Positions 1 through 64,000 of a DNA stretch of 64,000 bases are shown here, one piece after another. The stretch comes from Octopus vulgaris (lineage: Eukaryota). Location of the stretch: positions 24,800,001 to 24,864,000 of the forward strand of contig OX597838.1 in NCBI GenBank assembly GCA_951406725.2, read 5' to 3'. The position numbers and the translations under genes were made by a program. Each line of letters opens with the position of its first letter. Within the stretch, counting starts at the first letter, position 1. The notes beneath the pieces were generated by a model. It was not told where the DNA came from and made no database searches. It worked only from the letters and a program-made list of their open reading frames with translations.

Positions 1-504
1 AAATATATACAATTAAATGAGAATGAATAATTTAATAAAAAATGAAGCAGAGGACGCGGTCGATCCCACAAACCACATACACTGAAGACTTTGCTTTGTA
101 TGGGCAAACTGCAGCCCGCTTCTCAAAAGAAGTTGCTCATGCCCTCTCTACGTGATCGCTCAACACCATAGAAATAGCAGCTAAATCTAATTCGTATCAC
201 ATCCTACAAGGGGTACCGGCACTCGGAAGCAATGACATTTCTGGCAGGCCTCACCTAAATTAGTCGGCATGAAAAAACCAGAGGAAATTTTGTTCCTCTT
301 CCTACCTGCTTCCAGGAGTGATCGCCTCTTCATCCTAACGTCATAAGAAAAAATAGGGAGGATTAAAATACTTCGAATGATATAAATACATTATCTATTA
401 GATAAATGAAAAATGGGATAGTCACGCCTGGAATGCCACTGATTACAGGTTTCGTTTTCTTTTCGATTTGGATGAGTGAACTACTATAGGTTTTGCCCAA
501 CCAA

Positions 505-1192
505 TGGTGTGCCAGTTGATTCGAACGAGTGAACATCCTGCTCGTGAAATTAACGTGCAAGTGACTGAGCACTGCACAGACCTGCGTACCCTTAACGTAG
601 TTCTCAGGGAGATTCAGCATAATGCAGAATGGGACAAGGACGGCCCTTTGAAATACAAGTACTACCAGTTTTTGCCAGTGGAGTGGACTCTTTACTCTCT
701 TTTTACTCTTTTACTTGTTTCAGTCAGTTGACTGCGGCCATGCTGGAGCACCGCCTTTAGTCGAGCAACTCGACCCCGGGACTTATTCTTTGTAAGCCCA
801 GTACTTATTCTATCGGTCTCTTTTGCCAAACAGCGAAGTGACGGGGACATAAACACACCAGCATCGGTTGTCAAGCAATGCTAGGGGGACAAACACAGAC
901 ACACAAACATACACGCACACATATATATACATATACGATGGGCTTTTTTCAGTTTCCATCTACCAAATCCACTCACAAGGCTTTGGTCGGCCTGAGACTA
1001 TAGTAGAAGACACTTGCCCAAGGTGCCACGCAGTGGGACTGAACCCGGAACCATGTGGTTGGTAAGCAAGCTACTTACCACACAGCCACTCCTGCGACTG
1101 AAGCAACATGAAATAAAGTGTAATGCACCTCAAGAATTGAACTCACAACTTTATGATTGTGAAGCAAATAACCTAACCACTAAGCCAATAAA
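505..1192 (-). mobile_element. tRNA-headed SINE (SINE-D, CORE-like), interrupted by a SINE-A insertion
   Basis: Matches copies at 9327, 15281 and 62369 (ccagttgatccgatcaacggaacagcctgctcgtgaaattaacgtgcaagtggctgagcactccacag...); degenerate tRNA-like head at the right end on the minus strand. Confidence 0.75.
690..1095 (-). mobile_element. SINE-A (tRNA-derived head, CORE-like segment, internal TA/TG microsatellite, (AAAAGAGT)n tail), full length
   Basis: Minus strand reads gcaggagtggctgtgtggtaagtagcttgc...ggttccgggttcagtccc (A/B-box-like), then ggcaccttgggcaagtgtctt, ending gactgaaacaagtaaaagagtaaaagag; more than 15 full or partial copies in the window. Confidence 0.9.
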
Positions 1193-1344
1193 CCTGATTA
1201 TCTTTTTCTCTCTTTCTCTATTTTGTTTCTTTTGATCTTTTGTTTTTATTTTTACTTTTACATTTCATGTCATAAGAAACAACAAGACTATTTAACTACT
1301 GATAACACAGCTCTTAGATTTCCAAATAACCAGCCAGAGATGAA

Positions 1345-1550
1345 CCTTTTGGCATTTAAACTGGCCAGATCCAGCCCAAATGTTCCACCTGTTTTAACTT
1401 TATATTGGCCAAATCCTGTACTTACTCCACAATGTCATTCTAAAAATAAACAGTTACATCATCGAACTTTTGGAGCTACAAGATAATTCATTCAAAACAA
1501 TGTGAATAAATTATCATTGCACTTGATAGAGTAATCTGACCGATAAAGGG
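1345..1550. mobile_element. piggyBac-like MITE (degenerate copy)
   Basis: Homologous to 2375-2595; right end aaagggTTAA. Confidence 0.65.
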
Positions 1551-2374
1551 TTAAGTATCACCAGTGTCTTGGTTGTTCACTTTGAATAGTGACATTCATG
1601 AATAAGAGTGAGACCTGACAGGGCTAAACGAAATAATTTCGCTGCCTTGGTTACTGAAAAAATATCTCCCTCTTAAGTAAGAGTATTATCGTAAAATGAA
1701 GAAAGAGAGCCAGAAACATTATTAAGATTAGAATCTAGTATGTCTAACTTCTGCTAGCTTAACCTTTTATCTTAGAAATGTTTGATACCATGGCAACTCA
1801 GAAAGAGAGAGAGAGAGAGTTTTCTGAATGAAAGCAAAGTTAACATTACATCCAAGTAGTTTAAGCGAAAGTGAAAGGATCACTTTTTTTTTTTACATGT
1901 GGCCATGGTATTTTTTATTAAGACAGGACCAGGAAAATATTAGGCAGGAATGCTGGAGAACACTGATTGAAGGACAATATCTTAAAAGACAAAGAGCAAT
2001 GAAAAGCAGTTTCACTAGCAACTGTTGAGAGTAGAGATGAAGTTGAGTGAAGTTCTAATAAGTTTCTGGAAGATTCTGTAAATTTAAGGCAAATACTACT
2101 GACCTCCATATTGTATCAGTTGTTTTCTCTTGAAGTCCATTTCCTCTAAGGTTGTAAGGGACGGTTCTACTTTGTAGAATTCTAAATGGTTTGGTTCTGC
2201 TTTGTACAATTCCTAGTGGGTTCAGAAAATTTCTCCCTTCCATACTCATGAACTGAGCTCCTCTGTCACTATGGACAGCACCAGGAGGTCCAACAAGAAA
2301 TAGTAGCTACATATCTCTCAAATCTTACTGTATTGTCTTTACAAATAAAAAAAGAGAGACAAATATATTATTAA

Positions 2375-2595
2375 CCCTTTAGCATTTAAACCGGCCATAT
2401 CCGGCCAAAAGTATTCTGCTTGTTTTATGTTCAAACTGGCCGTATCTGGTTTCTTACACCAACCCTACAATTTCGTTTTAAAAATTAACAGCAACCTCAT
2501 CAAAATCTCCTAGCTACAAGATAATGCATTATTAGTTCAAAACAACATGGATAAAAAAGCCTTAATTTTAGCAGAATGACGTGAACACTAAAGGG
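2375..2595. mobile_element. piggyBac-like MITE
   Basis: TTAA|CCCTTTAGCATT ... AACACTAAAGGG|TTAA: CCC/GGG termini with TTAA duplication; further copies at 1345, 41963 and 42309. Confidence 0.8.
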
Positions 2596-2778
2596 TTAAA
2601 CAATACCATCCTGAATCAGTGACAGTGAACCTTTGACGTGAATGTCAGCAGTGACATACTTTAAGGTGACACATGATGAACTGTGAAAAGAAAATCTCCT
2701 TGCAATATCATTATAAAGAGCTTATCTCTAAGCGTTTACCCAAAACTAAAATACATGCTTTGCAACAACAGAATTGAT

Positions 2779-3040
2779 ACTGGTGTTGGTGTCACATAAA
2801 AAGCATTTGTGCTGGTGCAATGTTAAAAGCACTGGTGCCACATAAAAGGCACCCGGTATACTCTATGAAATGGTTGGCATTAGGAAGGGCACCCCGCTGT
2901 AGAAACCATGCCAGAATAGACACTGGAACCTGGTGTGTCCTCTGGCCTTACCAGCTCCAGTCAAACCATCCAACCCATGCTAGCATGGAAAACAGATGTT
3001 AAGTGATTATGATGATTTTGATGATGATGATGGTGATGAT
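2779..3040 (+). mobile_element. Family C repeat: probable RTE LINE 3' UTR ending in (GAT)n
   Basis: ggtgccacataaaaggcacc...tggttggcattaggaagggc...aacccatgctagcatggaaaacagatgttaa followed by (GAT)n. Confidence 0.7.
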
Positions 3041-3099
3041 GTGAGTGACATTCCAAAACCAGAATTATTATCCATCCATCCATTTTCTTTTCCCACTAT

Positions 3100-3400
3100 T
3101 CCTGTGAGGTGTCCTCATGCACTTCCTTCATGGTGTCCCATCAGAAGCAGCTGGTGTTACTTTCTGGCCGGATTCCCAGGCATGACCAGTTGGCTCAGCT
3201 TGAAGAATCCATCTTGGTGATTCTTTCCTGTGACTTTCCTAATCACTTGTCCATAGCACCAGAGCTGTGACCTCTCAATGTGGAGGTCAACTCAGAGAGA
3301 CATCTTCAATGTCTTACATTTTGCATAAGAAACTGGTATGATTCGATTTGGTGATTAGCGAAGAGGATAATCCTATATTATGGCACGGATTATGAATTTG
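3100..3400 (-). mobile_element. Degenerate RTE-clade LINE ORF C-terminal fragment
   Basis: Minus strand translates with frameshifts to SQLWCYGQVIRK..QERITK.ILQAEPTG, resembling the RTE QLRWxGHVxRM motif. Confidence 0.5.
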
Positions 3401-3932
3401 TATAAATTGGTATGCTACAAAAATAAAAGGGTACAGATGTTTCAGAAATGACCTTTTGCCTGAGAAGGAAGAGACATTTCAACTGTTAGAGAATCTCTTT
3501 CCTCTCAGACAAAGGGTCAATCTTGAAAAATCACATTTCTCTTATGCCCCTTGGCATATAAATTTACCTAAACCCAAAAATGTCACAGTGTCATTTCTAG
3601 ACTGTTGACTGCCATCATATACCTTCAATTCTTTTTTTGAATATTATTATCATTCACTTGTTTCAGTAAAATTGACCTCTCTACATATTTTATAATTTTG
3701 GTATTTATTCTATCAGTCACTTTTGCCAAACTGCTAAGTTATAGGGAGGTAAGCATGCCAAAACTGGCTGTCAAGTGGAGGAGGGGAACAAACACAGGCA
3801 GAAAGACAGACACATGCACGCATGCGTGCACACACACTCATACTCACACACACACTCACACACACACACTCTTGTAAGTGGCTTTGGTAGATGGAAAGCG
3901 AAAGAAACTCAAAGACATACACACACAAATAT

Positions 3933-3966
<34 letters not shown>

Positions 3967-4225
3967 CATCATCATCATCATTTAGCGTCCGTTTTCCATG
4001 CTAGCATGGGTTGGACGGTTTAACTGGGGTCTGTGAAGCCGGAAGGCTTCATCAGGCCCAGTCAGTTTTTGCAGTGTTTCTACAGCTGGATGCCCTTCCT
4101 AACGCCAATATATATATATATATTTGTGTGTGTATGTCTTTGAGTTTGTCCCCCGACCATCACTTGACACACACACACGTTTCAGTCATTTAGCTGCAGC
4201 CATGCTGGAGCACCACTTCTGAAGG

Positions 4226-4487
4226 GTGGCTGTGTGGTAAGAAGTTTGCTTCTCAACCACATGGTTCCAGGTTCGGTCCCACTGTGTGGGACCTTGGATT
4301 TCTATTATAGCCTCGGGCCGACCAAAGTCTTGTGAGTGGTTTTAGTAGACGGAAAGTGAAAGAAACCTGTTGTATATATATTTATGTATGTATGTATGTA
4401 TGTATGTATGTATGTATGTATGTATGTGTGTGTGTATGTATGTATGTATGTATGTATGTATGTATGTATGTATGCATGTATGTATGT

Positions 4488-4527
<40 letters not shown>

Positions 4528-4755
4528 ATTTGTGTGTGTATGTCTTTGAGTTTGTGTTTGACCCCCACCCATCACTCAACAACTGATGTTGGTTTCTTTA
4601 TGACCCAATAACTTAGCGGCTTGGGAAAAAGAGACCGATAGAACAAGTTCCAGGCTTACAAAGAATTAGTCCTGGGATCAGTTTCTTCAAATAAAACCCT
4701 TTAAGGCAGTGCTCCAGCATGGCTGCAGTCAAATGACTGAAACAAGTAAAAGAAT
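4226..4755 (+). mobile_element. SINE-A with expanded internal (TATG)n/(TG)n
   Basis: gtggctgtgtggtaag head through gactgaaacaagtaaaaga tail. Confidence 0.85.
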
Positions 4756-4773
4756 TAAAAAAATACAATAAAC

Positions 4774-5175
4774 GCGGAGTGGCTGTGTGGTAAGTAGCTT
4801 GCTAACCAACCACATGGTTCCGGGTTCAGTCCCACTGCATGGCATCTTGGGCAAGTGTCTTCTGCTATAGCCCCGGGCCGACCAATGCCGTGTGAGTGGA
4901 TTTGGTAGACGGAAACTGAAAGAAACCTGTTGTATATATGTATATATATATATGTATGTGTGTGTTTGCGTGTCTGTGTTTGTCCCCCTAGCATTGCTTG
5001 ACAACCGATGCTGGTGTGTTCACGTCCCTGTAACTTAGCGGTTCGGCAAAAGAGAATGATAGAATAAGTACTGGGCTTTCAAAGAATAAGTCCCGGGGTC
5101 GATTTGCTCGACTAAAGGTGGTGCTCCAGCATGGCCGCAGTCAAATGACTGAAACAAGTAAAAGAGTAAAAGAGA
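4774..5175 (+). mobile_element. SINE-A, full length
   Basis: Near-consensus copy from head to tail. Confidence 0.9.
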
Positions 5176-5345
5176 GTAAACACACACAAACACGCACACA
5201 CACATGTATAGGGGAAGCAGCTGTATTTGATGATATTTTTTTTTGTTTCTTTTTTCAGTAACAACTCAATGCATTGGTGAACAGTCAACACCATTGGAGA
5301 GCATAAAGATTAAAGTTGTAGCTGAGAAGAAATTAGCTGACATGC

Positions 5346-5857
5346 GGGCATGGCTGTGTGGTTAGGGAGCTTGCTTCCTAGCTACATGGTTTTGGGTTCA
5401 GTCCCACTGTGTAGCACTTTGGGTAGGTGTCTTCTACGATAGCCCCGAGCCGACCGGAGCTTTGTGATTGAATTCGGTAGGCGGGAGTTACTGCCGTGTG
5501 TGTATGTGTGCGTATAGCTGCTCAGTGCCTCTCCGAAAGAGAGAGAGTGGGGTGGACTGGAAGTCATCTGAATATTAGAAAAAGAGTTACCTGGATCATG
5601 ATGATTCATGCCAGATATCAAAATGCCGAAATCATGACTGCTGCTTTCTGAGCATTGTAAAGGCAGTGAAACCGACGCTTGACAACCAACGCTGGTGTGT
5701 TTATGTTCCCGTAACTTAGCGCTTCAGCAAAAGAGACCAATAGAATAAGTACTAGGCTTACAAAGAATAAGTCCTGGGGGTCGATTTGCTCGGCTAAAGG
5801 CAGTGCTCCAGCATGGCCACAGTCAAATGACTGAAACAAGTAAAAGAGTAAAAAGAG
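5346..5857 (+). mobile_element. SINE-A, interrupted (about 150 bp of unrelated sequence at 5520-5674)
   Basis: 5' half at 5346-5520 and 3' half at 5675-5857. Confidence 0.75.
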
Positions 5858-6329
5858 AGATACACATATCTAGGCATGTGTGTGTGTGTGTGTGTGTGTG
5901 TTTCCATATTTTTTATTACCTGGAACTTCTGCATTGACATATGTACAACAATTATTTGAATAAAACAGCAGACACAAGATGGCGTATGAAGCAGTTAAAA
6001 GTCTTCAAATCAGAAATCATTTCAGTTATCAATATGAAACTTGTCTGTCTGTGTATGTTCTCATGTATTTCGTTGTAGATTAGTCATTTCCCAATCCCAC
6101 GAAATGCAGATCTTTGTCTTCGGTGGAAGCAGTTCTGGCTTTGTATGATGGTTGCTCGCATACTCAGGCATTCTTTCCCCTGCTTCATATTGACAAAGAA
6201 TTATTTTTCATACTTAGTGATGATGTGATAAAAACTCTGTCTAGCAGAGAGGTAGAGGAACACCTGAGTTTGTCTCTTTCATTCAGAGCACATGTGGATA
6301 TGGTAGACGAAAACTGAAAGAAGCCCATC

Positions 6330-6366
<37 letters not shown>

Positions 6367-6372
<6 letters not shown>

Positions 6373-6684
6373 AAAAAGCACCATCCGAACTGTGGCCGAA
6401 GCCAGTGCCGCCTCGACTGGCTTCCGTGCTGGTGGCACGTAAAATGCACCAATCCGACCGTGGCCGTTGCCAGCCTTGCCTGGCACCTGTGCAGGTGGCA
6501 CGTAAAAAGCACCCACTACACTCACGGAGTGGTTGGCGTTAGGAAAGGCATCCAGCTGTAGAAACATTGCCAGATAAGACTGGAGCCTGGTGCAGCCTTC
6601 TGGCTTCCCAGATCCCCGGTCGAACCGTCCAACCCATGCTAGCATGGAGAACGGACGTTAAACGATGTTGATGATGATGATGAT
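6367..6684 (+). mobile_element. Family C (RTE 3' UTR-like) with internal ggtggcacgtaaaaagcacc subrepeats
   Basis: Three gcacgtaaaa(a/t)gcacc subrepeats, ggaaaggcatccagctgtagaaac motif and (GAT)n tail. Confidence 0.8.
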
Positions 6685-6749
6685 ATATATATATCAAAAT
6701 AAGCAACAAGGATATGCAAAGGTAGTGTAGTATATATATATATATATAA

Positions 6750-6789
<40 letters not shown>

Positions 6790-6949
6790 TTATTTGTCTG
6801 TGTTTGTCCCCCCACCATCACTTGACAACCGATGTTGGTGCGTTTACGTACCCATAACTTAGCAGTTCAGCAAAAGTGACTGATAGAATAAGTTCTAGGC
6901 TTACAAAGAATTAGTCCTCGGGCCGATTTGTTCAGCTAAACTCCAAAAA

Positions 6950-7300
6950 CTCAGAGTACACTGAGTTTTGGGACTTTACTCATTGACTTTGCCCATTGTC
7001 CCCTCATGGTATCATAAGAGCATCCCATCTGCTTGGCCACCTGCTTAGTGGACTGGTGTAGTTCCTTGTGGTTGAACTCAATTCAATCAATCCTCATTGA
7101 ACTGAATGGGATGGCCAGAATGGGGAGAATCTGTGAAGTCAAATTTCTCCTCCTCAAAGCACAAAGGCCATTTCTGTACAGTTCTTTTGCTAACAGCAAC
7201 TTTCCTGTTCACAGCTTCACAGCACAAATGTTTTGAGTGGTTGTGCAGCTTCGGAACCTTGACCCAAAGTGAAGAAGATCAGGTGTCGAAATGTTCAGGT
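6950..7300 (-). mobile_element. Degenerate mariner transposase N-terminal fragment
   Basis: Minus strand with frameshifts: EHFRHLIFF...VAVSKRTVQKW...FDFTDSPHSGHP, matching the mariner HTH region and DxPRSGRP linker. Confidence 0.7.
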
Positions 7301-7574
7301 TTTTTTTTTTTTTTGCTCTGCATAGTACTCCATTGTCATATGTGTGAGAAGAGATAAAATTTATTCAAATTTCAAAAACATTAAACAAAAGTTGCTGAGA
7401 GAAAATAAAGTGACAAAAAAAAAAAGAAAAACAACACAAGACATTAAAATAAAAATATTTTTCATGCTAATTCAAATAATAGTGGAAAAAAGCAAAAGAA
7501 AATTACCTTATAACTCTCCCTCTCTGTCTCTGTCTGTCTGTCTGTTCTCTCTCTCTACACACACACACAAGGCC

Positions 7575-7743
7575 TGGTTTGAGGTCTAACCTTCCAAGTT
7601 CTTTTATAGGGTTTAGAAAATCTGAAGGACCACTACAATAAGTGTGTGAATCTGAGAGGGGAATATGTTGGATAAAACCATAATTAACTGATGGTCCTCT
7701 ATTTTCTTTTACCCAAAGCCAGGAAATTTTCAGTACCCCCTTG
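7575..7743 (+). mobile_element. Mariner 3' end fragment with right TIR
   Basis: GLENLKDHYNKCVNLRGEYVG* is a typical mariner C-terminus, followed by ...ttttcagtacccccttg|TA. Confidence 0.7.
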
Positions 7744-7949
7744 TATGTATGTATGTATGTATGTATGTATGTATGTATGCATGCATGCATGCATGCATGC
7801 ATGTATGTATGCATGCATGCATGCATGCATGTATATTATGAATATAATCATCATCATCCTTTTACATTCTTTTTTCCAGCATGCTAGCATGGGTTGGATA
7901 GGTTGGCAAAGCCAGAGTTAGCATATATTTGGGGGTGATGGTGACCACT

Positions 7950-8322
7950 TAAAATTGATGGAACTTGTGGAAGATGGAGACCAAGGAAGACATGGGAAGA
8001 ATTATTGAAGGTCAATCTCAAGAGACTGAGCCTTATGAAGGAGATGACAAAGGACTGACATAGCTGGCGTAGTGCTGTACGCTGTACCTAAGAAAACCTC
8101 TGTGTGTGTGTGTAGTGCTGGTGTCACATATAAAGCACCCAGTATACTCTGTGGAGTGGTTGGCATTAGGAAGGGCATCCAGACATAAAGATCATGCTGG
8201 GAACAGACAACGGAGCCTGGTATGGCTCTTGGCCTTACCAGCTTCAGTGAAACAGTCCAATCCATGCCAGCATGGAAAACGGATGTTTGATGATGATGAC
8301 AATGATGATGATGATGATGATG
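7950..8322 (+). mobile_element. RTE LINE 3' end (degenerate ORF tail joined to family C UTR)
   Basis: GTCGRWRPRKTWEELLKV-like RTE C-terminus continuing into the family C sequence and (GAT)n. Confidence 0.65.
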
Positions 8323-8997
8323 ATACTCCCTTATATGGATTGTGGAACCTCACCATGCTTACATTTCATTTTTGGTGCGGTTCCATAGCTTGATACCCTT
8401 TCTAGCTCCCAGCACTTAACAGAAAGTATTGAGTCCTCCCACCACTTTTTTTTTTTTGCATGGCACCAATACAAGAAAGGTGTCATGAATTTAAGACATC
8501 TAAAGACCCTTCATCGATGCATGCCTCTGCTGTATGGGAAGTGAGGAGTATGAATTATAGAGGCATGAGTGACGGTGACTGGAGGGATTTGTGGTGATGA
8601 GATGAGTGATTGCATTCCGTACCAATCTCAGTATTTTGATACAGAAATATTTATTCAAGGCAACACAATGTGCCTAAGATGGCAGAGGAAATGACAGAGG
8701 TCTACGTGACCCAGGGGATAGATACACACACACACACAATATACCTATGTGCAAGTACATACACACCCATAGTGACACATCTAAGTATCTATCTAGCAAT
8801 CTAACACATAAAGTCCAATCTAACACATATCTGAACTTATATCAGAAGAGATCACAGATTAATTCATCTTTATGCAAACATCCTACTGTTGATATAGTAA
8901 GTAACAGCAATAATAGCCTGATACGAACAATAACAGTAACAATAATGAATGCCGTGCTTAGGTGTATTACAAGTCGTATAACAAGAGTAGAAGTGGG

Positions 8998-9230
8998 AAG
9001 GCAACGAGCTGGCAGAAACGTCAGCGTGCCGGGCGAAATGCTTAGCGGTATTTCGTCTGCCATTACGTTCTGAGTTCAAATTCTGCCGAGGTCGACTTTG
9101 CCTTTCATCCTTTCAGGGTCGATAAATTAAGTACCAGTTACGCACTGGGGTCGATGCAATCGACTTAATCCCTTTGTCTGTCTTTGTTTGTCCCCTCTGT
9201 GTTTAGCCTCTTGTCGGCAATAAAGAGATA
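8998..9230 (+). mobile_element. SINE-B (MetaSINE-like), tail type i
   Basis: gagctggcagaaacg head, gagttcaaattc B-box, gcctttcatcctttc(a/g)gggtcgataaattaagtaccag domain resembling the Meta domain; flanked by the direct repeat aagagtagaagtggg. Confidence 0.85.
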
Positions 9231-9326
9231 AGAGTAGAAGTGGGGGGACAGAAAGCAATAATAAGTGAAGGGAGACAACAATAACTGTCAGTACATACAC
9301 AGTGACATTGTCACCGCCACCCTCTT

Positions 9327-10206
9327 GGTTATGATGACGAGGGTTCCAGTTGATCCGATCAACGGGACAGCCTGCTTATGAAATTAATGAACAAGTGGCT
9401 GAGCACTTCACAGGTATGTGTATCCTTAATGTATTGGGTTGTCCGGAAAGTCCGTGCTGATTTATAGTAGCTTACCTTTCAACTTATTTTAGAACATGGC
9501 TGAGTCTGTAAAATAGGGTTTGACTACACCTCCATTTAAAGCACAGTTTAAGCTATCTTTTCGTGGAAGAAGGTTTACGTTCATATAACCTGTGTTAATT
9601 CTGTAACCCTTTAAAATGGAAGATAAGAAAGTTCATTTTCGGCACTTGATGCTATGGGAACCAGACAAAAATAACTGCAGCTCGGCTAGGATGTGTTACC
9701 CCACCCTCCATATTCACCAGATATTGCTCCTTTGGATTGCCACTTATTCGAGTGTCTGCAGAATAGTCTTAATGGTAAAAATTTCAATTCCTTGGATGAC
9801 GTAAAAAGATACCTTGCTGAATTCTTTGCCATGAAACCACCTCAATTCTGGGAAGAGGGTATTTTCAAGTTAAAGGAAAGATGGAGATGCATTGTGCAAC
9901 AAAATGGTTCATATTTGGTTGATTAAAAATGTAATGGCAAGTATTTATTGACCTTTTTCTTTCCTTTAAAAATTGGCATGAACTTTCCGAACAACCCAAT
10001 AGTTCTCAAGGAGATTCAGTGTGACACAGGATGTGACAAGGGTGGCCCTTTGTAATACAGGTACTACTCGTTTTCGCCAGCTGAGTGGACTGGAGCAATG
10101 TAAAATAAAGTGTCTTGCTCAAGGACACAATGCATTGCCGGGAATTGAACTGATGACCTTACGATTGTGAGCCGAATACCTTAACCACTGAATCATGTGC
10201 CTTCAC
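9327..10206 (-). mobile_element. SINE-D interrupted by a mariner element
   Basis: SINE-D sequence at 9327-9433 resumes at 10001. Confidence 0.8.
9434..9999 (+). mobile_element. Internally deleted mariner DNA transposon
   Basis: TA|ttgggttgtccggaaagt ... actttccgaacaacccaa|TA TIRs with TA duplication; N-terminus MEDKKVHFRHLMLWE fused to C-terminus PHPPYSPDIAPLDCHLF...WRCIVQQNGSYLVD*. Confidence 0.92.
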
Positions 10207-10259
10207 AGCAAGAAGACAGAAAATGAACAAGACGTATAAAGGGTAAAGGGTGCTTTGGC

Positions 10260-10430
10260 ATGTTGGGTGTCCTTTTCACAAACTTCCTAAAACATGAAAG
10301 TTTTGAAGGATACAGTGACCTGATACTTAACAACTGACATGGGTAGTTTATTCCATATTTTGGTTACTCCGAGTTTAAAAAAGAAACGTTCCAAAAGCCA
10401 TGGGTACTGTGCTTTTTTTTTTGTTTTTTG
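10260..10430 (-). mobile_element. Degenerate CR1-like LINE 3' fragment
   Basis: Minus strand FFKLGVTKIWNKLPMSVVKYQVTVSFKT resembles the CR1/L2 FFxxRVxxxWNxLPxxVV...FK terminus. Confidence 0.5.
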
Positions 10431-10584
10431 AGGTTATAATAAACATATTCCATGGAAGGCATAGATACTAAATTCAAAAAAGCGGCCAAACTTATGGGCA
10501 TGTATCAAGTTAGCCGCTCAATGTCGAAGGTTTGATGTGCTGACGCCCAAAGAAACATGTTTAATATATGGTAAGTAACTAAGG

Positions 10585-11690
10585 TGAAGAGGTGGCCAAA
10601 TTGTTAGCACACAGGGCAAAATGCTTACCAGCATTCCATCTGACTTAACGTTCTGAGTTCAAATTTCACTGAGCTTGAATTTGCCTTTCATCTATTTTGG
10701 GTCGATAAAATAAAAAGTCGATGTTACTGACTTACTCCTTCCCTAAAATTGCTGGCCCTGTACCAAAACTTGAAACTGTTATTAATGTTATTAAAGCTAT
10801 AGATTTAAGGCAGTGAGCTGGCCAAATTGTTAGCAAAATGCTTAGTAGCATTTCTTCTGTCTTAACGTTTTGAGTTCAAATTTCACCAAGGTTGGACTTA
10901 CCTTTCATCTCTTTGGGGTCAATAAAATAAGTACTAGTCGAATACTGGGGTTGATGTTACTGACTTAACCCCTACCCTAAAATTTCTGGCCCAGTGCCAA
11001 AATTTGAAGCCAATATATGGTAAGCAATCAGCAGAGAGTATTCATCTGGTTGCATGTATTTGGAGAGCTTCCAACAGATCAATATTCTAAACATGCTGAG
11101 TGTTCCAGACCGGAGATGCAAACTGTGAGAACATATCAAGGCCATGTTTTCTAATACAGGCACAGGGTAACACATTCTGGGTAAGGGATACAGTAGGTTA
11201 TATTGATCCTACCCAGTGCTTGATTGATCTTTAATTTTACTGATCCTGATCAGTAAAATTAAAGATCAGTCTTGCTAATGATTCTGCCAGCTCACAGCCA
11301 TAATTCATTCAAATTTTAGCACAAGGCCAGCTGTTTTAGGGGGTGGGGTTAAGTAGATTACATCAACCCCAGTGTTCAACTGGTACTTATTTTATTGACC
11401 CTGAAACAGTGAAAAGGCTAGTTAACCTCAGCAGAAGTTGAACTCAGAGCATAAAGATGGATGAAATCCTGCTAAGTATTTTAACCGACATACTTATGAC
11501 TTCTTTGGCTTGCCACCTTAATAATAATAAGAAGAAGAAACCTTTCTATTATAGGCACAAGGCCTGATATTTGGGGTAAGGGGATAGTCAGTTATAATCG
11601 AGCCCCAGTGCTCGACTAGTACCTATTTCATTGACTCCCTGAAGGATGAAAGGAAAAAGTTGACCTCAGCAGAATTTGATCTCATAAAAA
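10585..11690. mobile_element. Cluster of degenerate SINE-B copies in both orientations
   Basis: Plus-strand copies near 10585 and 10807; minus-strand copies near 11180-11520 and 11540-11690. Confidence 0.7.
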
Positions 11691-11927
11691 CGTGGACGAG
11701 ATTAGAGCATGGGTGGCTTGATGAGGGTGGACGCCTAAAAGCAGGCAAAATGGTGTGAGAGCCATTGCTGTAAGAGTGAGGTATATCTGGCCACCCCTGT
11801 TAACAGGGTCAAACCTGGATTTAAAATATTGGAATTCAATTCATAAAAACAGATGGAAAACTGCTCAGCATTTTATCCCGCATTCTAATGATTTAGCCAG
11901 CCCACCTCCTTAATAACAATAACGAAA

Positions 11928-12303
11928 ATAGTAAAGATTGTTTGCCAGCATAACATGGCAGTCCTGGTTTAGGACTAATGTTGCTGTAATTTAGCCCCAG
12001 GAGACATCGTCTCCAGCAGGCTATATGACATGATCTATGTCCTTATATTTTCGAACAAAGGGATCTAGCAACCCCACTCAGCTCAAAGTTATTCTATGCT
12101 GATGAAGAGAAATAATCCAGAAATCGTGATATACATATATTGTTTTGAGCTGAGTGGGGGTGCTAGATTCCCTTGTTCGAAAATATAAGGACACAGATTG
12201 TGTCGTATAGCCAGCTGGAGACGATATCTCCTGGGACTAAATTACAGCAACATTAGTCCTAAACTAGGACTGCCATGTTATGTAGGCAAACAATCTTTAC
12301 TAT
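11928..12303. mobile_element. Fold-back element (160-bp inverted arms, 56-bp spacer), probable Penelope-like end
   Basis: 11928-12087 is the reverse complement of 12144-12303 with scattered mismatches; the spacer holds CTGATGA...GAAA. Confidence 0.65.
12095..12137 (+). ncRNA. Degenerate minimal hammerhead ribozyme-like motif
   Basis: tatg-CTGATGA-agagaaataatcca-GAAA-tcgtgatat-a-cata: stem I tatg/cata and near-palindromic stem III; stem II poorly paired. Confidence 0.4.
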
Positions 12304-12396
12304 GAAGTACTGTTGCTGAATATCTCACGTTGTGATGATTTAAAAATAGTAATTTTCTAATAACAAAAATAATTGTAATAAATAATTACAATTAGG

Positions 12397-12800
12397 TGCA
12401 GGAGTGGCTGTGTGGTAAGTAGCTTGCTAACCAACCACATGGTTCCGGGTTCAGTCCCACTGCGTGGCATCTTGGGCAAGTGTCTTCTGCTATAGCCCCA
12501 GGCCGACCAATGCCTTGTGAGTGGATTTGGTAGACGGAAACTGAAAGAAGCCTGTCGTATATATATATATGTATGTGTGTGCATATGTTTGTGTGTGTGT
12601 GTTTGTCCCCCTAGCATTGCTTGACAACCGATGCTGGTGTGTTTATGTCCCCGTCACTTAGCGGTTCGGCAAAAGAGACCAATAGAATAAGTACTGGGCT
12701 TACAAAGAATAAGACCCGGGGTTGATTTGCTCGACTAAAGGCGGTGCTCCAGCATGGTCGCAGTCAAATGACTGAAACAAGTAAAAGAGTAAAAGAGTAA
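12397..12800 (+). mobile_element. SINE-A, full length
   Basis: Near-consensus copy. Confidence 0.9.
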
Positions 12801-13992
12801 TTGCTATCCTGGTTTTTCCTAATTTTGATATCAATTTAATAAAATATAGTTTCTAATTTAGGTACAAGGCCAGCAGTTTTGGTGCTTATAAACTTAGTCA
12901 ATTCCAGCAACCCCCAACACTTGACTGGGTGGTGGTGGTGGTGGTGGTGGTGGTGGTGGTGGTGGTGGTAGTGGTGATGACAACGACAATAAGGATTGTG
13001 ATGGTGTAAAAGAAGGAGACACGGAGGAGGAGGAGAAGCACGAGAATGAAGTGGAGGAATTGTTTTATTGTTGTTGTTTGGTCAAGGTTATGTGGTAACG
13101 AGGAAGTAATGTGTTGGTAGTGAGATATGTGTCAAATATAATGGTACAAATGACGGCAACAATGATGAGGATGATGACAATGATAATTATGGTGGAGGAG
13201 GTGGTGGTGGTGGTGGTGGAGGTGACAGTGATGGTGCTGATAGTAGTGTTGGTGATGAAAAAGATGATGATGATGATGATGGTGATGATAAAGATGATAA
13301 TGATCACGATGACAATGATGATGATGACGATAATAAGTATGATGATGATGATGATGGTGATGAAGATGATGATGTGGTGGTGGTGGTGGTGGTGGTGGTG
13401 GTGGTGGCAGTGGTGTTGAATGATAAATGAAGGAATAATAAAAAAAAAAAGGATGTAGAAAATGAAGATACTGATGCTGATGATGATAATGATGAAGTGA
13501 CTGAAGAAGCAGAGAAGAGGAAGCTGTTCAAAGTGGGACGGTGGTGGTGGTGGGCGAGGGATGGTGGTGGGGGCGTTAGAGGAAAGAGTGGCAGTGGCAG
13601 CAGAGTAGCAGAGTTGATGATGAGATGGCAGCAGGAAGAGGAAGGAGGAGGAGGAGAAGAAAGAAAAATAAAAGGGTTGGGGTATGAAGGTGGAAGGAGG
13701 TGGAGTGGGCTGGGTGGGGTGGGGGATGGAGAGATTGTAACAGGAACAAAGCAGCGGGTGGGGGTGGGAGTGCTAGAGTGGATGGATGGGGTGGGGGAGT
13801 AGGTGACGGATGGGAGGGGGTGTCATTGAAATGAAATAACGACAAAATAAAAACAGTTCAAACATTCTAATTGAAAGCAAACAACATGCAACCCTCATCA
13901 ACTCCACCTCGTCCCTCTGTCTGTCTCTCTTGTATTTTTCCCCTATCTGTGATCTCACACACACACACACACACACACACGTGTGTGTATTG

Positions 13993-14300
13993 ATTTCAAA
14001 TTTTGGCACAAGGCCAGAAATTTCGGGGTGCTGAGCGGGGTATAAGTCGATTACAGCCACCCCAGTGCTCAACCGGTACTTATTTTGTTGACCTCAAAGG
14101 ATGAAAGGCAGAGTTGACCTCGGCAGAGTTGACCTCGGCAGAGTTGACCTCGGCAGAGTTGACCTCGGCAGAGTTGACCTCGGCAGAGTTGACCTCGGCA
14201 GAGTTGACCTCGGCAGAGTTGACCTCGGCAGAATTTGAACCCAGAACATGCAACCGAACAAAATGCCGCCAAGCATTTTGCCTGGTTTGTTAACGATTGT
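13993..14300 (-). mobile_element. SINE-B (tail type ii) containing a 15-bp tandem expansion
   Basis: Meta-like domain and B-box on the minus strand. Confidence 0.8.
14111..14230. repeat. Perfect 15-bp minisatellite (GAGTTGACCTCGGCA)x8
   Basis: Eight identical units counted directly. Confidence 0.95.
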
Positions 14301-15280
14301 GCTGGTGCCACATAAAGTAGTTGGTATTAGGAGGGGCATCCAGCCACAGAACCCATGCCAAAACAGGCAACTGGAGCCTAGTGCAGCCTTCTGGCTTGCC
14401 AGCTCCTGTCAAACCGTCCAACCCATGTCAGCATGGAAGATGGACATTAAATGACAATGATGAGTAAGATGACGATATATACTGGGAGTGAAGGACCTCT
14501 AGTTCTTGTTAGAAGCTCCTTCTAGGAGACGGTAAACCCATATGAGATTCCTGCAGTCCAGTTGGTTTCTGGTCATCTCAGCCTCTGTTGTGTCACTAGT
14601 TTTATAGCTGTTTGCACTGAAAATTGGTTCAGCACTGTGCAACACTTTACCCACTCAAAACAAATTCTTGCACAGGAACTTCTCGGACTCTGGGAACATT
14701 TACAAGTACTTTCTGAGTTTAGGAAGCTTATATAATTGGTCATGAGTTGATTTCCACCATGACTTAATAACTGGAGATGCTTATTTCAAGAGCCTATTTT
14801 TTCCCCTTTTTTGCACATTCTTTTCATGTCTGCAAAACGTGTAAGAACTCACATCTCTGAGACTGGATGGCACAAGCACTGAAGGAAGATTATAATCAAT
14901 GAAAAAAGACCCATAGAACTCTATGAACATAGATGCTTTCAAACATGCTTATATTGACACTTATACACATGCAATACCATGCAACACATACACACAAATA
15001 TCCTTTGACACACACACACACACAGATACACACTTGCACAAATTCACATTTGTACATCCATACATACACATATTTATGCATGCACAGAACGTATACAAAA
15101 ACATCCTTCCGCATACATACATACTCTCACACACACATATGCATGCAAATACACACACACACACATTTGCATACGCATACATACAATATCCTTTGTCATA
15201 CACAGATACATATACTCATACACATTCACGCATACACATTCGCATACATGCACACCTCACACACACACTGGCACTCCACC

Positions 15281-15843
15281 GGTTATGACAACAAGGATTC
15301 CAGTTGATCCGATCAGTGAAACAGTCGGCTGATGGAAACAATGTGCAAGTGGCTGAGTACTCCACAGACACACATACCTATCTCTTTACTACCCACAAGG
15401 GGCTAAACACAGAGGGGACAAACAAGGACAGACATAGGTATTAAGTCGATTACATCGACCCCAGTGCGTAACTGGTACTTAATTTATCGACCCCGAAAGG
15501 ATGAAAGGCAAAGTCGACCTCGGCGGAATTTGAACTCACAATGTAATGGCAGACGAAATACTGCTAAGCATTTCGCCTGGCATGCTAACGTTTCTGCCAG
15601 CTCGCTGCCTTCTCCACAGACACGCACACCCTTAATGTAGTTCCCAGGGGGATTCAGTGTGACACAGAATATGATATGGCTAGCCCCTTTGAATTACAGG
15701 TACAACTCATTTTTACCAGCTGAGTGGACTGGGGCAACGTGATATAAAGTGTCTTGCTCAAGGATACAACATGCTGCCAGGAATTGAACTCATGCCCTTA
15801 CGACTGTGAGCTGAATACCCTAACCATTAAGCCACGTGCCTTC
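15281..15843 (-). mobile_element. SINE-D interrupted by SINE-B
   Basis: SINE-D halves at 15281-15378 and 15612-15843. Confidence 0.8.
15379..15611 (-). mobile_element. SINE-B tail type i, full length, nested in SINE-D
   Basis: Flanked by a ~19-bp duplication ctccacagacac(a/g)ca(t/c)acc. Confidence 0.88.
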
Positions 15844-15920
15844 GCTCACACTCATATACTCACTCGCACTTACATAACCATACACACACTTATTCCTCAC
15901 ACACGCACTCTTGCCTATAT

Positions 15921-16296
15921 TCTTTTACTTGTTTCAGTCATTTGACTGCGGTCACACTGGAGCACCACCTTTTTAGTCGAACAAATTGACCCCACTTATT
16001 CTTTGCAAGCCTAGTACTCATTCTGTCAGTCTCCTAAGTTACGGGAATGTAAACACACCAACATCAGTTGTTAAGCAATGGTGGGGGACAAACACAGACA
16101 CACAAACACACACATGCACACATACACATAAATATATTATATGTACAACAGGCTTCTTTCAGTTTCCGTCTACTCACAAGGCTTTGGTTGGCCCAAGGCT
16201 ATAGTAGAAGACACTTGCCCAAAGTGCCATGCAGTGGGGCTGAACCTGGAACCATGTGGTTGGTAAGCAAGATACTTACCACACAGCCACTCCTGC
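15921..16296 (-). mobile_element. SINE-A
   Basis: Homology to the family consensus. Confidence 0.85.
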
Positions 16297-16299
16297 ACC

Positions 16300-17141
16300 T
16301 ATATATACAAACTTCACACATAAATATATACACACTCATATACACACATATATATATATACACATTTCACATACACTGATGCATATACACTTATCCACTT
16401 ACAAACACACACTTCATGCACACCCACACATACACTTTATACACAAACACACTTCACACACATGCTTACACTCACTCACCCATTCACATACACACATGCC
16501 CCACAAACACACATATATACCCTCTTATACATATTCACACATACATACACACACAGAAAAGAAAATAACTTTATACATCCACACAAACGCACATACACAT
16601 TTGACATGCACACATACACACACTTATACTTGCACACACCCACACACTCTTACACACACATTCACTACACACACACAAACACATTAACATACACAGACTT
16701 CACTTACACTCATGCATATACATTCAAGCACATATTCATTTATACACACACACACATGAACATACACATACTTCATGCACACTCACACACATGCATAAAC
16801 ACATACACTTTATACACTTCACACACATACTCACTTCACACACATATACACTTGACACACATACACACTTGACATACATGACACACACACACACACACTT
16901 GACATACATACAAACTTTACACACATACGCTTACACTCACTCACTCATTCATACACACATGCCCCCAAACACACACATATACACTCATACATATTCACAC
17001 ACACTTATACACAAAGAAAAGCAGATCAGTTTATACAGCCATACAAATGCACGTACACATTTCGCACACCACACACACACTTATATACTTGCACGCACTC
17101 ATACACTCATACACACATTCACACACACACACACACATACA

Positions 17142-17180
<39 letters not shown>

Positions 17181-17640
17181 TCACACACATACACACACTT
17201 ATACACATATTCACATACACACACACATACTTATACACACTCACACACACACACACACTTATATACTTGCACATGCTCACACACTCATACACACATTCAA
17301 ACAGACACACATGCATAAACTTGCACACATACACTCATACACACATTCACACACATACACACAAACACATACACATTCACACACTTATACACACATTCAT
17401 TCACACACACACACACACACTTATATACTTGCACACACTCACACACACATTCACACACACAGACACATTCATAAACTTACACACACACACACACACTCAT
17501 ACAAACATTCACACATACACACACACATACTTGCACACACTCACACACACTTGCACACACACACACACAAACATATACACATTTACACACTTATACACAA
17601 ACTCACTCACACACACACTTATACACACACACACACACAC
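16300..17640. repeat. Long cryptic (CA)/(CATA)-rich low-complexity tract
   Basis: Degenerate CA repeats with an internal duplication (about 16460 versus 16925). Confidence 0.9.
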
Positions 17641-17899
17641 ATGTAATAATTGTGCTATAACAAAGAAAACAGAAAACGGCAAATTTGTTTCAGAAAAAGA
17701 TAATTCAGTGGATCAATAATGACATCATAAAAAGAAATCGATCAAAATAAATTGAAATCAATAAAAATCATTGATGAATAAATGAGAAAACAAGATAAAT
17801 TAATTAATTATTCAAAAGAAAAATATCTTTCATTTTTCATTTGGTTTTCATTTTTTTAAAATAAATATTTCTTTATTTTATCATCTTTTATTTTTGACT

Positions 17900-18222
17900 T
17901 CTTTCAGTCATTAGACTGTGGCCATGCTGGGGCACAGCCTTGAAGGATATTTCAGTCTTACTCTGAGACTTTTTTTTTATGCTGGGCTGCTAAGTTACAG
18001 GGATATAAACACACCAACACCGGTTGTCAAACGGTGATGATGGTGAGACAAACACGCACATACATATGACAGGCTTCTTTCAGTTTCCATTTGCAAAATC
18101 TGCTGATCAGGCTTTGCTTGGCCCAGGGCTGTTGTAGAAGACACTTATCCAAGGTGCCATGCAGTGGGACAGAACCCACTACCATGTGGCTGGGAAGCAA
18201 ACTTCTTACCACATAGCCACAC
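17900..18222 (-). mobile_element. SINE-A, older diverged copy
   Basis: Homology to the family consensus. Confidence 0.75.
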
Positions 18223-18257
18223 ACACATATAAATATGTGTGTGTGCATATATATATA

Positions 18258-18640
18258 CTCTTTTTATTTGTTTCAGTCATTTGACTGTGGCCATGCTGGA
18301 GCACCGCCTTTAGTCGAGCAAATCGACCCCGGGACTTATTCTTTGTAAGCCCAGTACTTATTCTATCGGTCTCTTTTGTCGAACTGCTAAGTGACGGGGA
18401 CATAAACACACCAGCATCGGTTGTCAAGCAATGCTAGGGAGACAAACGCAGACATACACATATATATATACATATATACGACAGGCTTCTTTCAGTTTCC
18501 GTCTACCAAATCCACTCACAAGGCATTGGTCGGCCCGGGGCTATAGCAGAAAACACTTGCCCAAGATGCCACGCAGTGGGACTGAACCCGGAACCATGTG
18601 GTTGGTAAGCAAGCTGCTTACCACACAGCCACTCCTGCGC
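18258..18640 (-). mobile_element. SINE-A, full length
   Basis: Near-consensus copy. Confidence 0.9.
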
Positions 18641-18818
18641 CTATATATATACACACACACACAAAATATGGGAGTTTAGTTCATAGGTGATCTAAACAAA
18701 CAGGTATGCTAGGTAAGTGCTGTAATGGATTACTAGGACCCTATTCTCGTTCTTCATCTCCTTATTCCTTTATTCCTGTATCTATGTCATCATTTCATTA
18801 ATCTGTACCCTTCTATTT

Positions 18819-18874
18819 GTCTCTGATGTCAAAATATCACATACTCTAGGATATCCCAGAAACAGCTGTAAGAC
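18819..18874 (+). ncRNA. Minimal type I hammerhead-like motif (A9 mutated), probable Penelope-like 3' remnant
   Basis: gtct-CTGATGt-...atatc/gatat...-GAAAC-agct-GTA-agac: stem I gtct/agac, palindromic ACAGCTGT stem III and GUA cleavage triplet. Confidence 0.6.
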
Positions 18875-18950
18875 TTTGAAGTTTTTTCCAATAATAATAA
18901 TCTATATGACTTGAGATGTTTGCCTTGCCCTAACGTTTATTGTCCTCTTT

Positions 18951-19412
<462 letters not shown>

Positions 19413-19413
<1 letters not shown>

Positions 19414-19675
19414 ATCAAAATAAGCAACAATTTAATTTAATTGAACAATGCAATCATTACATCAATTTAAAATGTAGAGCAATCTTACTCTACATTTTAA
19501 ACTGATGTAATGATTGCATTGTTCAATTAAATGGAGTTGCATGAAACGATCTTACTGCATTACCTCTGGATATCCGTGTTGCTTATTTTGATTTTAATCA
19601 CCTTATTTTGAAATTGTATGGATAATACCGTACTAAATTCTGGTGCCTCAACTTAAGTACCATATTCATCTGAAT
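19413..19675. mobile_element. Fold-back repeat in a (TA)n tract, probable Penelope-like end
   Basis: Inner arms 19435-19479 and 19488-19532; outer arms aatcaaaataagcaaca/tgttgcttattttgatt; the same terminus recurs near 6692 and 53148. Confidence 0.55.
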
Positions 19676-19689
19676 CTCTCTCTCTCTCT

Positions 19690-19727
<38 letters not shown>

Positions 19728-20033
19728 TCCATAAATTTTTATGGTAAATATACATATGCTGGCAGACGGAATTAGCCAACCTTGAGCCATTCACACAGTC
19801 ACCACTGATTGTCTTTCTACAGTATAGACAAAACTAGACCTAATCTGGTTGATCCTCAACACGGTCATGGGGTGGTTACCTCCATTGTCAGATCGTGTAT
19901 ATACTTGCACTCCTCTTACAGCATTAAGAGTATTTTAACTCTTATTTCTAGCAATGTAGGGGCTTCAGCATCTTAGTGACGATTGAATTTTTCCCTTATG
20001 GCATCACATTGCACCTAGTTTTTTATATTAATA

Positions 20034-20546
20034 CTGGCAGTATTGCCCGGCGTTGCTCGGGTTTGTAAGGGAAATAACTATATAAGCATTTTTAGAGAGT
20101 TACTTCCCTTATAGATGCCAATTCGGGCTTTCTTAGCCATTTCTGTTTTGGTGTCTTCAAGCCATGAAGTCGTTGTTCTAAAAGAACGCTGGTCTCCTTG
20201 ACAACGCTTTACGACGTTGATTTCCTTACACTCCCTTCCCCACAGCTTCACGAGGGAGGGAAGAAGGGGGAGAAGCAAACAGGTGCAGGTGTGACCATGG
20301 ACGCCAACTCCGCCGCCATCGACACACGAAAAATTATGCATTAAAATGGAATAAAAAATGATGTTAAATTATTTTTAAAATCGTAGACTCATCGTAGACG
20401 CGCGCTAATACTCAGACGGGCTCGATATAAATCACGACTATAAGATACCCGAATTTGGTTAAACTGCACCGCAAACTGTGGGAGTAGTTAGGAATCTAAA
20501 TCGAAGGGGACAGACACTCACACAACTACAGTTTTATATATATAGA
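20034..20546 (-). mobile_element. Non-autonomous Helitron
   Basis: Minus strand: A|TCtatatatataaaactg ... cccgagcaacgccggg hairpin ... CCAG|T (CTAG variant); 3' end shared with 29121-29512. Confidence 0.8.
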
Positions 20547-21848
20547 TATATATATATATATATATATATAAAGCATGTGCCACCACAATGATGACACTGT
20601 CTACATCCTCATCTTCCGCCTTCTTCATTATCATCATCATAGTTCTTATCATGATCATCACCATCACTACCACCACCACCATCCTCATACTCATCCTCCT
20701 CCCTCTTCTTTCTCCTTATCCTCTTCATCATCATCATCACCATCACCTGCATAGTTCTTATCATCATCATCATCACACATTACTACAGTACTGTCTTCAT
20801 CTTCTCCCTCCTTTGCATCATCATCATCATCATCATCACCATCACTATCATTATCTTCACGACAGTCAAGGTCAATTTCTTCTTACTCCTCCTCCTTTTC
20901 CTCTTCTTCTTCTTCTTCTTCACCTCCCTCCCCTCCCCTCCTCATCATTACCACCAAAACCATCACCACTACCATTCTCAAATTCATCCTCACCCCTGTC
21001 GTCATCACCATCATCCCCCTATCGGCATCACTATCATCATCATCATAATTATAATTAACATCTGTTCTTCTCATATTCTTAAACCTTGCCTCCCCACCCC
21101 ATCTTCTGCCAACCACACCAGTCTGCTCTTCATCTGCTGATGTAGGAAACAAGACAAGAATTAAGAAATCAAAGATTGGAATCCACAGAAAACCATTAAT
21201 CCATTAATCCGCTGATAACTAGAATTACTGTTTAGTCCCCGACTGAGCCAACCTAAGTCCATGGATTCCACTCATGACCATCTCATCTTTTTTCCAAAAA
21301 TTATTCAGACATGGTTGTGTGGTAAGAAACTTGCTTCTCAACCACATGGTTCCAGGTTCAGTCCCACTGCATGGCACCTTGGACAAGTGTCTTCTACTAT
21401 AGCTTTAGGCCAACCAAAGCCTTGTGAGTGGACTTGGTAGATGGAAACTGAAAGAAGCCCATCGTATATTGATATATATATGTCCGTGTGTGTGCTTGAC
21501 AACATGTATTGGTTTGTTTCTTATTTTATCGACCATGAAAGGATTGAAAGCAAAGTTGACCTTGGCAGAATTTGAACTCAGGACACCAGAGATGGGTGAA
21601 ATACCGGTAACCATTTCACCTGGTGTGCTAACGATTTGCCAGCTCGCTGCCTTCATAAAAATAATAATAACAATAATAATAATAATTCTTTTTACTGGAA
21701 GCACAAATTTGGGGCAAGGGATTAAGTCGATTACACTGACCCCAGTGCATAACTGGTACTTATTTAATCGACCCTGAAAGGATGAAAGGCAAAGTCAACC
21801 TTGGCAGCTCACTGCCTTCATAATAATAATAACCCTTTCTACTATAGA

Positions 21849-22050
21849 CATCATCATCATCATCACCATCATTGTTTACCGTCTGCTTTCCATGCTGGCA
21901 TGGGTTGGATGGTTTGACTGAAGACTGGCAAGCCAGTAGCCTACACCAGGCTCCAATCTCATCTGGCAAGATTTCTACAGCTGGATGCTCTTCCTAACAC
22001 CAGCCACTCTGAGAGTGTAGTGGATGCTTTTTACATGCTATCGGCACAAG
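21849..22050 (-). mobile_element. Family C (RTE 3' UTR-like)
   Basis: (CAT)n followed by ttccatgctggcatgggttgga...ctacagctggatgctcttcctaac. Confidence 0.75.
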
Positions 22051-22291
22051 GGCCCAAGATCTGAAATTGTTGGGGAAGGGACCAGTCAATTACATCGACC
22101 CCAGTGTTTTACTGGTACTTAATTTATCGACCCTGAAAGGATGAAAGGCAAAGCCGACCTCGGCAGAATTTGAACTCAGAACATGGCAGACAAAATACAG
22201 CTAAGGATTTCACCTGGCGCGCTGCCGCCTCCCCCACCCCCATAATAATAATGATAATAATAATAATAATAATAACAACAATAACAATAAC

Positions 22292-22337
<46 letters not shown>

Positions 22338-22810
22338 GAAAACTTACAAATGTATTTTATGGCTGGGGAAGTAATTAAGCGAAAGAGAGGAAATTTATTT
22401 TTTTTAAACTGGTTTAAGTTATTTTGATTTGGTAGTTGGTAGTTGGAAGATGGAATGAAAACAAGCTTGGTTGTGTAGTTAAAAAGATCACATTGCTTCA
22501 CTGTATGGTGAATAAAAAACATGGTTTCTGGTTCAAACCCACTACATGATAGCTCGAGAAGGTGTCTTTGACTTTTGACTCATTTTAACTGATGCCTCAC
22601 TTTGGTGAAAGTCTAGGCTTGATGAAAAATTTGTGAGTGAATGTTTGGCAGACAGAAGTTGTGTGGAAGCCCATAATATGCTTGGCTTAACCCCAATCAC
22701 TACGTACTTGAGTTCCTTTAGTGCAAGCATTCAGTCCAGTTCTCCAATCTGAGGATAGATTCTACTTCCCCTCTCACCTTATTTTTGTTAAACCATTAAC
22801 ATATATATAT

Positions 22811-23130
22811 AGTGTCTTCTACTATAGCCTCGGGTCAACTAAAGCCTTGTGAGTAGATTTGGTAGATGGAAACTGAAAGAAGCCCATCATATGTGTGTGT
22901 GTGTGTGTGTGAGTATGCGTGTGTATTTGTGTGTCACCCCCCACCACCACCACCATTGCCTGACAACCGATGGTGGCGTGTCTACGTCCTCGTAACTTAG
23001 CGATTTGGCAAAAGAAGTTCGGTAGAATAAGTACTAGGCTTACAAAGAATAAGTCCTGGGGTTGATTTGTTTGACTAAAGGCAGTGCTCCAGCATGGCCA
23101 CAGTCAAATGACTAAAACAAGTAACGGATA
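22811..23130 (+). mobile_element. SINE-A, 5'-truncated
   Basis: Starts at agtgtcttctactatagcc. Confidence 0.8.
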
Positions 23131-23489
23131 AAATAAATAAATGAACACATGCACTCCATATTCATCCTTCACTTTGGATTAGTTATTGTTTTTATTTTAT
23201 GCCCTTTGTCTTGAAATCTTTCATCATACCTCCTGTGACCTCTTCAGCAACTCTCCATCCCATGTGTCTCCTGTTCTGTCGAGCCCATTCTGTAAGCATC
23301 ATAGCGATGATTGTTTAATGTCTAGGACCCCATATTATGGCCATGGTAACCCAAGTTCGAATCCTGATCAATGCAGCTTCCCTAAAAGTTTACATTTCAT
23401 AATAAAAAGGTAAAAATGGGTATATATCTATACTGCATCATGCACATACGTATATACATATGTGCATGTTATCATTAGCATCAGCATTT

Positions 23490-23730
23490 AACATCTAGTT
23501 TCCATGCTGGCATGGGTTGGACAGCTTGACAGGAGCTGGCAAGCCAGAGAGCTGCACCAGGCTCCAATCTTCTGTTTTGGCACGGCTTCTACAGCTGGAT
23601 GCTCTTCCTAACACAAACCACTCTACAGGGTGTACCAGGTGATTTTTACATGGAACCAAACCAGCACAGTTGCTTTTTACAAGACACCAGTATGAGAACT
23701 TTCTACATGGCACCAGCACCGATGAGCTAG
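23490..23730 (-). mobile_element. Family C (RTE 3' UTR-like)
   Basis: Homology to the other copies; same strand as the adjacent RTE fragment. Confidence 0.7.
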
Positions 23731-24207
23731 CTTGCAAAACCATGACCTCTCAGTTGAGAAGGAGAGTGGAACCAAGAGATTAGAGTATGATGGAGGGACA
23801 GAGATAGCCATCTTACTATTGAAGAGATACTTAGCTAACTCAGGAGAACAAGGCAGGAGAGGAAGGTGAGAGAGAGGGAGGGTCTGCCCACAGGGAACAG
23901 TGGGAGTAGCATAAGTAGTAGAGAGGGGGTAGAGGTGGGAATGTTCCATAAGAGCGCGAAGTGGGGGGGGGATGTTAAAGATAGCAAGTGATGTTGAGAG
24001 GAATTGGAGTGGCTGAAGAGGTAGCAAGTGATGGAATCAGAGTGGCTGGGAGTGGGCGGGTGGGGTGGGGGTATGGTAGATATGTGAGGGCATGGAGAGT
24101 GTGCAGATAATCACGTGAGGGAGACTGGAGGGGTTTGCAATGGGTGATGGGTGTGTGTGGGGAGTTTGATAGAAGACAGAATTATGTGTGTGTGTGTGTG
24201 TGTGTGA

Positions 24208-24249
<42 letters not shown>

Positions 24250-24302
24250 GGGCATGGCCGTAAAGGACATGCCTGCATATATGGATAACCATGATCTTAT
24301 TT

Positions 24303-25060
24303 AGCTTGATGTGTCTTCTTCTCAAGCTCAGCAAATCATCAGAAGTCTCGGCCCCCTTGTCCTCTCCTCAGTGGGGCTCAACATCTTAAAGATCATTTCT
24401 CACTACTACATCCCATGTCTTCCTGGATCGACCCCTTTCCACAGGTTCCCTCTACAATTAGAGATCGGCACTTCTTGATGCTGCTGTCCTCGTCCATATG
24501 CATCACACGACCATACAAGCACAGTCTTCTCTCTTGGACACAACATCCAATACCCTTCACACCCAATGTCCCTCTTAAATCATTTACAATCTGTTCTACA
24601 TACACACTGACATTACCCACCAAGCAGAGCATTGCTGACTTCATTTCTTTCAAGTCTTTGCATGTCTTCTTTAGTCAAAGCCCATGTTTCACTAACATGT
24701 GGCATAGTTGTACATACACAGACATCATATACTCTGCCTTTGACTTTGAAGGAGAGGCCCTTTGCTACTAACAAATGTAGTAGCTCTTTGTCCTCTGCCC
24801 ATCCTGTTCTTATTCCAGCACCTATGCTTTCAGAGCTTCCTCCTTCATTGCTAACTTGGTTGCCTAGGTAACGGAAGCTATCTACTACTTCTAAGGATCC
24901 CCCCCAGACATTTGGGAAAGTCTATTTTCTATATATTCTTAGTGTTTATTGTACCCACTTATCAGCCATACACAAAGACTACTTTCTCTGTTTGCTTTCC
25001 AGTGATACTTATGCACTTCTTATGTGTCCATAGCTTGCACTGGGTACACAGTATGGAGCT
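24303..25060 (-). mobile_element. RTE-clade LINE 3' coding fragment (decayed)
   Basis: RRLCLYGRVMHMDEDSSIKKCRSLIVEGTCGKG..KTWDVVV; upstream EVVDSFRYLG and CTQCKLWTHKKC segments. Confidence 0.85.
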
Positions 25061-25067
25061 TCAGCCA

Positions 25068-25230
25068 CAGGAGTGGCTGTGTGGTAAGTAGCTTGCCTAC
25101 CAACCACATGGTTCTGGGTTCAGTCTCACTGTGTGGTACCTTCGGCAAGTGTCTTCTACTATAGCCTCAGACCAACCAAAACTTTGTGAGTGGAATTGGT
25201 AGACGGAAACTGAAAGAAGCCCATCATATA

Positions 25231-25292
<62 letters not shown>

Positions 25293-25510
25293 TGTATATG
25301 TATGTGTGTGTGTTTGTCCCCCCATCATTGCTTGACAACCGATGTTTACATCCCCATAACTAAGCACTTTGGCAAAAGAGACCTATAGAACAAGTACTAG
25401 GCTTACAAAGAATAAGTCCTGGGGGTCGATTTGTTCGACTAAAAGGCGGCGCTCCAGCATGGCCACAGTCAAGTGACTGAAGCAAATAAAAGAGTGAAAG
25501 AGAGTAAAAG
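25068..25510 (+). mobile_element. SINE-A
   Basis: Full head and tail present. Confidence 0.88.
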
Positions 25511-25880
25511 AGGAAAACATGCCGGATTTATTCATAAATTTCTTACAAAACGGTGTTTTATTTTGGTTCTTAAAAAGCCTCTTCAAAGTGTGCATGTGTG
25601 TGTGTGTGGGGTGTGTGTGTGTTTATTTATTCCTTTCGGCTATTAAGAAGCCTCTTCAAAAGTTTGCTGATAGTCAAAACAAAACTGTATTTTGTAAAAA
25701 ATGAAAAATAATTATGAATAAATCCTAAATGCCTCACCAGTAAAAACACTTTGAGTCATTCTGAATGGTTGATTTCCTTGTCAAACAATTAGATATTTCT
25801 CATATACACATGTATATGTAACTGTGTGTATACATTGTGACATTTTTAGGATAATGAAATTATTATTACTATTATCATTT

Positions 25881-25924
<44 letters not shown>

Positions 25925-26480
25925 GAGTGAGAGAGTAGTGCATGCCATCAAAGTGACACTGGGGTAAAATATACGAAGCCCAGTATACCCATTATGACTA
26001 CCCGTCTGATAAGGGTACACCAGGCACATGCATCACAACCATATGTGCGCAACATGGTGATCTCATAACAAGATAAACAGCGCATGACCTTGCGGGTGGG
26101 GCCCAGTTAGAATTTTCTTCTGGTTGGGCAACCCACCCCACTCAAAAAGTCCCTGTTTAAGGGTTGTTTAAGGATTTTGAATGAAACACCCATGTTTCCA
26201 GAGGTGAATCATTCAAACCCCAAAGAATCCCTCTCAACACATGGCTATGATGCTCCCCCACTACTTCTACTCGTGATCAGAGATGCACATATCATCAGCC
26301 ACTAAGGGACATGCTCAACTGGTTACGGTCAAACAACTGACAAGCAAATCTGTGGTATTGAGCAGAATATTTGCTGTTGCCCATCTTTTATACCAAGACA
26401 AAACAATGTACATGATAATACTTCCAGTCTGTTAAGATCAGAAGCCATGAGAGCCACTGCCTGGTACTGCATCAGGGCAT
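25925..26480 (-). mobile_element. Unclassified ~555-bp element embedded in (TAT)n
   Basis: Complex sequence sharply bounded by (TAT)n on both sides; no ORF or tRNA head recognised; strand inferred from the (AAT)n tail. Confidence 0.5.
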
Positions 26481-26501
26481 TATTATTATTATTATTATTA
26501 T

Positions 26502-26595
26502 TCAGTAGTATATTTTTTATAGCGTGCTTTCACTTCACTACCGAGCGCAGCTTTGTGTGCCTTGGGTATGTGCTGTGATTTGTTGTGATGCTCTA

Positions 26596-26631
<36 letters not shown>

Positions 26632-26721
26632 TAGTATATTTTTTATAGCGTGCTTTCACTTCACTACCGAGCGCAGCTCTGTGTGCCTTGGATATGTGCT
26701 GTGATTTGTTGTGATGCTCTA

Positions 26722-26722
<1 letters not shown>
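26502..26722 (-). mobile_element. Two ~95-bp copies of a probable R4/Dong-like LINE 3' end in (AAT)n
   Basis: Direct repeat 26502-26597 and 26628-26722 (ttagagcatcacaacaaatcacagcacata...gtgaaagcacgctataaaaaatatactactga then (AAT)n); TAA-repeat targeting is known for Dong elements. Confidence 0.5.
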
Positions 26723-26805
<83 letters not shown>

Positions 26806-26817
26806 TTCATTATTATA

Positions 26818-26849
<32 letters not shown>

Positions 26850-26875
26850 CATTATTATTATTATTATTATTATTT

Positions 26876-26916
<41 letters not shown>

Positions 26917-26917
26917 T

Positions 26918-26964
<47 letters not shown>

Positions 26965-26965
26965 T

Positions 26966-27009
<44 letters not shown>

Positions 27010-27064
27010 TTCATTATTATAATTATTATTATTAGTATTTTCATTATTATTATTATTATTATTA
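26723..27064. repeat. (ATT)n microsatellite with periodic TTC interruptions
   Basis: Direct inspection. Confidence 0.95.
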
Positions 27065-27290
27065 AAGTGGTGAGCTGGCAGAATCGGTAGCATGCTGGAT
27101 GAAATGCTTAACAGCATTTCATCCGTCCTTACATTCTGAATCCAAATTCTGCAAAGGTTCGCTTTGTCTTACATCCTTTTGGAGTTGATAAATTAAGTAC
27201 CAGTTGAGTACTGGGGATGGATCGATGTAATCGACTAGCTCCCTCCCCCAAAATCTCAGACCTTGTGCCTTTAGTAAAAAGGATTATTAT
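27065..27290 (+). mobile_element. SINE-B tail type ii
   Basis: gtggtgagctggcagaatcg head and Meta-like domain. Confidence 0.8.
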
Positions 27291-27575
27291 TCTGAGGATT
27301 CACCTGAAATTTAAAAAGGTATTACAAAAGGAGAAAGGGGCTCTCTACCCTGCTTTTGACCAGGCTCTCGTTGGCTTTTATGGGTTTTTTCCACCAGGAA
27401 CCTTTCGTAACGCCTCCCCCTTTTTGGGAGATTTTCATTGTTATAATCTTTCGTTGTTAAACTGTTTTTTTACTCGATTTTACAAACGGACAAAACCCTT
27501 TGTAACCTTTCGTCCTGTTTTGTCCCTTTATGTGATAATTGATTTTTGTCAGCCCTTGTGGCCAATAAAAGTATT
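27290..27575 (+). mobile_element. Probable L1/Tx1-like LINE 3' UTR
   Basis: T-rich UTR ending cagcccttgtggccAATAAAag; similar ending at 59545-59730. Confidence 0.45.
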
Positions 27576-27661
27576 AATAATAATTATTATTATTATTATT
27601 ATTAGAATTGTGCTTATTATTATTGTTTGTTTTCTTATATCTTTATCTGAAATCTGTATGA

Positions 27662-27702
<41 letters not shown>

Positions 27703-28616
27703 TGTCTTTATGTTCCTTTATGTTTTATTCATGTATTCAGTGTATGTAGGCTTGTGTATGTGCGTGTACGTGCATGTGTGTGTGTATGTGTATTATGTGT
27801 GCATATGTCCATGTGCATAGGTGTGCACATCTGTATTAGTCTGTTTATGAGTGAGTATGTGTGTGTGTGTGTGTGAGTGTTTGTGTGTGTGTATTTGTCT
27901 ATATGTTAACATCTATGTATGTGTGTGTAAGACGAAAAGAAAGACAGAAAGAGGGAAACAGAGACAGAAAGAAAGTTAGAGAGAGGCTTGAGGATGAGAG
28001 AGAGGGGTAGGAGGAGAGAAAGAGAGAGAGGGAGATGAGAGAAAGAGAGAGAGGGGGAGGAGGAGAGAAAGAGAGAAGGGGAGAGAGAGATAAAAAGACA
28101 AAAGGAGAGGATATTCAGTGAGAAGAGAGTGAGACAAGGTGAGTGGCAGAAAAGTCAGAGGGCATCTATGAGGGGAGGAGGAGGAGTGAGTGTGTGTGAG
28201 TATATGTGTGTGAGTATATGTGTGTGTGTGTGTGTGTGTATGTTAGATGGAGAGATAATATGCATGGAAAGGATGAAATGAGAGGAAGAGAGGGTGAGAA
28301 GCACGGAAGGGTCACTGAGTGTTGAGAGGATAAAAGGGAAAGGGAACTTTCCCACGGGCCTTGAGAGGAATTGAATATGTCAGTTTGAGCTAGGGAAGAG
28401 GGAAGTTATTATTGATCCACAACAACAACAACAACAATAGCAACAACAATAGCAACAACAACAACAAAAGTATTTTGAACTGGAACACCGAGGGTGGGGT
28501 GGGGTGGGGTGGGGGTGGGATAACATCTCCATGTGGTCACATGACTTGTTAGAAATACCAGCCAAGTCATCTTTACATCATTTTGGCTCAAAGTTCCACG
28601 ATGATTATATATATGT

Positions 28617-28870
28617 CATCATCATCATCATCATCATCATTTAACGTCCATTGTCCATGCTGGCATGGGTTGGACAGTTTGACCAGGGCTGGTAAGCTGG
28701 AAGGCTGCACCAGGTGTCCAGTCTGATTTGGCATCGTTTTTCTACAGCTGGATGCCCTTCCTAACACCAACCACTCCGAGAGTGTAATGGGTGCTTTTAT
28801 GTGCCACTGGCATGGGTGCCATTTGTGTGACACCAGTATCTGCCATGGCTGGGATTTTGCTCGGCTTGAG
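28617..28870 (-). mobile_element. Family C (RTE 3' UTR-like)
   Basis: Homology to the other copies and (CAT)n tail. Confidence 0.78.
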
Positions 28871-28978
28871 GATGTTGTTGTGGGTCATCTGGACTATAAG
28901 AAAAAGAGAGGAGGGACATGGCTGGAATGGCTTGGAAAGGAGATCTGTTCCAACAAGACTGACTTAGAATTACAGAAC

Positions 28979-29020
<42 letters not shown>

Positions 29021-29120
29021 GACAACAACAACGGCAACAGCAATAACAACGATGTAATGAATTCAAAGTTTAAAGTTATGGAGAATCAGAGAAATAATCA
29101 AATGAAGAACAGCTGATTGA

Positions 29121-29512
29121 TCTCTCTCTATATAAAGCTGAAATTGTCTGTGTATGGCAGGTTTGGTAGCCTTCAACTAACACTATCGCCTCCAAGACCC
29201 TGCGGCGCAAGTTGACCAAAATTGAGTGTATGATAGAAGAAGGCTTGCTCTTCATTCCGTAGAAGAAAAAATTCAAATAGGACCATGTTAACACCAAAAA
29301 TTATTTACATCAAAAAGGTGCTTTTTTTTCTATGAAAATCCTTATTTTTTACAACTTTTTGACTGCTGTGTCGCCATTTTTTAGTGTATTTCAACCAGAA
29401 AATGTTCACTTAAAGAGAATATCAAGCTACATAATGCAAAATTTTTACTTTTCAAAAATTCCAATTCTAAAGGGTCAAAACAAACCTGAGCAATGCCGGG
29501 CGATACTGCTAG
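29121..29512 (+). mobile_element. Non-autonomous Helitron
   Basis: A|TC start (tctctctctatataaagctg), subterminal hairpin cctgagcaatgccggg, CTAG|T end, no TSD. Confidence 0.85.
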
Positions 29513-29534
29513 TTATTAATATAGTCATTTATTT

Positions 29535-30230
29535 AAGTAGTGAATTAGCAGAATCATTAGCAGGCTGGGCAAAATGCTTGGCAGCTTTACATCTGTCTCC
29601 ATGTTCTGAGTTTAAATTCTGCGAAGTCGATTTTGCCTTTTATCCTTTCAGGGCTGATAAAATAAGTACCAGTTGAGCACTTCTCCTAAAATTGCCGGCC
29701 CTTGCACCAAAATCTGAAACCAATATAGCCATTTATTAAGTTGATTATAATAATGGTTTCAAATCTTGGCACAAGGCCAAAATTACATCGGGCCCCAGTA
29801 CTTAACTGGTACTTACTTCATCATCCCAAAAAGATGAAAGGCAAAGTCTACCTTGGCTGAATTTGAACTCAGAATGTCAGGATGAAGTTCAGGTTGAAGG
29901 TGTTAGTTGATTACATTGACCCCAGTACTTAACTGGTACTTATTTTATCAACCCCAAAAGGATGAAAGGCAAAGTCCACCTTGGCAGAATTTGAACACAG
30001 AATATAAAGACAAATGAAATGCTGCTAAGCATTTTGCCCAACATGGTAACAATTCTACAAGTTTGCCTTCCTAGAATCCGAACACACCAGTTTCAAATTT
30101 TGGCACAAGGCCAGCAAGTTCAAGGGAGGGGCGAAGTTGATTACATTGACCCTTGTGCTCAACTGGTACTTATTTTATTGACCCCAAAAGGATGAAAGGC
30201 AAAATTAACCTCAGTGGAATTTGAACACAG
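29535..30230. mobile_element. Cluster of SINE-B copies and fragments
   Basis: One plus-strand and three minus-strand Meta-like domains. Confidence 0.75.
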
Positions 30231-30490
30231 ACTTACTTCCTCCAACTGTTAAACATAGAGGAGGATCTGTGATGATCTGGGGAGGGGGGACTATATCTTG
30301 GAAATCCGCTGGCCCAATGGTTTCCCTTCATGGCAGAATTAATAGTCAAGACTATTTAATCATTTCATCTGATCAAATTCATCCTATGGTCGCAGAACTG
30401 TTTCCAGAGGGAAACGCAGTCTTTCAAGATGACAATGTACCAATCACACAGCTAATGTTGTTACTGAATGGCACGAGGAACATTTTAGTG
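30230..30490 (+). mobile_element. Tc1-family transposase fragment (catalytic domain)
   Basis: PTVKHRGGSVMIWG...GRINSQDY...FQDDN.PI is the Tc1 DDE-domain signature; frameshifted. Confidence 0.88.
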
Positions 30491-30687
30491 AACCGTGGTT
30501 TGGATTTTGACTACTCCTTCTAGCATTTAAGGTATTCTGTTATGGTCACCTCTTTTGTGTTTAAATGTACACTAATTTTATATATATATATATATATAAA
30601 ACAAAACATGGTACAAGATTTCTGATGAAGGTACCAGACTTCAAAGCTCAAAGGCCTTGAAGGCTCAAGACTTTTCATACACCCCTC

Positions 30688-31195
30688 ATATATACATATA
30701 TATATATATATATACATACATATATATACATATATACATATGCATATATATACATATATACATATACATATATACATATATATATACATATATATACATA
30801 TACATACATATATATACATACATATACGTATACATATATATACATATACATACATATACATATGCATATATATATACATATACATATACATATATATACA
30901 TATACATATATATACATATACATTTGCATATATATACATATACAAATATATACATAAAATATATATATACATATACATACATACATATATATACACACAT
31001 ATATATATATATATTGATATCTATGTATGGGCACATGCACATATACGCATGTTAACATGTATATATGTGCCTGTGTGTTTGCATGCATATATGTGTGTAT
31101 TTGTATGTATATATATATATACACACATACATACATATATATATATATACATACATATATATATACATACATACATACATACATACATACATAGA
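30688..31195. repeat. (TA)/(TACA) compound microsatellite
   Basis: Direct inspection. Confidence 0.95.
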
Positions 31196-31939
31196 CAGAT
31201 ATCTGTACTTACATGAAGGCTTTCAAAGTGTTACCGAGAGGGAGAGACAGACAGACAGAGAGAATCACACACGTGTGTGTGTGTACAGACACTCATATAT
31301 GACATATGCAGTGATCTATTTAACTCTCTACCTCCATATATAATGTGTGCGTGCGTGGTGTGTATGCGCCTGAGGAAATGTATTTATATGTATGTGTGTG
31401 TGTGTGTGTGTGGTCATATGTATGTCAGGCTGGAGATGGTGGTGACATTGGTGACAGAGGTGCGCGTGGTTGTATGCATGACTAAATACATATGTGTGCG
31501 TGTGTGTGTGTGCACACGTGAGTGTGTGTCATACATTTTATAAGACCAAGAGTACAGCTGGAGGAGGAGGTGGAGGAGGAGGAGGAAGCGAAGACAATGA
31601 ATGAGGTGGAAGAGATGAAGCTGGAGGAGGAGGAGGAGGAGGAGGAGGAGGAAGTGCGGTGGCGGAGCAGGAAGAGAAAAAGGAGGGGGTGCAGGTGAGG
31701 CGGCGGAGGTGGTGGTGGTGGTGCTTTATTTGGAACTAACTACCTTTCCTCTCGCAGAAGCAATTGTCACACTAGCAATCATCAATAGTAGCGACGGTAC
31801 CATCAACGCCATGGTGATGATGATGATGATGATGACGACGACAACACCACCATGACCACCACCGCCACTGCCACAACCACCACCACCATCACTATCGTCA
31901 TTATCAACATCATCACGACTACCACCAGTCATTAGTACC

Positions 31940-32470
31940 AGTGTATAGTACCATCTTCATCACCAGCACTGCCACCACCAACACCACTACGCCAGTATTT
32001 AGTGTCAGTATACAGTACCACCATCCCCACCACCACTACCACCACCACCACCACCAGTACTGCTACCAAATCACCACCACTATGACCACCATCACCACCA
32101 CGCCAGCATTTAGTGCCAGCATACAGTACCAACATCACCACCACCACCAGCACGACTACCAAAACTACCACCACCAAATCACCAGCACTTAGCACCAGCG
32201 TACAGTACCACCCTATCACCACCACCAGCACTATCACCAAAACTATTACCACTGCTACCACCACTACCACACCAGCATATAGTGTCAGCGTACAGTACCA
32301 CCCTATCACCACCACCAGCACTATCACCAAAACTATTACCACCGCTACCACCACTACCACACCAGCATGTAGTGTCAGCGTACAGTACCACCATCCCCCA
32401 CCACCACCAGCACTGTCACAAAACTACCAGCACCACCACACCAGTATGTAGTGTCAGCGTATAGTACTAC
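31940..32470. repeat. ACC-rich minisatellite with a recurring tagtgtcagcgtacagtacca motif (70-110 bp period, two 90-bp units)
   Basis: tacagtacca occurs at 32011, 32122, 32201, 32291 and 32381. Confidence 0.8.
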
Positions 32471-32529
32471 GATCACCACCACCACCACCACTGCCACCAC
32501 ATTAACATACTTCAGCTCAACCTTCATCA

Positions 32530-32735
32530 AGGGAGCTTCTTCTAGATGGTCGTTTCACCTGCTTGAAATAGCAGCCAAAATTTCTATCAAATCTTGTCTG
32601 CAAGGACATGGATAATGTTGCGCTTGGTTCTCTGCACATAAGGGGAAAAGAAGGGATGGTCACGACTGGAAATGCTTTCGATCCTACGTCTGCTTGATCA
32701 GGGCTAACCTGGGGCTTTAAACGACAACAATAGCA
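32530..32735 (+). mobile_element. Family F interspersed repeat (gaaatagcagccaaa ... gggctaacctggggct..aaac(AAC)n tail)
   Basis: Related fragments near 170, 2300, 34160, 47643-47880 (minus), 62318 and 63490-63645. Confidence 0.55.
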
Positions 32736-33510
32736 ACAACCGAAACTAATTGGAGGCTCACCATTGAAATGTGTTGATCATAAGCTATACTTCGCCAGGA
32801 CTGGCCTAGGGCTAAACAGTCAATCTCTACCTTCACGACAATCATCATCATCATTATCATCAACACCATCATCACCAGCATTATCACCATCACTGCCACC
32901 ACCATCATCACCACCACCACCAACAACAACAACAACAGTCACTGCCACTACCACCACCACCACCAACAACAACAACACTGTCAATGCCACTACCACCACC
33001 ACCGCTGCTGCCACCACCACCACCACCGCTGCTGCCACCACCACCACTACCAGCACCACCGCTGCCGCCGCCACCACCACCACCACCACCACCGCTGCCG
33101 CCGCCACCACCACCACCACCGCCACCACCAACACCATCATCAGTACCATCACCACCATTTTTACCATTACCATTAACAGCTACTGTGGTAGCAGCTATGT
33201 GGCAGCTCGGCATGCTAGAAACAACAAGCAAATTCAGAAGAAAAAAAATGGAAAGAGAATGAAGGACAAATGAGATAATGTATAGAGAGATAATAACGTT
33301 GAATCTGCAAAGAAATAACAAAAAAAACCCCAAAAACAAACAAACGAAACAAAAAACGGAAGCCAAAAAATCTTCAGTCATCCAGACATCCTTGCATCAA
33401 CACCAAATGGCACTTCAGAGCAAACAAGACTATGGCTACCACCACCACCCTCTATCACTACAACTACTACAACTACTACTACTACCACCACCACCACCAC
33501 CACCACCACC

Positions 33511-33569
<59 letters not shown>

Positions 33570-34761
33570 CACCACTATTGCTAGTGCCACAACCCCCACC
33601 CACTACTACTACTGCTGCTGCTACTGCTACTACTACTACCACCACCACCAGCACCCCTACTACTACTACCACCACCCACTACTACTACAACTACCACAAC
33701 CACCCACTACTACTATCCCCCACCATCACAACCACCACCCACTACTACTACCACCACCACTACCACCACCACCACCACACTACTACTACTACTACCACCA
33801 CCACCACCACCACAACTGGTATCATTGTTGTCAGATGAAATGTCATCTTAAATGCTACACAATGGCTGATGAGGTCAAACAGAGACAGACAGACACATTC
33901 ACACGCATGCACACAGACACACATGTACACACACATACATGTGTACATACATACGTACATACATACATATATATTTACACACATTCGCATACCCAAACAT
34001 ATATACACCTGTAGAGACGGACACAGGCATAACCATGATGCAGATGCAGACGTATATGTTTGCTTGCATCAGCATAACTGCACTTGCACACCCACACATA
34101 ACAACCACACGCATGCACACATGTGCAATCTAAAGATGGAGCTTCTATGCAGTTGTTTGATTTGCTAGAAATAGCAGCTGTGTCATGCCCTTCTTTTCTT
34201 TATGCATTAACCCTTCTTAATTGAGTTTGGCTTTTAGGAGAAAAGAGACAGCTGTGAGAGTGTGTGTGTGTGTGTGTGTGTATGTATGAATAAATGACAA
34301 AATGTGTGTGCATGTGTGTGGCTGCGTGAGTGTTTGGTGTGTTGACAGTATGATGGTGGAGGTGGGGAAAGAGTTACAAATCATTAATCTTAATGTGATG
34401 GCAGCTAACTCCGACTTTTGTATCCATCCCTTCACCCGTCATTGGAACCAAAGCTGAACTAGGATTTGGGTTTCCCTTGTACCGTGCTAGCCCCTTGGAT
34501 CTTCACACAGAACGGCAGTTGATTAAATTGACCCTCACCCAAGTACTTGACCCAGTTCTCTATTTTATCAACTTTGGTAGGAAGAAAGCAACAGTTGGTC
34601 TTGTCAGGATTTGGACTTAAAACCTAAAAACATGGAATGATCGTTGCAAGACAATTTGCTTGATACTTTAATGCAATCAGGGGCAAACTGCAGCGCACAG
34701 GACTTTCTGAATAGGATGGCATCGAAAAACTACCTTGAATTGTTTTCATAGGGTAGCTAGC

Positions 34762-35306
34762 CTGATCATGAACCATATTTCATGTAGCCTACTTGATTAT
34801 GAGCCATGTTTCATGTGGCTTTCCTAATGATGAACCATATCCCATGCAGCCAGCATGATGATAAGCAATGTCTCTCATTGTCCTTATGATGATGAGCTAT
34901 GTCTCATGTGGCCAGTCTGATGATGAGCCATGACTCATGTGGCCAGTCTGATGAAGGTCCATGTCACATGTGGTAAGTCTGATGATGAGCCATGTCTCAT
35001 GTGGCCAGACTGATGATGAGCCATGTTTCACGTGGCCAGTCTGATAATGAGCCATGTCTAATCTGGCCAGTCTGATGAAGATCCACGTCGCATGTGGTAA
35101 GTCTGATGATGAGCCATGTCTCATGTGGCAAGTCTGATGATGAGCCATGTCTCATACAGCCAACTTGATGATGATCCATGTCTCATGGGGCCAGCCTGAT
35201 GATGATCCATGTCTCATAGGGCCAGCCTGATGATGATCCATGTCTCATAGGGCCAGCCTGATGATGATCCATGTCTCAGGCAGCCCACCTGATGATGAGC
35301 CATGTC
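34762..35306. repeat. 31-bp minisatellite, about 17 units (TGATGATGAGCCATGTCTCATGTGGCCAGTC)
   Basis: Contiguous tandem units, more diverged at the left end. Confidence 0.9.
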
Positions 35307-35982
35307 TGGTCTAATGCTTCTACCAGCCTGACAGCTTCTGCCTTAAAACAAGAAGAAAACATTGGATCGTAGGCTTGGAAATCTAGGGTTGTGAAATCTA
35401 GGTCTGTGCAGCTTTGGAAATCTAGAATTGTGCTACTCTTCCATCCAGTACCAAACAGTAAAAATAAGATAAGATAAAATTAAATATATAAGAAATAAAC
35501 AAAAACGTTTCTAGAGCTAGCAAAATACATGGGAATCAGAATCCTGTAAGTTAAAATGTCATAGATCAATGGGTTTGCTGGATCATCGGAATTGATCTGA
35601 AATTGAAAGTAGTGTTAGACTTGGCAACAGATCAAGGAGGCAGAGGCAGAGAGACTTAACATTTGATAGAGTTGTAGGAATGCTATTGTGACATACAAAC
35701 GGCCTTGTGCGTTTTAAACAACAACAATAACTCGAATTGAATTCTGATGGGGGAATTTATATATATATATATATATATATATTGATATATACATACATAT
35801 TATACATATACATACATATATGTACACATACCATATATATATATATATATACATACACATACATACATACCATACATATATACACACATAGATATATTAT
35901 ATATACACATACATCATACATATATACATACATACATACACTCACACACACACATACATACATACATACATACATACATACA

Positions 35983-36013
<31 letters not shown>

Positions 36014-36303
36014 TTATGTATACATAGCTTAAAAACCACACTCCGTGCAGATTTTTATGCTAGCTCTTGTGCAGGTCTAATTGGGCCTGCAGCCTCAAAC
36101 CAAAGAGCACAATGATAATAAAGCCCTTATTGGTACCCTACCAATATGGTCTTACCCTACCAATACGCTATTACTTTAAATTCGGTTTAAATGAAAAACT
36201 TGTAAGCTCATAAATTTTTGGAGTTCTTTTAAAATTTGAATAGATGTGTGTGTGTATGTGTGTGTGTATGTGTGTGTGTATGTGTGTGTGTCAGTGTGTG
36301 TGT

Positions 36304-36356
<53 letters not shown>

Positions 36357-36368
36357 TGTGTGTGTATG

Positions 36369-36406
<38 letters not shown>

Positions 36407-36658
36407 TCCTCCATCACCGCTTGATAACTGGCTTAGATGTGTTTACATTCACGTGACTGAGTGGTCCAGTAAAAGAGGTCAATTAAAAAGTACCAGGTGT
36501 AAAAAATAAAGAACTAGTATTGATTTGTTTGATTAAAATTGTTCAAGGAGGAGCCCCAGCCTGGCCAAAGTCTAATGGCTGAAAAAGATAAAAGAACCAC
36601 TTGATTCCTAAGTGAAACTTAAAGCTAAGGGAAGTAACTCTTGTATCTCTCACAGTCA

Positions 36659-36857
36659 CTTTACCTGCTAGAAATAGCAACCGAAATGCTTTTAAATCAG
36701 ATCCCAATGCTGGATGTTCAAGAACCAAATGAGAGGCAGATTTTCATTCCTGGGATCATCCTGATTCCAAAAAGGTTATAATATGTCTATGCAGAGCAAA
36801 TGTAGACTGAGATATAGGGGTCCCAGACAGACAGAATTTTATTTTTATTAATATAGA
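36659..36857 (-). mobile_element. Helitron-like 5' segment, inverted partner of 37307-37504
   Basis: Reverse complement aligns over about 200 bp with 37307-37504; a matching 3'-end-like piece lies at about 36024-36080. Confidence 0.6.
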
Positions 36858-36862
36858 TAATG

Positions 36863-37183
36863 GTGGAGGCCCAATGGCCCAGTGGTTAGGGCAGCGAACT
36901 TGCGGTCGGAGGATCGCGGTTTCGATTCTCAGACCGGGCGTTGTGTGTGTTTATTAAGCGAAAAGACCTAAAGCTCCACGAGGTTCCAGCAGGGTGTGGT
37001 GGCGACCCCTGTTGTACTCTATCACTCCAACTTTCTCTCACTCTTTCTTTCTGTTTCTTGAGTAACGCTGCGATGGACTGGCGTCCCGTCCAGCTGGGAG
37101 GTGGGGAGGAACACATATGTCACAGAAACCGGGAAACTGGGCCCATGAGACTGGCTAGGCTTGAAAAGGGTACATAGATAATA
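36863..37183 (+). mobile_element. SINE-G: tRNA-headed SINE with a V-domain-like segment
   Basis: A-box tggcccagtgg, B-box-like ggtttcgattc, ctgcgatggactggcgtcccgtccag resembling the V-SINE core; 13-bp TSD aatatagataatg (36850-36862 and 37184-37196); CpG-rich. Confidence 0.8.
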
Positions 37184-37306
37184 AATATAGATAATGTACT
37201 GTTCCATGATGATAAGATCAACAAAAAGAGTACTCCGTCTAGTGAGAGATAAATATCATTTAATAGACTCAATACACATTTTTATGAGCTACTGATAGTG
37301 TATATA

Positions 37307-37803
37307 TCTATTATAATAAAAGCAGAATTCTATCTGCCTGGGACCCCTGTATACCCATCTACATTTGCTCTACATAGACATATTATAGCTTCTTGGAATC
37401 AGGATGATTCCAGAATTGAAAATCTGCCCTTCATTTGGTTTTTGAACATCCAGTATTGGGATCTGATTTAAAAGCATTTGGGTTGCTATTTCTAGCAGGT
37501 AAAGCTTGGCTAATTCACACCATTTTGGTTAGTGTTTGTTTGTAAGATGATGTCAGAAATCAAGGGGAAGATAAATGACATTTGTTTCGTTAATTTTACG
37601 TTGAGATAAGAACTTTGGGACAGGAACAATAGAATGATTGCAGAATAGAATTAATTCGCGTCCGGCTTTAACCTCTTGTCAAACACTACCAAAGTATGTG
37701 GTCACTATAAATGCATTATAGTTATGGCATTTAGCTCTCTTTAGTTTTAGCCCTCTGCAAGAGCTAGCCTAAAAGTCCATGCAGAGGGCAGCTTTTAACC
37801 TAG
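37307..37803 (+). mobile_element. Non-autonomous Helitron-like element
   Basis: A|TCtattataataaaagcag start, 10-bp hairpin gccctctgca/tgcagagggc (37750-37789) and CTAG|T end. Confidence 0.65.
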
Positions 37804-37844
37804 TATACCATATATATATATATATATATATATCATCAGCATCA

Positions 37845-38111
37845 CCATCATCATCATTTAACATCCGCTTTCCATGCTAGCCTGGGTTGGACGGTTCAAC
37901 TGGGATCTGGGAAGCCAGAAGGCTGCACCAGGCTCCAGTCTGATCTGGCAGTGTTTCTACAGCTGGATGCCCTTCCTAACGCCAACCACTCCGTGAGTTT
38001 AGTGGGTGCTTTTTATGTGTCACCGGCACAGGTGCCAGACGAGGCTGGCAAACAGCCACGATCGGATGGTACCTTTTACATGCCACCGGCATGGAGACCA
38101 GATGAGGCTGG
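37845..38111 (-). mobile_element. Family C (RTE 3' UTR-like)
   Basis: Homology to the other copies. Confidence 0.8.
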
Positions 38112-38112
38112 C

Positions 38113-38420
38113 ATTACATGCATATAAGAGGGATGACCACTAAGTGGACATCCATTATGCTAGAAGTCAAGCCCCTATGGTCAAACCACTAGGAAAGGAA
38201 TGTTCTCTGCTAAATTTTCTTGAGAACAATCCTTTCTTAGTGGTAAGACCATAGGGGATCGACTTCTAGCATAATGGATGTCCACTTAGTGGTCATCCCT
38301 CTTATATGTATGTAATATAATTTTTGTGAATCTTCAGATTTTTCAATATGCTAGACCACTGGTTTTAAATTGATATTAATCAAATTAATATTCAATTTTT
38401 CACCCTTATTATTTTAAATA
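38113..38420 (+). mobile_element. Fold-back Penelope-like end (95-bp arms, 14-nt loop, plus unpaired tail)
   Basis: 38113-38207 is inverted to 38222-38316; same family as the hammerhead-bearing copy at 59737-60290, including the tail. Confidence 0.7.
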
Positions 38421-38430
38421 TATATATATA

Positions 38431-38644
38431 TTAGGTGGTGCATAATTACTGCGGCTTTTTTCAACAAAAATAATAACAATATGTAACGAAAACATCTTTA
38501 AATGATTATTCCGGAGCATATTCACCATCTACTTCAATTACTGCTCTCCATTTGCTTGGCAGACGGTCAGACCATCATTTAAAGATGATTTTGTTAAATA
38601 AAATTTGCTAAAAAAAAAAACGCAATAATTACGCACCGACCGAA
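38431..38644 (-). mobile_element. Mariner deletion derivative (MITE)
   Basis: TA|ttaggtggtgcataatta ... taattacgcaccgaccgaa|TA; internal DRLPSKWRAVIEVDGEYAPE* mariner C-terminus on the minus strand. Confidence 0.8.
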
Positions 38645-38689
38645 TATATATGTAGATTTAAATATGAATCAATGGTTTAAACAATAATA

Positions 38690-39045
38690 ATGATGATGAT
38701 AATGATGATAATGAAGATGATGATGATGATGATGAAGATGATGATGACAAGGATGATGATGAAGATGATGATGATGAAGATGATGATGATGATGATGATG
38801 AAGATGATGATGACAAGGATGATGAAGATAATGATGATGATGATGATGATGATGAAGATGATGATGACAAGGATGATGAAGATGATAATGATGATGAAGA
38901 TGATGATGAAGATGATGATGATGATGATGATGATGATATTGAAGATGATGATGAAGATGATGATGATGATGATGATGATGAAGATGATGATGACAAGGAT
39001 GATGATGGAGATAATAATGATGATGAAGATGATTATGATGATGAC
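38690..39045. repeat. (GAT)n microsatellite with higher-order GAA/GACAAG interruptions
   Basis: Direct inspection. Confidence 0.92.
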
Positions 39046-39420
39046 AACAACGAAGTTGCTGGTCAGTTTGAGGGTGGAGCTTGTAGTAGAAGAAACTCGT
39101 ACCAAGTGCCATGCAGTGGGATTGAACTTAATACTTTATAATTGCAAAGCAAACTGCTCGAACACTCATCCACGCCTGCATGAATCTAAATGGAAAGTGC
39201 CCAGCTGACTTGGGTTTGTCTTTGAGATGGTGCGCATTGGCCTGTCTCTCAGACTTTGTGTAACTAAGGCACCGTGACACATTCACATACATGCACAGAC
39301 ACAAGAACGGATGCAGGATATGCAAAGATGTACACACACAGGAAACTACATGTACACCCCCCCCACACACACACATACATACATATACACTCATAAACAC
39401 CAGTTTCAATAGGCACATTT

Positions 39421-39818
39421 CTTTTTTTTACTTGTTTCAGTCATTTGACGGCGGCCATGCAGGAGCACCGCCTTCAATCGAGCAAATCGACCCCAGAACT
39501 TATTCTTTGTAAGCCCAGTACTTATTCTATCGGTCTCTTTTGCCGAACTGCTAAGTGACGGGGACGTAAACACACCAGCATCAGTTGTCAAGCAATGCTA
39601 GGGGGACAAACACAGACACACAAACACACACACACACATATATATATGTACATATATATGACAGGCTTCTTTCAGTTTCCGTCTACCAAATCCACTCACA
39701 AGGCTCTGGTTGGCCCGGGGTTATAGCAGAAGACACTTGCCCAAGATGCCACGCAGTGGGACTGAACCCAGAACCATGTGGTTGGTAAGCAAGCTACTTA
39801 CCACACATCCACTCCTGT
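39421..39818 (-). mobile_element. SINE-A, full length
   Basis: Near-consensus copy. Confidence 0.9.
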
Positions 39819-40352
39819 GCCTGTGTAGAAATTTCCATACACACACACACACACACGCACATACACTCATTAACACCCACACTTCCATAAACACTAGTTT
39901 TGATAGGCATATGTGCAGAAATTTCCATACACACACACACACACACACATGCATGCACATACATACACATTCATAAATACATATTTCAATAAGCACACAT
40001 ACACACACATACATGTACACATACACACACATAGATGCATACCAATAACACCACCACCACCACCACCACCATCACCGACCTCCACTATCATCTCCCATCC
40101 TCATCAACTGACATCTCTTACTTCACCTCCTCACCCTCCATCCTTACATTCAGACTTCTTAAAGCCGGGGGTGGGGGTTTCTAAAAATAGGTACCACAGA
40201 TAATCACACCCCCACCCTTAAACATACTTCCCCCTCCTACACACACACTTCTCCCTCCCTCCCCCACCACCCTACAGAATCCAAATGGCTCAGGACGATG
40301 GGGAAGGATGTAAGCATCCTACAATGTTGTTGAAACCAGTGGGAGAGAAAGA

Positions 40353-40384
<32 letters not shown>

Positions 40385-40840
40385 GAAAGGAGAGAGAGAA
40401 AGAGAGAGAGAGAGAGGGAGAGGAAAGGAGAGAGAGAGAAAGAGAGAGAGAGGAAAGGAGAGAGAGGAAAGGAGAGAGAGGCACAAATTGTTATATGAGG
40501 CAGGTTTGCAGGAGAGCAAATACTGGGTCACGAGTTCAAACCTTGTTAGCGTTGACCTACAAATGTGACTTTAGGGTGACTGGTGGTGGTGGCAGTGGGG
40601 AGTATTGGTAGCAGAGGTGGTGGAGGTGGTGGTAGTAGTAGTGGTGGTGGTGGTGTTGGTGGTGGTGTTATGGTGTTTGCTTCTACATGCATATGTGCAA
40701 AAAGAGGGAATTGTACCTGTGTGTGTGTGTTTGTGTGCATAATAATAATCCTTTCTTATTTTGGCACAAGGCCAGCAATTTTGAGGAGTGGGGAAGTTGA
40801 TAACATCGACCCCAGTGTCCAACTGGTACTCATATTATTG

Positions 40841-40932
40841 ACCACTATGCCATATGCCTGCGGGCATATGACATAGTGGTTAAGAGCGCAGGCTACTAAC
40901 CCCAAGATTCTGAGTTCAAATCAAGGCAGTGA

Positions 40933-40990
<58 letters not shown>

Positions 40991-41117
40991 TATACCAAAA
41001 AAATTCCTTAGGAATGAGAATTCAGGTTGGAGGCAGCCGAAACAAATATCCATCAAATGTAAATGTAAATAATGTAAATAATGTACATAATTCCTCATCT
41101 CTTAAATAGAGAACTGT
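40841..41117 (+). mobile_element. tRNA-headed element with 5' inversion, (AAT)n and a hammerhead-family tail (hammerhead internally deleted)
   Basis: 18-bp inverted duplication 40841-40858/40863-40880; A-box tgacatagtgg and B-box gagttcaaatc; 3' part matches the reverse complement of 52235-52431. Confidence 0.7.
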
Positions 41118-41165
41118 ATTACCTTCTCTTCTTCTATTTCCTTAACGCCATTTTCAAATTTTATA

Positions 41166-41575
41166 GGCATAGGAGTGGCTGTGTGGTAAGTAGCTTGCTT
41201 ACCAACCACATGGTTCCAGGTTCAGTCCCACTGCGTGGCACCTTGGGCAAGTGTCTTCTACTATAGCCTCAGACCAACCAAAGCCTTGTCAGTGGATTTG
41301 GTAGATGGAAACTGAAAGAAGCCCAACATATATATGTATATGTATATATATATGTGTGTGTGTTTGTGTGTCTGTGTTTGAACCCCCTCCCCAACATCGC
41401 TTGACAACTGATGCTGGTGTGTTTACGTCCCCGTCACTTAGCGGTTTGGCAAAAGAGACCAATAGAATAAGTACTAGGCTTACAAAGAATAAGTCCTGGG
41501 GTTCGTTTGCTTGACTAAAGGTGGTGCTCCAGCATGGCTGCAGTCAAATGACTGAAACAAAAGAAAAAGAGTAAA
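41166..41575 (+). mobile_element. SINE-A, full length
   Basis: Near-consensus copy. Confidence 0.9.
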
Positions 41576-41738
41576 AAAAAAAATAGACCCCCAAAAGGAC
41601 GAAAGGCAAAAATCAAACCTGGTTGAATTTGAACTCAGAACATAAAGATGGACAAAATGCCACTAAGCATTTTGTCCAGCATGCTAACCATTCTGCCATC
41701 TGACAACCTTTGGGTGTGTAATATTAACTCATTTAGCA

Positions 41739-41955
41739 AGGTGGCGAGTAGGCAGAAACGTTAGCATGCTGGGCGAAATGCTTAGCAGTATTTTGTCTGT
41801 CTTTACGTTCTGAGTTCAAATTCTGCTGAGGTCGACTTTGCCTTTCGTCCTTTCGGAGTCGATAAATTAAGTACCAGTTGCATACTAGGGTCAATCTAGT
41901 TGATAAGCAACCGCCTCCCCAAAGATTTTGGGCCTTGTGCCTAGAATAGAAAAGA
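41739..41955 (+). mobile_element. SINE-B tail type ii with an 18-bp TSD
   Basis: TSD atattaactcatttagca at 41721-41738 and 41956-41973. Confidence 0.9.
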
Positions 41956-41962
41956 ATATTAA

Positions 41963-42530
41963 CTCATTTAGCATTCAGATAAATCTGTCTAATGTAATGC
42001 TTATTTATTCACATCGTTTGGAATTACTAATACATAAAATAATAATTATATTATTGTATACAGTGTTCACCACAACAAAAATTGTTTACACCTGCAGAGG
42101 GACTTGAACCTGTGACCCTCAGATTACTTCTAAGGTTGACCTATAAAAGTCTGATGCTCTACTGACTGAGCTATTGTATTGTATTGAGAATTTGATGATA
42201 TGAGTATCTATTTTTAGTATGACATCATAGGGTAGGTGTGAGAGGCTAAATATGGCCAGCCTGTACATAAAACAGGTAGAATATATGGGATGGATTTGGC
42301 CAGTTTAATCCTTTGGCATTCAGATTACTCTGTCAAATGTAATGCTTATTTATCCACTTTGTTTTGAATTAATCATGTATCATCTTTGTGTTGAGATTTC
42401 AATGATGTGCTTGTTTATTTTTAGTATGACATTGTAGGGTAGGTGTGAGAGGCTAAATACAATTAGTCTGTTGTACATAAAGTAGGTAGAACATTCGGGC
42501 TGGATTTGGCTGGTTTAAATGCTATAAGGT
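41963..42530. mobile_element. Two tandem piggyBac-like MITE copies; the first carries a tRNA insertion
   Basis: Homologous (reverse orientation) to 1345-1550 and 2375-2595; TTAA at 41959 and 42305. Confidence 0.7.
42089..42180 (-). tRNA. tRNA-Lys-TTT: Intron-containing tRNA-Lys(TTT), probable pseudogene (5' acceptor strand lost)
   Basis: tagctcagtcagtagagcatcagaCTTTTA[19-nt intron 42125-42143]atctgagggtcacaggttcaagtccctctgcaggtg matches the tRNA-Lys(UUU) body; intron at position 37/38; T5 run downstream at 42077-42081; acceptor and T stems mispaired. Confidence 0.8.
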
Positions 42531-42539
42531 ACACCATGG

Positions 42540-43402
42540 CTTCAAATTTTGGCACAGGGCCGGTAATTTTCTAGGGGAGGGGACAGGTGATTACATTGAC
42601 CCCAATACTTCACTGGTACTTAATTCATTAACCATGAAAGGATGAAAGGCAAAATTGATCTCGGCAGAATTTGAACTCAGAATGCAAAGACAGACGAAAT
42701 ACCTATTTCTTTACTACCCACAAGGGGCTAAACACAGAGAGGACAAACAAGGACAGACAAACGGATTAAGTCGATTATATCGACCCCAATGTGTAACTGT
42801 TACTTATTTAATCGACCCCAAAAGGATGAAAGGCAAAGTCGACCTCGGTGGAATTTGAACTCAGAACGTAAAGACAGACAAAATACCGTTAAGCATTTTG
42901 TCTGGGGTGCTAATGATTCTGCGAGCTCGCTGCTTTTACCAAAATTTGTTGCAACAAGTTCAAAACTGAAGAGTAATAATTGCTTCAAATTTTGGCACAG
43001 GGCCAGCAATTTTTTAGGAGAAGAGAAAGTCGATTACATTGACCCTAGTACATGACTGGTACTTAATTTATCAATTGTGAAAGGATGAAAGGCAAAGTTG
43101 ATCTTGGTGGAAATGGAACTCTGCATATAAAGATAGATGAAATGTTGCTAAGCATTTTGCCCAGCGTTGCTAACAAATCTACCAGCTTGCTGCTTTCTCC
43201 AAAATTCATTGCAACAAGTGGGGGAGAATGGGGTAAGTTAATAGCATTGACCTCAGTGTACAACTGGTACTTGTTTTATTGACACCGAAAGGATGAAAGG
43301 CAAAGTCAACCCTGGTGGAATTTTGAATTTGGAACATAAAGAAGGGCAAAATTCTGCTAAGCATTTTCCCCAGTGGGCTAGCAATTCTGCCAGCTCACTA
43401 CC

Positions 43403-43453
<51 letters not shown>

Positions 43454-43670
43454 GTTTCAAATTTTGTCACAAGGGCAGCCATTTTTTGGGGGGGTGAGGG
43501 GGCAGTCGATTACGTTGGCCCCAGTGTTTCACTGGTACTTAAATTATTGACTCTGAAACAACGAAAGGCAAAGTCAATCTCGGCAGAATTTGAACTCAAA
43601 ACGTAGTGATGGGCAAAATAACACTAAGCATTTCATCCAGCGTGCTAACGATTCTGCCAACTCACTGCTT
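42540..43670 (-). mobile_element. Cluster of about five co-oriented SINE-B copies
   Basis: Repeated ctggtacttaatttatcgaccccgaaaggatgaaaggcaaagtc-like blocks. Confidence 0.82.
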
Positions 43671-43671
43671 C

Positions 43672-43709
<38 letters not shown>

Positions 43710-44196
43710 CAATTTCAGGTTGTGGTTTTGATTGATGTCTTTTTAGCCAGTCCATGTGGCAGTCCCCCTTCAAAGTTCCTACACTTAGATCTTTGGGTCT
43801 TATAATTACATATCGATACATGCATGTGTGTGTGTGTGTGTTTGTGTATGTGTGTGTGTGTGTATGTTTATGTATATACATACATACATACATACATACA
43901 CATATACACACATATGTATATGTATATATATATCAGCATAGAATTTCAGAAATAGCACATTAATCGAAATATCTTGTAATATTTCATTCCATCTCATTCT
44001 GCAGTCGATAGAATCAACTCTTCTCCCCCATCCCACCCCAACCAAATCAATAGGAATGGATTGATTACTTATCGATGGATAACTTTGATTACCTTAGAGT
44101 AAATGTATTTGCACCAGTTTGTCACTTAAAAATTAATAAGACATCATACATAGTTGAAGGAGGGTGTGAACCTTCAATATATATATGTGTGTATGA

Positions 44197-44250
<54 letters not shown>

Positions 44251-44280
44251 TGATACAGCCAGGCATATATATACTATGTA

Positions 44281-44349
<69 letters not shown>

Positions 44350-44399
44350 CAACACATGCATATACACACACACATATATATGTATATAGGCGTAACATA

Positions 44400-44561
44400 G
44401 GCGTAGGAGTGGCTGTGTGGTAAGTAGCTTGCTTACTAAACATATGGTTCAGGGTTCAGTCCCACTGCGTGTCACCTTGGGCAAGTGTCTTCTACTATAG
44501 CCTCAGGCCGACCAAACCCTTGTGAGTGGATTTGGTAGACGGAAACTGAAAGAAGCCCATC

Positions 44562-44604
<43 letters not shown>

Positions 44605-44855
44605 TACATACATACACATATATATATGTATGTGTGTGTGTATATGTTTGTGTGTCTGTGTTTGTCCCCCACCATCACTTGGCAACCAATGCTGGTGTGT
44701 TTACGTCCTCGTCACTTAGCAGTTCGGCAAGAGAGACCGATAAAATAAGTACTAGGCTTACAAAGAATAAGTCCTGGGGTCGATTTGCTCGACTAAAGGT
44801 GGTGCTTCTGCATGGCCACTGCCAAATGACTGAAACAAATAAAAGAATAAAAGAA
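44400..44855 (+). mobile_element. SINE-A, full length
   Basis: Near-consensus copy. Confidence 0.9.
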
Positions 44856-44940
44856 TATATATATATTGTATATATTGAGAAAGAGGAGAGAGAGAGAGAG
44901 AAAGACATATATATCATCATATATATGTATATATATATCT

Positions 44941-45030
<90 letters not shown>

Positions 45031-45121
45031 AATATATACAGACACATATGTACATATACACATACATATTCACTTAAAAACATACACATATTTATACACA
45101 TACATAGATACTCACATATTC

Positions 45122-45152
<31 letters not shown>

Positions 45153-46672
45153 CATACATACACACATATATACATATATGCATACATACATACAAACATA
45201 CATACATACATAGTCAGAGTCTTTTGCACTAATGAAATGGTTGAACGGTCATATTGGTGGACATCAAAGAACTTGTTTCGTTTTCCATCCTGAAAGTCGG
45301 GCAAGTCACTGTGCAAGCGTGTAAGTAACTGACTTCATCAGTCCATCGTCACCCAATAACGAGGAGGAGCAAGGAGGAAACCACACTGATTGAACTGTAT
45401 TTGCACCTATTGATCTCTGTCGCTCTCTCACCACCACCACCACCACCATTCACCCGTCTAACTCAGTTCTGGCACTGGTACCAACATCACCCAATGCTCT
45501 TGCTCACCACCACCACCACCACCACCACCACCAACATCATCATGGCAATGATGACAACCACCCTCACCACCATCCCAGCCACGAACATGAAGACAACCAC
45601 CACCACCACCACCATCACCACCACCACCAAAACCATTACCACCACCACCACCACCATCCCTACCATCACGACCACTATGACTCCCATCATGAAGGGCATG
45701 ATGATGACCACAACAATCACCACCACCGTCACCACTACCACCACCACCACCACCATCATAACCACTATCAACATCATCACAGCTATGACGACGGCAACCA
45801 CCATCACCACCATCCCCACCACCACCACCACCACCACCACCACCACCACCACCATCAGCATTAAGGAAGTACTTTGTGAATTCTAAAGTGATTATTAAAG
45901 AGGGAAAGAAGGTGAGGTTCTACACTGCTGTCTCTACTGCTCTTACCACCACCACCACCACCACCACCACCTCTACCACAACCTCCACCACTATCACTAC
46001 TACTACCATCACCACCACTAAGACCATCGATATCCCTCCCCACTGTCATCATTGCCATCATCATCATCACTACCATCACTTATTCTACGCCACTGCCACC
46101 AACAATAACGACAACCATCACAACCGCCACCACCACTGCCATCACCCACCCTCCCCGTCGCCACTGCCGCCGCCACCAGCGGTGCCACTACTACCCCACC
46201 AACTAGTGGTGTCATCATTGCCATTGTCACATCATTTCAACTATTACACCACTCCCTCGCGCTCATTACACACACACATACACACACAGCACTGCAACTA
46301 CCACTAGCGCAACCACAGAAACTTCCCAATCCACCACCACCACCACCACCACTCCCTGAATAGTGTCATCACATCATCACCACTGTCACCATCACCACCA
46401 CCACCACCACCACTGCTATCATAGCCACCACCACTACTACCACTACCACAGTTACAACTACATCACCATCCATACCACCACTACAATTATTACCACCACC
46501 GCTACTACAACTACTGCTACTACTAACACTACTACTGACACACCTCTACCACTATCACTACATCACAACCAACACCACCGCTGCCACCACCACCACCACC
46601 ACCACCACCACAACCACTATTACTACTACTACTGCTGCTGTTGCTACTGCTGCTGCAACTACTACTACCACC

Positions 46673-46716
<44 letters not shown>

Positions 46717-47566
46717 GTTACTATCAACACTGCCTCTACCACCACCACTAATGCTACTATAGCGGCCACTGCTGCTGCAACCACCGCACAGTACCAACAC
46801 TTCCACCACTAACAACACTGCGACTACTACTAGCACCTCCACCACCATCACCAATACACACCGGTGACACCACTCACCACCACCACCACCATTAGATAAC
46901 AAGGATGTTTCACAGTGGAAATTACTGAGAACAGAATTATGAACAAATGGATGTTTTTTTTTGTGTAACTAACAAAACAAAACAACTAAAAAAAAAATCA
47001 AAACAAGACTGAAATAAAAAAAACAAAACAAAATAAATGAACAATAAAAATTTTTTAAAAACCATAATTAACAAACACAAAAATAAAACAAAACAAAAGA
47101 AAATAACCTCAATTTTAATTAGATTAATTAAAATGATTAAAAATGAGATTGCGTTTTCTCCCTCCCTCTCTCTCTCTCTCCCAACCTCTTCTTTTTCTTC
47201 ATCTCTTCCTCTCCACCCCTCTCTTCGTTTCTCTCTTTTTTATCTCTCTTCGTCTCTCTCTCTCTCTCTCTTTCTCTCCCTTCATCTCTCTGTCTCTCTC
47301 TCACACTCTCTGTTGTATCAACAGCATTTTCGTTATGCGATTTGCATCTGTACTTCCTCTCTCTTTTTCTTCATCTCTCTCTCTCTCTCTTCATTTCTCC
47401 CTTTCTATCTCTCTTCATCTGTCTCTCTCTCTCTTTCTGCTGTATCAACAGCAATTTTATTATGTGATTTACAGCTGTTCTTCCTCTCTTTCTTTCTTCC
47501 CTTTTTTCTCTCCTCCCCTCTTTCTTTCTTCTCCTCCTCCTCCTCTCTCTGTTCTGGCAGTCATAC

Positions 47567-47600
47567 CTTCATATAACCTGAACGCACCAAACTTATCTAC
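47567..47600 (-). CDS. Tentative 34-nt microexon (VDKFGAFRLYE), host gene unknown
   Basis: Minus strand tgttatatttcttcaaAG|GTAGATAAGTTTGGTGCGTTCAGGTTATATGAAG|GTATGA; one frame open; no homology recognised. Confidence 0.15.
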
Positions 47601-47922
47601 CTTTGAAGAAATATAACAGTACAGCTGACCGACTAACAAGTGTTGCTGTTGTTCATATTATTGTTGTTTATCAGCAGGCCAATCCAGGACAGGCTGACCC
47701 TTGATTTATGATCAAACTAATTTATGATCAAAATCACTCCATCTCTGATCATATTCATTTTTTAAAATTTCCGTTTTAGCATATCCATGACAACATCGTC
47801 CAAAATGCCCTTCCTTTTTTAAGACACTAGGGTAGGATTTAATGGAATTTGGTCAGTATTTCTAGCTGCTCAAGCAACAGTGTAGAAATTACCTCATTGG
47901 CTCAAAGCATTTAGTTAGTTCT

Positions 47923-48524
47923 TATTTCTTTACTGCCCACAAGGGGCTACACACGGAGGGGACAAACAAGGACAGACAAACGGATTAAGTCGATTGTATC
48001 AAACCCAATGTGTAACTGATATTTATTTTATCGACATTGAAAGGATGAAAGGCAAAGTCGACCTCAGCAGAATTTGAACTCAGAATGTAGCGGCAGACAA
48101 AATACCTATTTCTTTACTACCCACAAGGGGCTAAATACAGAGAGGACAAACAAGGACAGACAAACGGATTAAGTCGATTATATCGACCCCAGTGCTTAAC
48201 TGGTACTTATTTAATCAACCCCGAAAGGATGAAAGGCAAAGTCGACCTCAGCAGAATTTGAACTCAGAACGTAGCGGCAGACAAAATACCTATTTCTTTA
48301 CCACCCACAAGGGGCTAAATACAGAGAGGACAAACAAGGACAGACAAACGGATTAAGTCGATTATATCGACCCCAGTGCTTAACTGGTACTTATTTAATT
48401 GACCCCGAAAGGATGAAAGGCAAAGTCGACCTCGGTGGAATTTGAACTCAGAATGCAACGGCAGACGAAATACCGCTAAGCATTTTGCCTGGTGTGCTAA
48501 AGATTCTGCCTGCTCGCCACCTTG
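47923..48524 (-). mobile_element. Head-to-tail SINE-B trimer (184-bp period) inside one TSD pair
   Basis: Units begin at 47923, 48107 and 48291; TSD ttagttagttct at 47911-47922 and 48525-48536. Confidence 0.9.
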
Positions 48525-49011
48525 TTAGTTAGTTCTGGCAGCGTTTAACTGATTGACCAATCAGAATTATTATTGGATGGTATTTTATAATGGTCACCTT
48601 CCATGCTGACACGAGAAGAATGGTTCGACAGGTTCCAACAGGTTGGAGGACAGCTCCATGCTCCAGTGGCTGCTTTGGCATAATTTCAATGGTTGGATGC
48701 CTTTCCTAATGCCAGCTACATTACAGAGTAGACCAGGTGCTTTTCTTTTTGGTACCAGCACAAGTGGGGTGACCATGCAGCTTCCAAGGCAAAGATTTCC
48801 ACAGGCTGAGTGGGGCTACAGAAGGGAGGCAAGCAGCTTTATGATTCTCAACCATTTTTTTTATCTAGGGATCCCTGTCGTTACTATTTTATTCTGGTAT
48901 ACCCCCAAAGCCATTCGATGTCTAAAAAATTCAGTTTTATAGATACTTCTTTCAAAATTACTATTTTGCTTATCATGCAATCACTTGCGTAGGTTGAACT
49001 ATATAAAACAT

Positions 49012-49240
49012 CAGGCGAGCTGGCAGAACCATTAGCACGCTGGGCAAAATGCATAGCCGTATTTCGTCTGCCGTTACGTTCTAAGTTCAAATTCCGCCGA
49101 GGTTGACTTTGCCTTTCATCCTTTCGGGGTCGATAAATTAAGTACCAGTTATGCACTGGGGTTGATTTAATCGACTTAATTCGTTTGTCTGCCCTTGTTT
49201 GTTCCCTCTATGTTTAGCCCCTTGTGGGTAATAAAGAAAT
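49012..49240 (+). mobile_element. SINE-B tail type i, full length
   Basis: Flanking direct repeat atataaaacatcag. Confidence 0.9.
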
Positions 49241-49299
49241 ATATATAAAACATCAGAGAAATAAACCCAGCTGTTTCTTGCAATTAATACATCTAAAGC

Positions 49300-49426
49300 A
49301 AAATTTTTTTGTGGACCCTTAAAATAATACTACAGGCCCAATTCATTATTTTGTTTATGCAGAGCCCCACCAATTTTATATGACCCTCACCCTGGGGGTT
49401 ACATGCAACCTAGTTGAGAACCACTG
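49300..49426. mobile_element. hAT (Charlie-like) MITE end
   Basis: Ends gttgagaaccactg, the reverse complement of the CAGTGGTTCTCAAC terminus; partner end not found. Confidence 0.45.
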
Positions 49427-49656
49427 TGCTAGGTGATGAAAAGTTGAAGTAGTATGAAGGAAAGGGTCAGAATAGGTTTCTTGCTGCAGAAGGGTTTAGA
49501 CAGGATGGATGTCTATGATAAAATATGAGCTGGATGGAAAATAGAGATTGAGAAGGTTATACTGAATGGTATAGGGGTAATGAATGATGAATGTGAGTTT
49601 GGGAGTAGGTCCTGATTGGAGGGCGAAGAACAACAGGATAGAAAGATATGACATGG

Positions 49657-49897
49657 AAGGTGGTGAGCTGGCAGAAACGTTAGCACGCTGGGTGAAATGC
49701 TTAGTGGTATTTTGTCTGTCTTTATGCTCTGAGTTCAAATTTCGTTGAGATCAACTTAGACTTTCATCCTTTTTTTTGGGGGGGGGAGCAATTAAATAAG
49801 TACCAGTTACCACTAAGGCTCGATGTAATCAACTTAATCCGTTTGTCTGTCCTTGTTTGTCCCCTCTATGTTTAGCCCCTTGTGGGCAATAAAGAAA
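49657..49897 (+). mobile_element. SINE-B tail type i
   Basis: Flanking direct repeat agaaagatatgacatgg. Confidence 0.88.
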
Positions 49898-50248
49898 TAA
49901 GAAAGATATGACATGGGTGGATAGGTTGCAAGAATGTGAATGCAGAAAAAGTGAGAGATGTAAGGTGATATAGACAAATCAACAGGAAGTGGTACAGTAG
50001 AGAGGGAGAAGGGGAGGTCATTTAGTAGCAAAGAAGGATGGAATGGTCAATGTAAAATGTAAGTGGAGAGGGACAATGTAAGAACAAAGGATGGCAGTCA
50101 ACTGAAGTGGTTCTGAGTAGTGAGAAAGATAAGTGGTATCACAGAAAAGATGATAAAATATGTAGAATACTGTGGTTGGAGATATCAGGGATAGAGATAG
50201 GGAATGGCAGGAAGATTTGATGAGGAAATTAGGCAAGGAACCCAAATA

Positions 50249-50560
50249 GGCACAAGAGTGGCTGTGTGGTAAGTAGCTTGCTTACCAACTACATAATTCC
50301 GGGTTCAGTTGACTGCGTGCCACCTTGGGCAAGCATCTTCTACTATAGCCCCGGGCTGACCAAAGCCTTGTGAGTGGATTTGGTAGACGTAAACTGAAAG
50401 AAGCCCATTGTGTGTATATATATATATATGTTTGTGTGTCAGTGTTTGTCCCCCAACCACCACTGTCGTTTACAAAGAATAAGTCGTGGGGTCAATTTGT
50501 TTGACTAAAGGCGGTGCTACACCATGGCTGCCATCAAATGACTGAAACAAATAAAAGATA
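50249..50560 (+). mobile_element. SINE-A with an internal deletion
   Basis: Head and tail present; part of the 3' half is missing. Confidence 0.82.
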
Positions 50561-50579
50561 TTTTGCTTTCAGAACCTTA

Positions 50580-51560
50580 GTTTTGCCAATATGAGCAAGT
50601 CTCCTTGAGCACCACATATCTCTAGAGACCCAGGTGTTCTTTGCCCTGTTCTCCGTGAGATTTGAACTCTTGAGGATAATCTTCAACACTTTAACCGTAT
50701 GTCTTATGGATCTCCCTCTTCCACAAGTTCCAGCCATCTTCAGATATCAGTGCTTCTTTATATGGTTTTTCTTATCCATAAGCATCACATGATCATACCA
50801 GCATAATCTTCACTCTGGCTTACTACCTCTCATATCTCTTATACCCAATTTTTCTCCCAACACATTTTCACTTTGTCAATCATACACACTGATGTTGCAC
50901 ATCCAGCAGAGAATACTAGCTTCATTTCTTTCTGGTCTTCACATGGCCTCTGCATTCAAGACCCATGTCTCACTTCCCTGTAGTATTGCTGTTCTCACAG
51001 ATGCATCATACAAACTGCTTTTCAGTCTGTGAGACAATTCTTTTCTTACCAGAGAAAATAGCTCTAAATTTTCTTCAATATATTCTTATTCTAGCAGCCA
51101 TATTTTCAGATCAACCTCCTCCACTCTAGTTCAAATAAGTTATATACTACCTCCAGGGATCCTCTTCAGAGTTTGATAAAATCTACTTCCCGTGTGCTCA
51201 ATTCTTTTCTTACTAAATAGAGAAAATAGCTCTAAATTTTCTTCAATATATTCTTATTTTAGCAGCCATATTTTCAGATCAACCTCCTCCACTCTTGTTC
51301 AAATAAGTTATATACTACCTCCAGGGATCCTCTTAAGAGTCTGATAAAATCTACTTCCTGTGTGCTCTTAGTGATCATTGTGTCCCTGCATCTGCTCTGT
51401 GCAAAGGCTAATTTCTCTGTTAATCTATCCATGATACCACTGCACCTCAGTTTTCATTGGGTTCACTGATTGGAATTTCTAAATAGTCCTTTTCTATGTG
51501 TTGAGCAAGGCCATTTCCTTGGTCTTTGTTAAGTCAACTTTGAGAACTTTCAATCCAGGT
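50580..51560 (-). mobile_element. Decayed RTE LINE fragment with a ~165-bp internal tandem duplication (51035-51366)
   Basis: Minus-strand remnants YDASVRTAILQGSETW...RLCWYDHVMLM...GTCGRGR; related to 24303-25060. Confidence 0.75.
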
Positions 51561-52174
51561 TTTGCATTCACTCCTCAAGAAAACCCATCTTTCATAGCAT
51601 AAGTGTTAAGGCCACTTTCCCTGGAGAAGAGAATCGGCCTACAAGAGTCCTGTACTGGTGCTACACAAAAGTGCTCATGTCAGTGCCATGTTAAAAGCTC
51701 CCAGCACACAATGTAAACTGGTTGGCATTAGGAAGGGCATCCAGCTGTAGAACATCCTTTTTTTTAAAACTTAAATGAATTTGAATGTGAAATAATCAAA
51801 AAATAAATTATGTTCTACCTTCCATGGGATTTGAAACTGCGTACTAAATTTCTAGAGATATGATTTTTAAATGAGAAATTTTAATAATTATGGTATTCCA
51901 ATAGAAAGAGTCTGTACAGTGTTGAGTGAGAAAATGTGTGAGTGTATTCGAGAAAGAGAGAGAGACAAAGAGTTAGTATGAGGTAAAGAGAGGATGAGAG
52001 AGATGATCATTCTAGTACAACTATCAGTCTTTCACCATCTCTTATTTTGTTTTTATTTACTAATCCTCTCTCATTTACCTAACAGGGACTTTGAAGTGAC
52101 AAAACAGCTGTGAACTAATGGGATAAAACATGTACTCTCCTACTTCCCTTCTCTTATCTGATCAATTTATATAT

Positions 52175-52209
<35 letters not shown>

Positions 52210-52234
52210 GAATGTTATTTGTTATAAGCTTAAA

Positions 52235-52428
52235 GCTGTTCTATGTTTAAGAGATGAGGAATTATGAACATTATTTACATTCGACAGATGTTTGTCCTCA
52301 TCTTGTTTGTTGTTAACACAATGTTTCAGCTGATATACCCTCTAGCCTTCATCAGGTGTCTTGGGGAATTTCGAACCTGGGTTCTCATTCCTAAGGTATT
52401 TTTCAATGTTATTATTATTATTATTGTT

Positions 52429-52431
<3 letters not shown>
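52235..52431 (-). mobile_element. Hammerhead-bearing repeat (same family as 40841-41117), tRNA head absent
   Basis: (AAT)n, then ccttaggaatgagaacccaggtt, hammerhead motif, and tail cataattcctcatctcttaaa. Confidence 0.72.
52315..52360 (-). ncRNA. Minimal type I hammerhead ribozyme-like motif
   Basis: gacac-CTGATGA-a-ggct-agagggtatatc-agct-GAAAC-at-t-gtgtt: stem I gacac/gtgtt and stem II ggct/agct; stem III probably ACGT eroded by CpG decay. Confidence 0.65.
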
Positions 52432-52476
<45 letters not shown>

Positions 52477-52477
<1 letters not shown>

Positions 52478-53125
52478 CATCATCATCATCGTTTAGCGTC
52501 CACTTTCCATGCTAGCATGGGTTGGACGGTTCAACAGGGGCCTGGGAAGCCAGAAGGCTGCACCAGGCCCAGTCTGATCTGGCAGTGTTTCTACGGCTGG
52601 ATGTCCTTCCTAACGCCAACCACTCCGTGAGTGTAGTGGGTGCTTTTTACGTGCCACTGGCACAGGTGCCAGACAAGGCTGGCAAACGGCCACGATCAGA
52701 TGGTGCTTTTTACATGCCACCGGCATGGAGGCCAGGCGAGGCTGGCAACGGCCACGATTGGATGGTTCTCTTACATGCCACCAGCACTGGTATCACAGCT
52801 ACAATTTCCATTGATGTTGATCAATTTCGATTTTGATTTTCACTTGCCTCAACAGGTCTTCACAAGTAGAGTTTTGTGTCCCAAGAAGGAAAGGTATGCA
52901 TAAGTGGACTGGCTACATCCCAGGTAGAAGCCATGGGTTATGGTCTCACTTGTCCTGCTGGGTCTTCTCACGCCTAGCATACTTCCAAAGGTCTCAATCT
53001 CTAGTCATTTCCTCGGTGAGACCTAAAGTTCGAAGGTCGTGCTTCACCACCTTGTCCCGGGTTTTCCTGGGTCCACCCCTTCCACAGGTTCCCTCAACCA
53101 CTAGGGTGTGGCACATTTTCACACA
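52477..53125 (-). mobile_element. RTE LINE 3' end: ORF C-terminus, 3' UTR and family C sequence ending in (GAT)n
   Basis: Minus strand VEGTCGRGGPRKTRDKVVKHDLRTLGLTEEMTRD*DLWKYA runs continuously into family C. Confidence 0.85.
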
Positions 53126-53147
53126 TGACCATACCATGTATATATAT

Positions 53148-53314
53148 ATCAAAATAAGCAACAAGGATATCCAGAGGTAATGTTATGAAATATGACAGAG
53201 GGTGTTAGAACACATACAATGCTAGAAATAAGAGCTAAAGTGCTCTGATGCTACAGTCAACACACATAATTGTATTTCTGGCATTGTAGCTGTTCTAATA
53301 CCCTCTGTCATATT
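53148..53314. mobile_element. Fold-back repeat (42-bp arms 53189-53230 and 53273-53314)
   Basis: Inverted arms; begins with the atcaaaataagcaacaaggatatccagaggtaatg terminus related to 19413; spacer contains CTGATG only. Confidence 0.5.
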
Positions 53315-53381
53315 AAATGACAATTATAGTTTGCCTTTTGGTGATATATTGCTAAACAGCTGCCAAATTTAATTATATATA

Positions 53382-53426
<45 letters not shown>

Positions 53427-53534
53427 CAGTACTAATATAAGGGTAGATAATTATTAATTTTAAAATTAACAATTATTACCAAGTAGTTTCGGTATGGAAA
53501 GAGAACCATTATCGGTAGAAACTTTTACAAAAAG

Positions 53535-53576
<42 letters not shown>

Positions 53577-53894
53577 GAATTGAGATAGGGGTTGTAAATG
53601 CGACCCTCCATGGGATAACATATATCCAATATACTGCTAGTGAAGTACCCAACAAAGTTAATACATAAATGTTAAGAATTGCGATGCAATTAATTCATTT
53701 ACTGTATTATATGGGCAAAGGTAAAATGTTTTACCACAAATTCATAATACAAAATGTGGTGGTTTAATAAAGTATGTGATTGAGTATTATCTGGTAATTG
53801 ATATTTAATTTCGATGTATTTCTCCATTTTCTTATTTTGTATATATATATATATATATATAACTTTATATATATACTTTATATATATATATATA

Positions 53895-54056
53895 AGGGTT
53901 AAGCAACAAGTTGCTTAACCACATACCCAAAATTTAGAAATAGCAGCCAAAGACTGCTTATTCCTATTTACTACAAGTATAGCTCCACATGTAACATTAC
54001 TTGTAACTCACAAGTTATTTCTAAACTTTCGGTATGTGGTTAAGCAACTTAACCCT
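53895..54056. repeat. Inverted repeat (about 35-45-bp arms) next to (TA)n
   Basis: agttgcttaaccacatacccaaaatttagaaata pairs with tatttctaaactttcggtatgtggttaagcaact. Confidence 0.7.
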
Positions 54057-54061
54057 CGCCT

Positions 54062-54317
54062 GGCCCCATGCCGGTGGCATGTAAAAAGCACCATCCGTCT
54101 GTGGCTGTTTGCCAGCTTCGTCTGGCACCTGTGCAGGTGGCACGTAAAAAACACCCACTACACTCAAGGAGTGGTTGGCGTTAGGAAGGGCATCCAGCCG
54201 TAGAAACACTGCCAGATCAGACTGGGCCTGATGCAGCCTTCTGGCTTCAAAGACCCCAGTTGAACCGTCCAACCCATGCTAGCATGGAAAGCGGACGCTA
54301 AATGATGATGATGATGA

Positions 54318-54319
<2 letters not shown>
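54062..54319 (+). mobile_element. Family C (RTE 3' UTR-like)
   Basis: Near-consensus copy with (GAT)n tail. Confidence 0.82.
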
Positions 54320-54358
<39 letters not shown>

Positions 54359-54979
54359 CATGTATTTAGAATGTTGTTTGTTACAGCTGGTCAGAGAGTG
54401 GCCATTGATTTTGCACCTATAAAGCATTTAGCTGTATAGGTGACTTGTCAGACTACAAAAAAAAACAAACAATATTCCATAACAGCAGAGAGAGCGACCT
54501 TTATGATTATGTGTATGTGCACAGCTGGTGGTACAGCTACAGAACACAAACCACATGGTAGCCTACTGCAATGCACTCTACTATCGATAGATATAAATGT
54601 ATCTGTGCGTATATATTGTCCTTTAACTTTTGTTTTCCATGCTGGCATGGGTTCGACAATTTTACCAGTGCTGGCACCAGGTTCCAATCTGATTTGGCCT
54701 GATTTTCATGGTTGGATATCCTTTCTAATGCCAGCCACTTTACTTAGTATGCTGGGTGCTTTTTATGTGATACTTGCTTGGGTGCTTTTAAACAGCGCTG
54801 GCACAGGTGCTATTACATGGCACCAGCATGAGCGCTTTGCACATGGCACTGGCACAAGGCTCTTGTAGACTGCTCCTCTTCATCAGGGAGAACAACATTA
54901 ACACTTCTGCTCTAAAGGACGGATTCTCTTGAGTTCAGAAAGGCACCAGATATTTCAGTCCTTTGTTATTGCTATCATA

Positions 54980-55135
54980 AGGTTCATAAGCTAGTAGAAT
55001 ACCTATGCCACCAACGCCTTCATTGTTGCCTTCCCAGAAAAAATTTGTATCTATGCCCTTTGCCCATAAGGAGTCTAACAGAGGCACCCCTCCGTCATAC
55101 CTCTTGAACACAGCACACATCTACATGTCGCCACT
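54980..55135 (-). mobile_element. RTE LINE apurinic endonuclease N-terminal fragment
   Basis: RHVDVCAVQEV...FFWEGNNEGVGGIGILLA resembles the APE DIxxxQE and GVG motifs. Confidence 0.65.
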
Positions 55136-55715
55136 GAAGCATCTAAACTTAACTTTCAGACTTACCTTTCATAATGCCAACAGTGATTATGTCATATATA
55201 TATACACACACTCCTCTCCATACACTTTATGAGCAGGTATCACCAAGCTTTTGGCAAAATTTGATGCAAATTCTCTGCTCAACTTTCTCTGTCATGGTTA
55301 AAAGACATACACCCGCTACACACGTTCCTTCCAAGCACTGCTATAAACAGCAGAAGTGAGCTAGAACGTTAAAACTTAGCGTGCAAGTACAGCAGAGTTC
55401 AAGGTCAATCTGTGCCAAGCAGCTTTACTCTGCATGCTTTAGCTTCATTACTATGGCAACAGTCCGGATACCTATTGATCAGACCACATATATGTGTGTG
55501 TGTGTGTATGTCTTTATGTCTGTATCTGTTCGCTACCACAGCTTGACAACTGGTGTTGGTGTGTTTAAGTCCTCATAACTTAGCGGTTCAGCAAAAAGAG
55601 ACAGATAGAATAAGTACCAGGCTTAAAAAAAAAAAGAGTTCTGGACTCGATTTCTTCAACTAAAACTTCTCAAGGTGCTGCCCTAGCATGGCCAAAGTCA
55701 AATGCCTGCCTCCTC

Positions 55716-55930
55716 TGGCCCGTGTGCCAATGGTACATAAAAAGCACCCACTACACTCACGGAGTGGTTGGCGTTAGGAAGGGCATCCAGCTGTAGAAAC
55801 ACTGCCAGATCAGACTGGAGCCTGGCACAGCCTCCTGGCTTCCCAGACCCCGGTTGAACCGTCCAACCCATGCCAGCATGGAAAACGGACGTTAAACAAT
55901 GAAGAGGGTGATGATGATGATGATGATGAT
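55716..55930 (+). mobile_element. Family C (RTE 3' UTR-like)
   Basis: Homology to the other copies. Confidence 0.8.
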
Positions 55931-56389
55931 GTAACCTTACTCACATCCATATATACATATATGTGCTTATATGTATTCACATCTGCATACACACACACAC
56001 ACATACGCATATATGTATAAGCATGCTTATACACGTGTGTGTGTGTGTGTTTTATGTCTGAATGGTACTTTTTTTCAATGAACATACAGTATGTCTCTGT
56101 GTTGCTGCGAGAGAAGTGCAGGAAGATAAGCTCTAAGACGCATACTCACTTTTAATCTCATCCTAGGCCTCTTTAACAGTTACCTTAAGAAGGCCCACAC
56201 CACCTTTCCTTCCCAAAAACACCACCCACACTTCCATGCACATTATCCGACACCATGGCTATCATCTTTGCCGTCATCATCACCCTCGCCATTATGATTC
56301 TCATCATCACCATCACCATCATTATTACCATCATAATATCATCATCATGAACATCGTTATTATTGCTGTTACCATCACTGTCATCACCA

Positions 56390-56770
56390 TCGCCATCATC
56401 CTCATCATCACTATAATCATCATCATCGTTGCTGTCATCATCCTCATCACCGCCACCATCACCATCATCATCATCATCATCTCCATTGCCATACTGATAC
56501 CATCATCATCATGGTCATCATCACGGTCATCATCATCATCATCATCATCATCATTACCATCATCATCATCATTGTTGCTGTCATCATCCTCATCACCGCC
56601 ACCATCACCATCATCATCATCTCCATTATCATACTGCCACCATCATCATCATGGTCATCATCATCCTCATCATCATCATCATCACCATCATCATCGTTGC
56701 TGTCATCATCCTCATCACCATCACCATCACCATCATCTCCATTATCATACTGCCACCATCATCATCATGG

Positions 56771-56803
<33 letters not shown>

Positions 56804-56930
56804 CCATCATCATCATCATTGTTGCAGTCATCATCCTCATCACTGCCACCATCACCATCATCATCATCTCCATTATCATACTGCCACCATCATCATCACG
56901 GTCATCATCATCATCATCATCATCATCATG
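56390..56930. repeat. CAT-rich higher-order minisatellite (about 4 units of 120-150 bp)
   Basis: Recurring gttgctgtcatcatcctcatcaccgccaccatcacc...ctccattatcatactgccacc blocks. Confidence 0.85.
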
Positions 56931-57134
56931 TTGTTGTTGTCCTCCCCCTCCTCCTCCTTCTCCTCCTCACTGTTATCCTACCATCATCTCAATCACCACG
57001 GCCACCATCAGCTGTATCATCCCCGCCACCTAATTACAACATAGGGATCCTCGTTAAATTACACAGAGACCAGGAATATCTCCCGAAGAAAACGGAGTGG
57101 AGGGCCAAAGGGGGGGGGGGGTTGAGCAATATAT

Positions 57135-57172
<38 letters not shown>

Positions 57173-58954
57173 GGCTGTTATATATTTATTTTTGCTCATT
57201 TTTTTTCACCTCGTTTGTACAGATAATAGCCTTATCTAATCTGGGAACCATAGCAACAGCAACAGCAGCAGCAGCAAATGTAGCTGCAACAACAACAATA
57301 ATAATGAGAATAGTGGTGGTGCTAGTGGTGGCAGCAGTATTAGTAGTAGTAGTAGTGATAGTAAGTGGTGGTGGTAGTAGTAGTAGTAGTATTAGTAGTG
57401 ACAGTAAGTGGTGGTGGTGGTGAAAGTAGTAGTAGTGGTGGTGGTGGTAGTAGTAGTCGTAGTAGTAGTAGTGACAGTGATGGTGGTGGTGGTGGTAGTA
57501 GTAGTAGTGGTGTTGGTGGTGGTAGTTGTGGTGGTGATGGTGGTGGTGGTGGTAGTAGTAGTAGTGGTAGTTATGGGTTGTGGTGATGTTAATAGTAGTA
57601 GTAGTAGTAATAGTAACAACAACACCAGCGACAACTACAGCAACAACAACAACAACAGCAGCAGTGGTGGTAGCAATGATGGTAGTAGTAGTAGTAGTAG
57701 TAGTAATAACGGTGGCAGCAACAACTGCAACAACATTAACAACGCCGCCGACAACGGCAACAGCAAAGAAGTGAAACTTCCCCGAGAGCCTGCCTCTCGT
57801 CCCATCCCCCTTCATCTCTTGTGCATCAATATTTCACACTGGATTCTCAGTACGGAATGTCTGTTACTGTATTTTATTAGCTTATAAGACGCACTTTTAC
57901 TCCCCCCTCCCCACTCATAAAAATGTCTTAAAACATCTCTCTGGGTCCTATACACAAAGTCGAACCATCCATAAGCGAGTCTAGTCCCTGACAGTCCTCT
58001 GAATATCTACCCCTGAAATTGGGTCTAAGGGCATGAAAAAGTGCATTCAACATGGCCATTTCCTTTACGGTTGTAGGGTCCTGTTTTCTTCCTGACCAAA
58101 ACTTTTACTTGACTTTTTTAAGGTTATCCCTACAGATATTCCATAGAAATTAGAGCCAGCACTGATTGTTACTATGAGGTTTCGTATACAAGACATCAGC
58201 TATAAACAAACAATGGGATCAAGGGCTGGACTGAGAGTATTAAGGGCCCTTGGGCATAACTGTTTACCGGGCCCCTTTGAATGCGTGTTTTAGTAGAGTT
58301 ACCATGTAGAATAAGTACTAGGCTTACAAAGAATAAGTCCTGGGGTCGATTTGCTCGACTAAAGTACTGGGGTCGATTCATTTGACTAAAACGTCATGGC
58401 AGTGCTCCAGCATGGCCACAGCCTAATGACTGAAACAAGTAAATGAATAAAGATCAAAGACTTGTGGGTGGATTTGGTCGATGGAAACTAAAAGAAGCCA
58501 TTAATCTGTGTGTGTATGTGTATCTATGTATGTGTCTGTGTATCTATGTATGTGAGTCTATGTATGTGTTTGTCGCCCACCACTGCTTGATAAAGAATGT
58601 TGGTTTGTTTACAGCCTCACAACTTAAAAGTTCTGCAAAAAAAACAAGACAGAATGAATAAATATCACTCTTAAGAAAACATGTTCTGGAGGGTCACTAT
58701 CAAAAATACCAAAAAAACTGGGAAGAGACCCCCGAACAGTGAAGAAATTTGTGCAGTCTCCTATTTCTGTCTAACTGAAGGCAGGTAAGAGCAAGTCAAG
58801 GGTTGCTTTGAATCATACTTTGTCACTTTGTGAAAAGAGAAGTTATGCGGAACCCATGTTTGACAAGTAGAGAAGTCTTCAAACGTTGTGGCAGGGAAGA
58901 CATACCAAAAACTACCAGAATCATGTGGTTGGAAAGTCTGCGCCTTATGTATAT

Positions 58955-59318
58955 ACAGGGTGTCCCAAAAGTCACTGATGGGTTCCAATTTCTAATAACT
59001 TGCTTAACTTTACAAATAAATGCATGAAATTTTGATACAATATAAAGGACATAATGAAAATTAATATGCATGAGTCAAATTTTGCAACACCGCTACATCA
59101 CATATGAAAAATGACATAGCTTAAGTGTCTGTGCTTTGCATGTCTGTGCTCTTTCCAAAACTTGCACCATAACACCCCCAAGAGTTTCAGACCCCACTTC
59201 TCTGATTTCTCTATTGATGCTCTCTTTCAGTTACAGCAGAGTCTCTGGTTTGTTGATGTAAACCCTCTCTTTCAGGTATTCCCACAAGAAAAAATCTGAG
59301 CCAGTCAAGTCTGGGGAA
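58955..59318 (-). mobile_element. Tc1/mariner-superfamily (DDxD-type) 3' end with TIR
   Basis: TA|cagggtgtcccaaaagt terminus; minus strand SPDLTGSDFFLWEYLKERVYINKPETLL*LKESINREI. Confidence 0.75.
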
Positions 59319-59319
59319 C

Positions 59320-59543
59320 ATGAAGGCTGTTCAAAGTAGACCTCACACATGGTTCCAGCAAGGTGGGGCAACTGCTCATACTGCAAGAGAAACAGTGCAG
59401 CTGCTACAGCAGTGCTTTGGAGAGAGAATAATCTCCCACTATGGCAATGTCAAGTGGCCTTCACATTCCCCAGACTTGACTAGCCTGGATTTTTTCTCAT
59501 GGAGATACCTGAAGGAGAGGCTTTACATCAACAGACCAGAGAC
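59320..59543 (+). mobile_element. Tc1/mariner-superfamily transposase fragment, opposite orientation
   Basis: WFQQGGATAHTA...WPSHSPDLTSLDFFSWRYLKERLYINRPET. Confidence 0.85.
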
Positions 59544-59544
59544 C

Positions 59545-59730
59545 CATGGTGCAACTTTACACCATGACATTTCTGTGATACACGATCCCTATTGATCGCT
59601 TTTTTTCTTTCCTTTTTATGATCCCTTTTGATCGAAAACCTACCCCACTTTTTTTTCCTCCCCAAAAAGAAAAGCTCTACTTTGTAATTTGCCCTGTCTG
59701 TGTTCAGCCCTGTGTGGCTAATAAAGAAAC
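59545..59730 (+). mobile_element. Probable L1/Tx1-like LINE 3' UTR
   Basis: T-rich, ends gttcagccctgtgtggctAATAAAgaaac. Confidence 0.45.
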
Positions 59731-59736
59731 ATATAT

Positions 59737-60118
59737 ATTACATACATATAAGAGGGATGACCACTAAGTGGACATCCATTATGCTAGAAGTAGACTCCTT
59801 ATGGTCTTCCCCAAATGTAATTAGTAGAACTGTATACATGTTCAATCTCATGCGGATATCTAGTGTATAGTTCTGTAAATTATAATTTGCTATGATGATC
59901 ACACTGATGAGTTGTGGACAATTACGTAAGTGGTAACAACGAAACCGGTTTTGTGATTAATCTTTATATTTTGTATCTTTTCATTTGTCTTGCTTGCTTA
60001 CATTCTGGTGTTTGTTAAATTTTCTTGAGAACAATCCTTTCTTAGTGGTTAAACTATAAGGGTTCTGCTTCTAGCATAATGGATGCCCACTTTGTGGTTA
60101 TCCCTCTCATATGTATGC

Positions 60119-60163
<45 letters not shown>

Positions 60164-60290
60164 TCCCTCTTATATGCATGTAATATAATTTTTCTGAATC
60201 TTCAGATTTTTCAATATGCTAGACCACTGGTTTTAAATTGATATTAATCAAATTAATATTCAATTTTTCACCCTTATTATTTTAAATTTA
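59737..60290 (+). mobile_element. Penelope-like fold-back element carrying a hammerhead motif
   Basis: Inverted arms about 59737-59806 and 60045-60118; hammerhead at 59897-59958; arm and tail closely match 38113-38420; bounded by (TA)n. Confidence 0.75.
59897..59958 (+). ncRNA. Minimal type I hammerhead ribozyme-like motif
   Basis: gatcaca-CTGATGA-gttgt...acaac-GAAA-ccggt-tt-tgtgatt: 6-7-bp stem I, stem II closed by G-C, palindromic ACCGGT stem III; one extra T near the cleavage site. Confidence 0.75.
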
Positions 60291-62368
60291 AATATATATA
60301 TATATAAAAGAACTTATAGTATGTAAGAAACACGCAGGAGCATGATATACTTAGTTCTGACCGAAGGTGTCTTCGGTCAGGAAAAAAGTGCCAGCTCCTA
60401 TAAAGCCCACCACCACCACCACCACCGCTACCACTACCAACATCTCTACAAAATCATTCTCTTTCCTCTATTATTTTTCACTTTCTCCTCTTTATTTTTC
60501 TCACTTCCCCCAGCCTCCCCATCCCATAATCACACCACTACTATCACTATCACCATCCCATCCACCACCATCACACTTCTCTCTTTCTCCCCCACCCCCT
60601 TTTGACATGCATTCTGATGACATTTCATAACATCTGAAGCTGTTATCCTCCCCCCATTCCCTCCCCCCACCATGTCTGTATTCCTCCAGTTTGGATCTGG
60701 GATGTGCTTGTGTATGGGGGGGGGTCTCTTTCTTAAAACTCCTTAACCCCCACCAGCAAAGAGACAGAGGGAGAGAGAGACAGAAACAGAAAGAGAGAGG
60801 GGGAGAGGGAGAAAGAGAAAGGAGAAAAAGAGAGACGGCAGAGAGTGAAGGGGAGAGAGAGGGAGAGAGAAAGTGTGAAAAAGACAGAAAGAGCAGAGAG
60901 AAACAGAGACGCGAGAGAAATAAGGGAGAAAGAGAAAGTGAGAGTGAAAAAGAGGGAGAAGGAGAGAGAGAGAGAAAGAAAGAGAAAACAGAGAGAGAGG
61001 GAAAGAGAGCCAGAGAGAAGGAGATGAAGAGAGAAAGAGAAAGCTAGAGAGAGACATATAGACACAAAGAGAGAGGGAAAGGGAAAGAGAAAGCCAAGAA
61101 AGAGGGAAAAAAACAGAGGGGGTGAGAGAGATGAAGAGAGAAAGAGACAGAGAAAGAGAAAGCTAGAGAGAGAGAAGCAGAGGCAAAGAGAGAGGGAGAG
61201 AAAAACCAAGAGAGAGAGACAGACAGACAGAGAGAGTAGTGAGAAAAAGAGAATCATCTGGGGGTGGGTGGGGGGTGAAGAGATAGAATTTGTCTTTTAT
61301 TCCCCATTTCTGAAGTTCCTGGTGATATTCTTTGTTTATTTGAGTTCCAAGTTTATCATTTTACTAGGGGAGGTGGAAGGGGTCCCATGTGAATTCAGGG
61401 GGTGCCCAAGAAGATACCTTCTACCACCGCCCCCCTCCAACCTTGTTGCCCTCTTGTGTCCCTTTTTTTTATTTTTATTTTTAAATCTAAACTACAATAC
61501 CACCACCACCACCACCACCACCACACTGCTGTTACAACTATTATCATCCCTCCCTCACCCAACACTCCCAGCACTTTACCACCATCACCATTAGTGCCCT
61601 TAGCATCAACATCAGCCTTGCATGAGCACACCACCACCTCCTCCTCCTCCTCCTCCCCCACCACCACTACCACAACATATCCACCACCACCACCACACCA
61701 CCACCACCATCACTACCCCCACCACCACCATCACTACCCCAGCACCACCATCACTACCCCAGCACCACCATCACTACTCCATCACCACCATCACTACCCC
61801 CACCCCCACCACTAACAAAATCACTGCCTCCACCACCAACACCATTTCCTTTCAATCAGCAGTTACTTGGCCTCTGCCAACCCCACCATTATCAGTACCC
61901 CACCACCTCTGCTGCTTCATCACCGCCACCCCCATTACCACGACTATAAGCAATAGACACCAAACCACCACCACTACCACCACCGCCACCATTACTGATG
62001 TTAGAACAACTTCACCACAAGGAATATCACTCCTTTTCCCTCTCCCCTTGCATTGCCACCACCACCACCACCACTACCATTACACCTACTACCCCCACCC
62101 CCACCAGCATCATCATCACACCACCATCACCACCACTGATACCTACATGACTATGACCTCTCACCACCACCACCAGTAATAGTACCATCCCCCTTAATAG
62201 AACTATGAGAATCACTCTGCCAACACCACCAACGCCACCACCACCACCACCACCACCACCACCACCACCACCAGTTTACTTTCACCTATAAGGGAGCTTG
62301 TATATGGTTGCTCCTCTTGCTAGAAATAGCATCCAACTCTTCTTGAATTCACACTCTGGCACTCTGTC

Positions 62369-63071
62369 AGTTATAACGATGAGGGTTCCAGTTGATCCGA
62401 TCAACGGAACAGCCTGCTTGTGAAATTAATGTGGGAGTGGTGTAGGAGTGGCTGTGTGGTAAGTAGCTTGCTTACCAACCACATGGTTCCGGGTTCAGCC
62501 CGACTGTGTGGCACCTTGGGCAAGTGTCTTCGACTATAGCCTCAGGCCAACCAAAGCCTTGTGAGTGGATTTGGTAGACGGAAACTGAAAGAAGCCCGTC
62601 GTATATATGTGTGTGTGTGTGTTTGAGTGTCTGTGCTCATCCCCCACAACATCCCTTGACAGCCGATGCTGGTGTGTTTACATCCCCGTGACCTAGCGGT
62701 TTGGTAAGAGAGACCGATAGAGTAAGTACTAGGCTTACAGGGAATAAGTCCTGGGGTCGATTTGTTTGACTAAAGACGGTGCTCCAGCATGGCCACAGTC
62801 AAATGACTGAAACAAGTAAAAGAGTAAGAGTAAAAGAGTAAGTGGCTGAGCACTCCACAGACACACGTACCCTCAATATAGTTCCAAGGGAGATTCAGCG
62901 TGACAAGGCTGGCCCCTTTGAATTACAGGTACAACTTAATTTTGTCAGCTGAGTGGATTGGAGCAACATGAAATAAAGTGTCTTGCTCAAGGACACAATG
63001 CATCACTGGGAGTTGAACTCACAACCTTACAATTATGAATCAAACACCCTAATCACTAAGCCATGCACCTT
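62369..63071 (-). mobile_element. SINE-D interrupted by SINE-A
   Basis: SINE-D halves at about 62369-62438 and 62841-63071. Confidence 0.8.
62440..62840 (+). mobile_element. SINE-A nested in SINE-D
   Basis: Full head and tail present. Confidence 0.9.
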
Positions 63072-63084
63072 TACTACATAGTCT

Positions 63085-63295
63085 TTCATTCTTTTACTTG
63101 TTTCATTCATTTGATTGCGGCCATGCTGGAGTACCGACTTAAAGGGTTTTAGTTGAAGGAATCGACCCCAGGACTTATTCTTTTTAAGCCTAGTAGTTAT
63201 TCTATTGGACTCTTTTGCCAAGCCGCTAAGTTACGAGGACGAAGGCATGCCACCATCGGATGTCAAGCAATGGTGGGGGACAAATGCACACACAA

Positions 63296-63330
<35 letters not shown>

Positions 63331-63483
63331 CGACAGGCTTCTTTCAGTTTCCGTCTACCAAATCCACTCACAAGGCTTTGGTTGGCCCATGGCTACAGTA
63401 GAAGACACTTGCCCAAGGTACCACGCAGTGGGATTGAACCCGGAACTATGGGGCCAGTAAACAAGCTACTTACCACACAGCCA
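63085..63483 (-). mobile_element. SINE-A
   Basis: Homology to the family consensus. Confidence 0.85.
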
Positions 63484-63822
63484 CGCTTCTTAAAAAAAGA
63501 AGACGGCGCATTAAATAATGTAGTCTTAGGTACACATTATTCCTAAAAAACAAATGCAAACTTAGACAGTAGTGTCACAACAGGAAAGCCTGTTGACATT
63601 TTTCACTCTGCTCCATCAAGGTTTACCTAGGGTTAAACAATAACATCTTCCACACTACCATCATCATTATCATCATCATCATCATCATCGTCAACATCAT
63701 TGTCAGTACCAGTTACTCAGTGACTCTCACCTCTCTTGACCACCATCAACCCCGCCCCTCTCCCCTCACCATCAACTTGTAAGCATTATAACATTATAGT
63801 ATATGTATTATAGTATATGTAT

Positions 63823-64000
63823 GTTAAGAAAACGAAGATCTTGTCAACGGCAGCCACAACAAACATCAGCATCAAGATCGATAATGAAGAGATCGAAGTG
63901 GTTGATGATTTCATCTTCCTTGGCTCCAAAATAAATCGAGATGGTGACTGCACTGCAGAAATAAGACGGCGGATAGTACTAGGCAGAGAGGCAATGGTCA
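63823..64000 (+). mobile_element. 5'-truncated RTE/BovB-like LINE, reverse transcriptase C-terminal region (runs off the window)
   Basis: Open frame VKKTKILSTAATTNISIKIDNEEIEVVDDFIFLGSKINRDGDCTAEIRRRIVLGREAMV carries the RTE-BovB KTK...EVVxDFIFLGSKI..DGDC..EIxRR signature. Confidence 0.9.

Follow-up and report, generated by a model that had tools for sequence, protein, structure and literature searches.

A tRNA-headed repeat of Octopus vulgaris is almost certainly the pseudo-LTR of a Penelope-like element and probably carries a Pol III promoter

The short, 280-base repeat analysed here belongs to a family whose unit can be identified, with hardly any doubt, as the pseudo-LTR of a Penelope-like element (PLE). 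The copy in the window (the whole 64,000-nt stretch analysed, C25:24.80-24.86 Mb) is probably a solo pseudo-LTR of an abundant PLE that encodes reverse transcriptase (RT) and a GIY-YIG endonuclease, with a tRNA-Arg-like head that likely serves as a Pol III promoter and sets the 5' end of the RNA. The first-pass annotation had read the repeat as a candidate composite SINE whose last part is a Penelope-like tail, mobilised by Penelope machinery.

Positions are numbered from +1, which is window position 40862 and tRNA position 1, and T1-T172 denote positions in the unit 3' of its (AAT)n tract. The focal copy begins with an inverted fold-back copy of the first ~20 nt of its own head (40838..40858, minus strand; alignment and folding), a junction type that recurs in the family. 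Between 40841-40858 and 40863-40880 there is 1 mismatch in 18 positions (2 mismatches when aligned over 21 bp), and the hairpin of this stub and the head has a z of -9.2. A leader at -7..-1 (40855..40861, plus strand; column counts) overlaps the inverted copy and forms a 5-bp hairpin with +1..+5; the transcript start is predicted at about -6 within it. Next come the tRNA-Arg-like head (40862..40936, plus strand; tRNA alignment), with an A box at 40869-40879 and a B box at 40914-40922, and an (AAT)n tract (40937..40990, plus strand), variable in length, which lies within the pseudo-LTR and is also found in ORF-linked copies. The 5' end of the Penelope ORF follows (40991..41090, plus strand; alignment), with a likely start ATG at 41014-41016 and a hammerhead region that is mostly deleted, leaving a 10-nt remnant at 41034-41043. 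The last part is the optional Penelope "tail" (41091..41121, plus strand), covering about T149-T172 plus a few bases that match the ORF continuation, and defined by bimodal 3' ends and pair statistics. No target site duplication (TSD) of at least 6 bp was found at the focal copy, the only copy searched, and the SINE fragment to its left has no continuation to its right. From this structure we infer a tailed unit with an 18-21-bp fold-back stub, which later suffered internal deletions.

The second copy in the window (52237..52431, minus strand) is 5'-truncated within (AAT)n, headless and tailed, and contains a minimal type I hammerhead at 52360-52315 whose motif is damaged by two CpG-type changes. 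Two blocks of the focal 3' part, of 44 nt (93% match) and 33 nt (88%), align with 52238-52403 read as reverse complement. The focal head agrees in 43 of 73 positions with a tRNA-Arg(ACG) gene of the source genome, scoring 8 where shuffles reach -5 at most; its A and B boxes are both mutated and fail the A+B descriptor, and neither ARAGORN nor Rfam called a tRNA in it. Everything that the first-pass annotation had noticed in the letters is recovered: the inverted copy of the head, the (AAT)n, the tail aligning to the second copy, and the hammerhead there with its remnant here. The tRNA-like head with A and B boxes stands as tRNA-derived and with the boxes placed, although in the focal copy they are mutated.

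Some other repeats were observed in the window. The focal copy is flanked by two abundant ones, of which that at 41165-41570 has a tRNA-like head and at least 10 near-full copies in the window, and that at 40741-40843 has ~20 matches. A 98-nt near-perfect inverted repeat at 19435-19532, with a sub-threshold Rfam match to mir-5014, is possibly a MITE-like or fold-back insertion. The Rfam miRNA matches in the window were rejected as simple repeats. In the second copy, T28-T41 (52381-52368, minus strand) contains a second B-box-like motif, 3' of the likely start codon and 5' of the hammerhead.

The genome searched comprises 2.8 Gb in 227 contigs. A head search retrieved 29 other loci, and 28 of them carry the tail unit at most 1 kb downstream, which confirms the fixed order of head, (AAT)n, hammerhead and tail proposed beforehand and rules out an accidental juxtaposition of two repeats at an (AAT)n tract. 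Genome-wide, 11,492 exact matches to a 21-mer from the tail unit were counted (reversed control, 0), and this number is a lower bound on the family copies. In DNA-like runs under five organism labels, at least half of the sampled family words were present, indicating that the family is common to related species.

Several unit copies extend upstream into coding sequence, and a protein search with this upstream sequence scored 150 matches among 61,620 candidates. Among 29 endonuclease-anchored loci, 27 show the stop codon, a 29-bp spacer and then the head, and in 23 the head is contiguous with both the ORF and the tail unit. The full order is ORF stop, 29-bp spacer, head, (AAT)n, hammerhead-bearing ORF N-terminus and tail. 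Because the head is contiguous with the Penelope ORF in 27 of the 29 loci, the unit is best taken as a pseudo-LTR and not as a separate SINE. The near-full-length locus L159 consists of an inverted pseudo-LTR, a partial pseudo-LTR, a 2.3-kb ORF and a pseudo-LTR. Its ORF matches RVT_1 in Pfam (E=6e-8); Pfam scans of the ORF gave no match for the GIY-YIG endonuclease, which was recognised by translated motifs and by homologs carrying PF01541. RT followed by GIY-YIG in a single ORF is the arrangement by which EN+ Penelope elements are recognised. The homolog P0019 (847 aa) is 57% identical in RT, and at L194, L200, L230 and L232 its alignment runs from residue 18 over the hammerhead/tail and into the ORF, so that the hammerhead/tail part represents the first ~50 codons of the ORF. 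In a by-eye check of the linker no Penelope/Poseidon clade motif was seen, and a PDB search gave a single weak match, to a group II intron RT.

Partial-tandem pseudo-LTRs with the ORF start inside the repeat were found at L159, L194, L198, L200, L202, L230 and L232, and at L232 the partial tandem is directly visible. About 10 long copies enter the 5' pseudo-LTR. Only L235 starts at the head start; L232 reads past it, and the others break in the tail unit or (AAT)n. Two unusual joins were also observed: at L235:831-2936 (element orientation) the head is fused directly to an internal ORF position, and at L042 an ORF fragment is joined to position -4; both are possibly template jumps at the RNA 5' end. 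Candidate sister families were rejected, as the 12 low-scoring ORF matches are mostly damaged members of the same family. L226:3560-4110, 73% identical and without (AAT)n, is either an old copy or a sister family, and the faint head-like stretch 3' of its ORF does not score above shuffles. Frequently the (AAT)n tract abuts the 3' end of another element (L122, L125, L126, L135, L166, L153, L172, L133 and L044). The partners at L122, L125, L126, L135, L166 and L044 look like restriction-endonuclease-type LINEs, which we take to be Dong/R4-like; either LINEs target the tract, or Penelope copies insert into the AAT tails of LINEs.

The ends of copies were summarized for 100 anchors, the first 100 of the 11,492 exact matches, which lie on one contig (C1:0.17-18.6 Mb, 18 Mb) and count both members of many inverted pairs. 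Inverted partners accompany 68 of the 100 copies, and 44 of 48 de-duplicated inverted pairs have exactly one tail. The 3' ends are bimodal, with 42 falling at T170-172 and the bulk of the remainder at T139-154, around T148; the tail length is ~24-31 nt, slightly shorter than the 30-40 bp quoted for PLEs. No poly(A) was seen in the scored tailed copies (0 of 23). Other copies likewise have short fold-back stubs, 6-20 nt in length, and loose ends at -8 that continue as an inverted head were found in 348, 269 and 261 reads of three RNA runs and in 79 contigs. Head-to-tail neighbours are only a few among the 100 anchors. Optional tails and inverted partners are known for PLEs (PMC8557442, in part). 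In an anole element, two internal RT start sites observed in vitro correspond to the tail, and the ORF start also lies inside the hammerhead (sections of PMC11167929).

From the above, mobilisation by Penelope machinery, as the first-pass annotation had claimed, is supported by the inversions, the optional tail and the lack of poly(A). Its proposed checks point the same way, with 5' inversions in 68 of 100 copies and no L1-type ends, either as poly(A) (0 of 23) or as a TSD at the focal copy. The autonomous Penelope that it expected to share the tail does exist, but the whole unit is shared, head included (27 of 29), and not the tail alone. The supposed Penelope-like tail turns out to be the ORF's own N-terminus, and the independent composite SINE gives way to a unit that sits in an autonomous element and has short copies without diagnostic changes.

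The hammerhead core boxes are intact in 59 of 91 spanning copies, and 33 of 91 have every feature scored. In an 8-copy alignment its helices pair in 90% of cells, against 15-55% in slid controls, and there is one common non-CpG core change, at the free position 7 (26 of 121). Rfam did not detect this minimal hammerhead, which was identified by a motif-plus-helix descriptor. Single-strand folding did not single it out (z -0.4 to -1.9), as expected for a motif that requires a dimer. An ordinary, dimer-requiring Penelope minimal ribozyme is the best explanation, as far as the primary structure tells. Among the 20 breaks in the tail unit, 3-4 lie at T87-92, near the predicted cut between T89 and T90, where a palindrome is also located. 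Probably the hammerhead does not define the ends of copies.

The family head scores 52-63 against tRNA-Arg(ACG), with shuffled maxima of 33-38, and this is the best of 11 anticodon classes in a tRNA library that is incomplete and for which the search pattern for Arg-ACG genes had itself been derived in part from the head. By its sequence the head is tRNA-derived, with a broken acceptor stem, and not a functional tRNA. About 20 tRNA-Arg(ACG) genes were observed in a tandem cluster at C2:211.886-211.907 Mb, partly at ~207-bp spacing.

Copies of the family stop preferentially where this head begins. The 100 anchors include 20 that break inside the tail unit, 55 with a head directly upstream, and 25 that end in or near (AAT)n or have only an inverted or partial head. 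The 5' ends of the 55 headed copies, 9 of them placed or corrected by eye, fall at +21..+45 (4 copies), +6..+20 (10) and -7..+5 (30 of the 41 copies reaching +5); the spacer holds the ends of 4, and 7 continue into the ORF. The 5'-end rate at -7..+5 is 0.074 per nt versus 0.0023 in the pooled background (33x). In whole-genome exact counts, a head 20-mer occurs 5,148 times and a spacer 20-mer ~50 nt upstream 947 times. An AT-rich 8-mer at -37..-30, which contains the ORF stop codon, lies at -31/-24 relative to a start at -6, and the A box begins 13 nt after -6; the -31/-24 position affects type 2 Pol III promoters (PMC7279448, in part). Two independent solo copies (L131 and L147) were observed to start exactly at -26 in the spacer.

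The pile-up could instead be a structural hotspot, in which the templates would be long Pol II RNAs and either their cDNAs would fold back or anneal at the two palindromes overlapping the head start or the RT would stall there, the head being an old passenger insertion. We consider this unlikely, and the evidence has two sides. The head start overlaps a 5-bp GC-rich hairpin (-7..+5) and a 6-bp palindrome (+4..+9), so part of the pile-up may be structural; inverted partners are frequent (68 of 100), and some breaks lie at a palindrome at T91-98. However, 17 of 30 solo copies, which have no inverted neighbour and were hand-pooled from three samples, end in -7..+12 as well (p=8e-16), although "solo" copies may be pairs that lost their partner. 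Palindromes at least as long are also present in the ORF, and the A and B boxes, the start and the AT-rich box are spaced in a way that suits a Pol III promoter.

An independent Penelope-mobilised SINE, whose short copies would be Pol III masters amplifying in trans, is likewise improbable. Short copies retain both boxes (A and B) as well as the ORF's 5' portion and make up ~80% of head-bearing copies, and with internal priming a defined 3' end is unnecessary (PMC11167929, in part). Against this, 40 ORF-linked and 93 short units are not separable: they vary at the same positions, each class contains both linked sub-variants, and the non-CpG divergence is 4.2% for long and 3.8% for short copies. 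No variant separates the classes among 28 variable columns, the lowest p being 0.03, at the tail boundary. Variants common to both indicate that the short copies are most likely solo pseudo-LTRs from head-started transcripts; their sequences point to no separate short lineage, but a weak one would go unseen in a star-like family. Short copies also lack the upstream AT-rich box and ORF sequence past the tail, and the anole protein required 172 nt of ORF (same source, in part).

A Pol II start near -6, from a TATA-like box overlapping the stop codon and with incidental tRNA boxes, is very unlikely. It would suit a coding RNA, which normally needs a cap; the AT-rich box ~30 nt upstream is equally readable as a TATA box, and the internal promoter of D. 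virilis Penelope resembles TATA-less LINE promoters (PMC2377424, in part). Against it, the decayed tRNA is best preserved in its A and B boxes, which lie at the expected distance from the start. RNase P cleavage of a long transcript at tRNA +1 is scarcely credible: 5' ends do cluster near +1, but the acceptor stem is broken, neither ARAGORN nor Rfam finds a tRNA, and the -2/-1 bases are kept in 12 of 12 symmetric junctions counted.

Transcript data bear on these readings as follows. The three RNA-seq runs, which appear unstranded and whose depth mirrors genomic copy structure, show no pile of read starts. The ORF has no fixed TTTT, and 12 of 100 tail units contain any TTTT; the ORF's depletion of T4 does not reach significance (p=0.07; L159, synonymous shuffling), and a control LINE stretch is also T4-free. 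T4 avoidance was therefore rejected as a proof of Pol III read-through, since the pooled counts (T3 426, T4 29) are non-independent across copies and shuffling was not significant. With no start seen, T4 depletion not significant, palindromes at the head start and few headed full-length copies, the structural hotspot and the Pol II start keep some probability beside the Pol III promoter that we prefer.

With the head as a Pol III promoter, a copying route can be proposed. RNA would start at about -6 in a tandem master and run through into the next ORF. The Penelope protein would begin cDNA synthesis inside this RNA, at T~148 and T~172, sites that lie ~25-30 nt from each other; in vitro work on the anole Poseidon element showed such two-site internal priming (PMC11167929, in part). 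Priming on the first pseudo-LTR would yield a ~280-nt cDNA ending at the RNA 5' end. This cDNA end is self-complementary and hence would fold back or anneal to a second cDNA, which would produce head-to-head pairs with one tail and also the focal 18-21-bp stub; integration would then occur with or without an inverted partner. The head acting as its own promoter would explain why most copies are short and SINE-like.

SINEs are normally chimeras with a borrowed LINE tail, and here an autonomous retroelement appears to own the SINE head and to give off SINE-like copies, at least ten thousand of them. Should the promoter be Pol III, the unit would be a missing link from Penelope pseudo-LTRs to Sm-alpha/retrozyme-type repeats. 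That the autonomous element shares the headed repeat runs counter to what is expected of autonomous partners where a repeat has a Pol III head. With its fixed 5' end, its two 3' ends and junctions in the thousands, the family offers a genome-scale test of two-site priming and inverted-pair formation. Repeat annotation is likely to divide this one element into "SINE" and "Penelope" families.

Similar arrangements were searched for in 39 foreign Penelope loci whose sequence extends 200 nt or more past the ORF; 6 of them have a hammerhead and 1 (L239) has A/B boxes. The corrected A+B descriptor recovers 12 of 29 own-family copies and the hammerhead motif-plus-helix descriptor 4 of 29 (false positives in shuffled sequences, 6 of 1950 and 0 of 1950, respectively), and with such low sensitivity little weight can be given to the absence of A/B boxes in 38 of the 39 foreign loci. 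L239:2758-3400, on a metagenome contig, shows an ORF stop, an AT-rich box, A/B boxes ending in CCA, a short AAT run, a hammerhead-like motif (read by eye, with an imperfect helix I) and an ORF start; its tRNA similarity is borderline (38, shuffled maximum 37). This single contig of a distant Penelope lineage is possibly an independent tRNA-headed pseudo-LTR. More speculatively, the autonomous Penelope might be transcribed end to end by Pol III through a captured tRNA promoter, with the stop codon doubling as a TATA-like box, the hammerhead overlapping the start of the ORF and L239 having the same design; we hold this only tentatively. If true, tRNA-headed pseudo-LTRs would form a recurring class and a direct Penelope route to SINE-like and Sm-alpha-like repeats.

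The literature searched gave no account of a tRNA head in a PLE pseudo-LTR or of this octopod unit; Repbase, Dfam, SINEBase, the 1994 paper of Ohshima and Okada or the octopus repeat library of PMC13282606 may hold a consensus, probably without the present interpretation. Ohshima and Okada reportedly described tRNA-derived octopus SINEs (OK, OR1 and OR2) in 1994, and OR1 and OR2 are said to be of tRNA-Arg origin. OR2 is listed as a CORE SINE (PMC4758252, in part), which does not fit the octopus Penelope unit.

The closest known systems are the Penelope/Poseidon PLEs, including the anole PAc (Frangieh 2024, PMC11167929, in part), which, like the octopus element, have a single ORF with RT followed by a GIY-YIG at the C terminus, a hammerhead over the ORF start, an optional tail, an inverted 5'-truncated partner and AT-rich targets. 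Unlike them, the octopus pseudo-LTR has a tRNA-derived head and (AAT)n, and most copies end at the head start; the covered parts of the PLE papers mention no tRNA head. The hammerhead resembles the minimal type I motif known from PLEs (Cervera and de la Pena 2014, PMC4209133, in part) in the core boxes, an extra base before helix II, a G10.1-C11.1 pair, 5-bp helices I and II and a loopless palindromic helix III, but its predicted cleavage triplet is GUU. Schistosoma Sm-alpha/Sj-alpha (PMC6765202, in part) also have a Pol III-type head followed by a hammerhead. The first-pass annotation had drawn the analogy with Sm-alpha; those repeats, however, are tandem, non-coding monomers cut by the ribozyme, whereas the octopus unit is dispersed or head-to-head, has ends that the cleavage site probably does not set and is part of an autonomous coding element. 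Non-LTR retrozymes (PMC7229834 and bioRxiv 10.64898/2026.07.22.740005, both in part) are short hammerhead-bearing relatives of PLE pseudo-LTRs; they form head-to-tail tandem arrays giving circles, whereas head-to-tail neighbours are only a few among the 100 octopus anchors. Term searches found no mention of a tRNA head or Pol III in the available text of these papers. In the TRIMp3 elements Cassandra, Helenus and Ajax (Kojima 2024, PMC10886601, in part), a Pol III promoter derived from a small RNA likewise lies within the terminal repeat. They are non-autonomous LTR elements whose autonomous partners are expected to use Pol II and to lack the shared repeat, while in octopus the autonomous Penelope itself carries the headed repeat.
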